Assembly: GCA_048013815.1 (NCBI GenBank)
Contig: CM106586.1
Span: forward strand, 1,736,001-1,800,000
Source: Setoptus koraiensis
Taxonomy: Eukaryota; Animalia; Arthropoda
Length of the DNA stretch: 64,000 bases
Direction of reading: 5' to 3'
Both the position numbers and the translations under genes were made by a program. The notes under the pieces were generated by a model. That model was not told where the DNA came from, did not search any database, and saw only the letters and a list, made by a program, of their open reading frames with translations. Of this stretch, positions 1 to 64,000 are shown one piece after another (positions within the stretch are counted from its first letter, which is position 1; each line of letters begins with the position of its first letter).

Positions 1-178
1 ATTTCATTTGTTGTGTACAACTCATACGGCCTAAGTGGTGCTGTTGCTCCAATGCGCCTTTTAGTGGCTGCCATTTTTAAACAACATTCACAAACAACGC
101 CAGACAAAACAAACTGAGCCAACTCGCCCGGTCAACAATAGAGGTAACCTGACCACTGTCCACTGACCAATGTCCGCT

Positions 179-232
179 GTGCGATGGCCGACGTGCGATG
201 TCCGACGTGCGATGGCCGATGTGCGATGGCCG
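179..232. repeat. 14-bp tandem repeat (gtgcgatggccgac, about 4 degenerate copies)
   Basis: Read directly: gtgcgatggccgac / gtgcgatgtccgac / gtgcgatggccgat / gtgcgatggccg, with no spacers. Confidence 0.85.
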
Positions 233-3200
233 GTAATTAAAACGCTCTTGCCGTCTCTTTGCGTGCCAATGATCCCATCGTGTGTGTGTGTATGAGAGGA
301 TAAATTTCATTTGTTGCGCGACTTTTGTTTAGAGGCGCCTGCTGCTGTGGCCACACCGACCAACTAATTGGCTCGGCCAGTTCGTTGGACGTGACGCGGC
401 TCTCCACTTGTTCGCACATCATGATTGCCGTCGCCATCTCGCCCCGTCAAGCCAGTGCGATCGCCCGGCGCGCGCACCATACGGTACCTGTTGGCGCTTG
501 TTTGGCTAGCGCTTGTTTGGTTGGGTTGGCCGCATGCTTGTGCGGCCGGCGTGCATTTCAGCCGACAACAACGTTCGACAACAACAGTCGACCACAACAG
601 CCGACTACAACGGCCGACAGGTTGAGGCGCAGCGTTCGATAATGCAAATGGCCGGTTGCATTGTTGGAAGCGCTAATTGTATCGATTGGTCCGGTGCAAA
701 TTGTGCAAGAGACGCTTGCAAACACCGGCCCATTGTGAGCGCAATCACTGGCAGCCAATGGTCGTCATACAGCGAGCAATATTGTGAAACGTTGTGATGT
801 AACAGGCTCCGATTGAGTTGGAAGTTGTTGTTGTGTCTTGTTCGCGTTGCTCGTTCCAGCCGATTGTGAGTGTGTGTGTGAATGCAGTAATTGAAATTGA
901 ACAGTAACCGTTGGAATTTTAATTGAACAGTGAACACGGGATTGGCATCACGGACTTGCTTACATAGAACTAATCTTTAATTGACTAATCTACAGTTGGG
1001 CTGGCAACACGTTGTTGTGGTCAGTTGTGGCCAGTGCTGGCCACTATTGATGTGTCCACCTATCAATCGCGGCCTGTCATTATCAACATCAACAAGCCTA
1101 ACAAAGTGACTGATTATCTATTATATCATAGATAGAGCAATGTTGATAAGCGCAAAGTTCAAATTCTCACCAGTTTCTGGAGTAGACCAATTGACTATTT
1201 GATTGAATGCGCATGTTATAGCGTGTAAACATTGAGTTTCGTTGGGGTCATGAGCTCATGACTGCACTGCACAACGCATGCGGCCAAGTAACATCACCGA
1301 CAAACACCAACTGGCCAATACTGGGCTGACCGCCATTTAGTTTCACAGATTGATAATTAACGAGCGCTTGTAACGAGACACCATTGGCCGCTGATTGGTT
1401 TCTGTGTGTTTCGTGTTGGAAGCCATGAATGAATATGAGAATGCAGCCAGCAGCCAGCAGCATCACTGACAAGAGAGATCAACGAAAAAAGTCATCGGCT
1501 CGCCAGCTGAGTTTTGACTCATTTTGCACTGTCACTGTTCACCGTTCGCGCAGACATTGTTGTCGATGCAACCTTATCGCTTGTTCGCCCGTTCGCCACT
1601 CTAATACCGGCCACTCATTTGCATTTGCAAGATAATTACAAAACAATGCTGAGCTGACAAATTCACACGCACACACACTCGTATGGGCAACAAATCGAGT
1701 TGAGAACTTGATTGGGTCGCCTAGCACTAATTGGAGTCGACAGGCAGCCTCGTTTGTGTGGACCGCGAACGTCGCCATGGGCCAACTACTGCCACTGCTG
1801 CTGCCGCTGTAACTGGATAGCTCGGCGCCGGTGCCACTAATCGTGTATCACCATTTATTGGCCGATGTAAAAAATGTGCCTAAACTGTCGAGTTAACTAT
1901 AGACTCTATAGAGCGCAGACTAAACCAACTTGCATTTGGCTTGACTGGCAAATTGAAATTTGCCATTGTGTGTCATTGTCTTCTCAGCGTTTTGACAACA
2001 AGTTTCAGGCTCAGCTTAGATGCAATTGCTTGCCAATAGACGAGACGAGAGCAGAAAAACACGCTTGTAAACGAGCACCAACTGTTAAATCCTAAATAGA
2101 CAACTCTAATAAATTTGTGTGTGTGCACTCTTAATTTAAGAGTGTATCTCAAGAGTAAAATTTAAAGTAATTTTACCAATCTCGGCAGGGACAGCTCCAA
2201 GTTATTATTAATGTGACACCGCCACTTCCACTTGACTTGACAAGCACAAACACAAGACAACAGAGTGTGTTGAACAGACCCCGTTGAACATACTCCGCTG
2301 AACAGACTGTGAGAGATTCAAATTAGCAGCTCCGGGCGCAGGCCGTTAGTCAGCACGACAAGCTGCCGCCATTCACCTGTTGCAAGCCGAAGATAATGCC
2401 ACCGTAGACCGCATACAAACTAACAAGTAGCGAGTGAGGTAATGAATATAGTCAATAGTTATGAGTGATTAGCGGCGGCAGCCATCGATAGATTGAGTTG
2501 CCAGATGGAGCAGCGGTAAGCAGTGGCCCAAGAATAATTGTTTGATTTGTATTTGTTGTTTGTTGTTTGTATTGTGTGTCTAGCTAACGGTACTAACAAC
2601 GAAACCGAATAATTGTGTTGGACTTTGCTGTAAAGAGTAAAGATACACTGTATTGAGTCGATGGCGATACAGTGTCTGGCTGTCGGACAGTTTTGCTGTT
2701 CGCAAGCCGTGGAGCTTGTGTTTGGTCGGCAAGGCATGTTTGTTGCATTGGTTGAATCTGTTGCATTTGGGCCTGATGGCTCAAGCAGGCCCAACTAACA
2801 CAATAACACAGGGTGCCAGCCAGGCAGCCAGCACCCTGAGTATGGCCACTTTTTACATACACACTCACTTGTTGCTCATTGCGCTGTTAGAGAGACAGCG
2901 AGAGAGCAACAAGTGCCGAAGCTGACGACGACGAAGACGACCACGATAAACGACGACGATAACGGCCAGCACACAACAAACACTCACACTCACAAACAAC
3001 GGATAACGGACGATAGAATGATACTAATCCAATTAGCAGGAGTTGCGCGAAGAAGGAGGTCACTCTCTCGCCAACTGTGCGTGTGTGTGTCTGTCATGAA
3101 GAGCCGGCCTGAATGGCATGACAGCTAGCCAGTTAGTGAGTTAGCGAGTTGGCCGCTGACTCGTTTAGCCGTTTAGCCGGTTAGCCAGTTAGCCGGCCAG

Positions 3201-4133
3201 TCAGCTAGCCAGCGCATGAGATGAAGAGGCCAGAGAAACAAAACTTATCTTGCCAGCAGCTGGCCAGCAGCGGCCGCATGTTGCTTGTATGACAAACCAA
3301 CATTGTTTGCCTATTGAGTCTTGTCGGACTTTTGCAATTGGCAATGGCAACATTTGGCATGTTTCATCATTGTTGTTGTTGTTGTTGCTGTCGTCGTTAT
3401 TATTTCCTACTGCACACCACTACTGTTAGTCTATTGACAGCGACAGCACAGTGTACCTGTGCAGCCGGTGCCTGTGTCTGGCCGTCTCTGGCTCTGTCCA
3501 CCGGCTCACACCACAACTATGCAGCCAGCCAATAACACAACAGGCTGCCAGCTCAAGGTAACGAATCAATATAATACGACATGTACGCAATATATACGAC
3601 GACACATGTACGAGAAGGGCTTTGTTTGCACCACATAATGCGTGTGTGTGTTTATATTCAAGCCGGCAGTGTAAGAATTGTCCTGCAAACTGTTCAATTT
3701 GCTCCGACAATCCGACATTCGCATAGATTGTGCTCGTCCGCTGATACCGGCCATGCACGGCCAACTATCAGCTGATTAGGTATTACCGGTGTGAAATGAA
3801 AACTCACACCTCACTACCCACTGCTTGCTATATATATATGTACGTATACAAGTGTCTGCGAGTGAGCGACTTTTCACATCACCAATGGGCTTTGTCCATT
3901 GTCAATGCGAATCGTTCAGCAACGAATAGTTGGACAGTGAATTGTTCAACAGTGAATTATTAAGCAGCGAATGCGTGTGTGTGTGCCACCCAGCAGCCAT
4001 GCGAATGCAAAAGTTTTGCATTCGGTCGAGATGCGAGCACCGGATCGCATTGAGCCACGACATGCGCATTAATTGGCAATGTCCGATCGCATGCTGTCGT
4101 TCTAGCTCCCAATGGCGAGCTGCAAGCCACAAA

Positions 4134-4220
4134 CAGCGAATTTTGAATTTCGAATTTCGAACTGAGAATGGCGAATAGCGACTGGTGAATAGCGAACAGC
4201 GAATGGCGAACTGCGAACTG
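4134..4220. repeat. Degenerate 7-bp periodic repeat (gaatggc/gaatagc/gaacagc/gaactgc; gaatttc)
   Basis: Visible 7-nt periodicity: gaattttgaatttcgaatttcgaac...gaatggcgaatagcgactggtgaatagcgaacagcgaatggcgaactgcgaactggc. Confidence 0.65.
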
Positions 4221-6479
4221 GCAGCAATGCGATACGGACCGAGTGCGTTGCGTGGTGGCTGCGACGACGCAATGAGGACAACAGCCACACTTGCGCTTAG
4301 TATGGCACAAGTTCACTATCATTCTATTATCGTTGCATTATGGTTGCATGGTCGCTATAGCTTCGCAAGTTGGGCTGCATGGTCGCTGGAAAGGCGCACG
4401 AATGGCCGCTTGGTCAGTGTGTGTGTGCATTGTGTGGCGTTGCGAGGCAGCTGCATGCAGCCTGTGGCATGCAGCAGGGCCATTAGTTGGCAAAAGCTGA
4501 AAAAGCGGCCAGTTGGGACTGCAAACTTTGCAGTAAGTGAATAGAATGGCGCGCCATAATGCATCGCTTGCCACTCTTCTCTGGCCGGCTGCTGGCTGGT
4601 CGCTGGCTGGCTAGTCGCTGGCTGCTGGCCGCTGAGACGACGATGATCAGCATCAAATAATAAATAATAAATAGTAAATCCTCTCCTCACTGCAACTTGT
4701 GTGTGTTTGTGCAACTAAGTCGGCCACCGACTCAACCGGCACTCGCTATTATGTAACTGGCGCGATGTTTGCCGTGCGGCGACCGTTCGATTCGATTGGA
4801 CACATCGATGAGTGCGATTGGATGTGCCGAGCGAGCGGCAGATGTGACCACAAGCATCCAACGAAAGCATCTCTGGCGCAGCTCACGGCGCACGCTTGAG
4901 TCCCCAGTCGCGTAAATTCAGTGTGCAATTGCGGTTGCAGTCGGAATGTTCGACGTTTTACTCATATGCGCTCCCACAACACACACACACACAACATACT
5001 GAGGCACAGTGTGTATGGTCAGGGGCAATAGTGGGCCAGTTAGGCGCACAGCCAGCAGTTGGCGACTCAAGAGCCGCTTTTTATTTATTGTGGCTATTAT
5101 TAGAAACGCCGCAACACATGCAGCGGCAGCAGCAGCTCGATTTGTGTTGCTTGTGCTCGCTTGGTTCAACCAAGTTGTGTGTGTGTGTGTGTGTGAGTGG
5201 CCGAGACTCAAACAGACAGCGCAACGTTACTCCGGTGAGTAGAGCAGAGTCTGGTGCCGAGATCGTGCTCATTCTGCTCGCCATTCCATCGGTATGCCAG
5301 TTGTGCGCTCGCGTGTGCTCAATACTGTAGCACAAGCCAGCAGCATGTGTAGCTAGAGCAACTGGTGAGCCACTCTTGAGTCGGCCAGACTCAATTCGGC
5401 TGGCGAGCGTGTAAGCTTGTGAGCGAGCATGTCTCGTTCGTTGCTAACGGATTCATCAGCGTCGACAGCTGTGTCAGTGCGAGCGAGCCTGAGTGTGTGT
5501 GTGTGTGTGTGTGTGAAGACGGCCAAGCCAGTGGGCTCAAGCTCAGGCAACAGCAAGCTACGGGCAGCAGCAAGCGGACACTCACATTTAGTTCGATAGT
5601 TTTCTCCTTTCTTGTTCGCTCGGCTGGACTTTATTTTCATGTGTGTGCTTGTATTGTACGGTTGTGTGTGTGTGTGTGTGTGTGACTTGACACACTCAAT
5701 AATAGAGTTGCTCGTCAAGTAGCTCAAAAAGTTCGCTCAAATCGAACAACAGCAGCGGTGGCAGCAGTGTGTCCAACTGTCCATTCCATCAATAGTTGGA
5801 TGCAACGACTACCAGCGACTACTTGTGACACAGCACGCCGACTAACGAACTTATCAAGAAAGTTCGCTAGTGCGCCAGGTCAAGCAAAATTGTGTTGGTT
5901 GGAGTGGCAAGCAGCACACAAAGCAGCCAGTATAATTATTAATCATAATCGATCTGTGTTGATTACAATCAGCCCGTAGCGACTCCTTTCTCCGCCATCC
6001 AATGCGATACAATTCGATCGAGACAAGCATTGCATGGTGCGCCTTAGTTAATTAACGGCGACACACTCACACAATTATCACCGCAAATTCACCACTCGCA
6101 AGCTTGTCAGCAACAACTAAGGAGCCATATTATAGCCACTCTAAACCATTAGCCATTGATACAACACTAGTGATTATTAGCTGACGATTAATTAATAAGT
6201 AGCAACAATATTAATGATATTTTACATTCATTTATCTTGTAATATTGGCATTTGTAATATTTGCACCACAATATTGGAACCATTTGCACTACAATTCTTA
6301 ATATTATTAACCAACTGCACATGATATAATATACGTATGGTATAATAACACAACTAACAGCGGAATCGGTCACTATTTACAACGACTTCTCGCAACCACA
6401 AAAACCAAAAACATTCACCTTAGTCACCATTAAACTAACCGGACCAATCAACGCAAACAACCAACAACAATATGATGCA

Positions 6480-9400
6480 ATGAAACACAATTACAATCAA
6501 CAGCAGACAACAACCATTGACATAGTGACAACAACCAATGCAACAACAAATCACCGCGACCAATCGCCACTACGTGTTAACAAGTCATCAATAGTAACAA
6601 CAAACTCAAATTTCAACAATATTCTACTCACATCAGCAACTAATGGTGACCGTGACTCAAACAACGACAGCAACAACAATGAATGTCAAATTATTCCGCT
6701 GAATTCCATTGAATCGTCGCCACGAACAACTCCACTTGATTGCACACCGGCATCATTATCAGACCAGCACAGGTCAGCCAATCAAGAGGATCCCATTATA
6801 GACAAAATAGACACAGGCGATGCAACTGATGCAACTGATGCAACTGATGCAACTGGTGCAACTGATGCAACACACAGTCAATATATATTAGCACCAACAA
6901 GCAACAATAGTAACATTAGTGTCAACATCAACATCACAATAGCCAACCATAATAGTAATAGTAGTAAGACAACCACCACTAATGAATTTGATACTTCGGA
7001 CAACAGCACCACATCAATTAATCGTCTCTGCTCGCAGTCATCACTATCAACTAAAACATCATCAACTAAAATTGCATCACGCCAAGAAAAAGAAGAAAAA
7101 GCAACAACAGGTGGAAAGAGAATTCTAGAAGCTATAGTAGCTACAACAGCATTAGCAACTAGAGAACAATTCAACATAGTGCAAAACAATTCGGGCAAGC
7201 AAGAACTAGCTCGTGTTACATCTATGTTGTCATCGCAGACGTTAGCAGCGTCGTCAAATTCATTGCCACTATCGTCATCAACTAACGACAACAAAGATAA
7301 TGATAATATGGCGCACACAACAACAAAACAACAACAACAACAAAATACCGATGTCAATAATAGTCACATAATGAAACAGCCAGAGAAAGAACACGATCCA
7401 CGTTCACCGACAATGACCGGTAATCAAATGATACAAACCACGAAGGTCATCGATTTCAGCATTTCAACGTTGGATCAGCAGAAAATATCAAGAGCTCAAA
7501 CAGACATCAAAACAACAACAGCAACAACTACAAAAAATACCATATTGAACAACAACATGTCTGCATCGAATCAACAAACAGATAAAAAATCGAATGTTGA
7601 ATCGGCGACACAGACCATCTTGAAAAATAACAATTCCGATGTTGCAACTGCCACCTCCAGACCAGCGGCAACAGATATCAATAGTGAAAACCAACAAGGC
7701 AATCATGATACCAATAACAATACAAACACCAATACTAATACCAACACCAACTGTGATAATAACTGTAGAGACGGCCAACCTAAGAGATTACAGCTAATGA
7801 GTCAAAACAATAATAGTAATAATAATAACAATTATAATAATAATAACAATAACAATAGCAGTAGCAGTAGTAATAATACTATAACTAATAACAACGGAAA
7901 ATGTATGATCAGCAATAGCAACAATAATAGTGGCGGTTGTATAGGCAAGCAAATGACAAATTCTATATCAAATTTAGTTATCAACAACAACAGCAAATCT
8001 ACTACGCAACCTGTTATTTCCCATAAACAAAATAATAATAATAGTAGCAACAACAGTGCACTTGGAGAAATTACGCCAAGACTTATGATAAATCGTCATT
8101 CTGGTTTGAACCACAATCAACAACAGAATTCACCTGTTCATCTTGTAAGATATAGAGCACACAAAAAGAGACGATGTCGTAGTAGTAATGGTAGTAGCAC
8201 AGGCGAAGAAATGAGCGATTGTGATTTAGATGGGCCAGATCAACTTGATTTAAGCAGCAGTAATGATAGCAGTAGTATAAGCGATGACAATGAATTTAAA
8301 TATGGACCAGGAATCGTCGATAGATTGAAGAATAAATTCTTATCCATGCAACAACTACACAATAGTCAACGGCCAACTAATTTTCCGACCAATGGATCCC
8401 ACATACATACCAATGGCTGTAATACAACCATCAATCAACAGCTTGGACAACATACCCAACAAAGACAAAATCAACGTTGGTTCAGTAGTAGTGTAGACAG
8501 CCTTATAGCTGCTGCAACAGCCGCAATCAGTGGAGTACCAACTCATTCTAATCTCAGATTAGCCTCCACTAAGTCTGTCTTGAGCCCAAGTGCCAACTCG
8601 GTTCGATCAACCCCAACAGGTACACCGTCATTAGCAATGGCCACAAAAGGTGGTAAGCTGGCCGCTGGTATTGGCGCAAATGGTATCGCAAAATCAAATG
8701 ACGTAATTGTTTTATCTAGCTCACATAATAACAACATCAACAATGATTGCTCATCAATTGCCACCCATCAGAAACAGCAAATAATATCCGCTTCTAAACC
8801 AGAAAATGCTCCATGTACTACAACCACCAACGCCAAATTAATTCAACCCGCAAAGCGTCAGCCAATTTTCAAAAAGCAGCAACACGAATCATCTGCATCG
8901 ACATCGTCAAAATCTCCATATTCTATGACAAGTGTAGGTTCCTCAACTGCTCAAGGTTTACTTCTGAGACGCCAACAACACCAGCAAGTTCATCTGAATG
9001 GTAACGCACCAACGTCTGTTGCTCAATCGTCATGTCAAGTTCCTGATTTCAAAAGTGAGCAGTTATCATTAAAAGAAACAACAAATTCTAAAGACGACAG
9101 ACAGATCGTATCTAAGAAAAATGTTACCAATTCCATTGTGCTTGCTACCGATGATCATCAACAACAAAAGCTTGTTGCAGATTTTGTTGTAGTTGATGAT
9201 AACAATACGAACTCTAGTAATTTCAGCGATTGCGGAGGTAGCCTAGCAGAAGAAAATTGCCCATCTTCGTCGACCGAATTGTACCAAGATTCCGATAAGC
9301 AACAACTTGCTAGTGACGCAATAGTGCAAACGTCACAGTGCAGTGAATCTTCAGCACCCACTACATGTAAGCGAAACGACACGGCGGCTGATCTAGTTGT

Positions 9401-11832
9401 CCCATCGGCAAGATCTACAATACATAACGCAGTTAAGAGTACATCAGACGAATTGCAAAATAATGTCTTGTTACATAAGAGTATTGGCCAACAACAGCAA
9501 CAACAATTTCATAACTCCATCGTCAAACACCCAGAGCTACAAATAACAGCCAGATGTTCCAATAAGCCATTACATAACTATACTCGTTTTGTGTCTGCAA
9601 CAAGTGGTAGTACCGTAACAAAAACCATTGACAGAATGGCCATTATAGATGATCCATCTCACCTAAGTAAACAACAAAAGAAAAGAGAGAATCCACCAGT
9701 TCTTAAAGCCATGAGTAATGCTGTTGCTGAGATTACAGCAGCGACAACTTATACAACAACAACAAAACAAATTATTAATACAAATCCAAGCATTGATTTC
9801 AACGAGTTGCCCAAACCCGACATAGTTAAAACTTGTAAGAGGATCTTCGAACCTGAACAAAATGCCCAAACTCATAGGAGGTCAGCTAGAGCTGATATAA
9901 CCAATTCAATTGATCAACATTATCACCAGAGAAAGGTGCCAATATCTTCGCAATATCTGACCAACAATAAAAGGTTGTGTAATGATAGAATATTAGAGCC
10001 GGTTCCAAGGTCTATTGTCACAAATGGAACCACTACATCTACTGCACACAATTTGACAGGTGACAGTGGTGCCGACAGCAACAATAGGATACCGTCCTGT
10101 CACGCTCAGACAGCTCAAACTAATCTAGAGCCAGAACATAACAGTGAGAAGAGTGATATTACCACAACTAGTATCAAGACAGCAGAAAAGATTGAAAAAG
10201 GATCGAATACAAATAAAATGTTGGAGGATAAAGGTAAGCGAAATAGAGAGATAAGATAGATGCAAATGATTTTTTAATAACTGCCTCTTCCGTTCACACC
10301 GTTATTGAATCTGCAAGATGAACTCGTTATGTACGGTTCTTCTTTGACAATCGCGAGTAACCCTTGCCTGAATTTACTAGTATCTTGATTTGTTTTCTTT
10401 ATAAATCCGGTAAAGAAAAAAGATTCACAGCATGACTATACAATGAATTGTTGCTGCTGACAAGAGTATGTTGCAATATTCCACGATTTGCATCGAATAG
10501 TCAGTCAACTAGAGGAGAGAACGTTAGTTTGTTGTTATCTATTCGTGTTAGGTAAACAGCTTCTGATGGATGTTGTTTTGAACTGACGAAAGAGTTCATC
10601 GACATTACAAATGAATTATTACCAATGGTCGAGCTCTGTTGTCAGCGACGTCATCTTTTTGTTGATGATCATCTACCTAACTAAAATAGCTACTATAAGT
10701 TAGCGTCAATTGTTGTTGTGAATTAATGTGTATGCGTGATCTACCTGATTTGACAAAATAAAATGGTGTGTATACACATTATTCAATACACGGTTATTTG
10801 TAAAGGGTTGTACAGGCAACAGGCGAATTTGTGTGTATAGTAGATGAACTGTTCGCAGAGTAACACTCTTGTTTTTTCTTTAAGATGAAACAAAAAATCA
10901 ATTAGATAAATGCCCGAGAGTATGTTAGTGAAGTATGTGACTCATATGAACTCTCAGTTGAACCCGATGTCTAACACAAAATGAATTGAATCATCTTCAT
11001 CTGTTCTAGCGTATACTATAAAGCATCCATGTTGTTACATAATAACAATATAAAATCGTTCTAGAATGGCAGCCGCTAATATGATAGGTCACATGTGAGA
11101 CCTTCATTCAATATAAACCTACGAGACAATCAGGTTGTCACAGAGGTTAGATGAGAGTTATATTATATTGTTCAGATAGCTCTAACGCAATCACAAGCCA
11201 TATGATTAGCGCCATATGATGAATTTCTCTAACCATATTTGACAGTAGTTTTCAAAAGATTATCCTCTCGATAACAATATACCACCACTGTACTGACTAT
11301 CTAACTCTAACAAGTGATTTTTTTGCGGTAGCATTGAGTACTGTTCTGCTTTAATACAGTCGGTACGATTACAACTATAGAAATTAACCATCACCATAAG
11401 TAGCGGCTACAACAATGTTCTTATCACAGACTACCATATAACATGTACAAAGATCCGGTATATTCTGATTCGATTGTAGTGATATAACTAATTAGTGGTA
11501 TTGTGTTTGAAGGTGGAGTCATACCACTGCAGTTGATCTTCGTGCTGATTTGTGAGCATCATATTACATTTGCAGAAGAAACAAATTAACAAACAAAATC
11601 ATCTATATAAGGAAAATTCTTTTGACGTTATTGAGCCTGTACTACGCAACGAGTCATATAGTGATTGTTCATCTTTTTGTTGTCATGTTTAATTAGTACA
11701 GAACAGCCTTACTAACAAACTTGTCGCTTGATCCATCAAAAAACAAGAATAAAAAACAATTACCAAGAAAGAGCTCTGGGTTACGTATCATGTCAAAATA
11801 ATAACTAATACTTCTCTAATAGACAAAGGATA

Positions 11833-11909
<77 letters not shown>

Positions 11910-12037
11910 TGATGGTTGAAGATATGCATGCAGGTTGAATTACCTAGCCAAGATGAAAGAGATAAAGAGAAGGGGATAATTTAGTGGTGACTAAAAGTTT
12001 CATCGTGATACTAGCTATCTAATATCATGATACAGAG

Positions 12038-12068
<31 letters not shown>

Positions 12069-15000
12069 GAAAGGGGGGAGAGAGGGAAAGAGAGAGCAGT
12101 GTCGTATGTCAATGACATGAACAAGAGAGCATGGAAGAATGGGAAGTTATAAATGAATAAAAAAAGAAAGAAGTTTAATCGATATACTTCGATAAGCAAT
12201 CTAAGTGTATCCATGACAAAGAGTTGCATTCAGTATAGGCAAAAACAATAATATAATGATAAACATTACTATTGGTGGCTTCGCATCGAGTACAATGAGA
12301 CGAAACACGCACCAAATAGAATAGTAGTAAAATTAAATCGATCATCCAGACGTGTACAGACAGTTTCAATTTGCCGGAATCTCTCAAAAGACTCAGTGGA
12401 CTACATGATACTCTCTCTAACCACAGTCTATCAATTCATTTCTTGCTCTCATATATTTATATATATATATATATACATACATACATACATACATACACAC
12501 ATCCAAATCGTCGTCCTCGCCAACACGGGAAATTAATTTTATCATTTATTAATATTTATTTATTTATCAAAAATACAAATGGTTAAAATAAATTTGAATT
12601 GCTTTAAAAAACAAATTTTAATTGGACTAAAATATACACCTACAGTAGATACAGAGGAGAAAACAAACTCATCAAACTCTACAAATATGATCATGAAAAT
12701 TCCTTCGATTACAACAAGTGATCACTCGACATTATCAACGACTCTAACTTCCGTCCAGCAGCCTATGTCGAGCATCAATGAGTTTATTGTTCACCATCAG
12801 GAGCACAATGCCTCTTCATTGATATCATCCTCTTCAAGTGACACTATTAACTCACATTCCTTAGCATATCAATTAAACTCAGATGCAACAATAACAACTA
12901 ATGGCAACAATAATCAGCACAAACAATTAAAACCAGAAAACAAAGTAGAAGAACCAAAAAATGTAATACCACGAAATAAGACACCAGCAACAGCTACGGT
13001 AACGGAAACGACAAGACCGCCCCAAGAGACAACTCTATCCAGTACGTTTCAAAAGACCGCCAACAATAGTCAAACAGGCCAGTTGCGTGCGATAGTAGGC
13101 AAAAGTTCTCTTTGGTCAGCTCAAACAACTTATTCACCACACACAAAAAGCCAAACAATTTTAGATCAAAACTTATCGTCAACCACAAAATCATTGTCAT
13201 CGCATTTGAATAATACAGCTAACAACTACAGCTGCAACGGTAGCAACAACAATAATATCATGGATAACAAAACTAATTCTTTCAGAACTCAAGTTAGTGG
13301 CGTCACAACAACCAGAACCTCGTCAGGAGGAGCCACTACCACAACTATTGTATTTGACTTCAGAGGGAAAAACGTAAAGCCAAATGTTGCAGTGCAACCG
13401 CGTATGTTTGGCCTTCTAAGTCCGGCTTCAAGTGACCGTTGTACAAACGGTGGCCACGATGATGGTTATGATAACAACAATGGCTACGATTCTTGCCATC
13501 ATGACGACGGATCCATCGATTTTCCCATCGACGATTCTAGGCATAATGTTACTTTCGAGGGTGATAATGTTATTGTTGGCAATGGTTCACTGTTAATCAA
13601 ACGCAACAAACAGGTAAATATCTTTATTGGTGAATCCCACAACTTTATCATTTGTGTAATTAGCCATTTAATTGCACAAACTCAACTGTTGTCAACAATT
13701 TTCTCATAGTTTCTATTTGAAATTCACTTTGTCTGCCCATATCTTCATGCACACAGCTCAAGATTCAATTCGATGATAAGTCCACAATTACTTTTGAATA
13801 CCCATCCGAGGCGTCTATGTCAGCGGAGCTGTCGTCGCCAACATCAGTCAATTCCGGTCAGTAAAAGTACATTCACTTTACATAAGCTCTTTTGTGATCT
13901 ATATAAATATTTTACTCGCTTTCGAAATCTTTAACTGTGAATGTGTCTTATTTTCGGCATTTTCAAAAGAGAAGAATCACGATCATGTAACCCCATTAGG
14001 TCTCTATACTTATTGAATTCATTTGACAATAACCTGTTATGTGGCTTGAGTCTTGATTCCTCAATGGCTAAGAAAGTTACGCCAACCTCACTCGTATAAC
14101 TGCTCACTATCAATTGCCCAGTAGAAACTAGTCCAACGTTCATGCTGATGGCGGACTAGTTACTGCAGGGGACGGTGAAAAGAAGATGCGCCGAAAAACT
14201 CTAGCCCATCACAGAAAACGACTGGGAAATAATAGCTCTCGGACACGATTTACACTCACAGAAACAACAAGTGTCGAGCAATCGGGCATGCAACGGATTC
14301 AAGACGATTTCTCATCTTATTTTGCATGTACATGATCTAGTCTCATCATTATTATATACACTGTTGTGACTACATAACATTTAGATCTCAGCAGTTTGCT
14401 TTGGATGGCTAGTTTTAAGCGGTCAATACTAGCGAGAGAGATCTACCTACTGCCCTCTGTTTAGACTTTTGATCTGCCTAGACTGTATCATCATATTCAT
14501 CATAAATAGTTGCTTTATTATTATTATTATTATTACCACTACTACTACCATCGTTATCATCTTTCTTGTTTTGCTTGAGACCTTTGAAAATGATGATCCT
14601 TCTGCTAGCAAGATGAGTGAGATGGGTAACATTTATGGCGAACTTGATTTGCATAATCATAATGGAAACTCAAGATTGTTAGCCGGTATCATCGTCTCTT
14701 ATGCCTGACGATATGAAATGATTGTCGTGATTGCATTAATAATGATCTCGTTGTTATGTATAGTTACATATAAAGTATGTTGTTGCTTGGGTTGCACATC
14801 ATCAGCGATGATTGATATCAAACCGACATGTTGCTCAATACTGAAGTATTCCAACTACCATATTATCATCAGTGACAAGACATAGCCAGTAAATTAGGCA
14901 GATGTTGCTGAGTCATAATAGTTGTATTGAAAATATATGCGCGCTTGCGAATCCCCCAGTGTGAACGTTGTTACATAAGTTATGTGAGTCGTTCCTTTAA

Positions 15001-18000
15001 GAAATTCCAGTGATGGTGCTAGTGAACTTGAGGCCTCTGCAGGTAGAAATAACGGCAACAACATTCGTTACGGTCTGTCACTCATCCGAATGCACCAGCA
15101 GCCCTCTGTTTTTTGTTATCCACTTTTGGTCATTTTAGTTATTTTTGTGCATTTAATGAGATTATTATTTGTGATAACGGTATTCAACACGGTATCCTAT
15201 TGCGAAACTTCAATCTTCAGCCATACTTGCTTGGCTGCGCACTTTATTAAGTGAATGAAGTTATGATTTAGCAATACGGCAAGCACTAAATATTTTCACC
15301 CATCACAACCCTTCTTCCCGAGCTAGGAACAAAGAGAAAAGAAGCGTAACCTTTGCGGAAACACGTCAACTAAGTTTTAGTTGCCCACATAACATTGCCA
15401 TACTACATTACTTTGAATTGAATTCAAGATAATCTCGATTCTTTATTATGAACATAGTAGTGCAGGTAAAAGTCCGCTTACTTTAGTTCGACAATAAATG
15501 AAGATAAATCGCCAGACATAATGGCGATCTTCTATTAGGTGGTAGTGATAGATTAATTATAATTATAGAAAAAAAAATATCAAAAGAAGCATTCACGAGA
15601 ACCTAAGTGACTAGTCATTCAAGTCATACCTTAAATGTGTGCGTCTTGTTGTGATTAGCTTGCCAGTTAGCCAGTGTCCATTGAGTTTGTTTTGATTATA
15701 AAAATAAATCATGCCAGTTATATTCACAGCATTGTTACGAAATTATTAGCCGCTCGAGAGGGGTAAATGAAGCATAATGAAGAGAATTGAAAACCACAAG
15801 TTTCCAAGTGTTGATTGTTCCGATAAAAAGTCGTGATATCGTGAGCGATCAGCTACGAAAGTAATTCACACTCTTTCGTCATTGGACTCTCTTCTAGATA
15901 TTATGATAATCCCCTTAACGCTGCTGACGACCACGCCACACCATAACACCAGCGGTCACCACTCGCATTCAATTTTATTTATATTACTTCTCATATTTTT
16001 GTCCTGATTGGTATTTACCTAAGCTCGGCAGTTAGCCAGGAAGAACCGGCTACTTCCGAGAAAATGTGCCGAGAGTATTGTGCGAATGAATAAAACTGAA
16101 TGAGCAGCATTCAGTTATGTCAGGCATCTTTTTGCATCCGTGTGATCAACAGGTCACTAAATCAACAATGACCAGCTAGCACGACGATTGATTTATGTGC
16201 GATCCAGATTCACACGACCGAAACCTATCGTTCCCGCGACTATTTCCCAATCTAGTAAGATGGTGACCATTTGAAACTGATGTGGTGTGCGCTTCATGAT
16301 GATGCTGTTATGATTAAGATATCATACTACTACGATGGTAATGTTATTTTCACTCTACTTTCAATTAGTAACTGAATAGAAATAACGGCAGAATTTTCAC
16401 TCAGACCAACTTTTCATAAAAGCGACGACAGTCCAGTAGTAGGTCTGAAGTTACAGCAATCTATTGCTCTAGTTGGAGGCTTCCCAGCTATCATGTGAGT
16501 GGTCCAGACTGGGCTATTACTGACGCTGATAATAATGGCGAAAGCGCCAGTTTGACGATGATTTTACTAGCCGACCAACCAGTCGGCCAGCGGCGGCAAC
16601 AGTGCCATAGGTAAATATCCAGTATCCAGTGCCCAGTTTGAGCAACCTGTTAGATAGGAGTCTGGTGTGTTGTGGATAATCTGTTCGAATGCGATCAGTG
16701 TGTAAGAATAATAATACATGTAGTGTCTAACGTAGCATAATGTAAGCACGCCGAAGAGTGCGCATTTGACTCACACGCCAGCCTCCAAAATGGTCGTATA
16801 CTTGTTGTTGTTGTTTACAATTATACGACGACAACAACAAGGTAACTGCGATCTCTGATCAAGTAAGCTTTTGCCGGTTTTAGTTGTGGTGATCGGCCGA
16901 TGAGGGGCGCTTCTGGCAGCTGTGCTATGCAACATGAGCTTGCTGTAAGGTTGGTGTCGTTTTATTTCATGTTGTTGTTGGTTGTTCTCATCATTGCCAA
17001 TCATTTTAGCATTAGTTGTTTACAAAAATGTAATGATAATGAGCTCAAAGAAAGCTATCCGTCAGCCATTTGGTTTGCTTATTGATGCGCCAAGCGAATT
17101 GGTTAGACGGATCGGATGTTCCCATGTCGATGTGTCTCATTTTGTATATGGCAGCTTGAGTAAATAGACACATTTAAAAAAATCACCCATGTGTGCAGCG
17201 AGTGTGTCAAAGCTAGCTTACAACAACTCTTGCACAGCACAACAAGTATTTTTACCACCATCAAAGTTGTTCGTTCAAGTCATTAGTTGTGTGTATCGCT
17301 GTGTCGCCCCTCTCTCAAGGACTTTCCCTTTGTGTATCGTCATTGGAAACAGTATGCTGGAGCGCAATATAATTCCATCAAATTGTACTGCTAATACTGA
17401 TGGGGGTGGGGGAAAGGGATTTCGAATGGACTCACTTTCACAGAATTGATGAACAACAACGAAAATAGAAACAACAACAACAACAACAAGTTTGTCTTGT
17501 TACTGAAAACGTAAACAACTCTCGGCATGTTCGCGTACAGCGCTGCCTCCGCTGCTACCACTGCGTAACTTGGTGCGACGTGTTGTCATGTGCGCCGAAT
17601 GTGCGTTTTCTAAACTTGTGGTTGCACAAAAACAAATTGTGCGTTTGTGCGGGTTTGTGGTGCATTTCTACGAGAAACACTTGAGAGATTTCAATGCATT
17701 TGGGAGACCTTCAAATCCGTGCGAGCGAATTGTGCGTTGGCGCGCTTGGCGTGCGGTTATGTGCGCAATGTGTGAAAGTATATCAACAAAATCGTTGCTA
17801 TACAGTAGTGAGAATACCACATCTACACGATGTAAATGCAACGCACGACTGCTAGTACAACACTGCACCATAAGGAAACCACTGGATGCATAGTGCAAGT
17901 TATAGGCAGGGGAGAGCAGGGGATCCAGCGCACACTTTAGTGCGTTTAACTGGTGGGAGAGCAGACTGCGCGCGACAACCCATAACACACTGACAATGTT

Positions 18001-21000
18001 AGTGACTAACATGAGAAGTGAGCTAACAGAATCGAGCCTCCGTTTGTCGGAATGAAAACTTGTATGATTCAAGCCCTGCTGTTACTTTTAGTGAGCGTAA
18101 CATCATTACAGTTTGTAGACAGGCAAAGTGTAGTCGACGACAGTCCATTTTATCACTGTTAATTTAACACTATCGTCACAAGCAAACGGTCAACGAAAAA
18201 CACCAATCCAATCAAAAGCGCCTATTAGCCATGCACCAGATGCTGACGCAATTGGGCGAAATTGCCGTGTCACGAACGAATGGAGTTCTATTGTTTCCAC
18301 CACAATCATAACCATAAATAATACACATTACATAAACGGAGATAGATAATTCCACAGGGACAGAGAAGAAACTTTGGTAAAAGGCAACATTGTTTGCGCA
18401 ACACACAAACTATATCACAACTTTCAAGGCCCACCAATGTTAAGAATATCATTGCACAGACTAAATTCACTAGCTCCCAGATTGAGCTCATCGGTCAAGT
18501 TGCCAGGCATACCAGCTGCATCCGCAACGACCAGAACCAAGCAAATTTATCACTATAACACGAGCTCAAAAAATCATTTAGCATTGTCAGCGGACAGGAG
18601 CAGAGATTCTCATGAATTGTTGGACAACAACAGCAGCATGACTGTTAATGTGAAAAACAACAACTCTCTTCTATTGGCCAGTCACAGCCGCCATGCAGGC
18701 ACTAGCGCCGGTAAATATGCGCCAGCACCCAGCGTAAACGCTGTTATGCCTTTTGAGCATAATCGCAACAGCGAAAACGCTTTAGATCCGTCAAGACTAG
18801 TGCATAACCATTCTACAGGCATTCACAACGAAAACAATTACGCACTCTCAGAGGAGCTGCCCAGGTTGCCTGTTGCCGATTTAGAGCAAACAATGGAAAG
18901 ATTAAAAGAATCCTTGGCACCCTTTGCCATGAATAGCCAAGAGTATGCTGAAGCATTGAATTTAATCGACGAGTTCCAATCGTCGGCAGGTATCAAATTA
19001 AGCGTGCTTCTTAACGAGAAAGCGAAACAAACAAAGAATTGGATGTCGCACGACTGGTGGCAGCATGAGACCTATCTAAGTTGTAGAAGCTCTCTCATGA
19101 TCAATTCTAATCCGGCCATGATGTAAGTTTTCGTTTGTGTACCTCTAATACAACTGTCGGGCATCATTAGATGACTCCAGTGATAGATTGCGGCTAGCTG
19201 TTGCACTTGTACAGTTAATCAGAATCTTGTTTGCTTCTTATCAAGTGTTAGCGTCAATTGTAGATAGTGCATTAAGTAGAGTGCTCATTTCAATCTACTA
19301 ATAGCATCGTTTAACTATTCATTGATAAATATCCACACGTAAACACTCGAATATAAAAAATTGCAGATACCCCAAACTGCCTGATAGCTTGATGGCAAAA
19401 GGAGGCAGTCAAAAGGTTAATGAGTTTTTGGCACGTCTCATTGCGGCTTTCATGGATTGTCGTGAGGCTCTTAGAACTGGAACAAATCTAGAAATAACAT
19501 CAGCAGACTCTCAAAAAACAACTAAACTATGTCTTGATCAATATACAAAAATATTTGGTAGCACTAGAATACCGGTTACGGGTGTGGACAATATACATAT
19601 CAAAGATGTTAAACAATCGCTCGAAACATTCAAGGTTATCATTGCGCACAAAAACAAATTCTATCAACTAGACCTCAGTAACATCATAAGCACTAATGTC
19701 GACCCTAATTTCCAACAACGACGCTTAGACACTATCAAAAGTGCCTTGGAAATCATTGAAGCCAACTCTTCATTATCTGATGATGAGCAACAACAGCATG
19801 ATGAAGTGAGTAGCGCTCAATCAGCTAGACCGATTGGCATTCTGACTTCTTTGCCACGCGATGATTGGGCAAAAGTATATCCAATTCTCAATGACGAGGC
19901 TCTAGAAGCCATAGATGAGGCACAATTTGTCCTATGTCTGGACAGTATCAAAGAGGAGCATAAAATACAGTCATTCCTAAATGACCATACTCATCAAAAA
20001 GTCCTCGGCAAACATATACTGCATGCCGATAATGAAAATATTGGGAATCGTTGGTTCGATAAGACACTACAATTGATAGTCGTAGTTGACGATAGAGTAG
20101 AGAGATTATTTGGGGCTGGTATCAATTACGAGCACACACTCGCCGAAGCGATACCCATATCCAAAATTATCGAATATACATTCGAAAAGGTGACCTCGTC
20201 CATGTTGGAGGAACTATCCAGAAAATCGGAATTGTCCGAAGCGAAGCAAATTAATCCATTAAGACAACTGAACGAAATACCAACATCAACAAGTGACAGA
20301 CTGTCATCCAATGGCTACTCTACCATCAAACAACTGTCCATGTTTGATGTGTATGATTGTGCCGATCTAGATTCCAAACTGCATGATGCTAAGCAACACT
20401 ACGACATATCCACAAGTCGTTTAGATCTTGAGGTGCTCAACTTCACTCATTATGGTAAGAGAGCCATCAAAGCGTGGCAATGCTCGCCTGATTCTTGGAT
20501 TCAAGTGGCACTATCACTCGCATACTACAATCTGCACGGCAGATTAAGTCCTTGCTACGAGAGTGTTAGCTTGCGAAAATTCGCTTATGGTAGGACGGAA
20601 ACTATGCGAAGTCTAACCCAAGAGGTGGCGCAATTCTGTCTAAATCCCAACTACGATAGCTTGCGACAAGCTGTAGCCGCACATAACTATCTGTCTAGAG
20701 CAGCATCAAATGGGCAAGGTTTAGATAGAGTTCTTCTGGGCTATAAATTAGCCTTCAACGAGGTTCTATCAGGTCAATGGAAATGGGGACTAACCTTAGA
20801 TTCCGATAATATTGGTGATTCATCTCAAAATCATTCGGGTACAACGTTCGACAGCACAAGAATTTTCAATGATGACGATATTCGAGTTACCAAGAATCTT
20901 ATGAACAACAAGCTGATCCAACGATCTAAACGATTTGTTCTGTCAACATCGCAAGTTAACTCAATATATCCTAACACATTTCTGACCTATGGGCCATTGG

Positions 21001-23448
21001 TGCCAGAGGGCTATGGTTGTTGTTACAATCCAACTAACGATCAGATTGTTTTTGCCATAACGGCAGATACCAGCAATCCTTCGCTAGATTGCAGTCCAAC
21101 CAAATACAAGGCTACTCTCGAAGAGAGCCTATTGCAAATGCAACTTTTGTTAAATCAAAACTATATATCTAATAGTAAACTGTGATCACCACTGATCTAA
21201 AATATTTTTTGAGCCAACCAAATCATGTCTTACGATACAACCACAAAAGAATCAAAAAAAGATCTAAACATAGATATCTTATGTTCTCTTGACACAAAGA
21301 AACTTCGAATTATAGCTGGTACCAAAAACGGAACTAATTTAACTATCATGCATGTTGTCGCATACAACAATAGTCACCAACTAGAACCTAAGCTTACAGT
21401 ATCATCATTGATCAGTTGTAATCAATCTTGTTAAAAACGTCTAACAGTCTATGAATGAAGGAGCTAGATTCAAAATGGAAACTTCATGAAAACTTTTGAG
21501 TTGCCCTGTAAACATCGATGAGTATTGAATTTCTGCCTCGAACGATTCGTGTGCTAACGCGGACTCATAACAACTTAGTTTTTGTTTAGTTCTTAAGTAA
21601 GAGCAACAGGGTTAGAGCTTCCCAATGAGATGATTGAAGGGATTGCTGACTGTTTTTTCATGATATCTTCTAACCTATGACGATAATGATGGCAAAATCT
21701 TAACGTATTGCGCTACTGCATGCTTGTTGAATTCACTTTTTTCTTATAGAGTTCCTCGCCACATATGTTGTTGCAAGTGATTTCGGCTTGTGATACGGGA
21801 TACACCCAGAGCCTAACAAGATGTCCCCTAGGAATTGTTTAGTTGCAATATTTTCATTTTATATTATTTCAAACTTATATGGTATAGGTGAGCACAATAT
21901 TTTGTTGGGATAGTCTAAAAAGTCTCGATATTATACGGTGTTTTAAATTGACCCAATTTTATTTTATCATCTTCCACAATTGAACACGGACACTTCCTGT
22001 TTATCAGCAATAGTGAATTGTGACGTGAAAGACTTGCTCAGAACCGGCAAACCAGAACTAGTGTCTGAAGAGTTTACTGTTGAGAAGCACCAGAGATATA
22101 AGGTTGGCCGTTCTACCTACAAGCCGGCGAGTTCTGACACGTCACGAAATTCAGTTGTTCAAGATGATGCTCGGCGTAAAGAGAAAACAATTATCTCTAG
22201 ACCAAGTGAACTAAACACTAAAAAATATCCTCTTAAGACCACCATGGGTCCCATTTTTCTATCTCCGGTGAAATCAGAAAGTGTGGCTCACAACGATAGA
22301 GGCTCGCAACCGACTGTCAAAGTTGGTCAAATAGGAATTGGGGACAAAATCAATGATAAGGAAGTCATTTTAGCTAACTATCGTGTTGTCATACCAATAC
22401 TTATTCCAAAAGTTCTGGTGCCTGTAAAACATGGTAGCATGGCTAGAAGCAAGTATGGTGGCGAAGATTTTCACAAGAGAGATCAGAAGATTAAATATGT
22501 CGAAACGAAACGAACGAAAATGGTTCCTATTCAAAGAAATGTTACTTACATTGAGGAGATCTATAAACCTGAGATGATCCCGCAGAAAATCGTCACTGAT
22601 TATGTCATCAGGGATCCCAATAATAAAAATCAAGAGAAAGTCGTTAAAACTGTTGTGAAAGATATCACCGAAGCTCCAATGAAGCTTTGATAGTAGCGAG
22701 TGGTTGTCATGTAAATGCTGGGCCGTAACAATAATAATAAATCAGTCTAACAGTGGGTAGTGGATAAAAGTTCATTCAGCTACTTTAACTACCTTGTTTA
22801 TGTTGCTGTTGGCTAGTTTTCGCAATTCCAAGATTTAAAGTAAAAATTTGCTTCCTCAACGATCCAAATGAGCAAATAACTCGATGATCAATCCTATCTA
22901 GGCTTAGATCTGCACTGTCATAGCATAGAACTTAACCTGTAATCTTTTATTTGTCTTTTAACACAATGTATTGATCTACAATAACATTAATAGGTGGACT
23001 CTCCAGTTACAAACCTTCAGCCCTGATGACAGTGGACACAAACGGCGGATTTGACCAGAAATTAGGCTCAAAAGATCTGAACAGGCACAATGAATATCTG
23101 AACAGCTTGCAGAATGGTCTTTCAAATAAATCTGATAAAAAGTCCACATCAAACGACGAACCATATACGAACAATAACGGAGTTATTTATGGTCAATCTA
23201 TAGCTCTCAATGGAATCTCGCCAAAATCTTACGGTCACAATGATAGTCCTACCGATGGTTTCAAGTATACTAAGTCAAATCATAGCAATATTTATGACGA
23301 CTCCACTTTGGAAATTAAAGCGGACACAAATTTGAACGGCCATGACAAATTCTCAAAAACTAATGACGGCGCCAATGATGATATCGACCTAAGGGAAACA
23401 ACAAATTGGTCATATGGCACATATGCCGCCCCTGAATTATTATTTTAG
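6480..23448 (+). CDS. Bifocal/taperin(phostensin)-like PP1-targeting, actin-associated low-complexity protein. Model join(6480..10233,12646..13613,13757..13856,22994..23448), 1758 aa, possibly 5'-incomplete
   Basis: All three junctions keep phase: aag|gtaagc...cctacag|ta (phase 1), cag|gtaaat...acacag|ctc (phase 0), tccg|gtcagt...taatag|gt (phase 1). Total 5277 nt is divisible by 3. The spliced product reads TFEGDNVIVGNGSLLIKRNKQ-LKIQFDDKSTITFEYPSEAS (RVxF-type KIQF followed by TFEYPSE, as in taperin KISF..FEYPSE and Drosophila Bifocal RVQF), then GGLSSYKPS, and ends ETTNWSYGTYAAPELLF. Family assignment is from recalled motifs, not a search. Confidence 0.7.
11836..11906. repeat. (GA)n microsatellite, about 35 units, in the 2.4-kb intron of the bifocal-like gene
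   Basis: Pure GA run. A second, degenerate GA/GAAA tract lies at about 12035-12100. Confidence 0.95.
12455..12500. repeat. Compound (TA)n(TACA)n microsatellite
   Basis: tatatatatatatatacatacatacatacatacatacacac. Confidence 0.85.
18437..21185 (+). CDS. CRAT: Carnitine O-acetyltransferase (choline/carnitine acyltransferase family). join(18437..19122,19367..21185), 834 aa
   Basis: Phase-2 intron at|gtaagt...ttgcag|a restores NSNPAMIYPKLP. Motifs: ELPRLPVADLEQT, NRWFDKTLQL, catalytic-His motif NYEHT, SPDSWIQVALSLAY, GRTETMRS, carnitine-binding LSTSQV, YGPLVPEGYGCCYNP. C-terminal SKL (PTS1). First in-frame ATG is 18437; the ORF-track start at 18374 is TTG. Confidence 0.88.
21821..22690 (+). CDS. 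Secreted orphan protein. join(21821..21887,22008..22690), 249 aa
   Basis: Donor atag|gtgagc and acceptor ttatcag|ca match in phase 1. The join creates a signal-peptide-like N-terminus MSPRNCLVAIFSFYIISNLYGIAIVNC/DVKD in front of a long, stop-free K/V/I/P-rich exon. AATAAA at 22736-22741. No recognised domain. Confidence 0.65.
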
Positions 23449-23898
23449 TTGAATTAATTGTAGATCATTTGTTACTAGACTGATGACAATTGCTGTAAAA
23501 ATTCAGGTATTGATTCTTAAGTATAAATATCTTGGAGCAATACAGTAATAAAGAAAAAATTTCTTGGCCAACTCAAAAGATAGCTCTGACAGACAAGACA
23601 TTCACTTGTGCCTTGTGCAGCATGTAAGGATGTTATGTTTGATGTTATCCTGACAACGATAATAAAGTTAGATAGAGTAAAAACTAGAATAAGTTGCTCG
23701 CTTTGTATAGATTATGGAGTACAAACTTTCTTTGAAGCTGATTCACACACGAGAACTTAGAGAGCTGCCACAAAAGAAATTCATGGGTAACCTTTATGAT
23801 TTTTATTTCTAGTTTTGATGAGACAATGACTTTATAGTTCCAGAGATATGTACACCATATATTTACAATCTCAAATTTTGATCTAGAATCTTTCTCGA

Positions 23899-24960
23899 TC
23901 AGGGTAGTACATCCATTAGTATTTGACGTGCGGTATCTGTTAATGCATCAGGAAATTTTATATCGAAATTGACTATTATATCTCCGCGTCTTGATGGTTC
24001 TTTGGGGTATGGGAGTCCGTAATTTGAAAGACGCTTAACGGTAGTCGGTGCAATGATATCTTTGAGATTGAGAGCAACTTTAGCACCTTCCAGGGTTGGT
24101 ACTTTAACTTTAGCCGTTCCAGAGAGTGCGTCCTTCAATGTTATCTTGGCAGTATATTTTACATCGTGACCCTCCCTCTGGAATATTGAATGAGGCTTGT
24201 CTTTGACTGTGAAGATTATATCAGCGGGTATAGAGTTTGGGCTTTGGTCGCCCTCTTTTTGAAATGTTATCTTAGTTCCTGACTTCCAACCTGGCTTCAC
24301 ATTGATGGTAAGTACTTTGTCCTCCATCACTGTTTGACCATTAGGCTGCGTTGTACGCCTTGTAATCTTCATTTTCTTGGTTGTGCCATAAAGGATTTCC
24401 TCTAATGTAAGGGGTAGATCTCTTTCGATGGGTGGATCCTGCTTGAGTTTCTTCTGCATTCCGTTGGAGGATCCAAAACTATGAGGTCCACCCATGAACT
24501 GGGAGCCCCCGAATTGATTTGATCTTGTGAATGGCTGACCGTCTGATGTATCCATTTCGGCAAAGCCGAAGATGTTTTCGAAAGGAACACCTGCACCGCC
24601 TGACATACTCTGAAATATGCCACCAAACTGATCGTCAGTTTGGAAGAACTGTTTAAACGTCTGGTATGGGTCGCCTTGAAACGTGTAAGAGAAGCTTCCA
24701 CCTTGGCCTGGATGACCGCCTCCTGCATTGGAGAAGCCGCCCTTGAGGCCCTCCTCACCGACCTGATCGTAGATATCTCTCTTCTTCTTGTCGGATAAAA
24801 CTTCGTAGGCCTCCGCTATATTCTTAAATTTCTCTTCTGCCCCGGGTGATTTGTTCTTGTCTGGATGAAATTTTAGAGCTTGCTTTTTGTAAGCTTTCTT
24901 GATTTCATCCTCCGTTGCAGTCTTTGAAATACCCAATTCTTTGTAATAGTCTTTGCCCAT
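23899..24960 (-). CDS. DNAJB4: Class II Hsp40 co-chaperone, DnaJ homolog subfamily B (DNAJB1/4/5 / DnaJ-1-like), 353 aa, intronless
   Basis: MGKDYY start, J-domain with HPDKNK, G/F-rich linker, no CxxCxGxG zinc finger, C-terminal substrate-binding domains ([15 protein letters not shown]; [13 protein letters not shown]). The exact DNAJB paralog is uncertain. Confidence 0.93.
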
Positions 24961-25145
24961 GATGATGAACTTAGAATATTTTCCAGATGGTAGGCTGTAT
25001 TATTGCTTTATGGAAAGATGTTTGATGTTATTGCAGTAAACTGTTATGAATATGCTTGATTTTGAGATTATTTAAAATTAGGTTGATGCAAATTAAACTC
25101 GGATATGTTTATCTAACACTAGTCAGAATGTCAATTTGTGCTTAG

Positions 25146-25330
25146 TTATAAAGCGCGCAAGGAATATTCTAGCAAAGAACACAGAAGATTCTAGAAAACA
25201 TACTAGAAATTCTAGTCTAGAATACCCATTTTACATTTAGAATACCCCATGTGCGGCACAACTTGTGCTTAGAGAGTTCTCCTTCTAGAACATGCAGTGG
25301 GAAAAATCACCAGTTTCTAGAGAATATTCC
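25146..25330 (-). promoter_or_regulatory. Heat-shock element cluster plus TATA-like box upstream of the DNAJB gene
   Basis: Perfect three-unit nGAAnnTTCnnGAAn at 25183-25197 (aGAAgaTTCtaGAAa). GAAtaTTC at 25162-25169 and 25322-25329. TTCtaGAA at 25283-25290. Minus-strand TTTATAA at about 25146-25152, proximal to the elements. Confidence 0.8.
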
Positions 25331-25884
25331 TTGTCAGCAGTGCGCATTCATTTTGTGGGTCAATAGTGTTCTCGACGAGTTGATCCCGCCGCTCTATATC
25401 TCGTCTCAAATCGCAAATTACAAGTCCAAGTGTACTCCAAGTCAACAAGCAATCTGGTAATAATCCAAACCCATCTACAAAGATGGTTGCTCCGTTTATC
25501 TAGTCTCAAATACAGCAAGTATCCTGGTTTCTAGCTAGCAGAACTCATCTTCAGCTTATTTGAGCTTGTCTTTAGTAGGCTATGTTGCCTTTTTACACTT
25601 TGCAAGTGCAGCAAAACTATGAAACATGATCAAAACTGAAACTAGAACTGGAACAAAGAGAGAGTCCGCTGCTGCAATCGAGCCGATTTTCCTTCTTCGT
25701 TATCCGTCTAACCCTATATTTGACGGTTCTATTGAACTGTAATGAGAAATCAAAGGAACTCGAGCGACCCTTGAGGAAGGCACATTTTAAATTACCCTAA
25801 CAGCTGACTGCGACACCCATTCTATCATCAACTTGATCTTCTCCGCGATATCACTTTTTATACATACAATCATTTTAAACTAAA

Positions 25885-26733
25885 ATGTTATTCTTGCTGC
25901 CAAAGATATTCTCACGATCAAGATGTGTGGATTTCTTAGGAAGACAGAGTTTCAAACAGAGTGCGCGCTCTTTGAGTATTCAAAACCCTTTGAATAACAT
26001 TGTCGGACAAAACTGGAAAAAGACGATCGAAGATTTGGACCCAGTCCAGGCGAAATTCTACCATGAGGAACAACTGATCAAGGTTGATTACAACGATAAT
26101 GTTCTTGGTCCGTTGTCCAAAGGAGAATCGCATTATATGGAAACCGTTAGAAATAATGTCTTTCACCGTGCACTCTCATTATTTGTCTTCAATGAGTCCG
26201 GACAATTCCTCCTTACACAGAGGTCAGCAACTAAAATAACATTTCCAGAATGCTTCACAAATGCCTGTTGTTCGCATCCATTGTATAATAGACAGGAGTT
26301 AGAAGATGATGGAGATGCAATTGGAGTTAGAAGGGCAACCATAAGGCGGGCCAGTTTTGAGTTAGGTATTGACGAATCGGAAATAAGACCTCAGGATTTG
26401 AATCTCATGAATAAATTTTCGTATCAGGCCGAGTCGGACGGTTCTCTTTGGGGTGAAGCAGAGATTGACTATGTATTCATATTACACAAGAATCTCCATT
26501 TGCAGCCTAATCCAGATGAAGTTAAAGATTTTAAGTATGTGGACAAAGAAGAGATGCAATCGCTACTTTGCAACCATGGTAGCATGGGTGTTCGGTTGAC
26601 ACCTTGGCTGAAATTAATTGCTTCTGAATACCTTTTTAAATATTGGGACAACCTTGATGATCTAGATAAGATTGCTGACCACAAAACAATAGTGAGATTC
26701 AGGGGTATAATGCCGTCATCTTTTACTAGCTGA
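25885..26733 (+). CDS. IDI1: Isopentenyl-diphosphate delta-isomerase (type 1, Nudix fold), 282 aa, intronless
   Basis: FHRALSLFVFN, QRSATKITFP, TNACCSHP, WGEAEIDY and TPWLK motifs of IDI1, with an N-terminal Arg/Ser-rich extension. Confidence 0.95.
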   Translation: MLFLLPKIFSRSRCVDFLGRQSFKQSARSLSIQNPLNNIVGQNWKKTIEDLDPVQAKFYHEEQLIKVDYNDNVLGPLSKGESHYMETVRNNVFHRALSLFVFNESGQFLLTQRSATKITFPECFTNACCSHPLYNRQELEDDGDAIGVRRATIRRASFELGIDESEIRPQDLNLMNKFSYQAESDGSLWGEAEIDYVFILHKNLHLQPNPDEVKDFKYVDKEEMQSLLCNHGSMGVRLTPWLKLIASEYLFKYWDNLDDLDKIADHKTIVRFRGIMPSSFTS

Positions 26734-27034
26734 TTGTGATTGTTTGATACAACTTAATTAGAGTCGTATCCAAAATTTTATTTTGTTCATTTTAAATCAT
26801 CAAGTTCTTTATATATCTGTTCGATATGTATTTAAAAAGTCTATTGATAAAAAAACTCAATGTCTCTGTTAAACAGGAAATTTTTTGAATTTGGCGCATC
26901 AGAAGTGCTGCTGCCAACTCTAGCCTCATGCAATGCTCTAGATGTCTCACTTTATATAGATCGATTTATCATTACGAACAACAAAGAATATTTATCTTAT
27001 TTATCGAGCCTGATACTATTATATTTTCACCGCA

Positions 27035-27379
27035 ATGGACACATCAGACGACCAAGTGTTGAGACTCATTCAATCAAACAAACAATCCGAAGCCATTAGG
27101 TTGGTCATCAAAAATTTCAATCATGCCAATAGAAAACATCCAAATAGAGAGCAGGCTTCTCAGCTTATGATGAGGATATTTTTGAGTGTCAAATCAAGCG
27201 AAATCGAATCAATAGTCAACTCGTTGGATTTAGATGAGATAGACGTTCTCATGAGATATATCTATCACGGATTTGAACACCCCACTGAGGGATCATCGGC
27301 TTACTTACTGACCTGGCACGACAAGGCTTGCAATAGGGGAGGGGTAGGTTCTATCGTGAGAGTACTGACAGAGCATTGA
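27035..27379 (+). CDS. ARPC5: Actin-related protein 2/3 complex subunit 5 (p16-Arc), short form of 114 aa
   Basis: DVLMRYIYHGFEHP, SSAYLLTWHDK and GGVGSIVRVLT match the ARPC5 C-terminal half. The usual N-terminal FRKxDVD segment was not found. Confidence 0.9.
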   Translation: MDTSDDQVLRLIQSNKQSEAIRLVIKNFNHANRKHPNREQASQLMMRIFLSVKSSEIESIVNSLDLDEIDVLMRYIYHGFEHPTEGSSAYLLTWHDKACNRGGVGSIVRVLTEH

Positions 27380-27525
27380 AGAAATAAAAAAAAACAACAA
27401 GGCAAAACTGGATATCACACAATTGAAACACATACAAGGTGAAAAACCACTAATAAAGAGTTAATTGGAAATTCAGGTGGTGAAAATCGAAAGTCTATCA
27501 ATTAATTTACGTCGTGAATCAATTT

Positions 27526-30159
<2,634 letters not shown>

Positions 30160-32335
30160 TTATATACCTAATGATATGTAACAATTAATGTAATAATGAT
30201 AATAATAATATTTTATTTGATTTTATCCACTGGATTTTACCAAATGTAATAAATACGATGCCAATGTTGATGGTAATGAATGTATTTTTCTCAAACAAAA
30301 ACCAGCGCACTCTACGCTATTCGTACTACCTAATGTACTGTGGGCAAGGGGTAGGCATGAGCCGCAAATTTTTGCACCGAGCCGGACACACTGCGCAGCC
30401 CGGCGCGGTGCACTGGGTACCGCTTTGCCGCCATGGCTTATGGTAGGAAAACGTATGAATTTACAAACGGAATCCTCTCTTATTTGCTTCGTGCACGCCC
30501 TATCCACGCGGCTACCCACACAACGTACTGCTGCGGTTCTAATGGTTGTTACCGCGACATTGTCAGCATTACCGCACGTCCATTAGCGTTGATCGTTGTT
30601 GGGTATTGTGCGAATACCTTGCATAGGCAGGACATGGCTTGGTTTTAGTGGAGAGGTAGAACAGGGAATAATACGAAAGATTGCCTGTTAAGAAGAAAGG
30701 TTTTCGTGGTCGTTTCGAAACGAACAAAACAAATCCAGTAAACCCTGGATCTTGTTCTAGGGTGTAACAACAAACAACTCACTAACGAACAAAAGCATCC
30801 TGTGCTGCACGTAGCACAGAACGCACGAAAGAATCGAGTGTGCTGTTCGTTGTACACTGAACCGCCATGTACAGTTCGTGCAATTCGAAAGCTTACGCAC
30901 AATCTGTGCTCGCGTAACGTCATCCGCTTACAAAGAGCTTACTTTTCGGTTTATTGCACACAGAGTGCTTCGAGACCAGCTCTGTAATGTGTGCACTTTT
31001 TCCACTATACCTCATCGCAGTTCAACATTATTCCGCCAGGGCGGCGCACTTGGATTTTTTATGCAGTTCAAGCAAAGAGCAGTTAATCTTGAGTAGTGCT
31101 TATCTGCAGGATCTCGCACAATAATATCAACAGCCGATGCGCCACCTCTCGTCGAAAAACACGTGCCCTGATACGCGAAAACGAATGCTCAATAGAATCA
31201 AAAAAAAAATAAACATTTAAACAGTTTAAACTCTGGAGAAAAAGGCCGAAATTCCCAACTTTCAGTCGCCTCTGTCCACTTTCATTCATTTCTGCTTTGG
31301 ACGGAAGTGGCTGAAAGTCCGAGTCGTTTATACGAGTTAGAACCATCGGTTTAAACTTTTTCCTTCGGAACACTACTCCTGAACAAACTACGCGCCTTAA
31401 ACATTTATCACTCATTAAGAGAAAACTATGCAAGTTAAAGCTTGAATAATCAAGCGCCTCTCCACCGGCTCCTTGGGATTAAATCAGGGTGAGATGAGTT
31501 CCATCAAGACTTAATGGAATCGACCTTAAATTGTTTCAAGTGGTTGGCTTGTGTTCATTGTGGCATATCCACCATACCATGGTATAATGAAAGTTCTTGA
31601 ATAGTCTTTGATGTTCTCTCTAGTTGTTTACATCAAAACAACAATATTGGGTACACGTTTATCTTATCGTCTCTTTAGTTGCAGTGATCAAGAGAGGCGT
31701 TATGCACTTAAAGCGATTTATAGATAAATGTGCTGTTTCTAGGACAGGGTTGTTTACGGGCTTGATTATTATTGATTCTGAGAGTTGTGAAATTTGGTCC
31801 CTGAGTCTTTGCGTATATAAGGTGTGGTTTCTAGACAAGTTGGCACACTTCTTTGTGAATGCTACCCTCCTGCGGCCAGATAATATTGTGTCATCAGTTT
31901 GTTGTTTTGTTGTCAACAGGTGAGAAATCAAAATTCTGCAGTAGTGTTCAAATATCTGTACGAATACAAATAAGTACCGATAAACAACGTGCAATCAACT
32001 AGACCGCAATTCCAGCACAATCAGCTGAGCAAAATATTTGTAACATGGTCGGATGTAATGAATGGCGTGGTCGCAAATATAAAGGTGTAGTAATCAGGTC
32101 AAAACAAACCATTCGTATTACTGTTTAAATGTTGGACTTGTCTCATTAATATTTTTTGTGTGTGTCATCTTCACCTATCGATACAACAAATCCCGTATTA
32201 CCGATCAACAACACAGCCCCTGCATCTATACTATTCAGGAATATTTTGTTGATTATCGTTGTTACAGTTATTACTCAAACAATAGTCAGTCCATCAAGTT
32301 CGGCATTAGCTAGAAAACCGTCGAGAAAAACAACA

Positions 32336-32887
32336 ATGAAGCAAAAGTTAGTTCAAGAGGCAATCGTTCCAGATGTTATTGACGAAATTCCCGAGTCGCC
32401 TAATGTCACTATTCAGTACCCCGGTGGAGTTTCAGTAACGTATGGCAATGAATTAACTCCAACTCAGGTTAAAGATGTGCCCACTGTTGATTGGTCAGCC
32501 AAAGATGACGAACTCTACATGGTAGCCATGGTGGATCCAGATGCTCCAAGTCGTAAGGAGCCCAAGTTCAGACATTGGCTACATTGGCTTGTGGTTAATG
32601 TTCCAGGAAAGGATTTGACCAAGGGCGAGACAATAGCCGAATACGTAGGTTCGGGTCCTCCCGAAGGAACTGGACTCCATCGCTACGTATTTCTAGTCTA
32701 TGCCCAAAAAGATCACCGCATACAAACCAGTCTAAAATTAACCAATACTTCAGCGGCAGGTCGAGGCAACTTTTCGATAAGAGAGTTTGCCGGGCAGCAC
32801 CATTCGAAACCGGTGGCAGCTAATTTCTACCAGGCGAAATATGATGATTATGTACCGACACTGTACAAACAATTGCGAGCTGTTTGA
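32336..32887 (+). CDS. Phosphatidylethanolamine-binding protein (PEBP/RKIP/OV-16-like), 183 aa from ATG 32336, possibly longer at the 5' end
   Basis: IVPDVID, YGNELTPTQVK, MVDPDAPSR, HWLVVN, YVGSGPP.GTGLHRYVFLVY, ANFYQAKYDDYVP. An in-frame hydrophobic segment lies upstream of the ATG. Confidence 0.93.
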   Translation: MKQKLVQEAIVPDVIDEIPESPNVTIQYPGGVSVTYGNELTPTQVKDVPTVDWSAKDDELYMVAMVDPDAPSRKEPKFRHWLHWLVVNVPGKDLTKGETIAEYVGSGPPEGTGLHRYVFLVYAQKDHRIQTSLKLTNTSAAGRGNFSIREFAGQHHSKPVAANFYQAKYDDYVPTLYKQLRAV

Positions 32888-33031
32888 AAACAACTAAACA
32901 AGCGATACATACAAATGTAGACGGAACAAAGAATAAGAAAAGAGTCCTTTTTCGTTTCATCAGCGGAACAATAATATTATCAATCAACATTTATGGCAAA
33001 ACATATAGCAATGGCATACAATTCCGCATCA

Positions 33032-34300
33032 TCAGTTACCATTGTCGTCTGGCGCCTCTTTCTCTGGGGGACGTATGAATTCTCTGCTTGATGTATTCCT
33101 GAAAGCCTCCAGTTCAGTCTTATAAAAGTTTGCTGTCAAAATGTATGCCTTTGTCGTTGTTTCTGACACTATTTCAATCAGTGGATCGTGCTTGAAATGA
33201 TGATCTAAGTCTCTTGTCTCAAATACGGGTTTACTGCTGAACTCGAAGGCTCTCTCTGTATTTGGATCTATCGTAGGGTATTATTTTTTTTTTTTTTAGT
33301 TGTGAACAGGAAGAAAGGGGTAAAAAAACGTTGGTTGTTGTGCAAAGTATAAAGTATTTGAGAGACTAGACTAGATCAGAAAATATCCCAATTCGATTTA
33401 TACCTAAATTAACAACGCCCTTGATAGAGGACACGAAGTAATGTTCATCATCTTTGTTGAAGGTGAACGTCAGCTTACCACAGACAAACTCTATGGTAAG
33501 TTCCGGTTTATTAGCCAGCGATATTTGGCCTGTTTGTTTGCTGAGCTCATCGTTTTCCTCAACGTTTTTTGTTGCCGATGACTTCTTGTTCTTGTCCGAA
33601 GAGGGCTCGTAGCAATTATCATCAACGCTAACCACAGAATCTAGCGGTAAATATCCCAATAGTATCAGGTCATTTTTGTTATTGCCGTCTCTACCACTAA
33701 ATGGATCATCTTTGTTGTAATGTTCTAGTAGTGCCTCCACTTTGATAGCCAACGAAAATCTGGCCTTTATACAAACTAGACTGGATGTGGCACTTCTAAC
33801 GACAACATCATTTACACTTAAATCATTTACACCAATGTCTTTTAGTATGATACATTCTGGTCTGGGAGCTTTACCATTTTCACCTGGTGAAGCTTTAGCT
33901 AATAGCTTTTCATATAAATTGTTGTGATTGTTGGTGGTTGGGTCCCCCTCTGATTGACAGTGTAATATTGACCTAGAAATTAGAAAGTTGACTGCAAGAG
34001 TGAGTGGTGTTTAGACGAGATTGATAGTGATTCTCTCTTGTTTCAAGATTTGTGTTCAATTGATCGTTTGAGGTTACATGCAGCAAGCAATTGCGACAAC
34101 TTACCTAGTATTATTGTATTATAGACGATGATTTCTATGTTTAAATGACAAGACAACAATATGTTTGGATTAATATTATGATAATTATTGCTTTACTTAT
34201 GCAAGAGATAGACGAAATTAACACAAGATTGATCAGTTCAAAAACAAAACTCAACCCACTCACTGTTGATCTGATGGACACTCATTTTGCGACAAGCCAT
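33032..34300 (-). CDS. LAMP-family (lysosome-associated membrane glycoprotein) luminal-domain protein. complement(join(33032..33267,33404..33991,34105..34134,34264..34300)), 296 aa
   Basis: Three phase-1 GT-AG introns (129, 113 and 136 nt) give a signal peptide (...KIIVYNTIILVNFLISRSILHC/QSE) followed by a LAMP-like pattern: CIKARFSLAIKV...VDDNCY...LTIEFVCGKLTFTFNKDDEHYFVSSIKGVVNL...ELEAFRNTS. The ORF track shows only part of exon 3. Family call is from recalled motif pattern. Confidence 0.6.
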
Positions 34301-36128
34301 AGTGATATGTATTGTAGTAGGTGGATCTTGATAGATGGAGATTATGTTTTGTGAAAACAATAAAACATTTAAATCTGGATAATTTCATGTATATCTATTG
34401 GTATCTCGGTTGTTGTTGTTGTGAGACGATCAAATGATTTCAGTCTGATAAACTATGAGTTGTTATTTGGTGAGCGATGAGCGATATTCTTTCACCACTA
34501 TTATTATTTTATTAATAGTATTCAACATGGATGTAGAGATCTCCTGATTGATTCATTCTTTGAATGCTCCAAGCAACAAAAAACTAATCGCGTTATGGCA
34601 TTATCATAGAGCCAGATTCATAAATGACAACGAAAATCTACGCAAATCAATGGAAGAAAGAAGTTGATTTGAGAAATAGACTATTGTTGCGATAACAACA
34701 GGTTGCTATTTGAACGTTAAGCTCCAATTCGCAAAAGGACTTTGTGTGACATCATTGCATGCGAAAAATCTGGTAGTAAAAACCAATCACAAGTTGAGTG
34801 ATAATTAATCACCTCGAGCTCCATTTACAATATATATACCAACTCACATCAAGCGATTTATCAGCATGCTACATATTATATATTTATAAATATATGTAGT
34901 ATAGCATATAAATAAATAAAAAATTATCACTGCTCCATTATTTGGTGATTATATATCTAGGCAAGGGAATTCGCGAATGAACATAGTTTTTGATCTTGAT
35001 CAGATATGGTGGGAGGTCATATTGAACAACTTCAGCATATATAGTTTGGCCACATCTATCTCACCAGGGTAAACATAGATAATAGATAGTATTATAATTG
35101 GTTATGATATGTAATAGTGCACAGGCGGTGGTAGGTGTTTCATCATTTTTTACTGGAAAAAAAAGAAGCTGAAACAAAACGTAGAGCACACGAATATGAA
35201 ACTATTTATCAGCTCGATTACCAACAGTGACGTAGTATCCTCCTTCATTATTGCGGTGTTTTTGCTGTTGTTGTTGTTGCAAATACATTGTATATATTTA
35301 TGTCCATTTAGCATTTGTCAAATGTTAATTGTTCGTCGGGCTAATACCAGCTTATCACTATTAATTGTTCGGGATTGACGTTCATAATTGACATTTGATT
35401 TTCGAAGTTTCGACACTAGACCCGCGAAAGAAACCGAATAAAAGTTTCATGCGGATATCTGTGTATGAGGGAGGTCGATAGATGAATTCTGAATTCTCGT
35501 TCAGATTACTAAACCGACACAAGAAAACAAGTAGACAGCGCTCTGGATGAAATGCATTCATTGTGAGTTTTCTCTCCACGTTCTACTTGTATTACATTTG
35601 ATTTTTTATTAATTTATTGATATTCGTTCTATTCTCAGTCGATTGATCAAGCGGACAACAATCCGCAGAGTTTATTCAATAACACTCAGTGTACAATATA
35701 TGGTGGCGTAATTGATTATTATCACTCTACTCTCGAATGAAATTATTTTTGTCCTACTAACATTGGTTATGTTTGCGATGTCATAATAATTGTGCATAAA
35801 AAATGTATATTCTTTTTATTTACATATTATTATTAATATTATTATCATAAAAATTACTATAATACTTCAATCTATCACGAGGGCTACGATAATAAAAAAG
35901 AAAGGACAAGCCACACAAACAGGATTGGTTGAGATTTCATTTTGATGAGAGATGATTTGGTTTATCTTTGGTCAAACATATTCTTAATTGTTATTGTTTT
36001 GCTTTGTTTCGCTTGTAAAAAGTTTCTCGTTCATGCTCTTCCGGTTCATTGACAATCGAAACAAAACATAGGTTCGTCACTTTATATCTGTACATGTATT
36101 TAAGTTGGTTTAGTCGAGAGTGTAGCCT

Positions 36129-37758
36129 TTAGTCCAGGTTTTCAACAATCCAGTCTACAGTGTGCGACACGCGATGATAAATACCTAGAAAATGTGATCA
36201 TTTTGTGAGTCATGTTCGCAAAGTGTATATGTACAAAAGCATTAGATGACAGGGCAAGATGGAAATATTATCAAGATGGCGAGATTAGTTTTCAACAGCA
36301 CGTTAGTTTTAGTTACCTGGCTGACGGCTCTGGGCACAACCAAATCCAGCCGAAGTAATACCGGCCAGCGTCCAACGATGAGCCCCATTCGGTCCGACGG
36401 GTATCTTCACCACAAGAGGTCCGCCCGAGTCGCCTACACAAGCGTCTTTGAGGCCGTCCTCGTAGCCGGCGCACATCATTTCGGGAAAAATTTTCAGATC
36501 AATGCCTCGCGTTCTATGCCACCTCTCGCATTCGCCATTTTCAATGATGGGCACATCAACCTTTTGCAACAATCTTGTTCCATATCTGTTACTCAACGAT
36601 GGATCTGTCTTACCAAAGCCGGTCACTGTGCCTATCATGCTCTCAAATTTGAAATCTAACGGTGGCAAACAAACTGGCAACACATTATCTGTATATTTAA
36701 CGGGCTTGTCCAATTTCAATATGGCTATGTCGTATCTATCGGGATGCGAGGCAGAAAACCTGAAGCTGGGATGCAGTTTCACCTTGTTCACCTTGAAGTA
36801 TTGCGGCGGCAACTCTTGGTACTGTTCGTCCTCGATGTCGTAGGCGCCAATAACGATTTGTAATTTGCTCACGGGGGCCCGTGAAATGAAACTGCGATAT
36901 ATTGATTCGCATGGAAAAGAATAGCAATTGAGTTAGCATAATGGATGATTCAATGGATAATTATTTTTATGGATAGTGCTCAATACAAAGCCAACACAAG
37001 TTTGATTAGATATTTGTGTAATAGTTTGTGTGCGACTCACTGGTATACACAATGGGCCGCAGTCACAATGGACTGTCTGTCGACCAGGGCGCCGCCACAT
37101 TGATGCTTGGCAATCTTTATGTGAACTTGGTAAGGGAATTCACCGAAACGTGCGCCCTCTCCGCCGATTATTCTCCTCTGGGGCGTCTGGATGGTCCTGC
37201 CGCAAACTGTAAACAAGCGTGAGACGGATTAAAACGAGTTGATTAGCGACCAGATTTGTTACTGTTTTTGCACTGCACCCAAATGCCCATTCATGGGACA
37301 CTTTTGGTCATGATGCGACTCAAATACGACATGTTACACGTACCCTCTTCCCTGCGCTGATTGTACTGGTTGTATTTGGCGAGACTGTTGGGCTCCGCGA
37401 ACGACGACGACGATTTGTGCAGGTTCGAGATGAGATTTGCCGATGAGGCCGACAATGGCAACGGTATGACGGGCGAAGAGGTTGTTTGGAGCGAGCCGGC
37501 GCCCGATTTCAGATGACCGTTCGCGGTACCAGCGCCGCCTACGCCTGCGCCCGAAGAGGCGCCCATTGGCGATATTAGCGACGTGGGCCGGAATCGCATT
37601 AGGTATTGCGAGGCGGCCCCGAACACGTCCAACACCGTGGACAACGACGACGAGACAGCGGCAGCGGCCGCCGCCGAGGCGCTCTGATGATGATTTTTGT
37701 CCTGGTTGACACTTTGTGGCGATTGGCCGTTGCCTTGTTGATTGTTGCCATTGTGACT

Positions 37759-37791
<33 letters not shown>

Positions 37792-39205
37792 ACTGTTGGT
37801 AGCTGTCAAATGTTGCTGCTGTTGTTTGCCTAAAGAAGTTTTGCCATTTAAGGAGTTGTGATGCTGCTGTTGCTGATGATTCACGGCTTGTTGCATCAGG
37901 TTGTTGCCGGATTGTTGTTGCTGCTGTGGTTGTTGTTGGCCAGCAGTTGCTGTTTGAGACGTGGGTGACAAAATGATTGACTGAGTAATCTGTGTCGGTT
38001 GTTGCTGATTTAATGCTGAAGATTGCTGCTGCTGCTGCTGTTGACTGCCCTCAGAAATCAGCTTGAGCTGCTGCTGCTGGCCTGAAATGGGCACGCTAGT
38101 GGAGCCAGCCGAGCCAGTTGAGCCAGTCGAGCCAACGGAGCTAGTTGAGCCCACTAGCGGCGAGTGAGGAGATGAGGGGAAATGTATCAAATTGTTGTTG
38201 TTGTTGTTGTTGTGCTGATGATGGTCGGCTGACGACGACACCTGTATAGCGTTTGTTTGCGGCTGTTGTTGTTGTTGCTGTTGTTGGACAGCGTTGTTGT
38301 TGGCCGATCTCGCCTGTTGACCTCCTGCGTCGTGTTGAAATTGCAACAACTGCTGGTCGTATTCATGGCCGTGTTGTTTGCTGTTGCTCGTTTGTTTGTG
38401 CTGCTGCTGCTGACCGTTATGCAAATGCGTTTTAGACTGCTGCTGCTGTTGCTGAATGACTGTGTGGCCAGACGCAACAGGTAGTAGCAGCTGCTGGGGC
38501 ACCGACTTGAAGTTTAATTGCGACTGCAATTGAGAGTCTTGTTGCAAATGTTGTCCGCTTGGCTGCTGCTGATTGGCCGTTTGAGTGGTGGTCACAATCT
38601 GATAATAGAGGCTATCGTCTTGGCGCAATTGATGCCGATTAGAGGTTGGCGAGACGACGTGAATGAGTTGTTGTTGATTGGCTGTTGTTGTCGGGCTGGC
38701 AACATTAGAGCTGGCACTAATCATTTGAGTGTTTGCAGTATCAAATAATAAATTAGATGCATGTGTGCCATTGCCAAACGGGATGGCCGCTAATGAAGAC
38801 AACGACGGCGATGATGCAAACGAAAGTACAGGTGGCGTTTGATTAGTTTGCAATTTGTTTATTAGGCTATTAGCGGCACTTGATGCGCCGGAGCTTATTG
38901 CTGGTGTTGTTGTTGTTGCTGTTGTTGCCGTTGCTGGCAAGCCGATACCGTTGGCTCTATTACTGTAAGTGATCAGCTGGTCGTTATCGTTCTTGTTGCT
39001 AAAACCGTTATTATTATTGTTGTTGTTGTTGTTGTTGTTGTTATTACTGTTTGTTGTTGCATAACTGTTTGTTGGCATGAAAATGTTTGACGCAGAAAGG
39101 TTATTAGCTGTGTCTTGAACTAAATGACTGACCGGCTGACTTATGCTGTTCAAATAGTAATCTTGCTGCTGTTCCATTTGGTATTTGTTGTTGTGCTGAT
39201 TAGCC

Positions 39206-39237
<32 letters not shown>

Positions 39238-42200
39238 GCTAAAGATGAACGATGAACTTGATGCCAACGAGACTGGCTCCAACGAGTTGCCATTTGATAA
39301 CGACGGATAAGCGGCCGTTAAATTGAGAGATCTCTGACGAGCCACCTTGTAGCCGACACTGGCTGACATTGGTTGCAACACCTGTTGATGTTGTTGATGT
39401 TGTTGATGTTGCTGATGTTGTTGCTGCTGTTGTTGTTGTTGCTGTTGTTGATGCTGCTGCTGATGATGATGAAATCTCTTGGTGGTGCCAACTATCTGCT
39501 TGCTGCCAACAACCAACGATGGCTGTTGCGCCATTAATGAGGCCGTCGGATAGTCTGTCATGATTGGCGCGCTCGCATGATCCGCTCTAGTGGTCAAGTC
39601 CACATACTGATGATGGCTGGTCGCCGGTGCGATATTATCTCGTCTGTTGTGGCTCGAAAACAGCAAATGATGCTGAGGTTGCTGCTGATGCTGCTGGTAT
39701 CTGTGCTGGTGCACACTGTGACCTGGCCAGACGGGCATATGATGCTGGTGTTTGTCGGTGGTTGTGTGGTTGGTGTTGTGATTGAGGTTGAGATTGAGAT
39801 TGGACAAGAAACGCAAATCGTTTGCCACCCAGCCACTCTGCTGGCTGCCATCAATCTGTTCATGTTGCTTGCCATTGATTAGCTGCTGATAATTAGGCTG
39901 GTAATTAGGCTGATTAGTGGGCTTGTTGTTGTTGATGTTGTTGTTGTTGCTGTTGGATGGCGCTACTGCCAGGCTTGTCGACGTTGGCAACAGCATTGAA
40001 TTTGCGCCAACTATGTTGTTGAACAGCACAGATTGATGTGAGTTAACGAGATTATTGTTGTTATAATCGTCAACCAGTAAGCCACCGTTAGAGCGATCTT
40101 CGCGCAACAAACTCAATTGCGTCTCTGAGGCGGCCACCGCTGGACTGACGTTGTTGCTGCTATGCGTGGACTGTTGCTTCGAAGGATGGCGCTGTTGTAG
40201 TTGTTGCAACTTGTAATGCGATTGCGGTGATTTCACCATAACACTTTGACCACTGTTCATTTGATTTGTGTATTGGCTAGCACTTCCGGCTAGCATCATA
40301 AAACGATCATTGGATAATCTGTTGTGATGCTGACTGATGCCGCTGTTAGGGTAATTGGCGGGTATTAAAGATGCCGGCGATCTCATCTCTACCTGGTCAA
40401 CAATAAGCTGTTGTTGTGGTTGATTATCAACCGTTGGACTAGTTATGGTGGGCCTCAGAAGTGACGCCGACGGCACCGGATAAGCCGACGACTGTTGCGA
40501 GTGGCCGGCGGAAACCGTCAATGGCGTTGAGAACATCATCAGTCTACTACTGCTGCTGCTGCTGTTGTTGTTGTTGTTGTTGTGCGATAGAGCAAGAGAG
40601 GACAATCTCGGCGACAGTCTCATGCTACTCTGATGCAACAACACAGAACGACCAGATTTGCTAGCGATGGGGCCAGATGCGTCGGCCTGCTGTGCGATTG
40701 GCATGGACGCCGACGGTGACAAGTGATCAGCGGTCACTTGGCTGTCCCACAGTTGCTGTTGGTTGTCGTGTTTGTTGGCGGCTTCGCTCGATTGCGAGGG
40801 CGCCTTAATGAGGTCAGAAAAGAAACTGTTTGAGTTTGAGCTGGAAGTTGCTGTCGGTGCGGCCAAATTAGCGGATTCGGGGCCGCTGTGGGTGCTGTTT
40901 GCGGGTACCAGCGCAACGGACGATTTCAGTACTAGCTGGCTCAATTGATGATAATTGTCCAAAGCGGCCATTCTGCTTCTGCTGCTGTCGCCACTTGGGT
41001 ATATGTAACAGCAAGTCTGATGATTAATTTGGTTGTCGTTTGTTATGGTTGTTCTTTTGCGATGCGATTGGCTCACACTGGCATTGCTGGTGTGGGCATT
41101 AGGATGCGAGGCATGCGGATCTAGACAACCTTCGACGGGCACACCAGAGGCCAGATAACATAGCAGATTGAAGGCGCAAGCCGGCTGAGATCTATGGTAG
41201 GAGCACGATTCTGGATGCTTGATCACCAATCTATTTGAAGCTGTGGGAAAGTCTTGGGTAGAGCTGTTTGTTTTGCTGGCATCAGTTGTGGTTGTTGTCG
41301 ATTGTGGTGGATTGGTTGTAGTTTGTACAGGAGCTTTGGTGGTGCTAATAGTGGTGGTGTTGCTGCTGGTGGTGGTTGTTGTTGTTGCCGGCAACTGATC
41401 GGTGTCTTGGGCCGAGTCTTGAGTCGATGACGAGGGCTTCTCGCTGGGCCTCACTCGCTTGTTTTTAGCTGCTGTCGAGCGTTGCTGTTGCCCGAATGCT
41501 GGCTGCAGAAGCAGATAATTGCCGCTGGCGCCCGCCGATGACACAGGTAGCGTTGCCTCTAAATAGTCGCTAGAGTTGTCCAAAATCAAATTGTCTGGCA
41601 GTGCAGTGTGTGCCCCATTAGTTGCTGCGCTCTGGCTGTTTGATTGATCTGACATGTCCAGTGCGGTCCACAAGGCGTTCGAGGTGCTAGGCTGGGCTGA
41701 ATAAATAGAATTGCCTTGGAAGGGCGATTGTTCGTCGGGCCCAGTGGCTTCTGCCACCGAATTTGCAGTCAAGAATCTATTGAAGGCCAATTGTAGATCT
41801 TGCGCAACGGCAGCTTCTTTTTGCTGATGTTGCTTGGCCGCACTGATTAAACTGGCTGCCGGATTGAGCCAGAAATGGGACAATTTATTAGCGGCGGACA
41901 ACTTGTTGCCACCGGCAACCGTTGTTGACTGCAACGAATTTATCATTGACCTAAACGGTGATTTATGAAAATGAAGCTGACTACCTACTAAACTGGTGCC
42001 ACCCATAAGCGAGCCACCGGCCAGCGCTGGTGATGTCAGCGAGGCGTCCACTAGCGGGCTCCAGTGAAATTTATTATTAAATAGTGATTGGTCCAAGGTC
42101 ACACAATAGATTAACAGTGCAATAATCACATTTATTATGAGCCTGGGGCTGACTAGTTGATGGGCTGCTGCTAAAGTGGCTAGTTTTGCTCGTTGTTTAT

Positions 42201-42663
42201 CTTGTCGTACTGGCAAGTCACAATTGTTTGCAGTTGCATAACGACAGGATAATTGTTGATTGTTGTTGTTTGCAGCAAATTGATTGTTGCGTCTGTGATT
42301 AATGCAATGCTGACTTTTGGCTATTCGTTGCTTGATTGTCATATCAGCGGTGCGCTCATCGTATTTTGGTGGCCGCTGAGACACGCTAGAATGCAGTGTT
42401 GGGCCACTATGAGATAATGATAATTTTCTTATAATTTGATTCTCATTTTCGCTTAAGCTATCGCTGGCCGCTTGTGTGTTTAGTATGTCAGTGAAATGAC
42501 CAGTAGTACGACATATATCACAACAATACGTATGTAGTCTGATTGGCTGACTAGAGAAACATTTCTTCTCGTTCACTTTACACCTTATGCACATGCTCTT
42601 GTTGGTTGGCCGATGATGACAATGATCTGATGGATGCGGTGAGTGCGACATGGTGGTGACCAT
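36129..42663 (-). CDS. Clip-type, probably type II transmembrane, trypsin-like serine protease (Stubble/filzig/CG8170-like). complement(join(36129..36184,36317..36891,37041..37206,37344..42663)), about 2038 aa
   Basis: Phase-consistent introns (137, 149 and 132 nt) assemble VCGR...RR|IIGG, QCGGAL, TAAHC (His), DIAILKL (Asp), DACVGDSGGP (Ser, with S1 Asp) and SAGFGCAQSRQPGIYHRV...WI. Exon 1 carries a hydrophobic segment LIINVIIALLIYCVTL and a six-Cys clip-like cluster at 41008-41205. The start codon is uncertain: the first ATG is 42663 and an upstream exon is possible through an acceptor at about 42702. Confidence 0.85.
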
Positions 42664-43862
42664 ATAAATATTATGATGTGATTGGTGTTTGTTGTTTAAA
42701 ACTAAATGAGAGCAATGAATTTTGCGCTGTGGCCCATTGATGGCGTGATCAAGCGACAACAATCATCATTTGGTCGGCGGTTGGTGGCAATGGAAGAGAA
42801 GACAAAGACGAGAGAGCAAGTTTTTATTGTTGCTAAGTATGAGTTGAGCGTAAACATTTGCAAGCTTGCCAACTGCAATAACAAGACAAGTATGGTATCA
42901 CATGGGCATTGAGAGAGAGAGAGACATGAAGAGTGTGTGTGGAAAAGTGGAAAAATGGACAAGTGGATATATGGAGAAATGGAAAAAGAAATGCAATGTT
43001 TGCCGGACATCAATCACTCGAGTTGCCCAGATGAAAGGGTTGCAAGTTGCGAGAGGCGAGAGGCAAGAGGCAGACGAGACGACATGGTAAGCTGATTCGC
43101 TCGCTGCCAGTTGCCTGCATGGCCTGGTTGTATTGTTGGTGTAATTGAATAAATGCGAATAATTTGCGATTGTAGTGCCCATTCACCTGTGTCTTGGCGT
43201 CAGCGGGCAGCATTGGCAAGAAACAGAGAGCCACACAAAGTGCAAGCAACTCGCTAATCGGCACTTCAACTCGGAGCCTTCGAGGGAGATAACAAGGTGC
43301 AACTCGCCTTCAATTTAGCTGCTCAATGGAGCACTCAAGATTCTTGTTGAGTCAAGTCATTCTTGTGAGTGTGCGAATGGAGCAAAAAATGAAATCAATC
43401 GTGATGTTGGTGGCTGTAATCGAGCCGAGATAAAAGAAACGAAAAGATGCCCTCTTTGCATTATTATTATTATTGTATTATTACTATTATCTTGCAATTG
43501 GCAACTTGTGGGCTCACTGAGTGACGCAATTCGCATTTGGAAGCAGCTAGCAGCCTTGATTGTCACTTGTGCATCACTTATGCTTATTCTAATACTTGTA
43601 TTTATATTTATACTTATATTTTTACTTATGCACATACTCGCTCTCATGTATCGAATAAATGGTAATATATTATTATTAATATTTTTGTCCATGTTCATAC
43701 GTGAATATCGGATCGGCTAATCGAAGGAGGCCTGCTCATCCACTGGCCACAATCATGGCGCTGGCCAATCGCCGATCGAGTGTGATGCCGGCATCGAGAT
43801 CAAGAGATCACAATGACTGACATATGAGGATATGTCAGACATACTGGACACTGTTGGCGCCA

Positions 43863-43952
43863 CTCGCAAAACTGGCGATACTCGCAAAACTGGCGATACT
43901 CGCAAAACTGGCGATACTCGCAAAACTGGCGATACTTGCGAAACTGGCAAGC
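43863..43952. repeat. 18-bp minisatellite ctcgcaaaactggcgata, 4 exact copies plus 1 degenerate
   Basis: Units start at 43863, 43881, 43899 and 43917 (identical) and 43935 (cttgcgaaactggcaagc). Confidence 0.95.
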
Positions 43953-45987
43953 TAGAATTACGTAACGACAATGATGAGAAGCATGCTATTAGCGAGTGAG
44001 TATGAACTAAATAGAAGGCTTGCTATTTTATACGCTATTATCATGCTAGTGGCTTCTTTCAGTCGCCACTCAACTACTATATGATGGTAGCTAGATAATC
44101 ATAGATAGTAACAAGTGGTTTATTTTACTTTCTTGCTTGCCCAATGAAATGTGAGTTTTATTATTATAGTATATATTTCAAAGTTGGTGTGTGTGTGTGT
44201 GTGTGTGTGTTGAGTGGTCATGACGATTGTCCACTGCGCCAGGCGATTGTCATGTCACACAGTGACAGTGTCAGTGGCCCAATGATGATGTAATAACTTG
44301 ACCATTAAATGTATCACCTTCACCCGTTGTTGCACTGCAACGGTAATTTATATTTATATTATAAATACTCAATGAATGAGTAGTCTCACCGCTGTGCTCA
44401 CTGACAACTTTTGACAACTTTATGCCGCCGTGACCATTAGCGCTGGCTACTAACACGACGACCTTGATATAACCGATATAACGTATATATGGATATGGAT
44501 ATAGATATATAGATGATCCGCGTCATGCAATGCACATCATGCGCACAGTGAGAGGCCAGTCGACAGTGAGATTAATCTCTAAACAAGAAATAATGGCGAG
44601 AAAGTAATACTTTTCTCGGTGTCTTGCCAGATTCATCGTCATGTTGGCTGGTTCGCAGATGCAGATGCAAATCATGACTTGCCCGCTCGTCTATCTCGCT
44701 CGTCTATCGTCCAAACTGATTTTAGCGCCAGATAAACAGTCCAGCGAGCATACAAACAATAATAATAATAATAAATAACAAAAATGATCAACGAGCCAGA
44801 TAAAATGAGCCACACAACCTGTGTCTGCATCTAAACTTAACATTCTAAAGTTTACCACTAGTGCCGCTGGTGCCGCTAGTGCCACCAGTGCACATCTCAG
44901 CCTTACATCTGTGTCTCACATCTCTGTCTCACATCTCTGTCAGAATTTCCACCTCAGATTGCATCTCTCTTCTCATGTGAGTGCCATTATTATCACTATT
45001 ATTGTTATTATTATGTAACCATAATAATAATAGTAATAATGATCATGACGCTGTTACAAGTGCAACACAACAATGATTATTACTAATCTATTGTTTTCAC
45101 TTTGCGCCTCTGGATGAGGCCATTTGCGCACTTTAGCACTGGCCGCAACTGGCCAAAGTGACGCATGACACATGCTATTATTACATGACTCCTCTCCGCT
45201 TTATTACTTGCAAACTGTATTTAAAGCATGCCATTTAAGCCGCGCTCACTTGTCTGCCAGACTCACCTTTGCCTCCAGCTTGGTCAACAATTCGGACGCT
45301 TCGAAAATTCGGTGAACAATCTGCGAACAGTGGGCACGCTTCGAAAATGGTCGCAATCGATGATACGCTGGTGATTGTTGTTGTCGTCCTCTTGCTGTGG
45401 CTGTGTTGTGTTGTGTTGGCACTTGTTGATGTTGCTATCCTTACAAGTGCAACTATTGTGCAATAGTTAAGACGCTAACGGTGTTGCTTCCTCGGGTGTT
45501 GCTTACTGTGTGTATTCAGTGGCTATCCTAACGGCTAACAAGTTGTAACTGATATGCTCGCTAATTAGTTGATTGTTGTTGTTGTTGTTGTTGTTGCTGC
45601 TGCTAGACACAAATGGCGCAAATAGATTTGCTGTTGTTCTAAATATGGCCATAAAATATAAAAGTTGAAATAGCTTCTCACTATGGATCTGTGGTAGTTG
45701 CTGTTGTTGTTGCTGCTGTTGCTGTTCATTCAAATTGTTGGTCTTCAGCTGGTTGAATATATTGCATTGCATTGTTTACAGGCGAGTTATTGTTATCATT
45801 AGAGAGACATTACAGTTATGTTATGTTGTTGCACTGTTACAAGCAGCGTTGTTGTTGCTGTTGTTTGCGAACAACAAGTCAGTTAGCGAGTTCTTTTGTC
45901 TGACCTCTTTGCCTCAACTTGATTCTCAATTAGTGTTATAGTGCCAGTCAATAGATTGATTTCAGCTGGCACCTGTTGTGTTGCTGT

Positions 45988-46048
45988 TGCTGTCGGTGTT
46001 GCTGTCGGTGTTGCTGTCGGTGTTGCTGTCGTTGTTGCTGTCGTTGTT
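45988..46048. repeat. 12-bp tandem repeat (gctgtcggtgtt), about 5 copies
   Basis: gctgtcggtgtt three times, then gctgtcgttgtt twice. Confidence 0.85.
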
Positions 46049-46404
46049 GATGGTGATGTGTTTATCAACTTAATCTATTATTCATGGCTCAATTATTTAT
46101 TTTTTTTATTTTCAGGCCGTTATTTTCTATGCTGCATGCGATTGCAATGTGCGCTATGACTTTTTGCTGTTGCAATTATCCGACGATGATCAAATGGGAC
46201 AGTTGAGGTGCAGTTGATCAATGATCACAAAATCAACTCTGACTGGCGCGTCTATCTATCTGATGAGCTCACTAAATGACATCAATACGGCGCCAATACA
46301 GAATGGGAGCCTCAATAACCAGTGAGCAAGACTCACTATTTAACTATTTGACAACTCGCACCGATTAACAATAGACGCCGTCGGACCACCCTGTTGTTTA
46401 TTGT

Positions 46405-46437
<33 letters not shown>

Positions 46438-47931
46438 GACCATTATTTAATTATCATTTTTACTAACGAAAAATTCAAATATCATCCGAACACAAGAATT
46501 CTTCGAATAGCGGCGGAGCGATGCAAAGCGATATTACTTGTTATTATTTTCTATTATCTTATTTAGCCTTGCTAGTTATGATGATGCAACCAACAGGTAG
46601 TTTGCTTGGTGGTCTATTGTTGTTAATTTGTTACGCTATTCTATTGGTTGTTCTATTGGTTGTTATTTTGGCTGTTTTGTTGGCTGCTCCGTTGGCTGTT
46701 ATATTGGTTACCCTATCAGATGTTCGCTTTCCATTTGGCCGCATTGGTCAGGTTGATTGTTGTATATTTGTATTTGACAATTGATTCTTGTTGTATGTGA
46801 TAACGCAATGCACCACTAATTGACAATTCCTCTAATCGTGTGTCCTATCGACTATATACACCGATGTCTATAACCGTTCAAACAACAACAATGATAATGA
46901 TGATCTAGCAAACACAATTTTCACTGCATGTCATGCATCGCAATCATAGCCGCTGTTTCATATTGTTGGCTGGTGTATCCAATCGACTTTACTGCTTCTA
47001 TGCGATTATTATGTCATCATCGTGTCACGATACAGTTTGCTTCTGTTGTTTGGTCAGTTGTGATTTGGTTGCATTTGCGGCGCGCATGTGTGGCAATCGA
47101 TGACAGTTGGTGGCAACGAGGAAAGGCAATGAGCAAAAGTTGGAGTTGTTATAACGGTATGTGTGACTAATAATGATTCGTCCGAGTGGACAGTTTGTTG
47201 TCACCTGTTGTTGTTGTCGCTGTTGTTGTTGTCGCTGTTGTAGCTATTGGACGAGCGAGTGGAACTAGAGTTTTGATGCGATGTGCGGCTTCTATTGGCA
47301 ACTGTCGACGAGCATGTCGAATGTGAAATGAACAAGTGAAATTATTAATATCACTATTTCTATTATGTCATCACAATGAAAGTTGAAAGTAGCGTTGAGA
47401 TCACTGGCTGTTGCATGAATGAGTGTGGTTGTCACTTGTGAGCGTTGTCATTCATAGCATCATCGTCATCATCAAAATGACAACAATATCTATCTAATTT
47501 GGCCAATGTTCAATGTCCACTGTACCCACATACAAACAAGTGGCTAATAATAACACATGTACGTATTGCAACCAATAGAATGATGATATCTCTCTATGTC
47601 TCTATGAGTCGCTTGTTGTTGTTGCCGGTTGTTGCTGTTTGTTGTTGCTGTTGCTGTTGGTGGCTGCCGCTGGATGGTTGTCGGTTGGGCGTCGCTTATC
47701 GCAAATCGATGATGGTTGCTCAGCTGAAGAATATATCAAATTATCTCCCTGTCTGTTTATGTAACCATAAACAGAATATCCATCCACTGCTCACTGTATG
47801 CGCTGCTGGTTGCTGGTTGCTGGTTAGTGCCGTTAGATCTTGCAGCCAAGTTTGACTCTGACTTTTGACACACCTAAACAATAGTTGCGACGCTAGTTGT
47901 TGCCGTTGCTGTCGTTGCCGCTGATGGTGTC

Positions 47932-47932
47932 G

Positions 47933-47985
<53 letters not shown>
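47932..47985. repeat. (GTT)18 microsatellite
   Basis: Uninterrupted GTT run. Confidence 0.95.
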
Positions 47986-50900
47986 GCAGGAGACAACAAA
48001 CAATTGACTGCAAACTGACCGAGACCACTGATGTGCCATGGAGATCGCGGCAGCTAGCAGATCTCAGCTGAGCTCTTTCTACTGCGGCCGTCTCAATACT
48101 ATTACCGCTGCACTCTCATTGCTATCTTCGCTGGCTAGCTATTGATTCGCTGCTTGGACCTCCTCTCTCGGCGTCTTGGCGTCTCGGCTTCTCGGCATCT
48201 TGGCGTCTCGGCTTCGTTGCGCTGCGCTAGCAAGCGCGCACAACATTTGAGCTTGGCGACTCAGCTCAACTGACTTTTCACCATTCACTCTTTGGCTCTG
48301 TCGGCTGGCGTGCCGATGCAAGTGGCCGATGTAGCCAAAGTAGCCGGAGTAGCGCAAGTAGACGATGTTGCCCAGCCAGTCGATATGGCATCCGAGCAGC
48401 CACCAAAATTGCTAAAACCGAGACACAGAGAGAAAACTTTTCTTTATCAACTTTATCATGAATGAATGAACTTTACCTCAAGTTTTTGTCATACTGGCAG
48501 GCTGAGTCTTAGCTCGGTTTGTCGGCCGGACCGGCTACATGTGTGACCAATCGTATCGGTACAAGTAGCATCAGCAGCAGCATCAAATAAACAGAAGCAT
48601 CTCGCAGCTAACAAGCCCGGCAAGAGCACAGAGCGTCGGACCGTCGGAGCGATAGAGCGATGGAGCGATGGAAGAATTCAATTCTGATTCGATCTTAGCC
48701 GCCAGAGAAGCCGCCAGAGCGGCCGCCAGAGTGGCCGGCACATTGAGTCCGCATGAAGCCGAGGCAGCAGCGTGTGTCATATGAGCACCAAAGCAACAGG
48801 TACACTTTCGGTGTTACCTGTTGAGTCTCGCCTGATCGGGCCACTCTTGTTTAGGTGAGCAAAGTCGCCAAAACAAACGTACGCATAAGTGAATTAGTTT
48901 GTATAAACTTAGCTCATTGTTGATGGCTCATGAATAATAGCGCTCATGACACCGCTTATCCATTTATCCATACTTGGCAAACATGGCAATATTGCCAAAC
49001 TGCGACCTGTTGTGTTGTGAGAGTTTGGCCAGGTGAGCCATTGCTCGGCTCTGGCCAGAGAGCTTTTGCTGGCCGCAGCGACACACTGTAAAGGCCGAGT
49101 AGTGAGCAGTGAGTTGGAGTTAGTTACTTTGTGCGGCTTTGCTGCTACTTGCGCCATCATCGCCAATTGATGATCACCGATAATGCATTCTCTTCTTTAC
49201 CCATTCGCACATATATCACACTTGCCCATATATCTGGCTGGACACATTCACTTGCTGCGGCCATATGCGGCCACTTGCACCATGCCTTACTAATGTATCA
49301 CTCATATAACTCATATAACTGATGAAACTGATATAATGCTGCTGCTAAGATCATCTTGGCAAGATCGCTGCTGAGATAGACATTGGCGCAGTAAGTGAGG
49401 GGCAAGCATACTGACAAGAGTGTAACAAGTCGCAATGAACTGTCGGCTTTATGGGGCTATAAATACGATGATGGATGGTGTCAGTTGTCACACACGCGAC
49501 ACCAATCACAGTGCCCAACAATGCACAGGTATCCTGTGTGTGTAACCTGTATCGTTGTGTTATTTGTATCAGTGAGGCCCAATCTATTTCTATATCTTGT
49601 ATATTTCGCTGCTGTTGGTCGTAAATGCTCACAATGTTGCTAGTTTCTTATGCTTGCAAACTTGTTGGTCATACCCAGAGTAAGCTTGTTTGCCTGTTGC
49701 GGTCTACCCAATAGGAAATCCATTTTAGTCGTTCAATCCGTCGTCGTTTATGCATGCCCGATGACATGCCAATACAACAATAACATATCTCAACAATAAT
49801 CGTGTATAATAACAATCGGATCTGAAATGGATGTGCAATGACAATCCGATATTTGCAATGTTTCCACTTTCGTCGTCGTAGACGTCGCCGCATCTTTTAA
49901 TACGCATCCTGTCTGCCTTACCTGTGTAACCTGTAACGACCGACGGTGCAACAAGTAACAACGACCTCTGTGTTGCCGTACATGCTGGTTGTATATACAA
50001 ATACACATAAATTTATTTGTTTCATGCGTCTCATGTATCTCTGCTATTTTATAAAAGGCATAGCATCATTATGTCATCATGCTATTTGCTGTATGCTGTT
50101 GGCATGACAACAGCATAAGTTGAAAGTAATAGTTTCTGGTTTTTGCGGTCATCATGTTAGTTCTCGCGTAAAACAAATGCCAATAAAATCAACTGAAACA
50201 TCAAAGTGCAAAGTTGTAATCGCAGCTCAAATCTTGCTGTGTCCAGTTTAATGTGACACTCTGGCATCCTGATGCACAACTCATGTCACCATGACAACAT
50301 CGTCTATTGAGATATACAAATAAGACTGACAGATATATAAGTGGTGACAGTATGAAATAATAAAACAGTCACCGATATAACAAGTGGCAGCTCGTGATTG
50401 AAACCAATCAATAACGCGACACTGTTTGCGTGCACAAAAATCAATCAGTTGTCTGTGTTATTATATTACATAATGTATGATACAATAGATAAATAAACAC
50501 CATTTGGCGGCAGACAACAGGTCACAAGCATGAGAGACAGAGTTTGAGTTTTATAAAGAAAGCATGATGATGTAACATTTCTATATCTAGTGAACGGGTA
50601 AAAAAGAATGACTCAATTGAGTTTTTAGTATTTTTCATCTTGTTGACTGTTGTGTCTCGAAAAAAAAGGAAGCGTGAGAAATTGTACAATGGCAATCAGC
50701 AGTGTCTCATGTGATTTGAAATGATCTAGTTGCTGTTGCTGTCATTCAGTAATCGCTTACTTTCCACCAACAACAACAAGCCAGAAAATATTTAGCTGCA
50801 AGATTTAATTTCCTCACGCTCTGCCATCTGTATAATTTTGCTAACTGGTCATACCCAGATACACCGAGATATGCCGTCCAATGGTGTGTGTAGCTTGATA

Positions 50901-53242
50901 AACTTGATATTCGCTGAGCAACGAGGATAGCGAGTTGTGTCATTTGTCATCTGTCATCTATCATCTGTCGTCCATCGTCTGTCATAACTGCACGATGGTC
51001 ACTTGCGCAGAAAAACAGACACACCATCAATCAGTGTACCGGTGTGTTGAGTCGGCCGTATATATGTCGCCCGATGTCATGACAACAAAGGTTTCTTCTC
51101 TAGTGTTACTACGTGAATACCTGTGCTCAATGGGTCCACTTCAACTCATGCCGCATCACCTGTCATTGTGATGAAATGATGATGCACAACTGACAACTGC
51201 ACCGTGAACAGTTACGCAATCACCAATGCATCACCCATGAATACAGTGAGCGCCAATGAGTGAGTGCAGCGATGAAATCATAAACAGTGTGTCATGATAA
51301 TTATTGATCTTGGTGACAGGTGATTTACCTGTATGAGTGTGTGTGTGTGTGTCACGGCTGTGTCGTTTGTTCGTGTGGTGTCCATCACTGTCGCTCATGT
51401 CTCTCTATGTGGTGGATGTTGTGTGTGTGTGTGTGTCTCAATAGATAGATGCAGTAGACATAGAATAGAAAAATAGAAAGTAACTGTCAGTTGGAAAAAG
51501 AATAAGAATCGTCGCTTGCTCAACTTGCTAGAAATAACCATTGAGAGTGAATCGCGCCTACGCCTCGTCATGTGGCCGCTATATTAATATTGTTGCATTA
51601 ATGTTATTAATGCAGCCAAACATACCTGGCTAGACCATAGTGACCGGGTGAGATGCTGACCAGCTCAAAAGTTACTTTTTCATAGCATTCGGCTTTATCA
51701 CCCATCTTGTTTGAGTGTTGTAGTTGCAGATATAAGCAGTATGTTTGGCAGTGCCAGCAGTTGTTGGTCGCATCACAATCACAACATATCAACCTGTTGT
51801 CGTTGATGTTTTGATATACGTGAGAATAAAGTGTTGGCACTACTCATGTAGCACATATCTAGACAGCACCAACATTCAGCATATAGCTTACATGTATAGA
51901 GACACAGCGATAGCCAACATAACGGCGCCGGACCATATATAAGACCATATATGCAGCGAATATGCAGCATATATCTCATATAAGCTCTTATATGGTGTAT
52001 ATCTGATATATACCTGGTATGGTATATCTGATATGTGAGCGTACAACAATAATTCATGACTAGCACAATATTGTTTGCTGGCTTCATAAAGAAAAAGTTC
52101 ATTAACATCTCGGTGTGTACGAAGCAAACAATCTCGTTGCTAAATAACTCTTCACGACTTGTTCTCTTGCGATGCACTTTCTACTTTATCTGGCTCTCGT
52201 TGTTGGTTGGTGTTGTTTTTGTTCTCATAATGTACTGTGTGCATATACATATATATCTATATAATCGTGTTTCTCTTGTTTAAATCAACTCCAACACTCA
52301 CATACACAGGTACAGTCTGATTGAAAAAGTGACTAGTAACGCAACTCACAGACATACAAGATTCTCTTTGTGCACCTTTGTTTATAAATATACTTATATA
52401 TGTATGATACATACATAATCAAACTGAACAATGGAACAGATGGGCAATTGCATAGATAGAGGGAGCGAGAGAGATAAGTAAAAAATCAATCACATCAAAC
52501 AGGCCGAAACATCGATAGATCACCAGTTGCTTGGCTAGCCAGAAATGGATCTCTTTGGCCAACATGAGGCAGATGGACAACAAACATGGGTGTATGTTAG
52601 CCGTTATGCAACATGTAACTATGCACCAAAGTGCAGGTAAGCGGTGAATGGCTGCATAACAACAAACAAATAATTATTTGGATCATCATCATCATCCTCA
52701 GTCAGAATATCAATCAGACACGGCAAGCAGCAACAAGCGGCAATGATTTAATGGTGGCCACAGTGTGCTGAATAAACTGACAGAAAGATCAACAATCAAG
52801 GTTAATATAGCTAATTTGTTAGCTAGCTTGTTGCTGTTGTTGCTGCTGCTGCTGTTGTTGTTGTTGTTGTTGCTGCTGCTGTTGTTGCTGTTGCTATCGC
52901 TGTTGTTGGTTCAGGTTTTGTCCAACAGCGGTTGGTGGGCATTAGATTTCATGCCTCGTTTTCATAATTAATCCACTTCATTGGTGAACCTTTTCCAAAT
53001 TCCAAAATAGACAGACACAGAAGGAGCGTGGACAAATAGCTTTCTATCTAGTGATAACTTTTTTCTTTCTGTCTCCGTCTATCTCTTGCTCACTGGCTTG
53101 CTGTCTGGGGATAGCCGGCTTCTATCTGGCCAAATTCGGCAGCAAAGGCACCAGTAACAAGAGCAACTGTGAACTGAGTAAAGTTCAGCAGATTCAGTAG
53201 ATGAATAATTAGCCGAATGAAAGTCCTTTACCCTGAATGTTT

Positions 53243-53270
53243 GAATGAATGAATGAATGAATGAATGAAT
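53243..53270. repeat. (GAAT)7 microsatellite
   Basis: Read directly. Confidence 0.9.
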
Positions 53271-54859
53271 GAGCCAACGAATAGAATAGAGAGGAATTTA
53301 GAGAATGAAAGGACGACTATTGAGAGATACATGTACCCAGCGTGGAAACTAACTTTTTTTTTGCACTCACTACCCACAAACACACTGCCACAAATGCCGT
53401 ATCACTTGCTCACTAATACCACTAATGCTACTACGCTATCTCTTGTCAGTGTATCTCTATCTCAGAGAGAAGTGTATAGACGAAAGAAAAGAAGAAAGCA
53501 TAAGAATCTAGGTGAGAGAGCAAGACTAGTTTAGGTCAGTATTCTTCGTGTCCTTTGATGAATATATAAACTTACAACAACAACGCCAACAACAACAGCG
53601 CCAACATCGATGCCCCAAGTTTCTAAGAACAAAAACGCAACCACATAAGCATCTGTTGTTTTTTTCGCTTCTTCTTTTTCTCTTTCTCTCGTCGTTGTCT
53701 GGCAATCTTGGCCACTATCTCTCAATGCATGCTATTTCTCAAATAGAGAGATAGAAAGTCCCAAACATTGATCGGACTGAAACGGAGAGAGTTGATATAA
53801 CTAATTGTGCAAATGAAAAGCTTTCCTCTTATGCCTCATGTGAGATATATTTCACCTTCTACTTAGTTTAGCTGCAAAGTAACAACAACAACAACAGCGT
53901 CATGTGAATCTAATGAATGAATTCAATCAAATTCCTACTATCTGTCCGTTTGTCTCTCAGACAGAATTACGTCAAACAATGCAATTGGGCACCTTGAAAA
54001 CTCATTGTTGCCTGTTATGGCCCGTGTGTCTAAATCCTCAACACTCAATATAAGACATGAGTAAAGCTTATGCTGACCACTGGTCCACGGCAGTGGCCAC
54101 TGTCTAGCTGGCAATGACGAGGAACGCTGCCAAATCTCTATCTTTTCATCATAAGAAAAATCGCGCTGCAAATCGATTGACAGAAAACTGGGCAACTACA
54201 CCTCTATATTCAGGTATGTGCTACCAATAGCTCTGAATTGGTGGTAGATCTATAAGAGCGGTCTCTTTCTCCAAGTATGAAATCTCCACTGGAGAGACTC
54301 ACACACAACAAGTTTCAACTAGGGAAATAGAGCGTGTTTGCCGGGACAAACTCGGAGAAACCTTTTACTCCGTTCATCATTCAAAATGCTATTACCTAAC
54401 CTGGCTCTTGTTGTTTTGAGGAAATAGGAAGATGATCGTGTGTCTCGAAGTCAACGACGACAGGCAAATTTAGAGTCATTATAATGTGATAACCTCGCTG
54501 TTCAGATAATTTGAGCTATTGTTGTTGCGTGCATCGTTACGACACTTCCGTGCTACTGGAAGCCAGATAGCCCGGTGCTACGTTTATGAAAACGGTATAT
54601 AAATAAATATATATATGTATATATATGACTAGAAGTCACAACAACAAGCACGACTATTCGATTAAGAAACCAGTCAACAGTTGCCGGCAGAGAGTGTTCC
54701 GGCAAAATTTAGATCAGATACACTTTCAGTTATTACAGCAGTATCTGTGTTGACATATAGTAATCATGCAGTCTGAGTTTTTATTTTAGTCCATGTGTCT
54801 CTTGTTGATGCGAATCACTCAATTTATATCAAATCCTTATCATGGTGATAGGTTGATAG

Positions 54860-55459
54860 TCACTGCTCCAGCAAATCCAAAACTATTGATGTCCGATTAG
54901 CTGTTGCTGCTTTGAATTGTTTGTACTCTATGTTGGCCATTTGAAACATAATTCTAGACGCTTTTGTTTCCTCTTTCTCGTGATGTTTATCTGACAAATA
55001 AATAACTTTTTTAATTCCTGATTGTATTATTCCTTTGGCACATTCGTTGCACGGAAATAGCGTTACATAAATGGTACAATCAGTCTGATCTGTTTGAGTA
55101 CAATTTAATATGGCATTTAATTCGGCATGCACAACGTAGGCATATTTTGTTTTTGAATAGGGCAATTCTTTGTCTTTGTCCCACGGCACTAGATCATCGT
55201 GAACACCACGAGGCAGACCATTGTAACCTAATCCAACGATTTTATTTTGTTTGTTCACTATGCACGCGCCCACTTGTGTCGACGGATCCTTGGACCTCAT
55301 GGCGGTCAATTTGGCTAGATACATGAAAAGATCATTCCACTCTAAATTGTCTGTTCGCTTTGGCTGGCACCCAGAGAAATCAAACTGCTCCTTCAATTTT
55401 CTTTTATCTTTTCTTTTTTTACTTCTACTTTTCTTCGGTTCCTCAACCTTTGGGTCCAT
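54860..55459 (-). CDS. DCTD: dCMP deaminase, intronless
   Basis: AKLTAMRSKDPSTQVGACIVN, GYNGLPRG, and zinc ligands VHAELNAI and FPCNECAK. First ATG at 55459 (MDPKVEE). Confidence 0.95.
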   Translation of the reverse strand: MDPKVEEPKKSRSKKRKDKRKLKEQFDFSGCQPKRTDNLEWNDLFMYLAKLTAMRSKDPSTQVGACIVNKQNKIVGLGYNGLPRGVHDDLVPWDKDKELPYSKTKYAYVVHAELNAILNCTQTDQTDCTIYVTLFPCNECAKGIIQSGIKKVIYLSDKHHEKEETKASRIMFQMANIEYKQFKAATANRTSIVLDLLEQ

Positions 55460-55772
55460 GATTAATAACAATAGTAATTACAATACTCCTAATAATAATA
55501 TTATACCTTTGCACTGATGCTTATCACGCTACTATGGAATCTTCCGGCTACAGACCTTTTAAATCTTGCCACAACAAACGAGATCTTACAAGTGAAATTC
55601 TTGTGGTAAAAAGAAAAAAAAATCATTTTTCAAATCGCGCGCTATATGTATCGAAATTGCCAATCTCGACACGACAACAAACTACCAACATTTGTCTTGC
55701 GAAGATCCTGCGGATTAGTCCATTTTCTCACCTGTCATTTATTATTTTCTCACCATTACCCAACTTTAAACC

Positions 55773-56834
55773 ATGGCTTCCGAGACTATATACATAAGCG
55801 CCAAAGATGTGCCCAGCAGAGCCACAAGTATTGAAAAGATCCTGTTGGAGGCCGAAAAGAAGAAAATCACCAACGAGCTATTGATCAAAGTGGGACTCCG
55901 TATGAATCATAATCTCATATGCGGCTCAAACTCTAGATGTGTAGCAATGCTAGTCACATTCAAAAGTGTTATGCACGATTTAGAGAACTACTATCCGGTC
56001 TCAAGTGACTTTCTAAACGCTCTACTGTCTTCCATCAAGTCGGCGACGGACTTTTTAGCAGTGTGCCGGCCTCTATCCATCAGTATGACCAACACTATCA
56101 AGCACTTGAAAGATGAAATATCCAAAATGCAACAAAAAGCTGCGACGTTAGCTCTGAAACCAAACGAAATAAGTGGAAAAGATTCTCATAGGGAACAACT
56201 AGATAACTTTATTGATCGTTTCATTTACGAAGAAATCCTGTCAGCGCAGAGGGGTATTTGCGTGAACGCATCTAATAAAATTGATAGACAAAATGATGTC
56301 ATTCTCGTCTACGGATGCTCGGCGGTGATCCAGCACATCCTCATCCAGGCCAAGAGGGATAACAAAAACTTCAAGGTTATTGTTGTGGACTCGCAACCTA
56401 ATTATAACGGTCGCCGTATGCTCAACTATTTAAATGAGCATGCAATACCGTGCACATATACTCTCATCAATTCATTGTCATACATCATGAGGCAAGCAAA
56501 TAAGGTCTTGCTAGGTGCCCATGCCATATTGGCTAACGGTTATGTGATGGCTCAGATCGGAACTTCTCAGATAGCACTCATGGCCAAAGCTTGTAACAAG
56601 CCTGTTCTCGTGTGTTGTGAGACTTACAAATTCAGCGAACGAGTCTACGTTGATTCTTTTCCGTGTAACGAGTCAATTCCCTCATCAGAAAATTTCATCA
56701 ATTTACTTTACGATGTTACTCCGCCTGAATTTGTTACAATGCTCTTAACTGAACGAAGCACAATACCCGCACTATCCGTCCCCGCTGTCTTGAGATACAG
56801 GTGTGAACAAGCATTTCAGCAATCAAACGTGTAA
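55773..56834 (+). CDS. EIF2B4: Translation initiation factor eIF2B subunit delta, 353 aa, intronless
   Basis: GSNSRCVAML, CRPLSISMTN, VIVVDSQP, LGAHAILANGYVM..IGTSQIAL, PVLVCCETYKFSER, LYDVTPP. Confidence 0.93.
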   Translation: MASETIYISAKDVPSRATSIEKILLEAEKKKITNELLIKVGLRMNHNLICGSNSRCVAMLVTFKSVMHDLENYYPVSSDFLNALLSSIKSATDFLAVCRPLSISMTNTIKHLKDEISKMQQKAATLALKPNEISGKDSHREQLDNFIDRFIYEEILSAQRGICVNASNKIDRQNDVILVYGCSAVIQHILIQAKRDNKNFKVIVVDSQPNYNGRRMLNYLNEHAIPCTYTLINSLSYIMRQANKVLLGAHAILANGYVMAQIGTSQIALMAKACNKPVLVCCETYKFSERVYVDSFPCNESIPSSENFINLLYDVTPPEFVTMLLTERSTIPALSVPAVLRYRCEQAFQQSNV

Positions 56835-56837
56835 AAT

Positions 56838-58139
56838 TTACTCCTTGTAATTTACATTTTTCATTTTGGCAATCAAGTCAATATTAATTAAAAAAACAAA
56901 TCTCAAGCCGCAAATTTCCACGACGGAGTTATTGTTGATAACGGTGCAGTTTCCATTGCCTGAGACAGGCTTCGAGTCGACGTAAAACGGTCTTTTACCC
57001 GTGTTGGCTATGACAAAGTCTCCATTCGGTTGTAATTCAATCATTCCTTGTTTACGACTTATTTTTGAGGCCGGCCCCTCCAGGCTGAGGTCAACATCTA
57101 CGATGGTATCCTTTGTACATCTTCCGAATGTAATTTGCTTAAGTATCATGAGGTATCTTATGTGACGGCCTCTTAAAACAGCTAAGTTGGGATGATTGTT
57201 GTCGTCGAAATCCGATTGAGGAGCAACTTTAATTGAGTCGACTAGGGCTTGCCATTTGGGTATTTCGTTCTCTAATTTTCGTATCTCTCTTTTGACCCTT
57301 CTTGCGTTCACCATTAGCTCTTGATGTACAGGATCATCTTTGAGATTTGAGAGGACTGATTGACCATTGAAGTTGGATGCAATGTGATCAGTGAGTGAGT
57401 GGAGAATATCTTTGTCCACTGTTTCTTCCACCTCATTGAATGTGGGCAATTCTTCTCTTCTACTGGTTTGATCATGAGACAGAAGATTGTGATATTTCAT
57501 AGCTCTCCAATGTATTAGTAGGTGGTCTTCTCTCCTATGCGGCTGGAATACATCAGGGTGGTCGTCGAGAAGTTGCCTAAAGGCTTGTAGGGATGGCTTC
57601 GGTTGAGTGATTGTTTTGAGAGTGTTCTCTTCTTGCTCGGAGAACAACGTTTTGGCGTGGATTTTTGCAACAATGTCGGGACTGAGTTGACGCATCGCGG
57701 CCATGGCAACTCTTTGTATGGGTGCGTAGTACAGTAGAGCGTACCATCTATCTTCGATTTCCTGTAATGTAAATTTACAGGAAAATTTGACACCCTTGTG
57801 GACGGCCTGAAGACTGTTGGTTTGTTGAGCGGCTAATATGAGAGCCAAATCATCAGCCGGCTTCCATCTTCCCAGCTCCCGCATGGCCAAGTCTCTAGCG
57901 GTTTTGTGGCGTCGCCTCTTTTGTTTCTTTGGGGGCTCTATGACAGGCGGAGGCTGGGTGACCGGTGTTTCATCTTCGAATCTGGCAGGGGCGCGCGTAT
58001 TCCTTCTAGATCTACCCTCTGCCAGAGAGGGCTTTGGTAAATTGGGTGGCGCCACTGAAGGTTGAACGTTATTGGTCGTCGTGGATGTGCTGATAACGGC
58101 ACCATCTGTGATAACCGGTTTAGTTTCAGTGGTTTCCAT
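56838..58139 (-). CDS. MCRS1: Microspherule protein 1 (NSL/INO80 complex subunit) with C-terminal FHA domain, 433 aa
   Basis: GRWKPADDLALI, HKGVKFSCKFTLQEIEDRWYALLY, LFSEQEE, and FHA motifs LAVLRGR, FGRCT...VDVDLSLEGPASKISRKQG, VVEICGLRFVFLIN. Confidence 0.95.
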   Translation of the reverse strand: METTETKPVITDGAVISTSTTTNNVQPSVAPPNLPKPSLAEGRSRRNTRAPARFEDETPVTQPPPVIEPPKKQKRRRHKTARDLAMRELGRWKPADDLALILAAQQTNSLQAVHKGVKFSCKFTLQEIEDRWYALLYYAPIQRVAMAAMRQLSPDIVAKIHAKTLFSEQEENTLKTITQPKPSLQAFRQLLDDHPDVFQPHRREDHLLIHWRAMKYHNLLSHDQTSRREELPTFNEVEETVDKDILHSLTDHIASNFNGQSVLSNLKDDPVHQELMVNARRVKREIRKLENEIPKWQALVDSIKVAPQSDFDDNNHPNLAVLRGRHIRYLMILKQITFGRCTKDTIVDVDLSLEGPASKISRKQGMIELQPNGDFVIANTGKRPFYVDSKPVSGNGNCTVINNNSVVEICGLRFVFLINIDLIAKMKNVNYKE

Positions 58140-58478
58140 TATCCCTGATAAAATAAAATGATTACCGATAGGTAGAATTGAAGAATAATAATTTATATTT
58201 CTTCACTTCGCCCTCTGAGATCTGACTGTTTCATGGATTACATTTCCCTATCGGATAAAACAATAGCCTTTCTTGCAGCAATGGGAAGTACAAAAATCTA
58301 TTTATGCTCATGCGTCCCATTGAATGTGCGCAATTTTCAAAAACGTTTTAAAAAATTAATAACAACTGATTTTTTTCTCTTCTTCGCTGCCAAAATAAGA
58401 TTACCCTCATTCATAACGAGGTTCCCACTTTTGCTACCACTGTACAAATCAATTAGAACCAATCACACTGTCATCAGG

Positions 58479-59054
58479 ATGACCTCTATAGTTGATAATC
58501 CGTTACATATATCGTGGCATGATTCAGCCTGGATACCTCATTTAAATCCGACAAATGTTCTAGATTACTTTTGCGAACGCTCCAATCCATTTTACGATAG
58601 AACATGTAACAACGAAATAGTCAAAATGCAACGTCTCAATCCAGAGCAATTGCAAACCATGACAGGCATTGAATTTGTTTTATTGCATGTCCAAGAACCT
58701 ATTTTGTATGTAATTCGAAAACAAATTCGTCAATCAAGTAGCCAAGTTACACCTCAAGCCGACTACTACATATTAGCTGGTGTCGTTTATCAAGCTCCTG
58801 ACCTCAACACAGTTATTCAATCGCGAGTATCGAATTTCGTCCATAGCCTTCAATCGGCCTTCCAAGAATTTCAGGACATTAAAAAATTCCAAGCTTCTAG
58901 TGGGTATACATGGACTTTTAAGGAGAAACAAGCTAGGAAAACTATCAATCCTGAAGCTTCGACTGCCAGACTAGATGAGCCATTTACAAAGTTTCATGCT
59001 GAAAAAGTCGATTCGCTGCTAAGGATGCTTGAACCTCCTCCACCGGCTATTTAA
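58479..59054 (+). CDS. MED6: Mediator of RNA polymerase II transcription subunit 6, 191 aa
   Basis: [68 protein letters not shown]. Homology begins at ATG 58479, not at the ORF-track ATG 58233. Confidence 0.93.
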
Positions 59055-59110
59055 TTGCTCTATTGAGAGTCCCGGGTGCAGTCGTACTGTATATATTGTG
59101 ATACAAATCA

Positions 59111-59313
59111 CATTCAATACATATCTCAATAAAAAGGTTACCTGTATAAGTTGCGATAGCTTGTAGATATATAACCTTTGATCGAGGGTCTTTCTGAGAC
59201 AAACAACAGCAGCCTCTAATGATAGGCAAAAAAGTCTTGTCAAACTCAGAGCCAACTCGATTAATTCTATGACTAACTCTGGTGACATAGTTATTTTTTA
59301 TTGTGGCAGAGGC
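59111..59313 (-). pseudogene. Inverted partial duplicate of SGPL1 exon 1 (plus about 25 nt of leader), retaining an 89-codon ORF (59019..59288)
   Basis: The reverse complement aligns to 61242-61447. By hand count there are 17 mismatches in 171 nt over 57 codons with no indels: MSPELVIELIELALSLTRLFCLSLEAAVVCLRKTLDQ versus MSSAIVLELIELALSLAKLFCISLEAVVVCLRKTLDQ. Confidence 0.85.
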
Positions 59314-59319
59314 ATTTTA

Positions 59320-59820
59320 TTATAACTCTAAACCGCTTGACTTGTAAATATCTTTTTTGCCATCAAAATAACGCCTGTACCAATTTATGATTTCGTGTTT
59401 CCTGCTCACTGTCATGTAAGGGTTGCTAGCTAGACCAGATATTATCAATTCCATAAAGTTTCTCACGGGCCCACTAGCAGGGAAACCCTCCAAGAAATGA
59501 TCCAAGAATACGTGCTCCTGAAACGACTCTTCTTGCTCTAATCCTTGCTCGTTATCAATGGGGTAATGCCATAATCTTCCTTTCTCCGTTGCTAGTACCA
59601 ATTCATCAAATGGATTGTTTGGCATGTGAGTCTTGATTGTATTGTATTCATTTTTGCTCAATCTGTCCCAGACATCCAGTGTGGGCGCCGTCGAGGCTGC
59701 TTTGACCATTTTCTTATTGAAGAACTCCGTTCGGCCCAGCTGTTTAGACGAAATCGAATAGACCTCAATTTTGGCCATCTTCATGTTCTTCAACAACAAA
59801 ATGAGCTTGTCGCTACCCAT
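59320..59820 (-). CDS. MRPS31: Mitochondrial ribosomal protein S31 (mS31), conserved C-terminal domain only, 166 aa
   Basis: NPFDELV..TEKGRLWHYPIDNEQG, FQEHVFL, GPVRNFMELI.SGLASNPYMTV..K.EII.WYRRYF. Confidence 0.88.
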   Translation of the reverse strand: MGSDKLILLLKNMKMAKIEVYSISSKQLGRTEFFNKKMVKAASTAPTLDVWDRLSKNEYNTIKTHMPNNPFDELVLATEKGRLWHYPIDNEQGLEQEESFQEHVFLDHFLEGFPASGPVRNFMELIISGLASNPYMTVSRKHEIINWYRRYFDGKKDIYKSSGLEL

Positions 59821-59964
59821 TTTTTTTTTATCAATATAAATGAATAGTAATAATAATCGTAATTTTAATTGGACTAAGGACTCAAGTATAATAAAGGTTG
59901 TTCAAGGCAATACTGCTTGTAAACAACATCTAGGCTGTTATGAGAGCGCGTTATTCGAACGCTT

Positions 59965-60474
59965 TTACTTGGGGAAGAAGAACGAATTTTGATGGCTCAT
60001 GTAGGAAACGTTGGGAAGTTCGCTCAAAATTTTTAATGCCTCAGCACTAAGGATGGTCTCATTCTCAATTGGCTGATGTCTTTGAGAAGAAGGTGCATTA
60101 GCTTCAGTTTGTGATTGTTTGGGCGTCAGACTGGAAGCTTGGTGATCATGATCACTGGACGTAATTTTATTGTCAACTTCTTTGAGGCTCGAGGACTGTT
60201 CATGATTCCTCAGTTCCTCTCTTTCCGACTCATCATGGATGTGAGTTTGGTTAGGTTTGAGGTTTAGTGCTTCCAGTAACAAGTGGAACGTATGCGTTGT
60301 GTGCCAATTAATCTTGAGTGAGGGAGCATCATCTAAGTTTCCGATACTGTTCCAGAAATCAATTGACTCTTGATCGGTGAATATACTATACGAGCTCTGC
60401 AAATAGTCTGTCTGGATTTCATTGCATCCGTGAGTAGTCGCTTGAGAATCTTTATCCGTGGTGTTAGAATCCAT
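59965..60474 (-). CDS. Hypothetical protein, about 169 aa from ATG 60474
   Basis: Long stop-free frame with coding-like composition in a gene-dense block and an ordered-looking C-terminus (AEALKILSELPNVSYMSHQNSFFFPK). Family not recognised. Confidence 0.55.
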   Translation of the reverse strand: MDSNTTDKDSQATTHGCNEIQTDYLQSSYSIFTDQESIDFWNSIGNLDDAPSLKINWHTTHTFHLLLEALNLKPNQTHIHDESEREELRNHEQSSSLKEVDNKITSSDHDHQASSLTPKQSQTEANAPSSQRHQPIENETILSAEALKILSELPNVSYMSHQNSFFFPK

Positions 60475-61266
60475 TCTTTTGAGCCGAGACTCAATCAACT
60501 GTGGAATATTCTTCTGTCTACAACTGTTCGAGACACAGAACTATAAGCTAATTCGATCTCGCACCGAATGGTAGGATGAATTGTATGTTAGCTCAAATTT
60601 AGATGTTAATCACGTAATCTCTACGATGTATTCATGTGTTGAATCGCTAATCGGATACATGTTATCTTTCGTTATGTTCTTATGTTCACAGTATTGACAA
60701 CCTCACAACAATAGATCCAATGAAGATATAAATGCAGCTGTTGCGTTAGTTCAAATCATCAGGTCAGCTGTTTGCAACTTGCATGCGTGAGCCATCGTTT
60801 CATGTCTGAAGAGTTGTGAATATAAGGACTAGTTAGACAACAGTAAATATCGATTGAAATATCAATGTTGTATCAAACAATCAAACGAGATTCTCTGATT
60901 ACCTTATATCTGGTTCACATTAATTATGTAATCCATGTTTGAATAACGCGCTTATGTGGTCTAGCCTCACAAGTTGCTCAAACTAGAATGAGAACTCTTG
61001 ATTTTACCTTATGAATTTGTGAGATAGGCAAGCCGCCTGAGGTGTAAGGTATCGCAATCATTGCACATAGCATCAAACTTGTTATAACTAACTAATATGT
61101 GTCACTAACATGTAACTGTCAACTGGTCATCCTCTTTAGTCATTTCTCAGACATTTTTACTGAACAGTTGGTCTCCTCCACACCAAGCTGTATAATACAT
61201 TAATATCGACAAGAGATTTTTAGCAAATCCGAGGCAAACTAGCATCTGCCAGAATAAAGAATAACC

Positions 61267-63041
61267 ATGTCTTCAGCGATAGTCCTAGAATTAATCGAGT
61301 TGGCTTTGAGTTTGGCAAAACTTTTTTGCATATCATTAGAGGCCGTTGTTGTTTGTCTCAGAAAGACTCTCGATCAAACGTTAAATATCTACAAGCCATC
61401 GCAACTTATACCGGTAACCTTTTTATTGAGCTATGTACTATTCAATGTTTTGGTTCACTTTAGAAGACCACCTAAAGGTAAATATAAATGTGAAATAACT
61501 CTGACGTCATGATGAATGTCTCATGATCAATTATCCTAACGTTCTCAAATCTTGGAATATCAGGCACCTTCACTTTCAGGACACTAGGAACTTTTTTCAT
61601 GAGTCTCCCAATGATAAAACACAAGATTGATAATAAGATAAATAAAATAGCCACTGACATGAAGATAGACTTATTGAAAGTTTATGGAAAAGACAAATTT
61701 ATCAGTGAATTACCATTGAAGGGCAGTCCTCCAGAGACTTTATTGAGGAAAATCAACCACTATCAATTATTTGACACTACTGGCTGGCAACAAGGCCGAA
61801 TATCCGGAGCTATATATACTGATAATGTTTCGAGCTACAATAAGATGCTCTTATCTGTCTTTGGTAGCCACATGTGGTCCAATCCGCTACATGCAGACGT
61901 TTTTGCCAGCGTGAGAAAGATGGAAGCTGAAATAATCAGTATGGTTGCAAAAATGTACAAAGGAGGTCCTATGACATGTGGTAGTGTCACAAGCGGCGGT
62001 ACCGAGAGTATCATAATGGCCTGTAAGGCATACCGTGATTACGCCAGAAAAGTCAAACATATTAAGGGCAAACTTGAGATTATCGCACCGGTCACAGCAC
62101 ATGCCGCTTTCGAGAAAGCAGCTAATTTCCTTGATTGTAAAATTAAACATATACCCGTCGATAGAGTCACCTACAAAGTCGACATGAAGTTGTTTAAACG
62201 AGCTATCAGTCCTAAAACTATGATGCTTGTTGGCTCGGCACCACAGTTTCCGCATGGAATCGTTGACCCAATATCCGCCATTGGCAAGCTTGGCCTAGAG
62301 AGGGATATACCTGTTCATGTTGATGCTTGCCTGGGTGGTTTCTTATTGCCATTCATGAAGGAGGCCGGTTTTCAGCTTGATGAATCATTTGATCTTACTG
62401 TTCCTGGAGTTACTAGCATATCAGCCGACACGCACAAGTACGGATATACACCAAAAGGTACCTCTGTTATCCTCTATCGCCATGAAAAATATTTACATCA
62501 ACAATATTCCATACAGACTGATTGGCCCGGTGGAATTTATGCCTCACCCACAATGCCAGGAAGTAGACCCGGAGCTCTCATTGCGACCACATGGGCCTCA
62601 CTAATTTACCACGGCCAGACTGGATATGTGGATGCTACAAAGAAGATTCTTACCACAGCTAAGTTCATTCGGGATGAATTGAGCCAAGTTCGGGGAATCA
62701 GGTTACTGGGCAATCCTTTAGTTAGTGTTGTTTCGTTTGCCTCTGATGATTTTGATATTTACGTTATGAATGACCAGCTCAAGCAACTTGGATGGAACTT
62801 GAATGCATTACAATTTCCTAGCGCCTTTCATTTATGCGTCACTTTAATGCACACCTCAAACAATGTCGCGAAAACTTTCGTCAGAGATGTCACGAATATC
62901 GCTCGAACTCTGATGAACGGTCCCAAAGAGAAACCTACTGGCTCGGCAGCTATTTATGGCATGTCGCAAACTATTCCTGATCGTTCATTGGTTGCTCAAA
63001 TCGCGAGAAAGTATCTTGACGCTTGTTACGCATTGGAATAA
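61267..63041 (+). CDS. SGPL1: Sphingosine-1-phosphate lyase. join(61267..61477,61564..63041)
   Basis: PLP-dependent fold: SGAIY, WSNPLHADVF, TSGGTESIIMACKAYRD, HVDACLGGF, PLP-lysine motif SISADTHKYG, GGIYASPT. Exon 1 encodes the N-terminal membrane anchor. Donor aaag|gtaaat at 61478 and acceptor tatcag at 61563 keep phase 1 (an alternative in-phase AG lies at 61587). Confidence 0.93.
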
Positions 63042-63692
63042 CGCTCCTTTACGCCAACTATATTGCTCCAGCATGTTTTTTACTTATCTGTTCACTTAAA
63101 GAAAATAAATAGACCGAATTAACAGCAACTTTACCTTTTTAAGTTTGATTGTCAGTCCCAGTGAGATTTGAAGCCGAACAAAAGAAGAGCTTTTTGATTG
63201 TCCGATGGCGTTGAGAACGTCAGAAGAGAATGAGTCAGGCGGGACATTTATTGTAATATCTTTTTGAGATTCGCGCATCTCGCTATGGGCAGTTATTGCC
63301 GCTTCTGTCCTTGCACCCCATGAACACGTGGAGATTGTAACGTTATTTTGTTGCAAAACGTATTCTAACAAGCGTAATCTTTACTGATGTTAGAATTGCG
63401 AAAAATTATTTGTTAAAAATCAGAATATCAGCCTCATTTTCATGTTTTATTATACAGCACCGATAGCCTAGTAAAATTAGGGGGTAAAAAAAATTGTTGT
63501 CATTATTGCAAAAATTTCAAAAAACGTGGGCTTAAGAATAGCGTATTCTTTCAGCTCTCAATCTGGAACGTTCAGAAAAGCTATAGTTTGTTCCATTTGG
63601 GTGTCTCCGAATAAGAAGTTTACCTTGTAAGCAAGTTAACTATGGCTACTCGACTGACCGGACAGTAAATCTCAAGCAGGACGTCGAATCCG

Positions 63693-64000
63693 ATGTATCA
63701 GATGCTCAACATATTATCAAGATCAACTTTAGGATTGGTAACAGGGCCATGGAGAGCACAGCAAGTGAGAACTACGATAAACATATCATCTTTATTTGCG
63801 GGGTCAAACGACCATAAATATATAGCCACACACGATGGTATGTTTCACTGTGATGAAGTTGCGGCGTGTTTCATGCTGAAACAATTGGACACCTTCCGAG
63901 ATCATGATTTAGTAAGAACAAGGGATCAAAGAATATTGGATTCCGCTGACATAGTTGTAGATGTCGGTGGAATATTTAATGGCCATAGCAGAAGATTTGA
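63693..64000 (+). CDS. MYG1: MYG1 exonuclease (DHH family), 5' part, truncated by the window end
   Basis: Not in the ORF track. The frame from ATG 63693 reads MYQMLNILSRSTLGLVTGPWRAQQVR...IATHDGMFHCDEVAACFMLK...LVRTRD...ADIVVDVGGIF, which carries the MYG1 THxGxFHCDE and VVDVGG motifs behind a presequence-like N-terminus. Confidence 0.92.
   Translation, partial: MYQMLNILSRSTLGLVTGPWRAQQVRTTINISSLFAGSNDHKYIATHDGMFHCDEVAACFMLKQLDTFRDHDLVRTRDQRILDSADIVVDVGGIFNGHSRRF

Follow-up and report, generated by a model that had tools for sequence, protein, structure and literature searches.

A gene for a predicted PP1-docking protein in the 64,000-nt window (Setoptus koraiensis, NCBI GenBank assembly GCA_048013815.1, contig CM106586.1, positions 1,736,001 to 1,800,000) most probably holds two genes of its own strand, CRAT (carnitine acetyltransferase) and an orphan, inside its last intron, with host exons 2 and 3 on one side and a tail exon on the other. 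The host coding sequence would run from exon 2 into exon 3, which carries a KIQF motif, and from there to a distal last exon at 22994-23448. The splice 13856/22994 is the step that we infer, and we assign 22994-23448 as the last exon of the PP1 gene, as the original prediction had proposed, because of conserved linkage, the phases, purifying selection, a first tail motif with no ATG ahead of it, and the absence of any other conserved exon before CRAT. By sequence comparison, the nesting appears to be an old and conserved arrangement.

Results

Gene order among mites

The window was compared with contigs of at least 8 other mite species, in most of which CRAT is only 37-39% identical. The shared order is PP1 exon, phase-1 donor, CRAT, phase-1 acceptor, and a tail exon ending DLLF. 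PP1 exon, CRAT, and tail exon followed by a minus-strand DnaJ gene (dN/dS 0.037) are found in L002/L003, L004, L005, and L014, and CRAT followed by the tail exon and DnaJ in L001, L006, L007, and the gene tables of P0139 and P0132. The gene order is conserved across two deeply diverged mite lineages, which supplies the synteny by which the original prediction was to be checked. In the CRAT tree, the window and L001 are sister (100/99) to a clade of Aceria tosichella and L002-L006, so the nesting is apparently older than the split of window and L001 from the Aceria clade. The CRAT of the oribatid Oppia nitens lies among other neighbors and is not nested, with no PP1 or tail exon within 10 kb.

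The splice phases follow the same pattern, with phase-1 donors and phase-1 acceptors conserved at every locus that could be examined. The PP1-exon donor is A/GTAAGT in phase 1 in L002, L004, L005, L012, and L013 and is invariant in the Aceria clade, a comparison made without L001, whose contig begins downstream of this donor. A read-through signature K-S-K is seen in L014, P0161, and P0165, and beyond that the residues flanking the donor are not conserved. A phase-1 AG lies 2-16 codons ahead of the first conserved tail motif in 8 of 8 loci, and in 3 of the 8 (window, L001, and L002) there is no ATG ahead of that motif and an in-frame stop just upstream.

Exons around the docking motif

Host exon 3 (13757-13856, plus strand) is 100 nt long and opens LKIQFDD, in which KIQF at 13760-13771 is an RVxF-type PP1-docking motif. 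Direct reading of the sequence gives its end as tccg/gtcagt in phase 1 and the opening of the distal exon as taatag/gt at 22993/22994, likewise phase 1, both as originally read. Read past the exon 3 donor, the frame runs SGQ and stops at TAA (13863-13865). The window donor, GTCAGT, differs from the perfect GTAAGT of relatives by a C at +3, and is predicted to be weaker for that reason, so that a short read-through isoform ending SGQ may exist alongside the spliced form.

Exon 2 (12646-13613, plus strand) ends ...FEGDNVIVGNGSLLIKRNKQ at the phase-0 donor /gtaaat, and its last 23 residues match the profile of the relatives (hhalign E = 1.1e-11). The 143-nt intron that follows (13614-13756, plus strand) splits the PP1-docking region and is absent from the Aceria-clade relatives; KRNKQ and LKIQF joined are the counterpart of the stretch KRNKQLKIKF, which is unbroken in L002, L004, L005, and L012. 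In the 48.8-Mb genome the PP1 exon occurs once, and so does the tail exon. Further upstream, a 1251-codon low-complexity open frame (6480-10233, plus strand) ends at a phase-1 donor, g/gtaagc, and is a candidate exon 1 with a donor phase compatible with the acceptor at 12645/12646. Pfam gives no match for it, and it does not resemble the N-terminal parts of the proteins of relatives (hhalign probability 1.4%). In the 1758-aa host model that includes these 1251 residues, exon 1 is kept as a candidate member, neither supported nor refuted.

HMM matching of exon 3 to Pfam PF13914 Phostensin is partial, covering profile positions 120-141 of 142 with E = 1.3e-3 and 19.8 bits, below the cut-off of 25. 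In L004, L002, and P0163, where the domain is uninterrupted, it scores 19.0-19.9 bits, also below 25, three other relatives have no PF13914 match, and the matches span only profile positions 116-142. PF13916 Phostensin_N has no match at E <= 1 in exon 1, exon 2, or the relatives' proteins. The motif is KIKF, RIKF, RLKF, or KISF in relatives, exactly KISF in L014, and sits within the best-conserved stretch, with the flanks GSLL.(K/R)RNKQ and F/Y-EYPSE conserved in all relatives examined. Taperin is the best Pfam match and is at the top of the language-model look-alikes. By that sub-threshold Pfam match and language-model likeness, the host is a taperin/phostensin-like PP1-docking protein, with PP1 binding predicted. 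The label 'bifocal-like' of the original prediction has the same basis. By description, the host may be compared with Drosophila Bifocal, a large PP1-binding regulator of the cytoskeleton that is low in complexity and has an RVxF-type motif.

The host shares with vertebrate taperin (TPRN) and phostensin (PPP1R18) a KIxF PP1-docking motif in the best-conserved stretch of a largely low-complexity protein (PMC3507197, PMC12139522), and like them it would run on past the motif into a C-terminal tail, which in mouse taperin extends about 120 residues beyond KISF (PMC12139522). It is unlike them in that its PF13914 match scores under the gathering threshold, reaches over no more than the last 22-27 profile positions, and is accompanied by no Phostensin_N domain. 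The taperin paper reports the family as vertebrate-restricted.

The tail exon

The putative last exon of the host (22994-23448, plus strand) translates as G-GLSSYKPS ... WSYGTYAAPELLF. The tail is 151 residues long and disordered, with four conserved short motifs, namely GLSxYKPS, IDxKLG, NNGxxIYxQ, and W-S-x-G ... LLF at the C-terminus. The AlphaFold2 model has a mean pLDDT of 52 and is nearly without secondary structure. The open frame begins at 22975, the first in-frame ATG comes no earlier than 23026, and the stop is at 23446-23448. Between the window and L001, dN/dS is 0.13 in the frame of the exon vs 0.70 and 1.99 in the other two, which indicates purifying selection, and exactly at the acceptor conservation climbs from about 75%, indels included, to an indel-free level of about 90%. 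An AATAAA at 23547-23552 (plus strand), 99 nt past the stop, probably serves the host gene as its poly(A) signal.

The tail has no Pfam match and nothing in PDB. Its profile, run against 1.84 billion proteins, hit 35 short genomic ORF fragments, all of this mite clade, and no long protein joining the PP1 motif to the tail. The original prediction likened its GLSSY and terminal W-S ... LLF motifs to those of taperin/Bifocal proteins, a putative resemblance.

Genes inside the probable last intron

The interval 13857-22993 (plus strand, 9137 nt), which would be the last intron of the host with donor and acceptor both in phase 1, contains no Rfam family and no tRNA. No ORF is conserved from the PP1 exon to CRAT across the species compared, and apart from CRAT, and the orphan gene in the window lineage, nothing between PP1 exon and tail exon is conserved as coding sequence. 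A two-exon CRAT and a two-exon orphan on the same strand were originally predicted here, and the ORFs, PF00755, and conservation in L001 bear this out; both are complete genes in their own right.

CRAT exon 1 (18437-19122, plus strand) has a presequence-like N-terminus, MLRISLHRLNS..., and a phase-2 donor, at/gtaagt, and matches PF00755 at profile positions 1-85 (E = 1e-19, 71 bits). Exon 2 (19367-21185, plus strand) matches positions 102-572 of 574 (E = 6e-102, 342 bits); the cut-off is 22.3 bits. CRAT has its own ATG, the full Carn_acyltransf domain, and its own stop, with dN/dS 0.126. The exon 2 product is 82% identical to P0001 and 36% to the CRAT of Aceria tosichella, and the nearest named matches of the window CRAT are mite CRATs. 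It ends in SKL, a PTS1-type C-terminus that is missing in L004, L005, and Aceria; the window protein reads as having a mitochondrial-type N-terminus together with a peroxisomal end.

The orphan gene has a first exon (21821-21887, plus strand) with a hydrophobic, signal-peptide-like start and a phase-1 donor, g/gtgagc, and a second exon (about 22014-22690, plus strand) with a phase-1 acceptor and a TGA stop; its product is probably secreted. The ATG, peptide, and donor of exon 1 are conserved in L001, as is the stop, with 66% amino-acid identity and dN/dS 0.42 over the gene. It occurs once in the genome and matches no family of Pfam or NCBIfam. L002, L004, L005, L006, L007, and L014 lack it, and in those six loci the CRAT stop is 170-370 nt from the tail-exon acceptor. 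The AATAAA noted in the original prediction is present at 22736-22741 (plus strand), 46 nt past the orphan stop and within the putative host intron, and is conserved in L001.

Discussion

Because the splice 13856/22994 carries the interpretation, the question is what else the tail exon might belong to. Between its acceptor and the ATG at 23026 lie 30 nt that encode the most conserved tail motif of the family and that evolve as coding against L001, with two synonymous changes and one replacement. They make it unlikely that the PP1 gene ends at SGQ-TAA (13863-13865) and that 22994-23448 is a separate small gene starting at ATG 23026 or in an unrecognised small 5' exon, although that ATG is in frame, the TAA is only three codons beyond a donor with C at +3, and the public protein libraries searched hold no joined PP1-tail protein. 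L002 has no usable ATG ahead of the first motif, the candidate mini-exon ATG upstream of the window acceptor is not conserved in L001, and the invariant GTAAGT donor of the relatives would be purposeless.

We regard it as improbable that the tail exon is instead an alternative end of a nested gene, spliced to the orphan exon 1 donor at 21887 or to a cryptic CRAT donor. The orphan donor shares phase 1 with the tail acceptor and could join it in frame, but the Aceria clade does not have the orphan gene and conserves the tail exon equally. In the Aceria clade only 170-370 nt separate CRAT from the tail exon, and the CRATs of L004, L005, and Aceria have no SKL end; against this, the CRAT frames close in stop codons with no conserved phase-1 donor, and the Aceria tosichella CRAT is recorded in UniProt as a stand-alone protein with neither PP1 motif nor tail. 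The conserved PP1-exon donor would also be left with no acceptor. There is scarcely any likelihood of a non-coding ORF, given dN/dS of 0.13 in frame vs 0.7 and 2.0 out of frame, or of an assembly artefact, with which the original prediction would have fallen, since independent assemblies of at least 8 other species have the same order.

With the tail exon as the last exon of the PP1 gene, host transcription would have to cross the promoters of the nested genes and the poly(A) signal at 22736. That might be managed by splicing-coupled suppression of intronic cleavage sites, or expression of the host and of the nested genes might be kept apart in time or between cells. The original prediction had proposed tissue-exclusive expression, poly(A) suppression, or chimeric transcripts as possible consequences. 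The orphan is a young, fast-evolving gene that entered between CRAT and the tail exon in the lineage of the window and its close relative L001 alone.

A doubtful but possible extension is that the ancestral nested CRAT had no poly(A) site of its own and ended at that of the host, the last exon of the host doubling as CRAT 3' UTR in a two-promoter co-terminal unit. AATAAA or ATTAAA occurs between the CRAT stop and the acceptor (170-300 nt) in 0 of 5 relatives' loci, the sole one at a sixth locus being 16 nt before the acceptor, and occurs 19-110 nt past the tail-exon stop in 5 of 6, small numbers that are not significant alone. If this holds, the nested CRAT 'froze' what was apparently the only intron of the host gene, in mites whose lineage lost most introns, and the window lineage ended this economy when a new gene carrying an AATAAA of its own was inserted.

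The locus is an example of a known gene organisation and not a system of a new type. In Drosophila, same-strand cases make up about 29% of nested genes, and 72.5% of these same-strand genes are single-exon (Lee and Chang 2013, PMC3814207). As in the Drosophila melanogaster catalogue, complete genes lie in a same-strand intron of an including gene, and the CRAT of the Aceria clade, which is the older arrangement, is single-exon like most of the fly cases. Unlike those cases, the nested CRAT is an ancient housekeeping enzyme and not a young testis-biased gene, the nesting has been kept across lineages with CRATs at 37-39% identity, and the window lineage nests two intron-containing genes, a class apparently disfavored by selection, to judge by the fly data.

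Gene callers that disallow nesting would cut the PP1 regulator short at SGQ and annotate the tail as an orphan of 140 aa in its own right, and all 35 library matches to the tail are such fragments. The corrected model would add a conserved C-terminal module, with its four short motifs and C-terminal LLF, to a mite PP1-docking protein. It would also give a dated same-strand nesting, absent in an oribatid and present in two lineages with CRATs less than 40% identical, which persisted in very compact, intron-poor genomes and to which one lineage later added a second, intron-containing nested gene. The locus would then lend itself conveniently, as a natural case, to tests of how poly(A) and splice signals within an intron come to be ignored.

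The tail exon as coding sequence

The PP1-motif exon of the host gene (exon 3; 13757-13856, + strand, 100 nt) starts with LKIQFDD and ends tccg|gtcagt in phase 1, and reading through this donor gives SGQ followed by TAA. The tail exon, 9.1 kb downstream (22994-23448, +), opens at taatag|gt in phase 1, complementing the donor, and encodes GLSSYKPS ... WSYGTYAAPELLF and then a stop; the sequence thus bears out both boundaries of the original prediction. Upstream, the tail-exon frame stays open no further than 22975, and an ATG first occurs in it at 23026. In the window, in L001 (a Logan contig of a close relative, with a CRAT 82% identical to that of the window) and in L002 (a contig from the Aceria clade, which includes Aceria tosichella and L002-L006), the first tail motif has no ATG ahead of it and is closely preceded by an in-frame stop, so that only splicing would allow its translation.

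In L001, the order of CRAT, orphan gene, distal ORF and DnaJ gene is that of the window. Between the two, the tail exon has dS of 0.40 and dN of 0.052, a ratio of 0.13, compared with ratios of 0.70 and 1.99 for the other two frames over the same stretch, 0.126 for CRAT and 0.037 for DnaJ. Exactly at the AG of the tail acceptor, identity changes from about 75% with many indels upstream to about 90% without indels, and the 30 nt from the acceptor to the first ATG differ by 2 synonymous changes and 1 replacement. The tail exon is found in one copy in the 48.8-Mb, two-contig genome, as is the PP1 exon.

Conservation of the arrangement in other mites

Synteny was recovered in related mites: the order PP1 exon, CRAT, tail exon and DnaJ (on the opposite strand) is present in L002/L003, L004, L005 and L014, and its downstream half is found in L006, L007 and the gene tables accompanying library proteins P0139 and P0132. 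CRAT of these more distant mites is a single exon, 37-39% identical to that of the window, with a gap of 170-370 nt from the CRAT stop to the tail exon. The PP1 exon donor is A|GTAAGT in phase 1 in L002, L004, L005, L012 and L013, and the read-through signature K-S-K is seen also in L014 and in the relatives' proteins P0161 and P0165; the protein sequence immediately before the donor is otherwise unconserved. At all eight loci compared, a phase-1 AG lies 2-16 codons ahead of the first conserved tail motif. Between PP1 exon and CRAT, comparison of distant species in six frames found nothing conserved, a search of the proposed host intron (13857-22993) found no further conserved exons or RNAs, and there are no Rfam families or tRNAs within 10000-24000.

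Because order, splice phases, coding status, the lack of a conserved intervening exon and the single copies are to be taken together, the best reading is that 13856 joins 22994 and that the tail exon belongs to the PP1-motif gene, which we consider a strong probability on this comparative sequence evidence. The host donor in the window, GTCAGT, is weaker than the GTAAGT of relatives, so that a short isoform ending in SGQ may be made alongside the spliced one.

In L006 (3762-3793), the tail-exon stop and the convergent DnaJ stop are only about 30 nt apart, therefore their 3' UTRs must overlap; the corresponding gap in the window is about 450 nt (23448 to 23899).

The nested genes

Between these two host exons lie, complete and on the same strand as predicted, a two-exon CRAT gene and a two-exon orphan gene, as judged by their exons, the PF00755 match and conservation in L001. 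CRAT exon 1 (18437-19122, +) ends at|gtaagt and exon 2 (19367-21185, +) begins cag|a, a splice that gives NPAMIYPKLP just as in relatives, and the two exons match PF00755 with 71 and 342 bits. The C-terminus of the protein is SKL, the peroxisomal PTS1 signal, in the window (21177-21185) and in L002 (12296-12307), and in ...SRTN, ...IENH and ...NNLN in L004 (9270-9287), L005 (4926-4935) and Aceria tosichella, respectively. Since only some of these mites have the SKL end, peroxisomal targeting of CRAT may differ among them.

Exon 1 of the orphan gene (21821-21887, +) encodes a hydrophobic, signal-like start, and exon 2 (about 22014-22690, +) matches no known family. One copy of the gene is present in the genome, and its protein is 66% identical to the L001 counterpart with dN/dS of 0.42. 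The AATAAA placed by the original prediction at 22736 (+) is there, 3' of the orphan stop codon, and is kept in L001. The orphan G-R-S-T-Y-K-P-A-S (22106-22132) resembles the tail G-L-S-S-Y-K-P-S-A (22996-23022), without significance; that the orphan gene arose as a duplicate of the tail exon (STYKP versus SSYKP) is unsupported, with BLASTP E = 0.28 and an hhalign probability of 0.8%.

Upstream exons of the host gene

Host exon 2 (12646-13613, +) ends ...GSLLIKRNKQ at the donor |gtaaat. The 143-nt intron 13614-13756 is secure by sequence comparison, because joining exons 2 and 3 restores KRNKQLKI.F, a stretch uninterrupted in relatives. A candidate exon 1 is the 1251-codon low-complexity frame at 6480-10233 (+), whose phase-1 donor is compatible with the acceptor 12645/12646; this phase fit is its sole tie to the host gene. 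The frame has no Pfam match, and hhalign finds no similarity between it and the N-terminal regions of relatives, so that an exon 1 carrying the N-terminal motifs invariant in the Aceria clade is unsupported (probability 1.4%). The 2.4-kb gap separating the frame from exon 2 contains extended (GA)n repeats as well as a (TA)n/(TACA)n tract, at 11838-11906, 12035-12095 and 12455-12500.

A fragmentary, partial copy of exon 2 is on the other chromosome (G000:C1:2366023-2366250, - strand, equivalent to L010:1381-1848, -), covering the stretch around ...TTRP.QETTL...NSQTGQLR...SSLWSAQTTYSP. We rejected it as a paralogue with the N-terminal motifs, since it copies only a portion of exon 2, in broken form, and given its in-frame TAA it seems to be a dead partial duplicate.

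The host protein and its tail

Searches, folds and alignments of the window's host gene were made with single exons. In the window, as in relatives whose domain is uninterrupted, the only Pfam match is PF13914 (Phostensin), which reaches 19-20 bits where the cut-off is 25 and is limited to the docking-motif end of the profile. With the L004 protein as query, clusters of PPP1R18, TPRN and taperin come first in the ESM Atlas (score 0.91, 186 shared features). We describe the gene, labelled bifocal-like before, as encoding a putative taperin/phostensin-like PP1-docking protein, and do not assign it to the family. A study of taperin found its family only in vertebrates (PMC3507197). Mouse taperin has four exons and about 120 residues past its KISF motif (PMC12139522), so that it continues beyond the docking motif as the host gene model does. 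In the relative L014 (2-1150, +), the docking motif is exactly KISF, an uncommon variant which it has in common with vertebrate taperin and phostensin. A hypothetical protein annotated in olive (Olea europaea; P0169) and encoded on a contig of 4.1 kb is homologous to the mite gene and most likely reflects mite contamination of the olive assembly.

Alignment of 28 tails gives four short conserved blocks, (G/A)LSxY(K/R)PSxL, IDxKLG(V)(K/R)xL, WSxNNGS(V/I)IYAQ and, at the very end, WSNGT..TSDLLF, separated by variable low-complexity spacers. AlphaFold2 with this alignment has a mean pLDDT of 52, indicating no structured domain, and almost no secondary structure (one three-residue helical turn). 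Because of the short blocks and this model, the tail reads as a probably disordered region with short linear motifs. An exhaustive profile search of 1.84 billion representative proteins yielded 35 matches of 128-259 aa. Each of them has the terminal motif, and those looked up were without exception ORF fragments out of assemblies of sequencing runs; no long protein joining PP1 motif to tail was among the matches. P0155, also matched by the tail profile search, is an unrelated bacterial repeat protein and was set aside. A word-based search matched only the L001 fragment, the PDB gave no match to the tail, and the proposed taperin/Bifocal C-terminal motif strings found no papers in full-text literature.

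Age and transcription of the arrangement

A tree of CRAT places the window together with L001 as the sister group of the Aceria clade, with support of 100/99, and Oppia nitens outside both groups; CRAT of Oppia nitens has unrelated neighbors, with no PP1 exon or tail exon within 10 kb. Because the order is found on both sides of this split, the nesting is, by the sequences compared, older than the split. The window lineage is distinguished by its orphan gene, by an intron in the PP1 domain (13614-13756, docking region) and by another in CRAT (19123-19366). Aceria-clade contigs have single open frames at these introns, as expected if that clade lost them or the window lineage gained them.

With two complete host-strand genes between exons whose splice signals are conserved and matched in phase, host transcription would have to traverse the promoters of both, their two additional donor/acceptor pairs and, at 22736, the AATAAA. 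Because the host donor, orphan exon 1 donor, orphan exon 2 acceptor and tail acceptor are all in phase 1, several mis-splices that keep the reading frame are possible. In the Aceria clade, AATAAA or ATTAAA occurs between CRAT stop and tail acceptor at none of five loci, a sixth having one 16 nt before the acceptor, and 19-110 nt after the tail stop at five of the six. As the signals mostly follow the tail stop and not the CRAT stop, Aceria-clade CRAT may end at the host poly(A) site, with counts too small for proof, and the read-through problem may be smaller there.

That nested genes are usually antisense to their host agrees with Drosophila, where 71% are antisense to the including gene and those on the same strand mostly consist of one exon, a bias interpreted as selection against mis-splicing (PMC3814207). 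The arrangement in the window differs in belonging to the rarer same-strand class, of which it is a long-lived member and not a new class.
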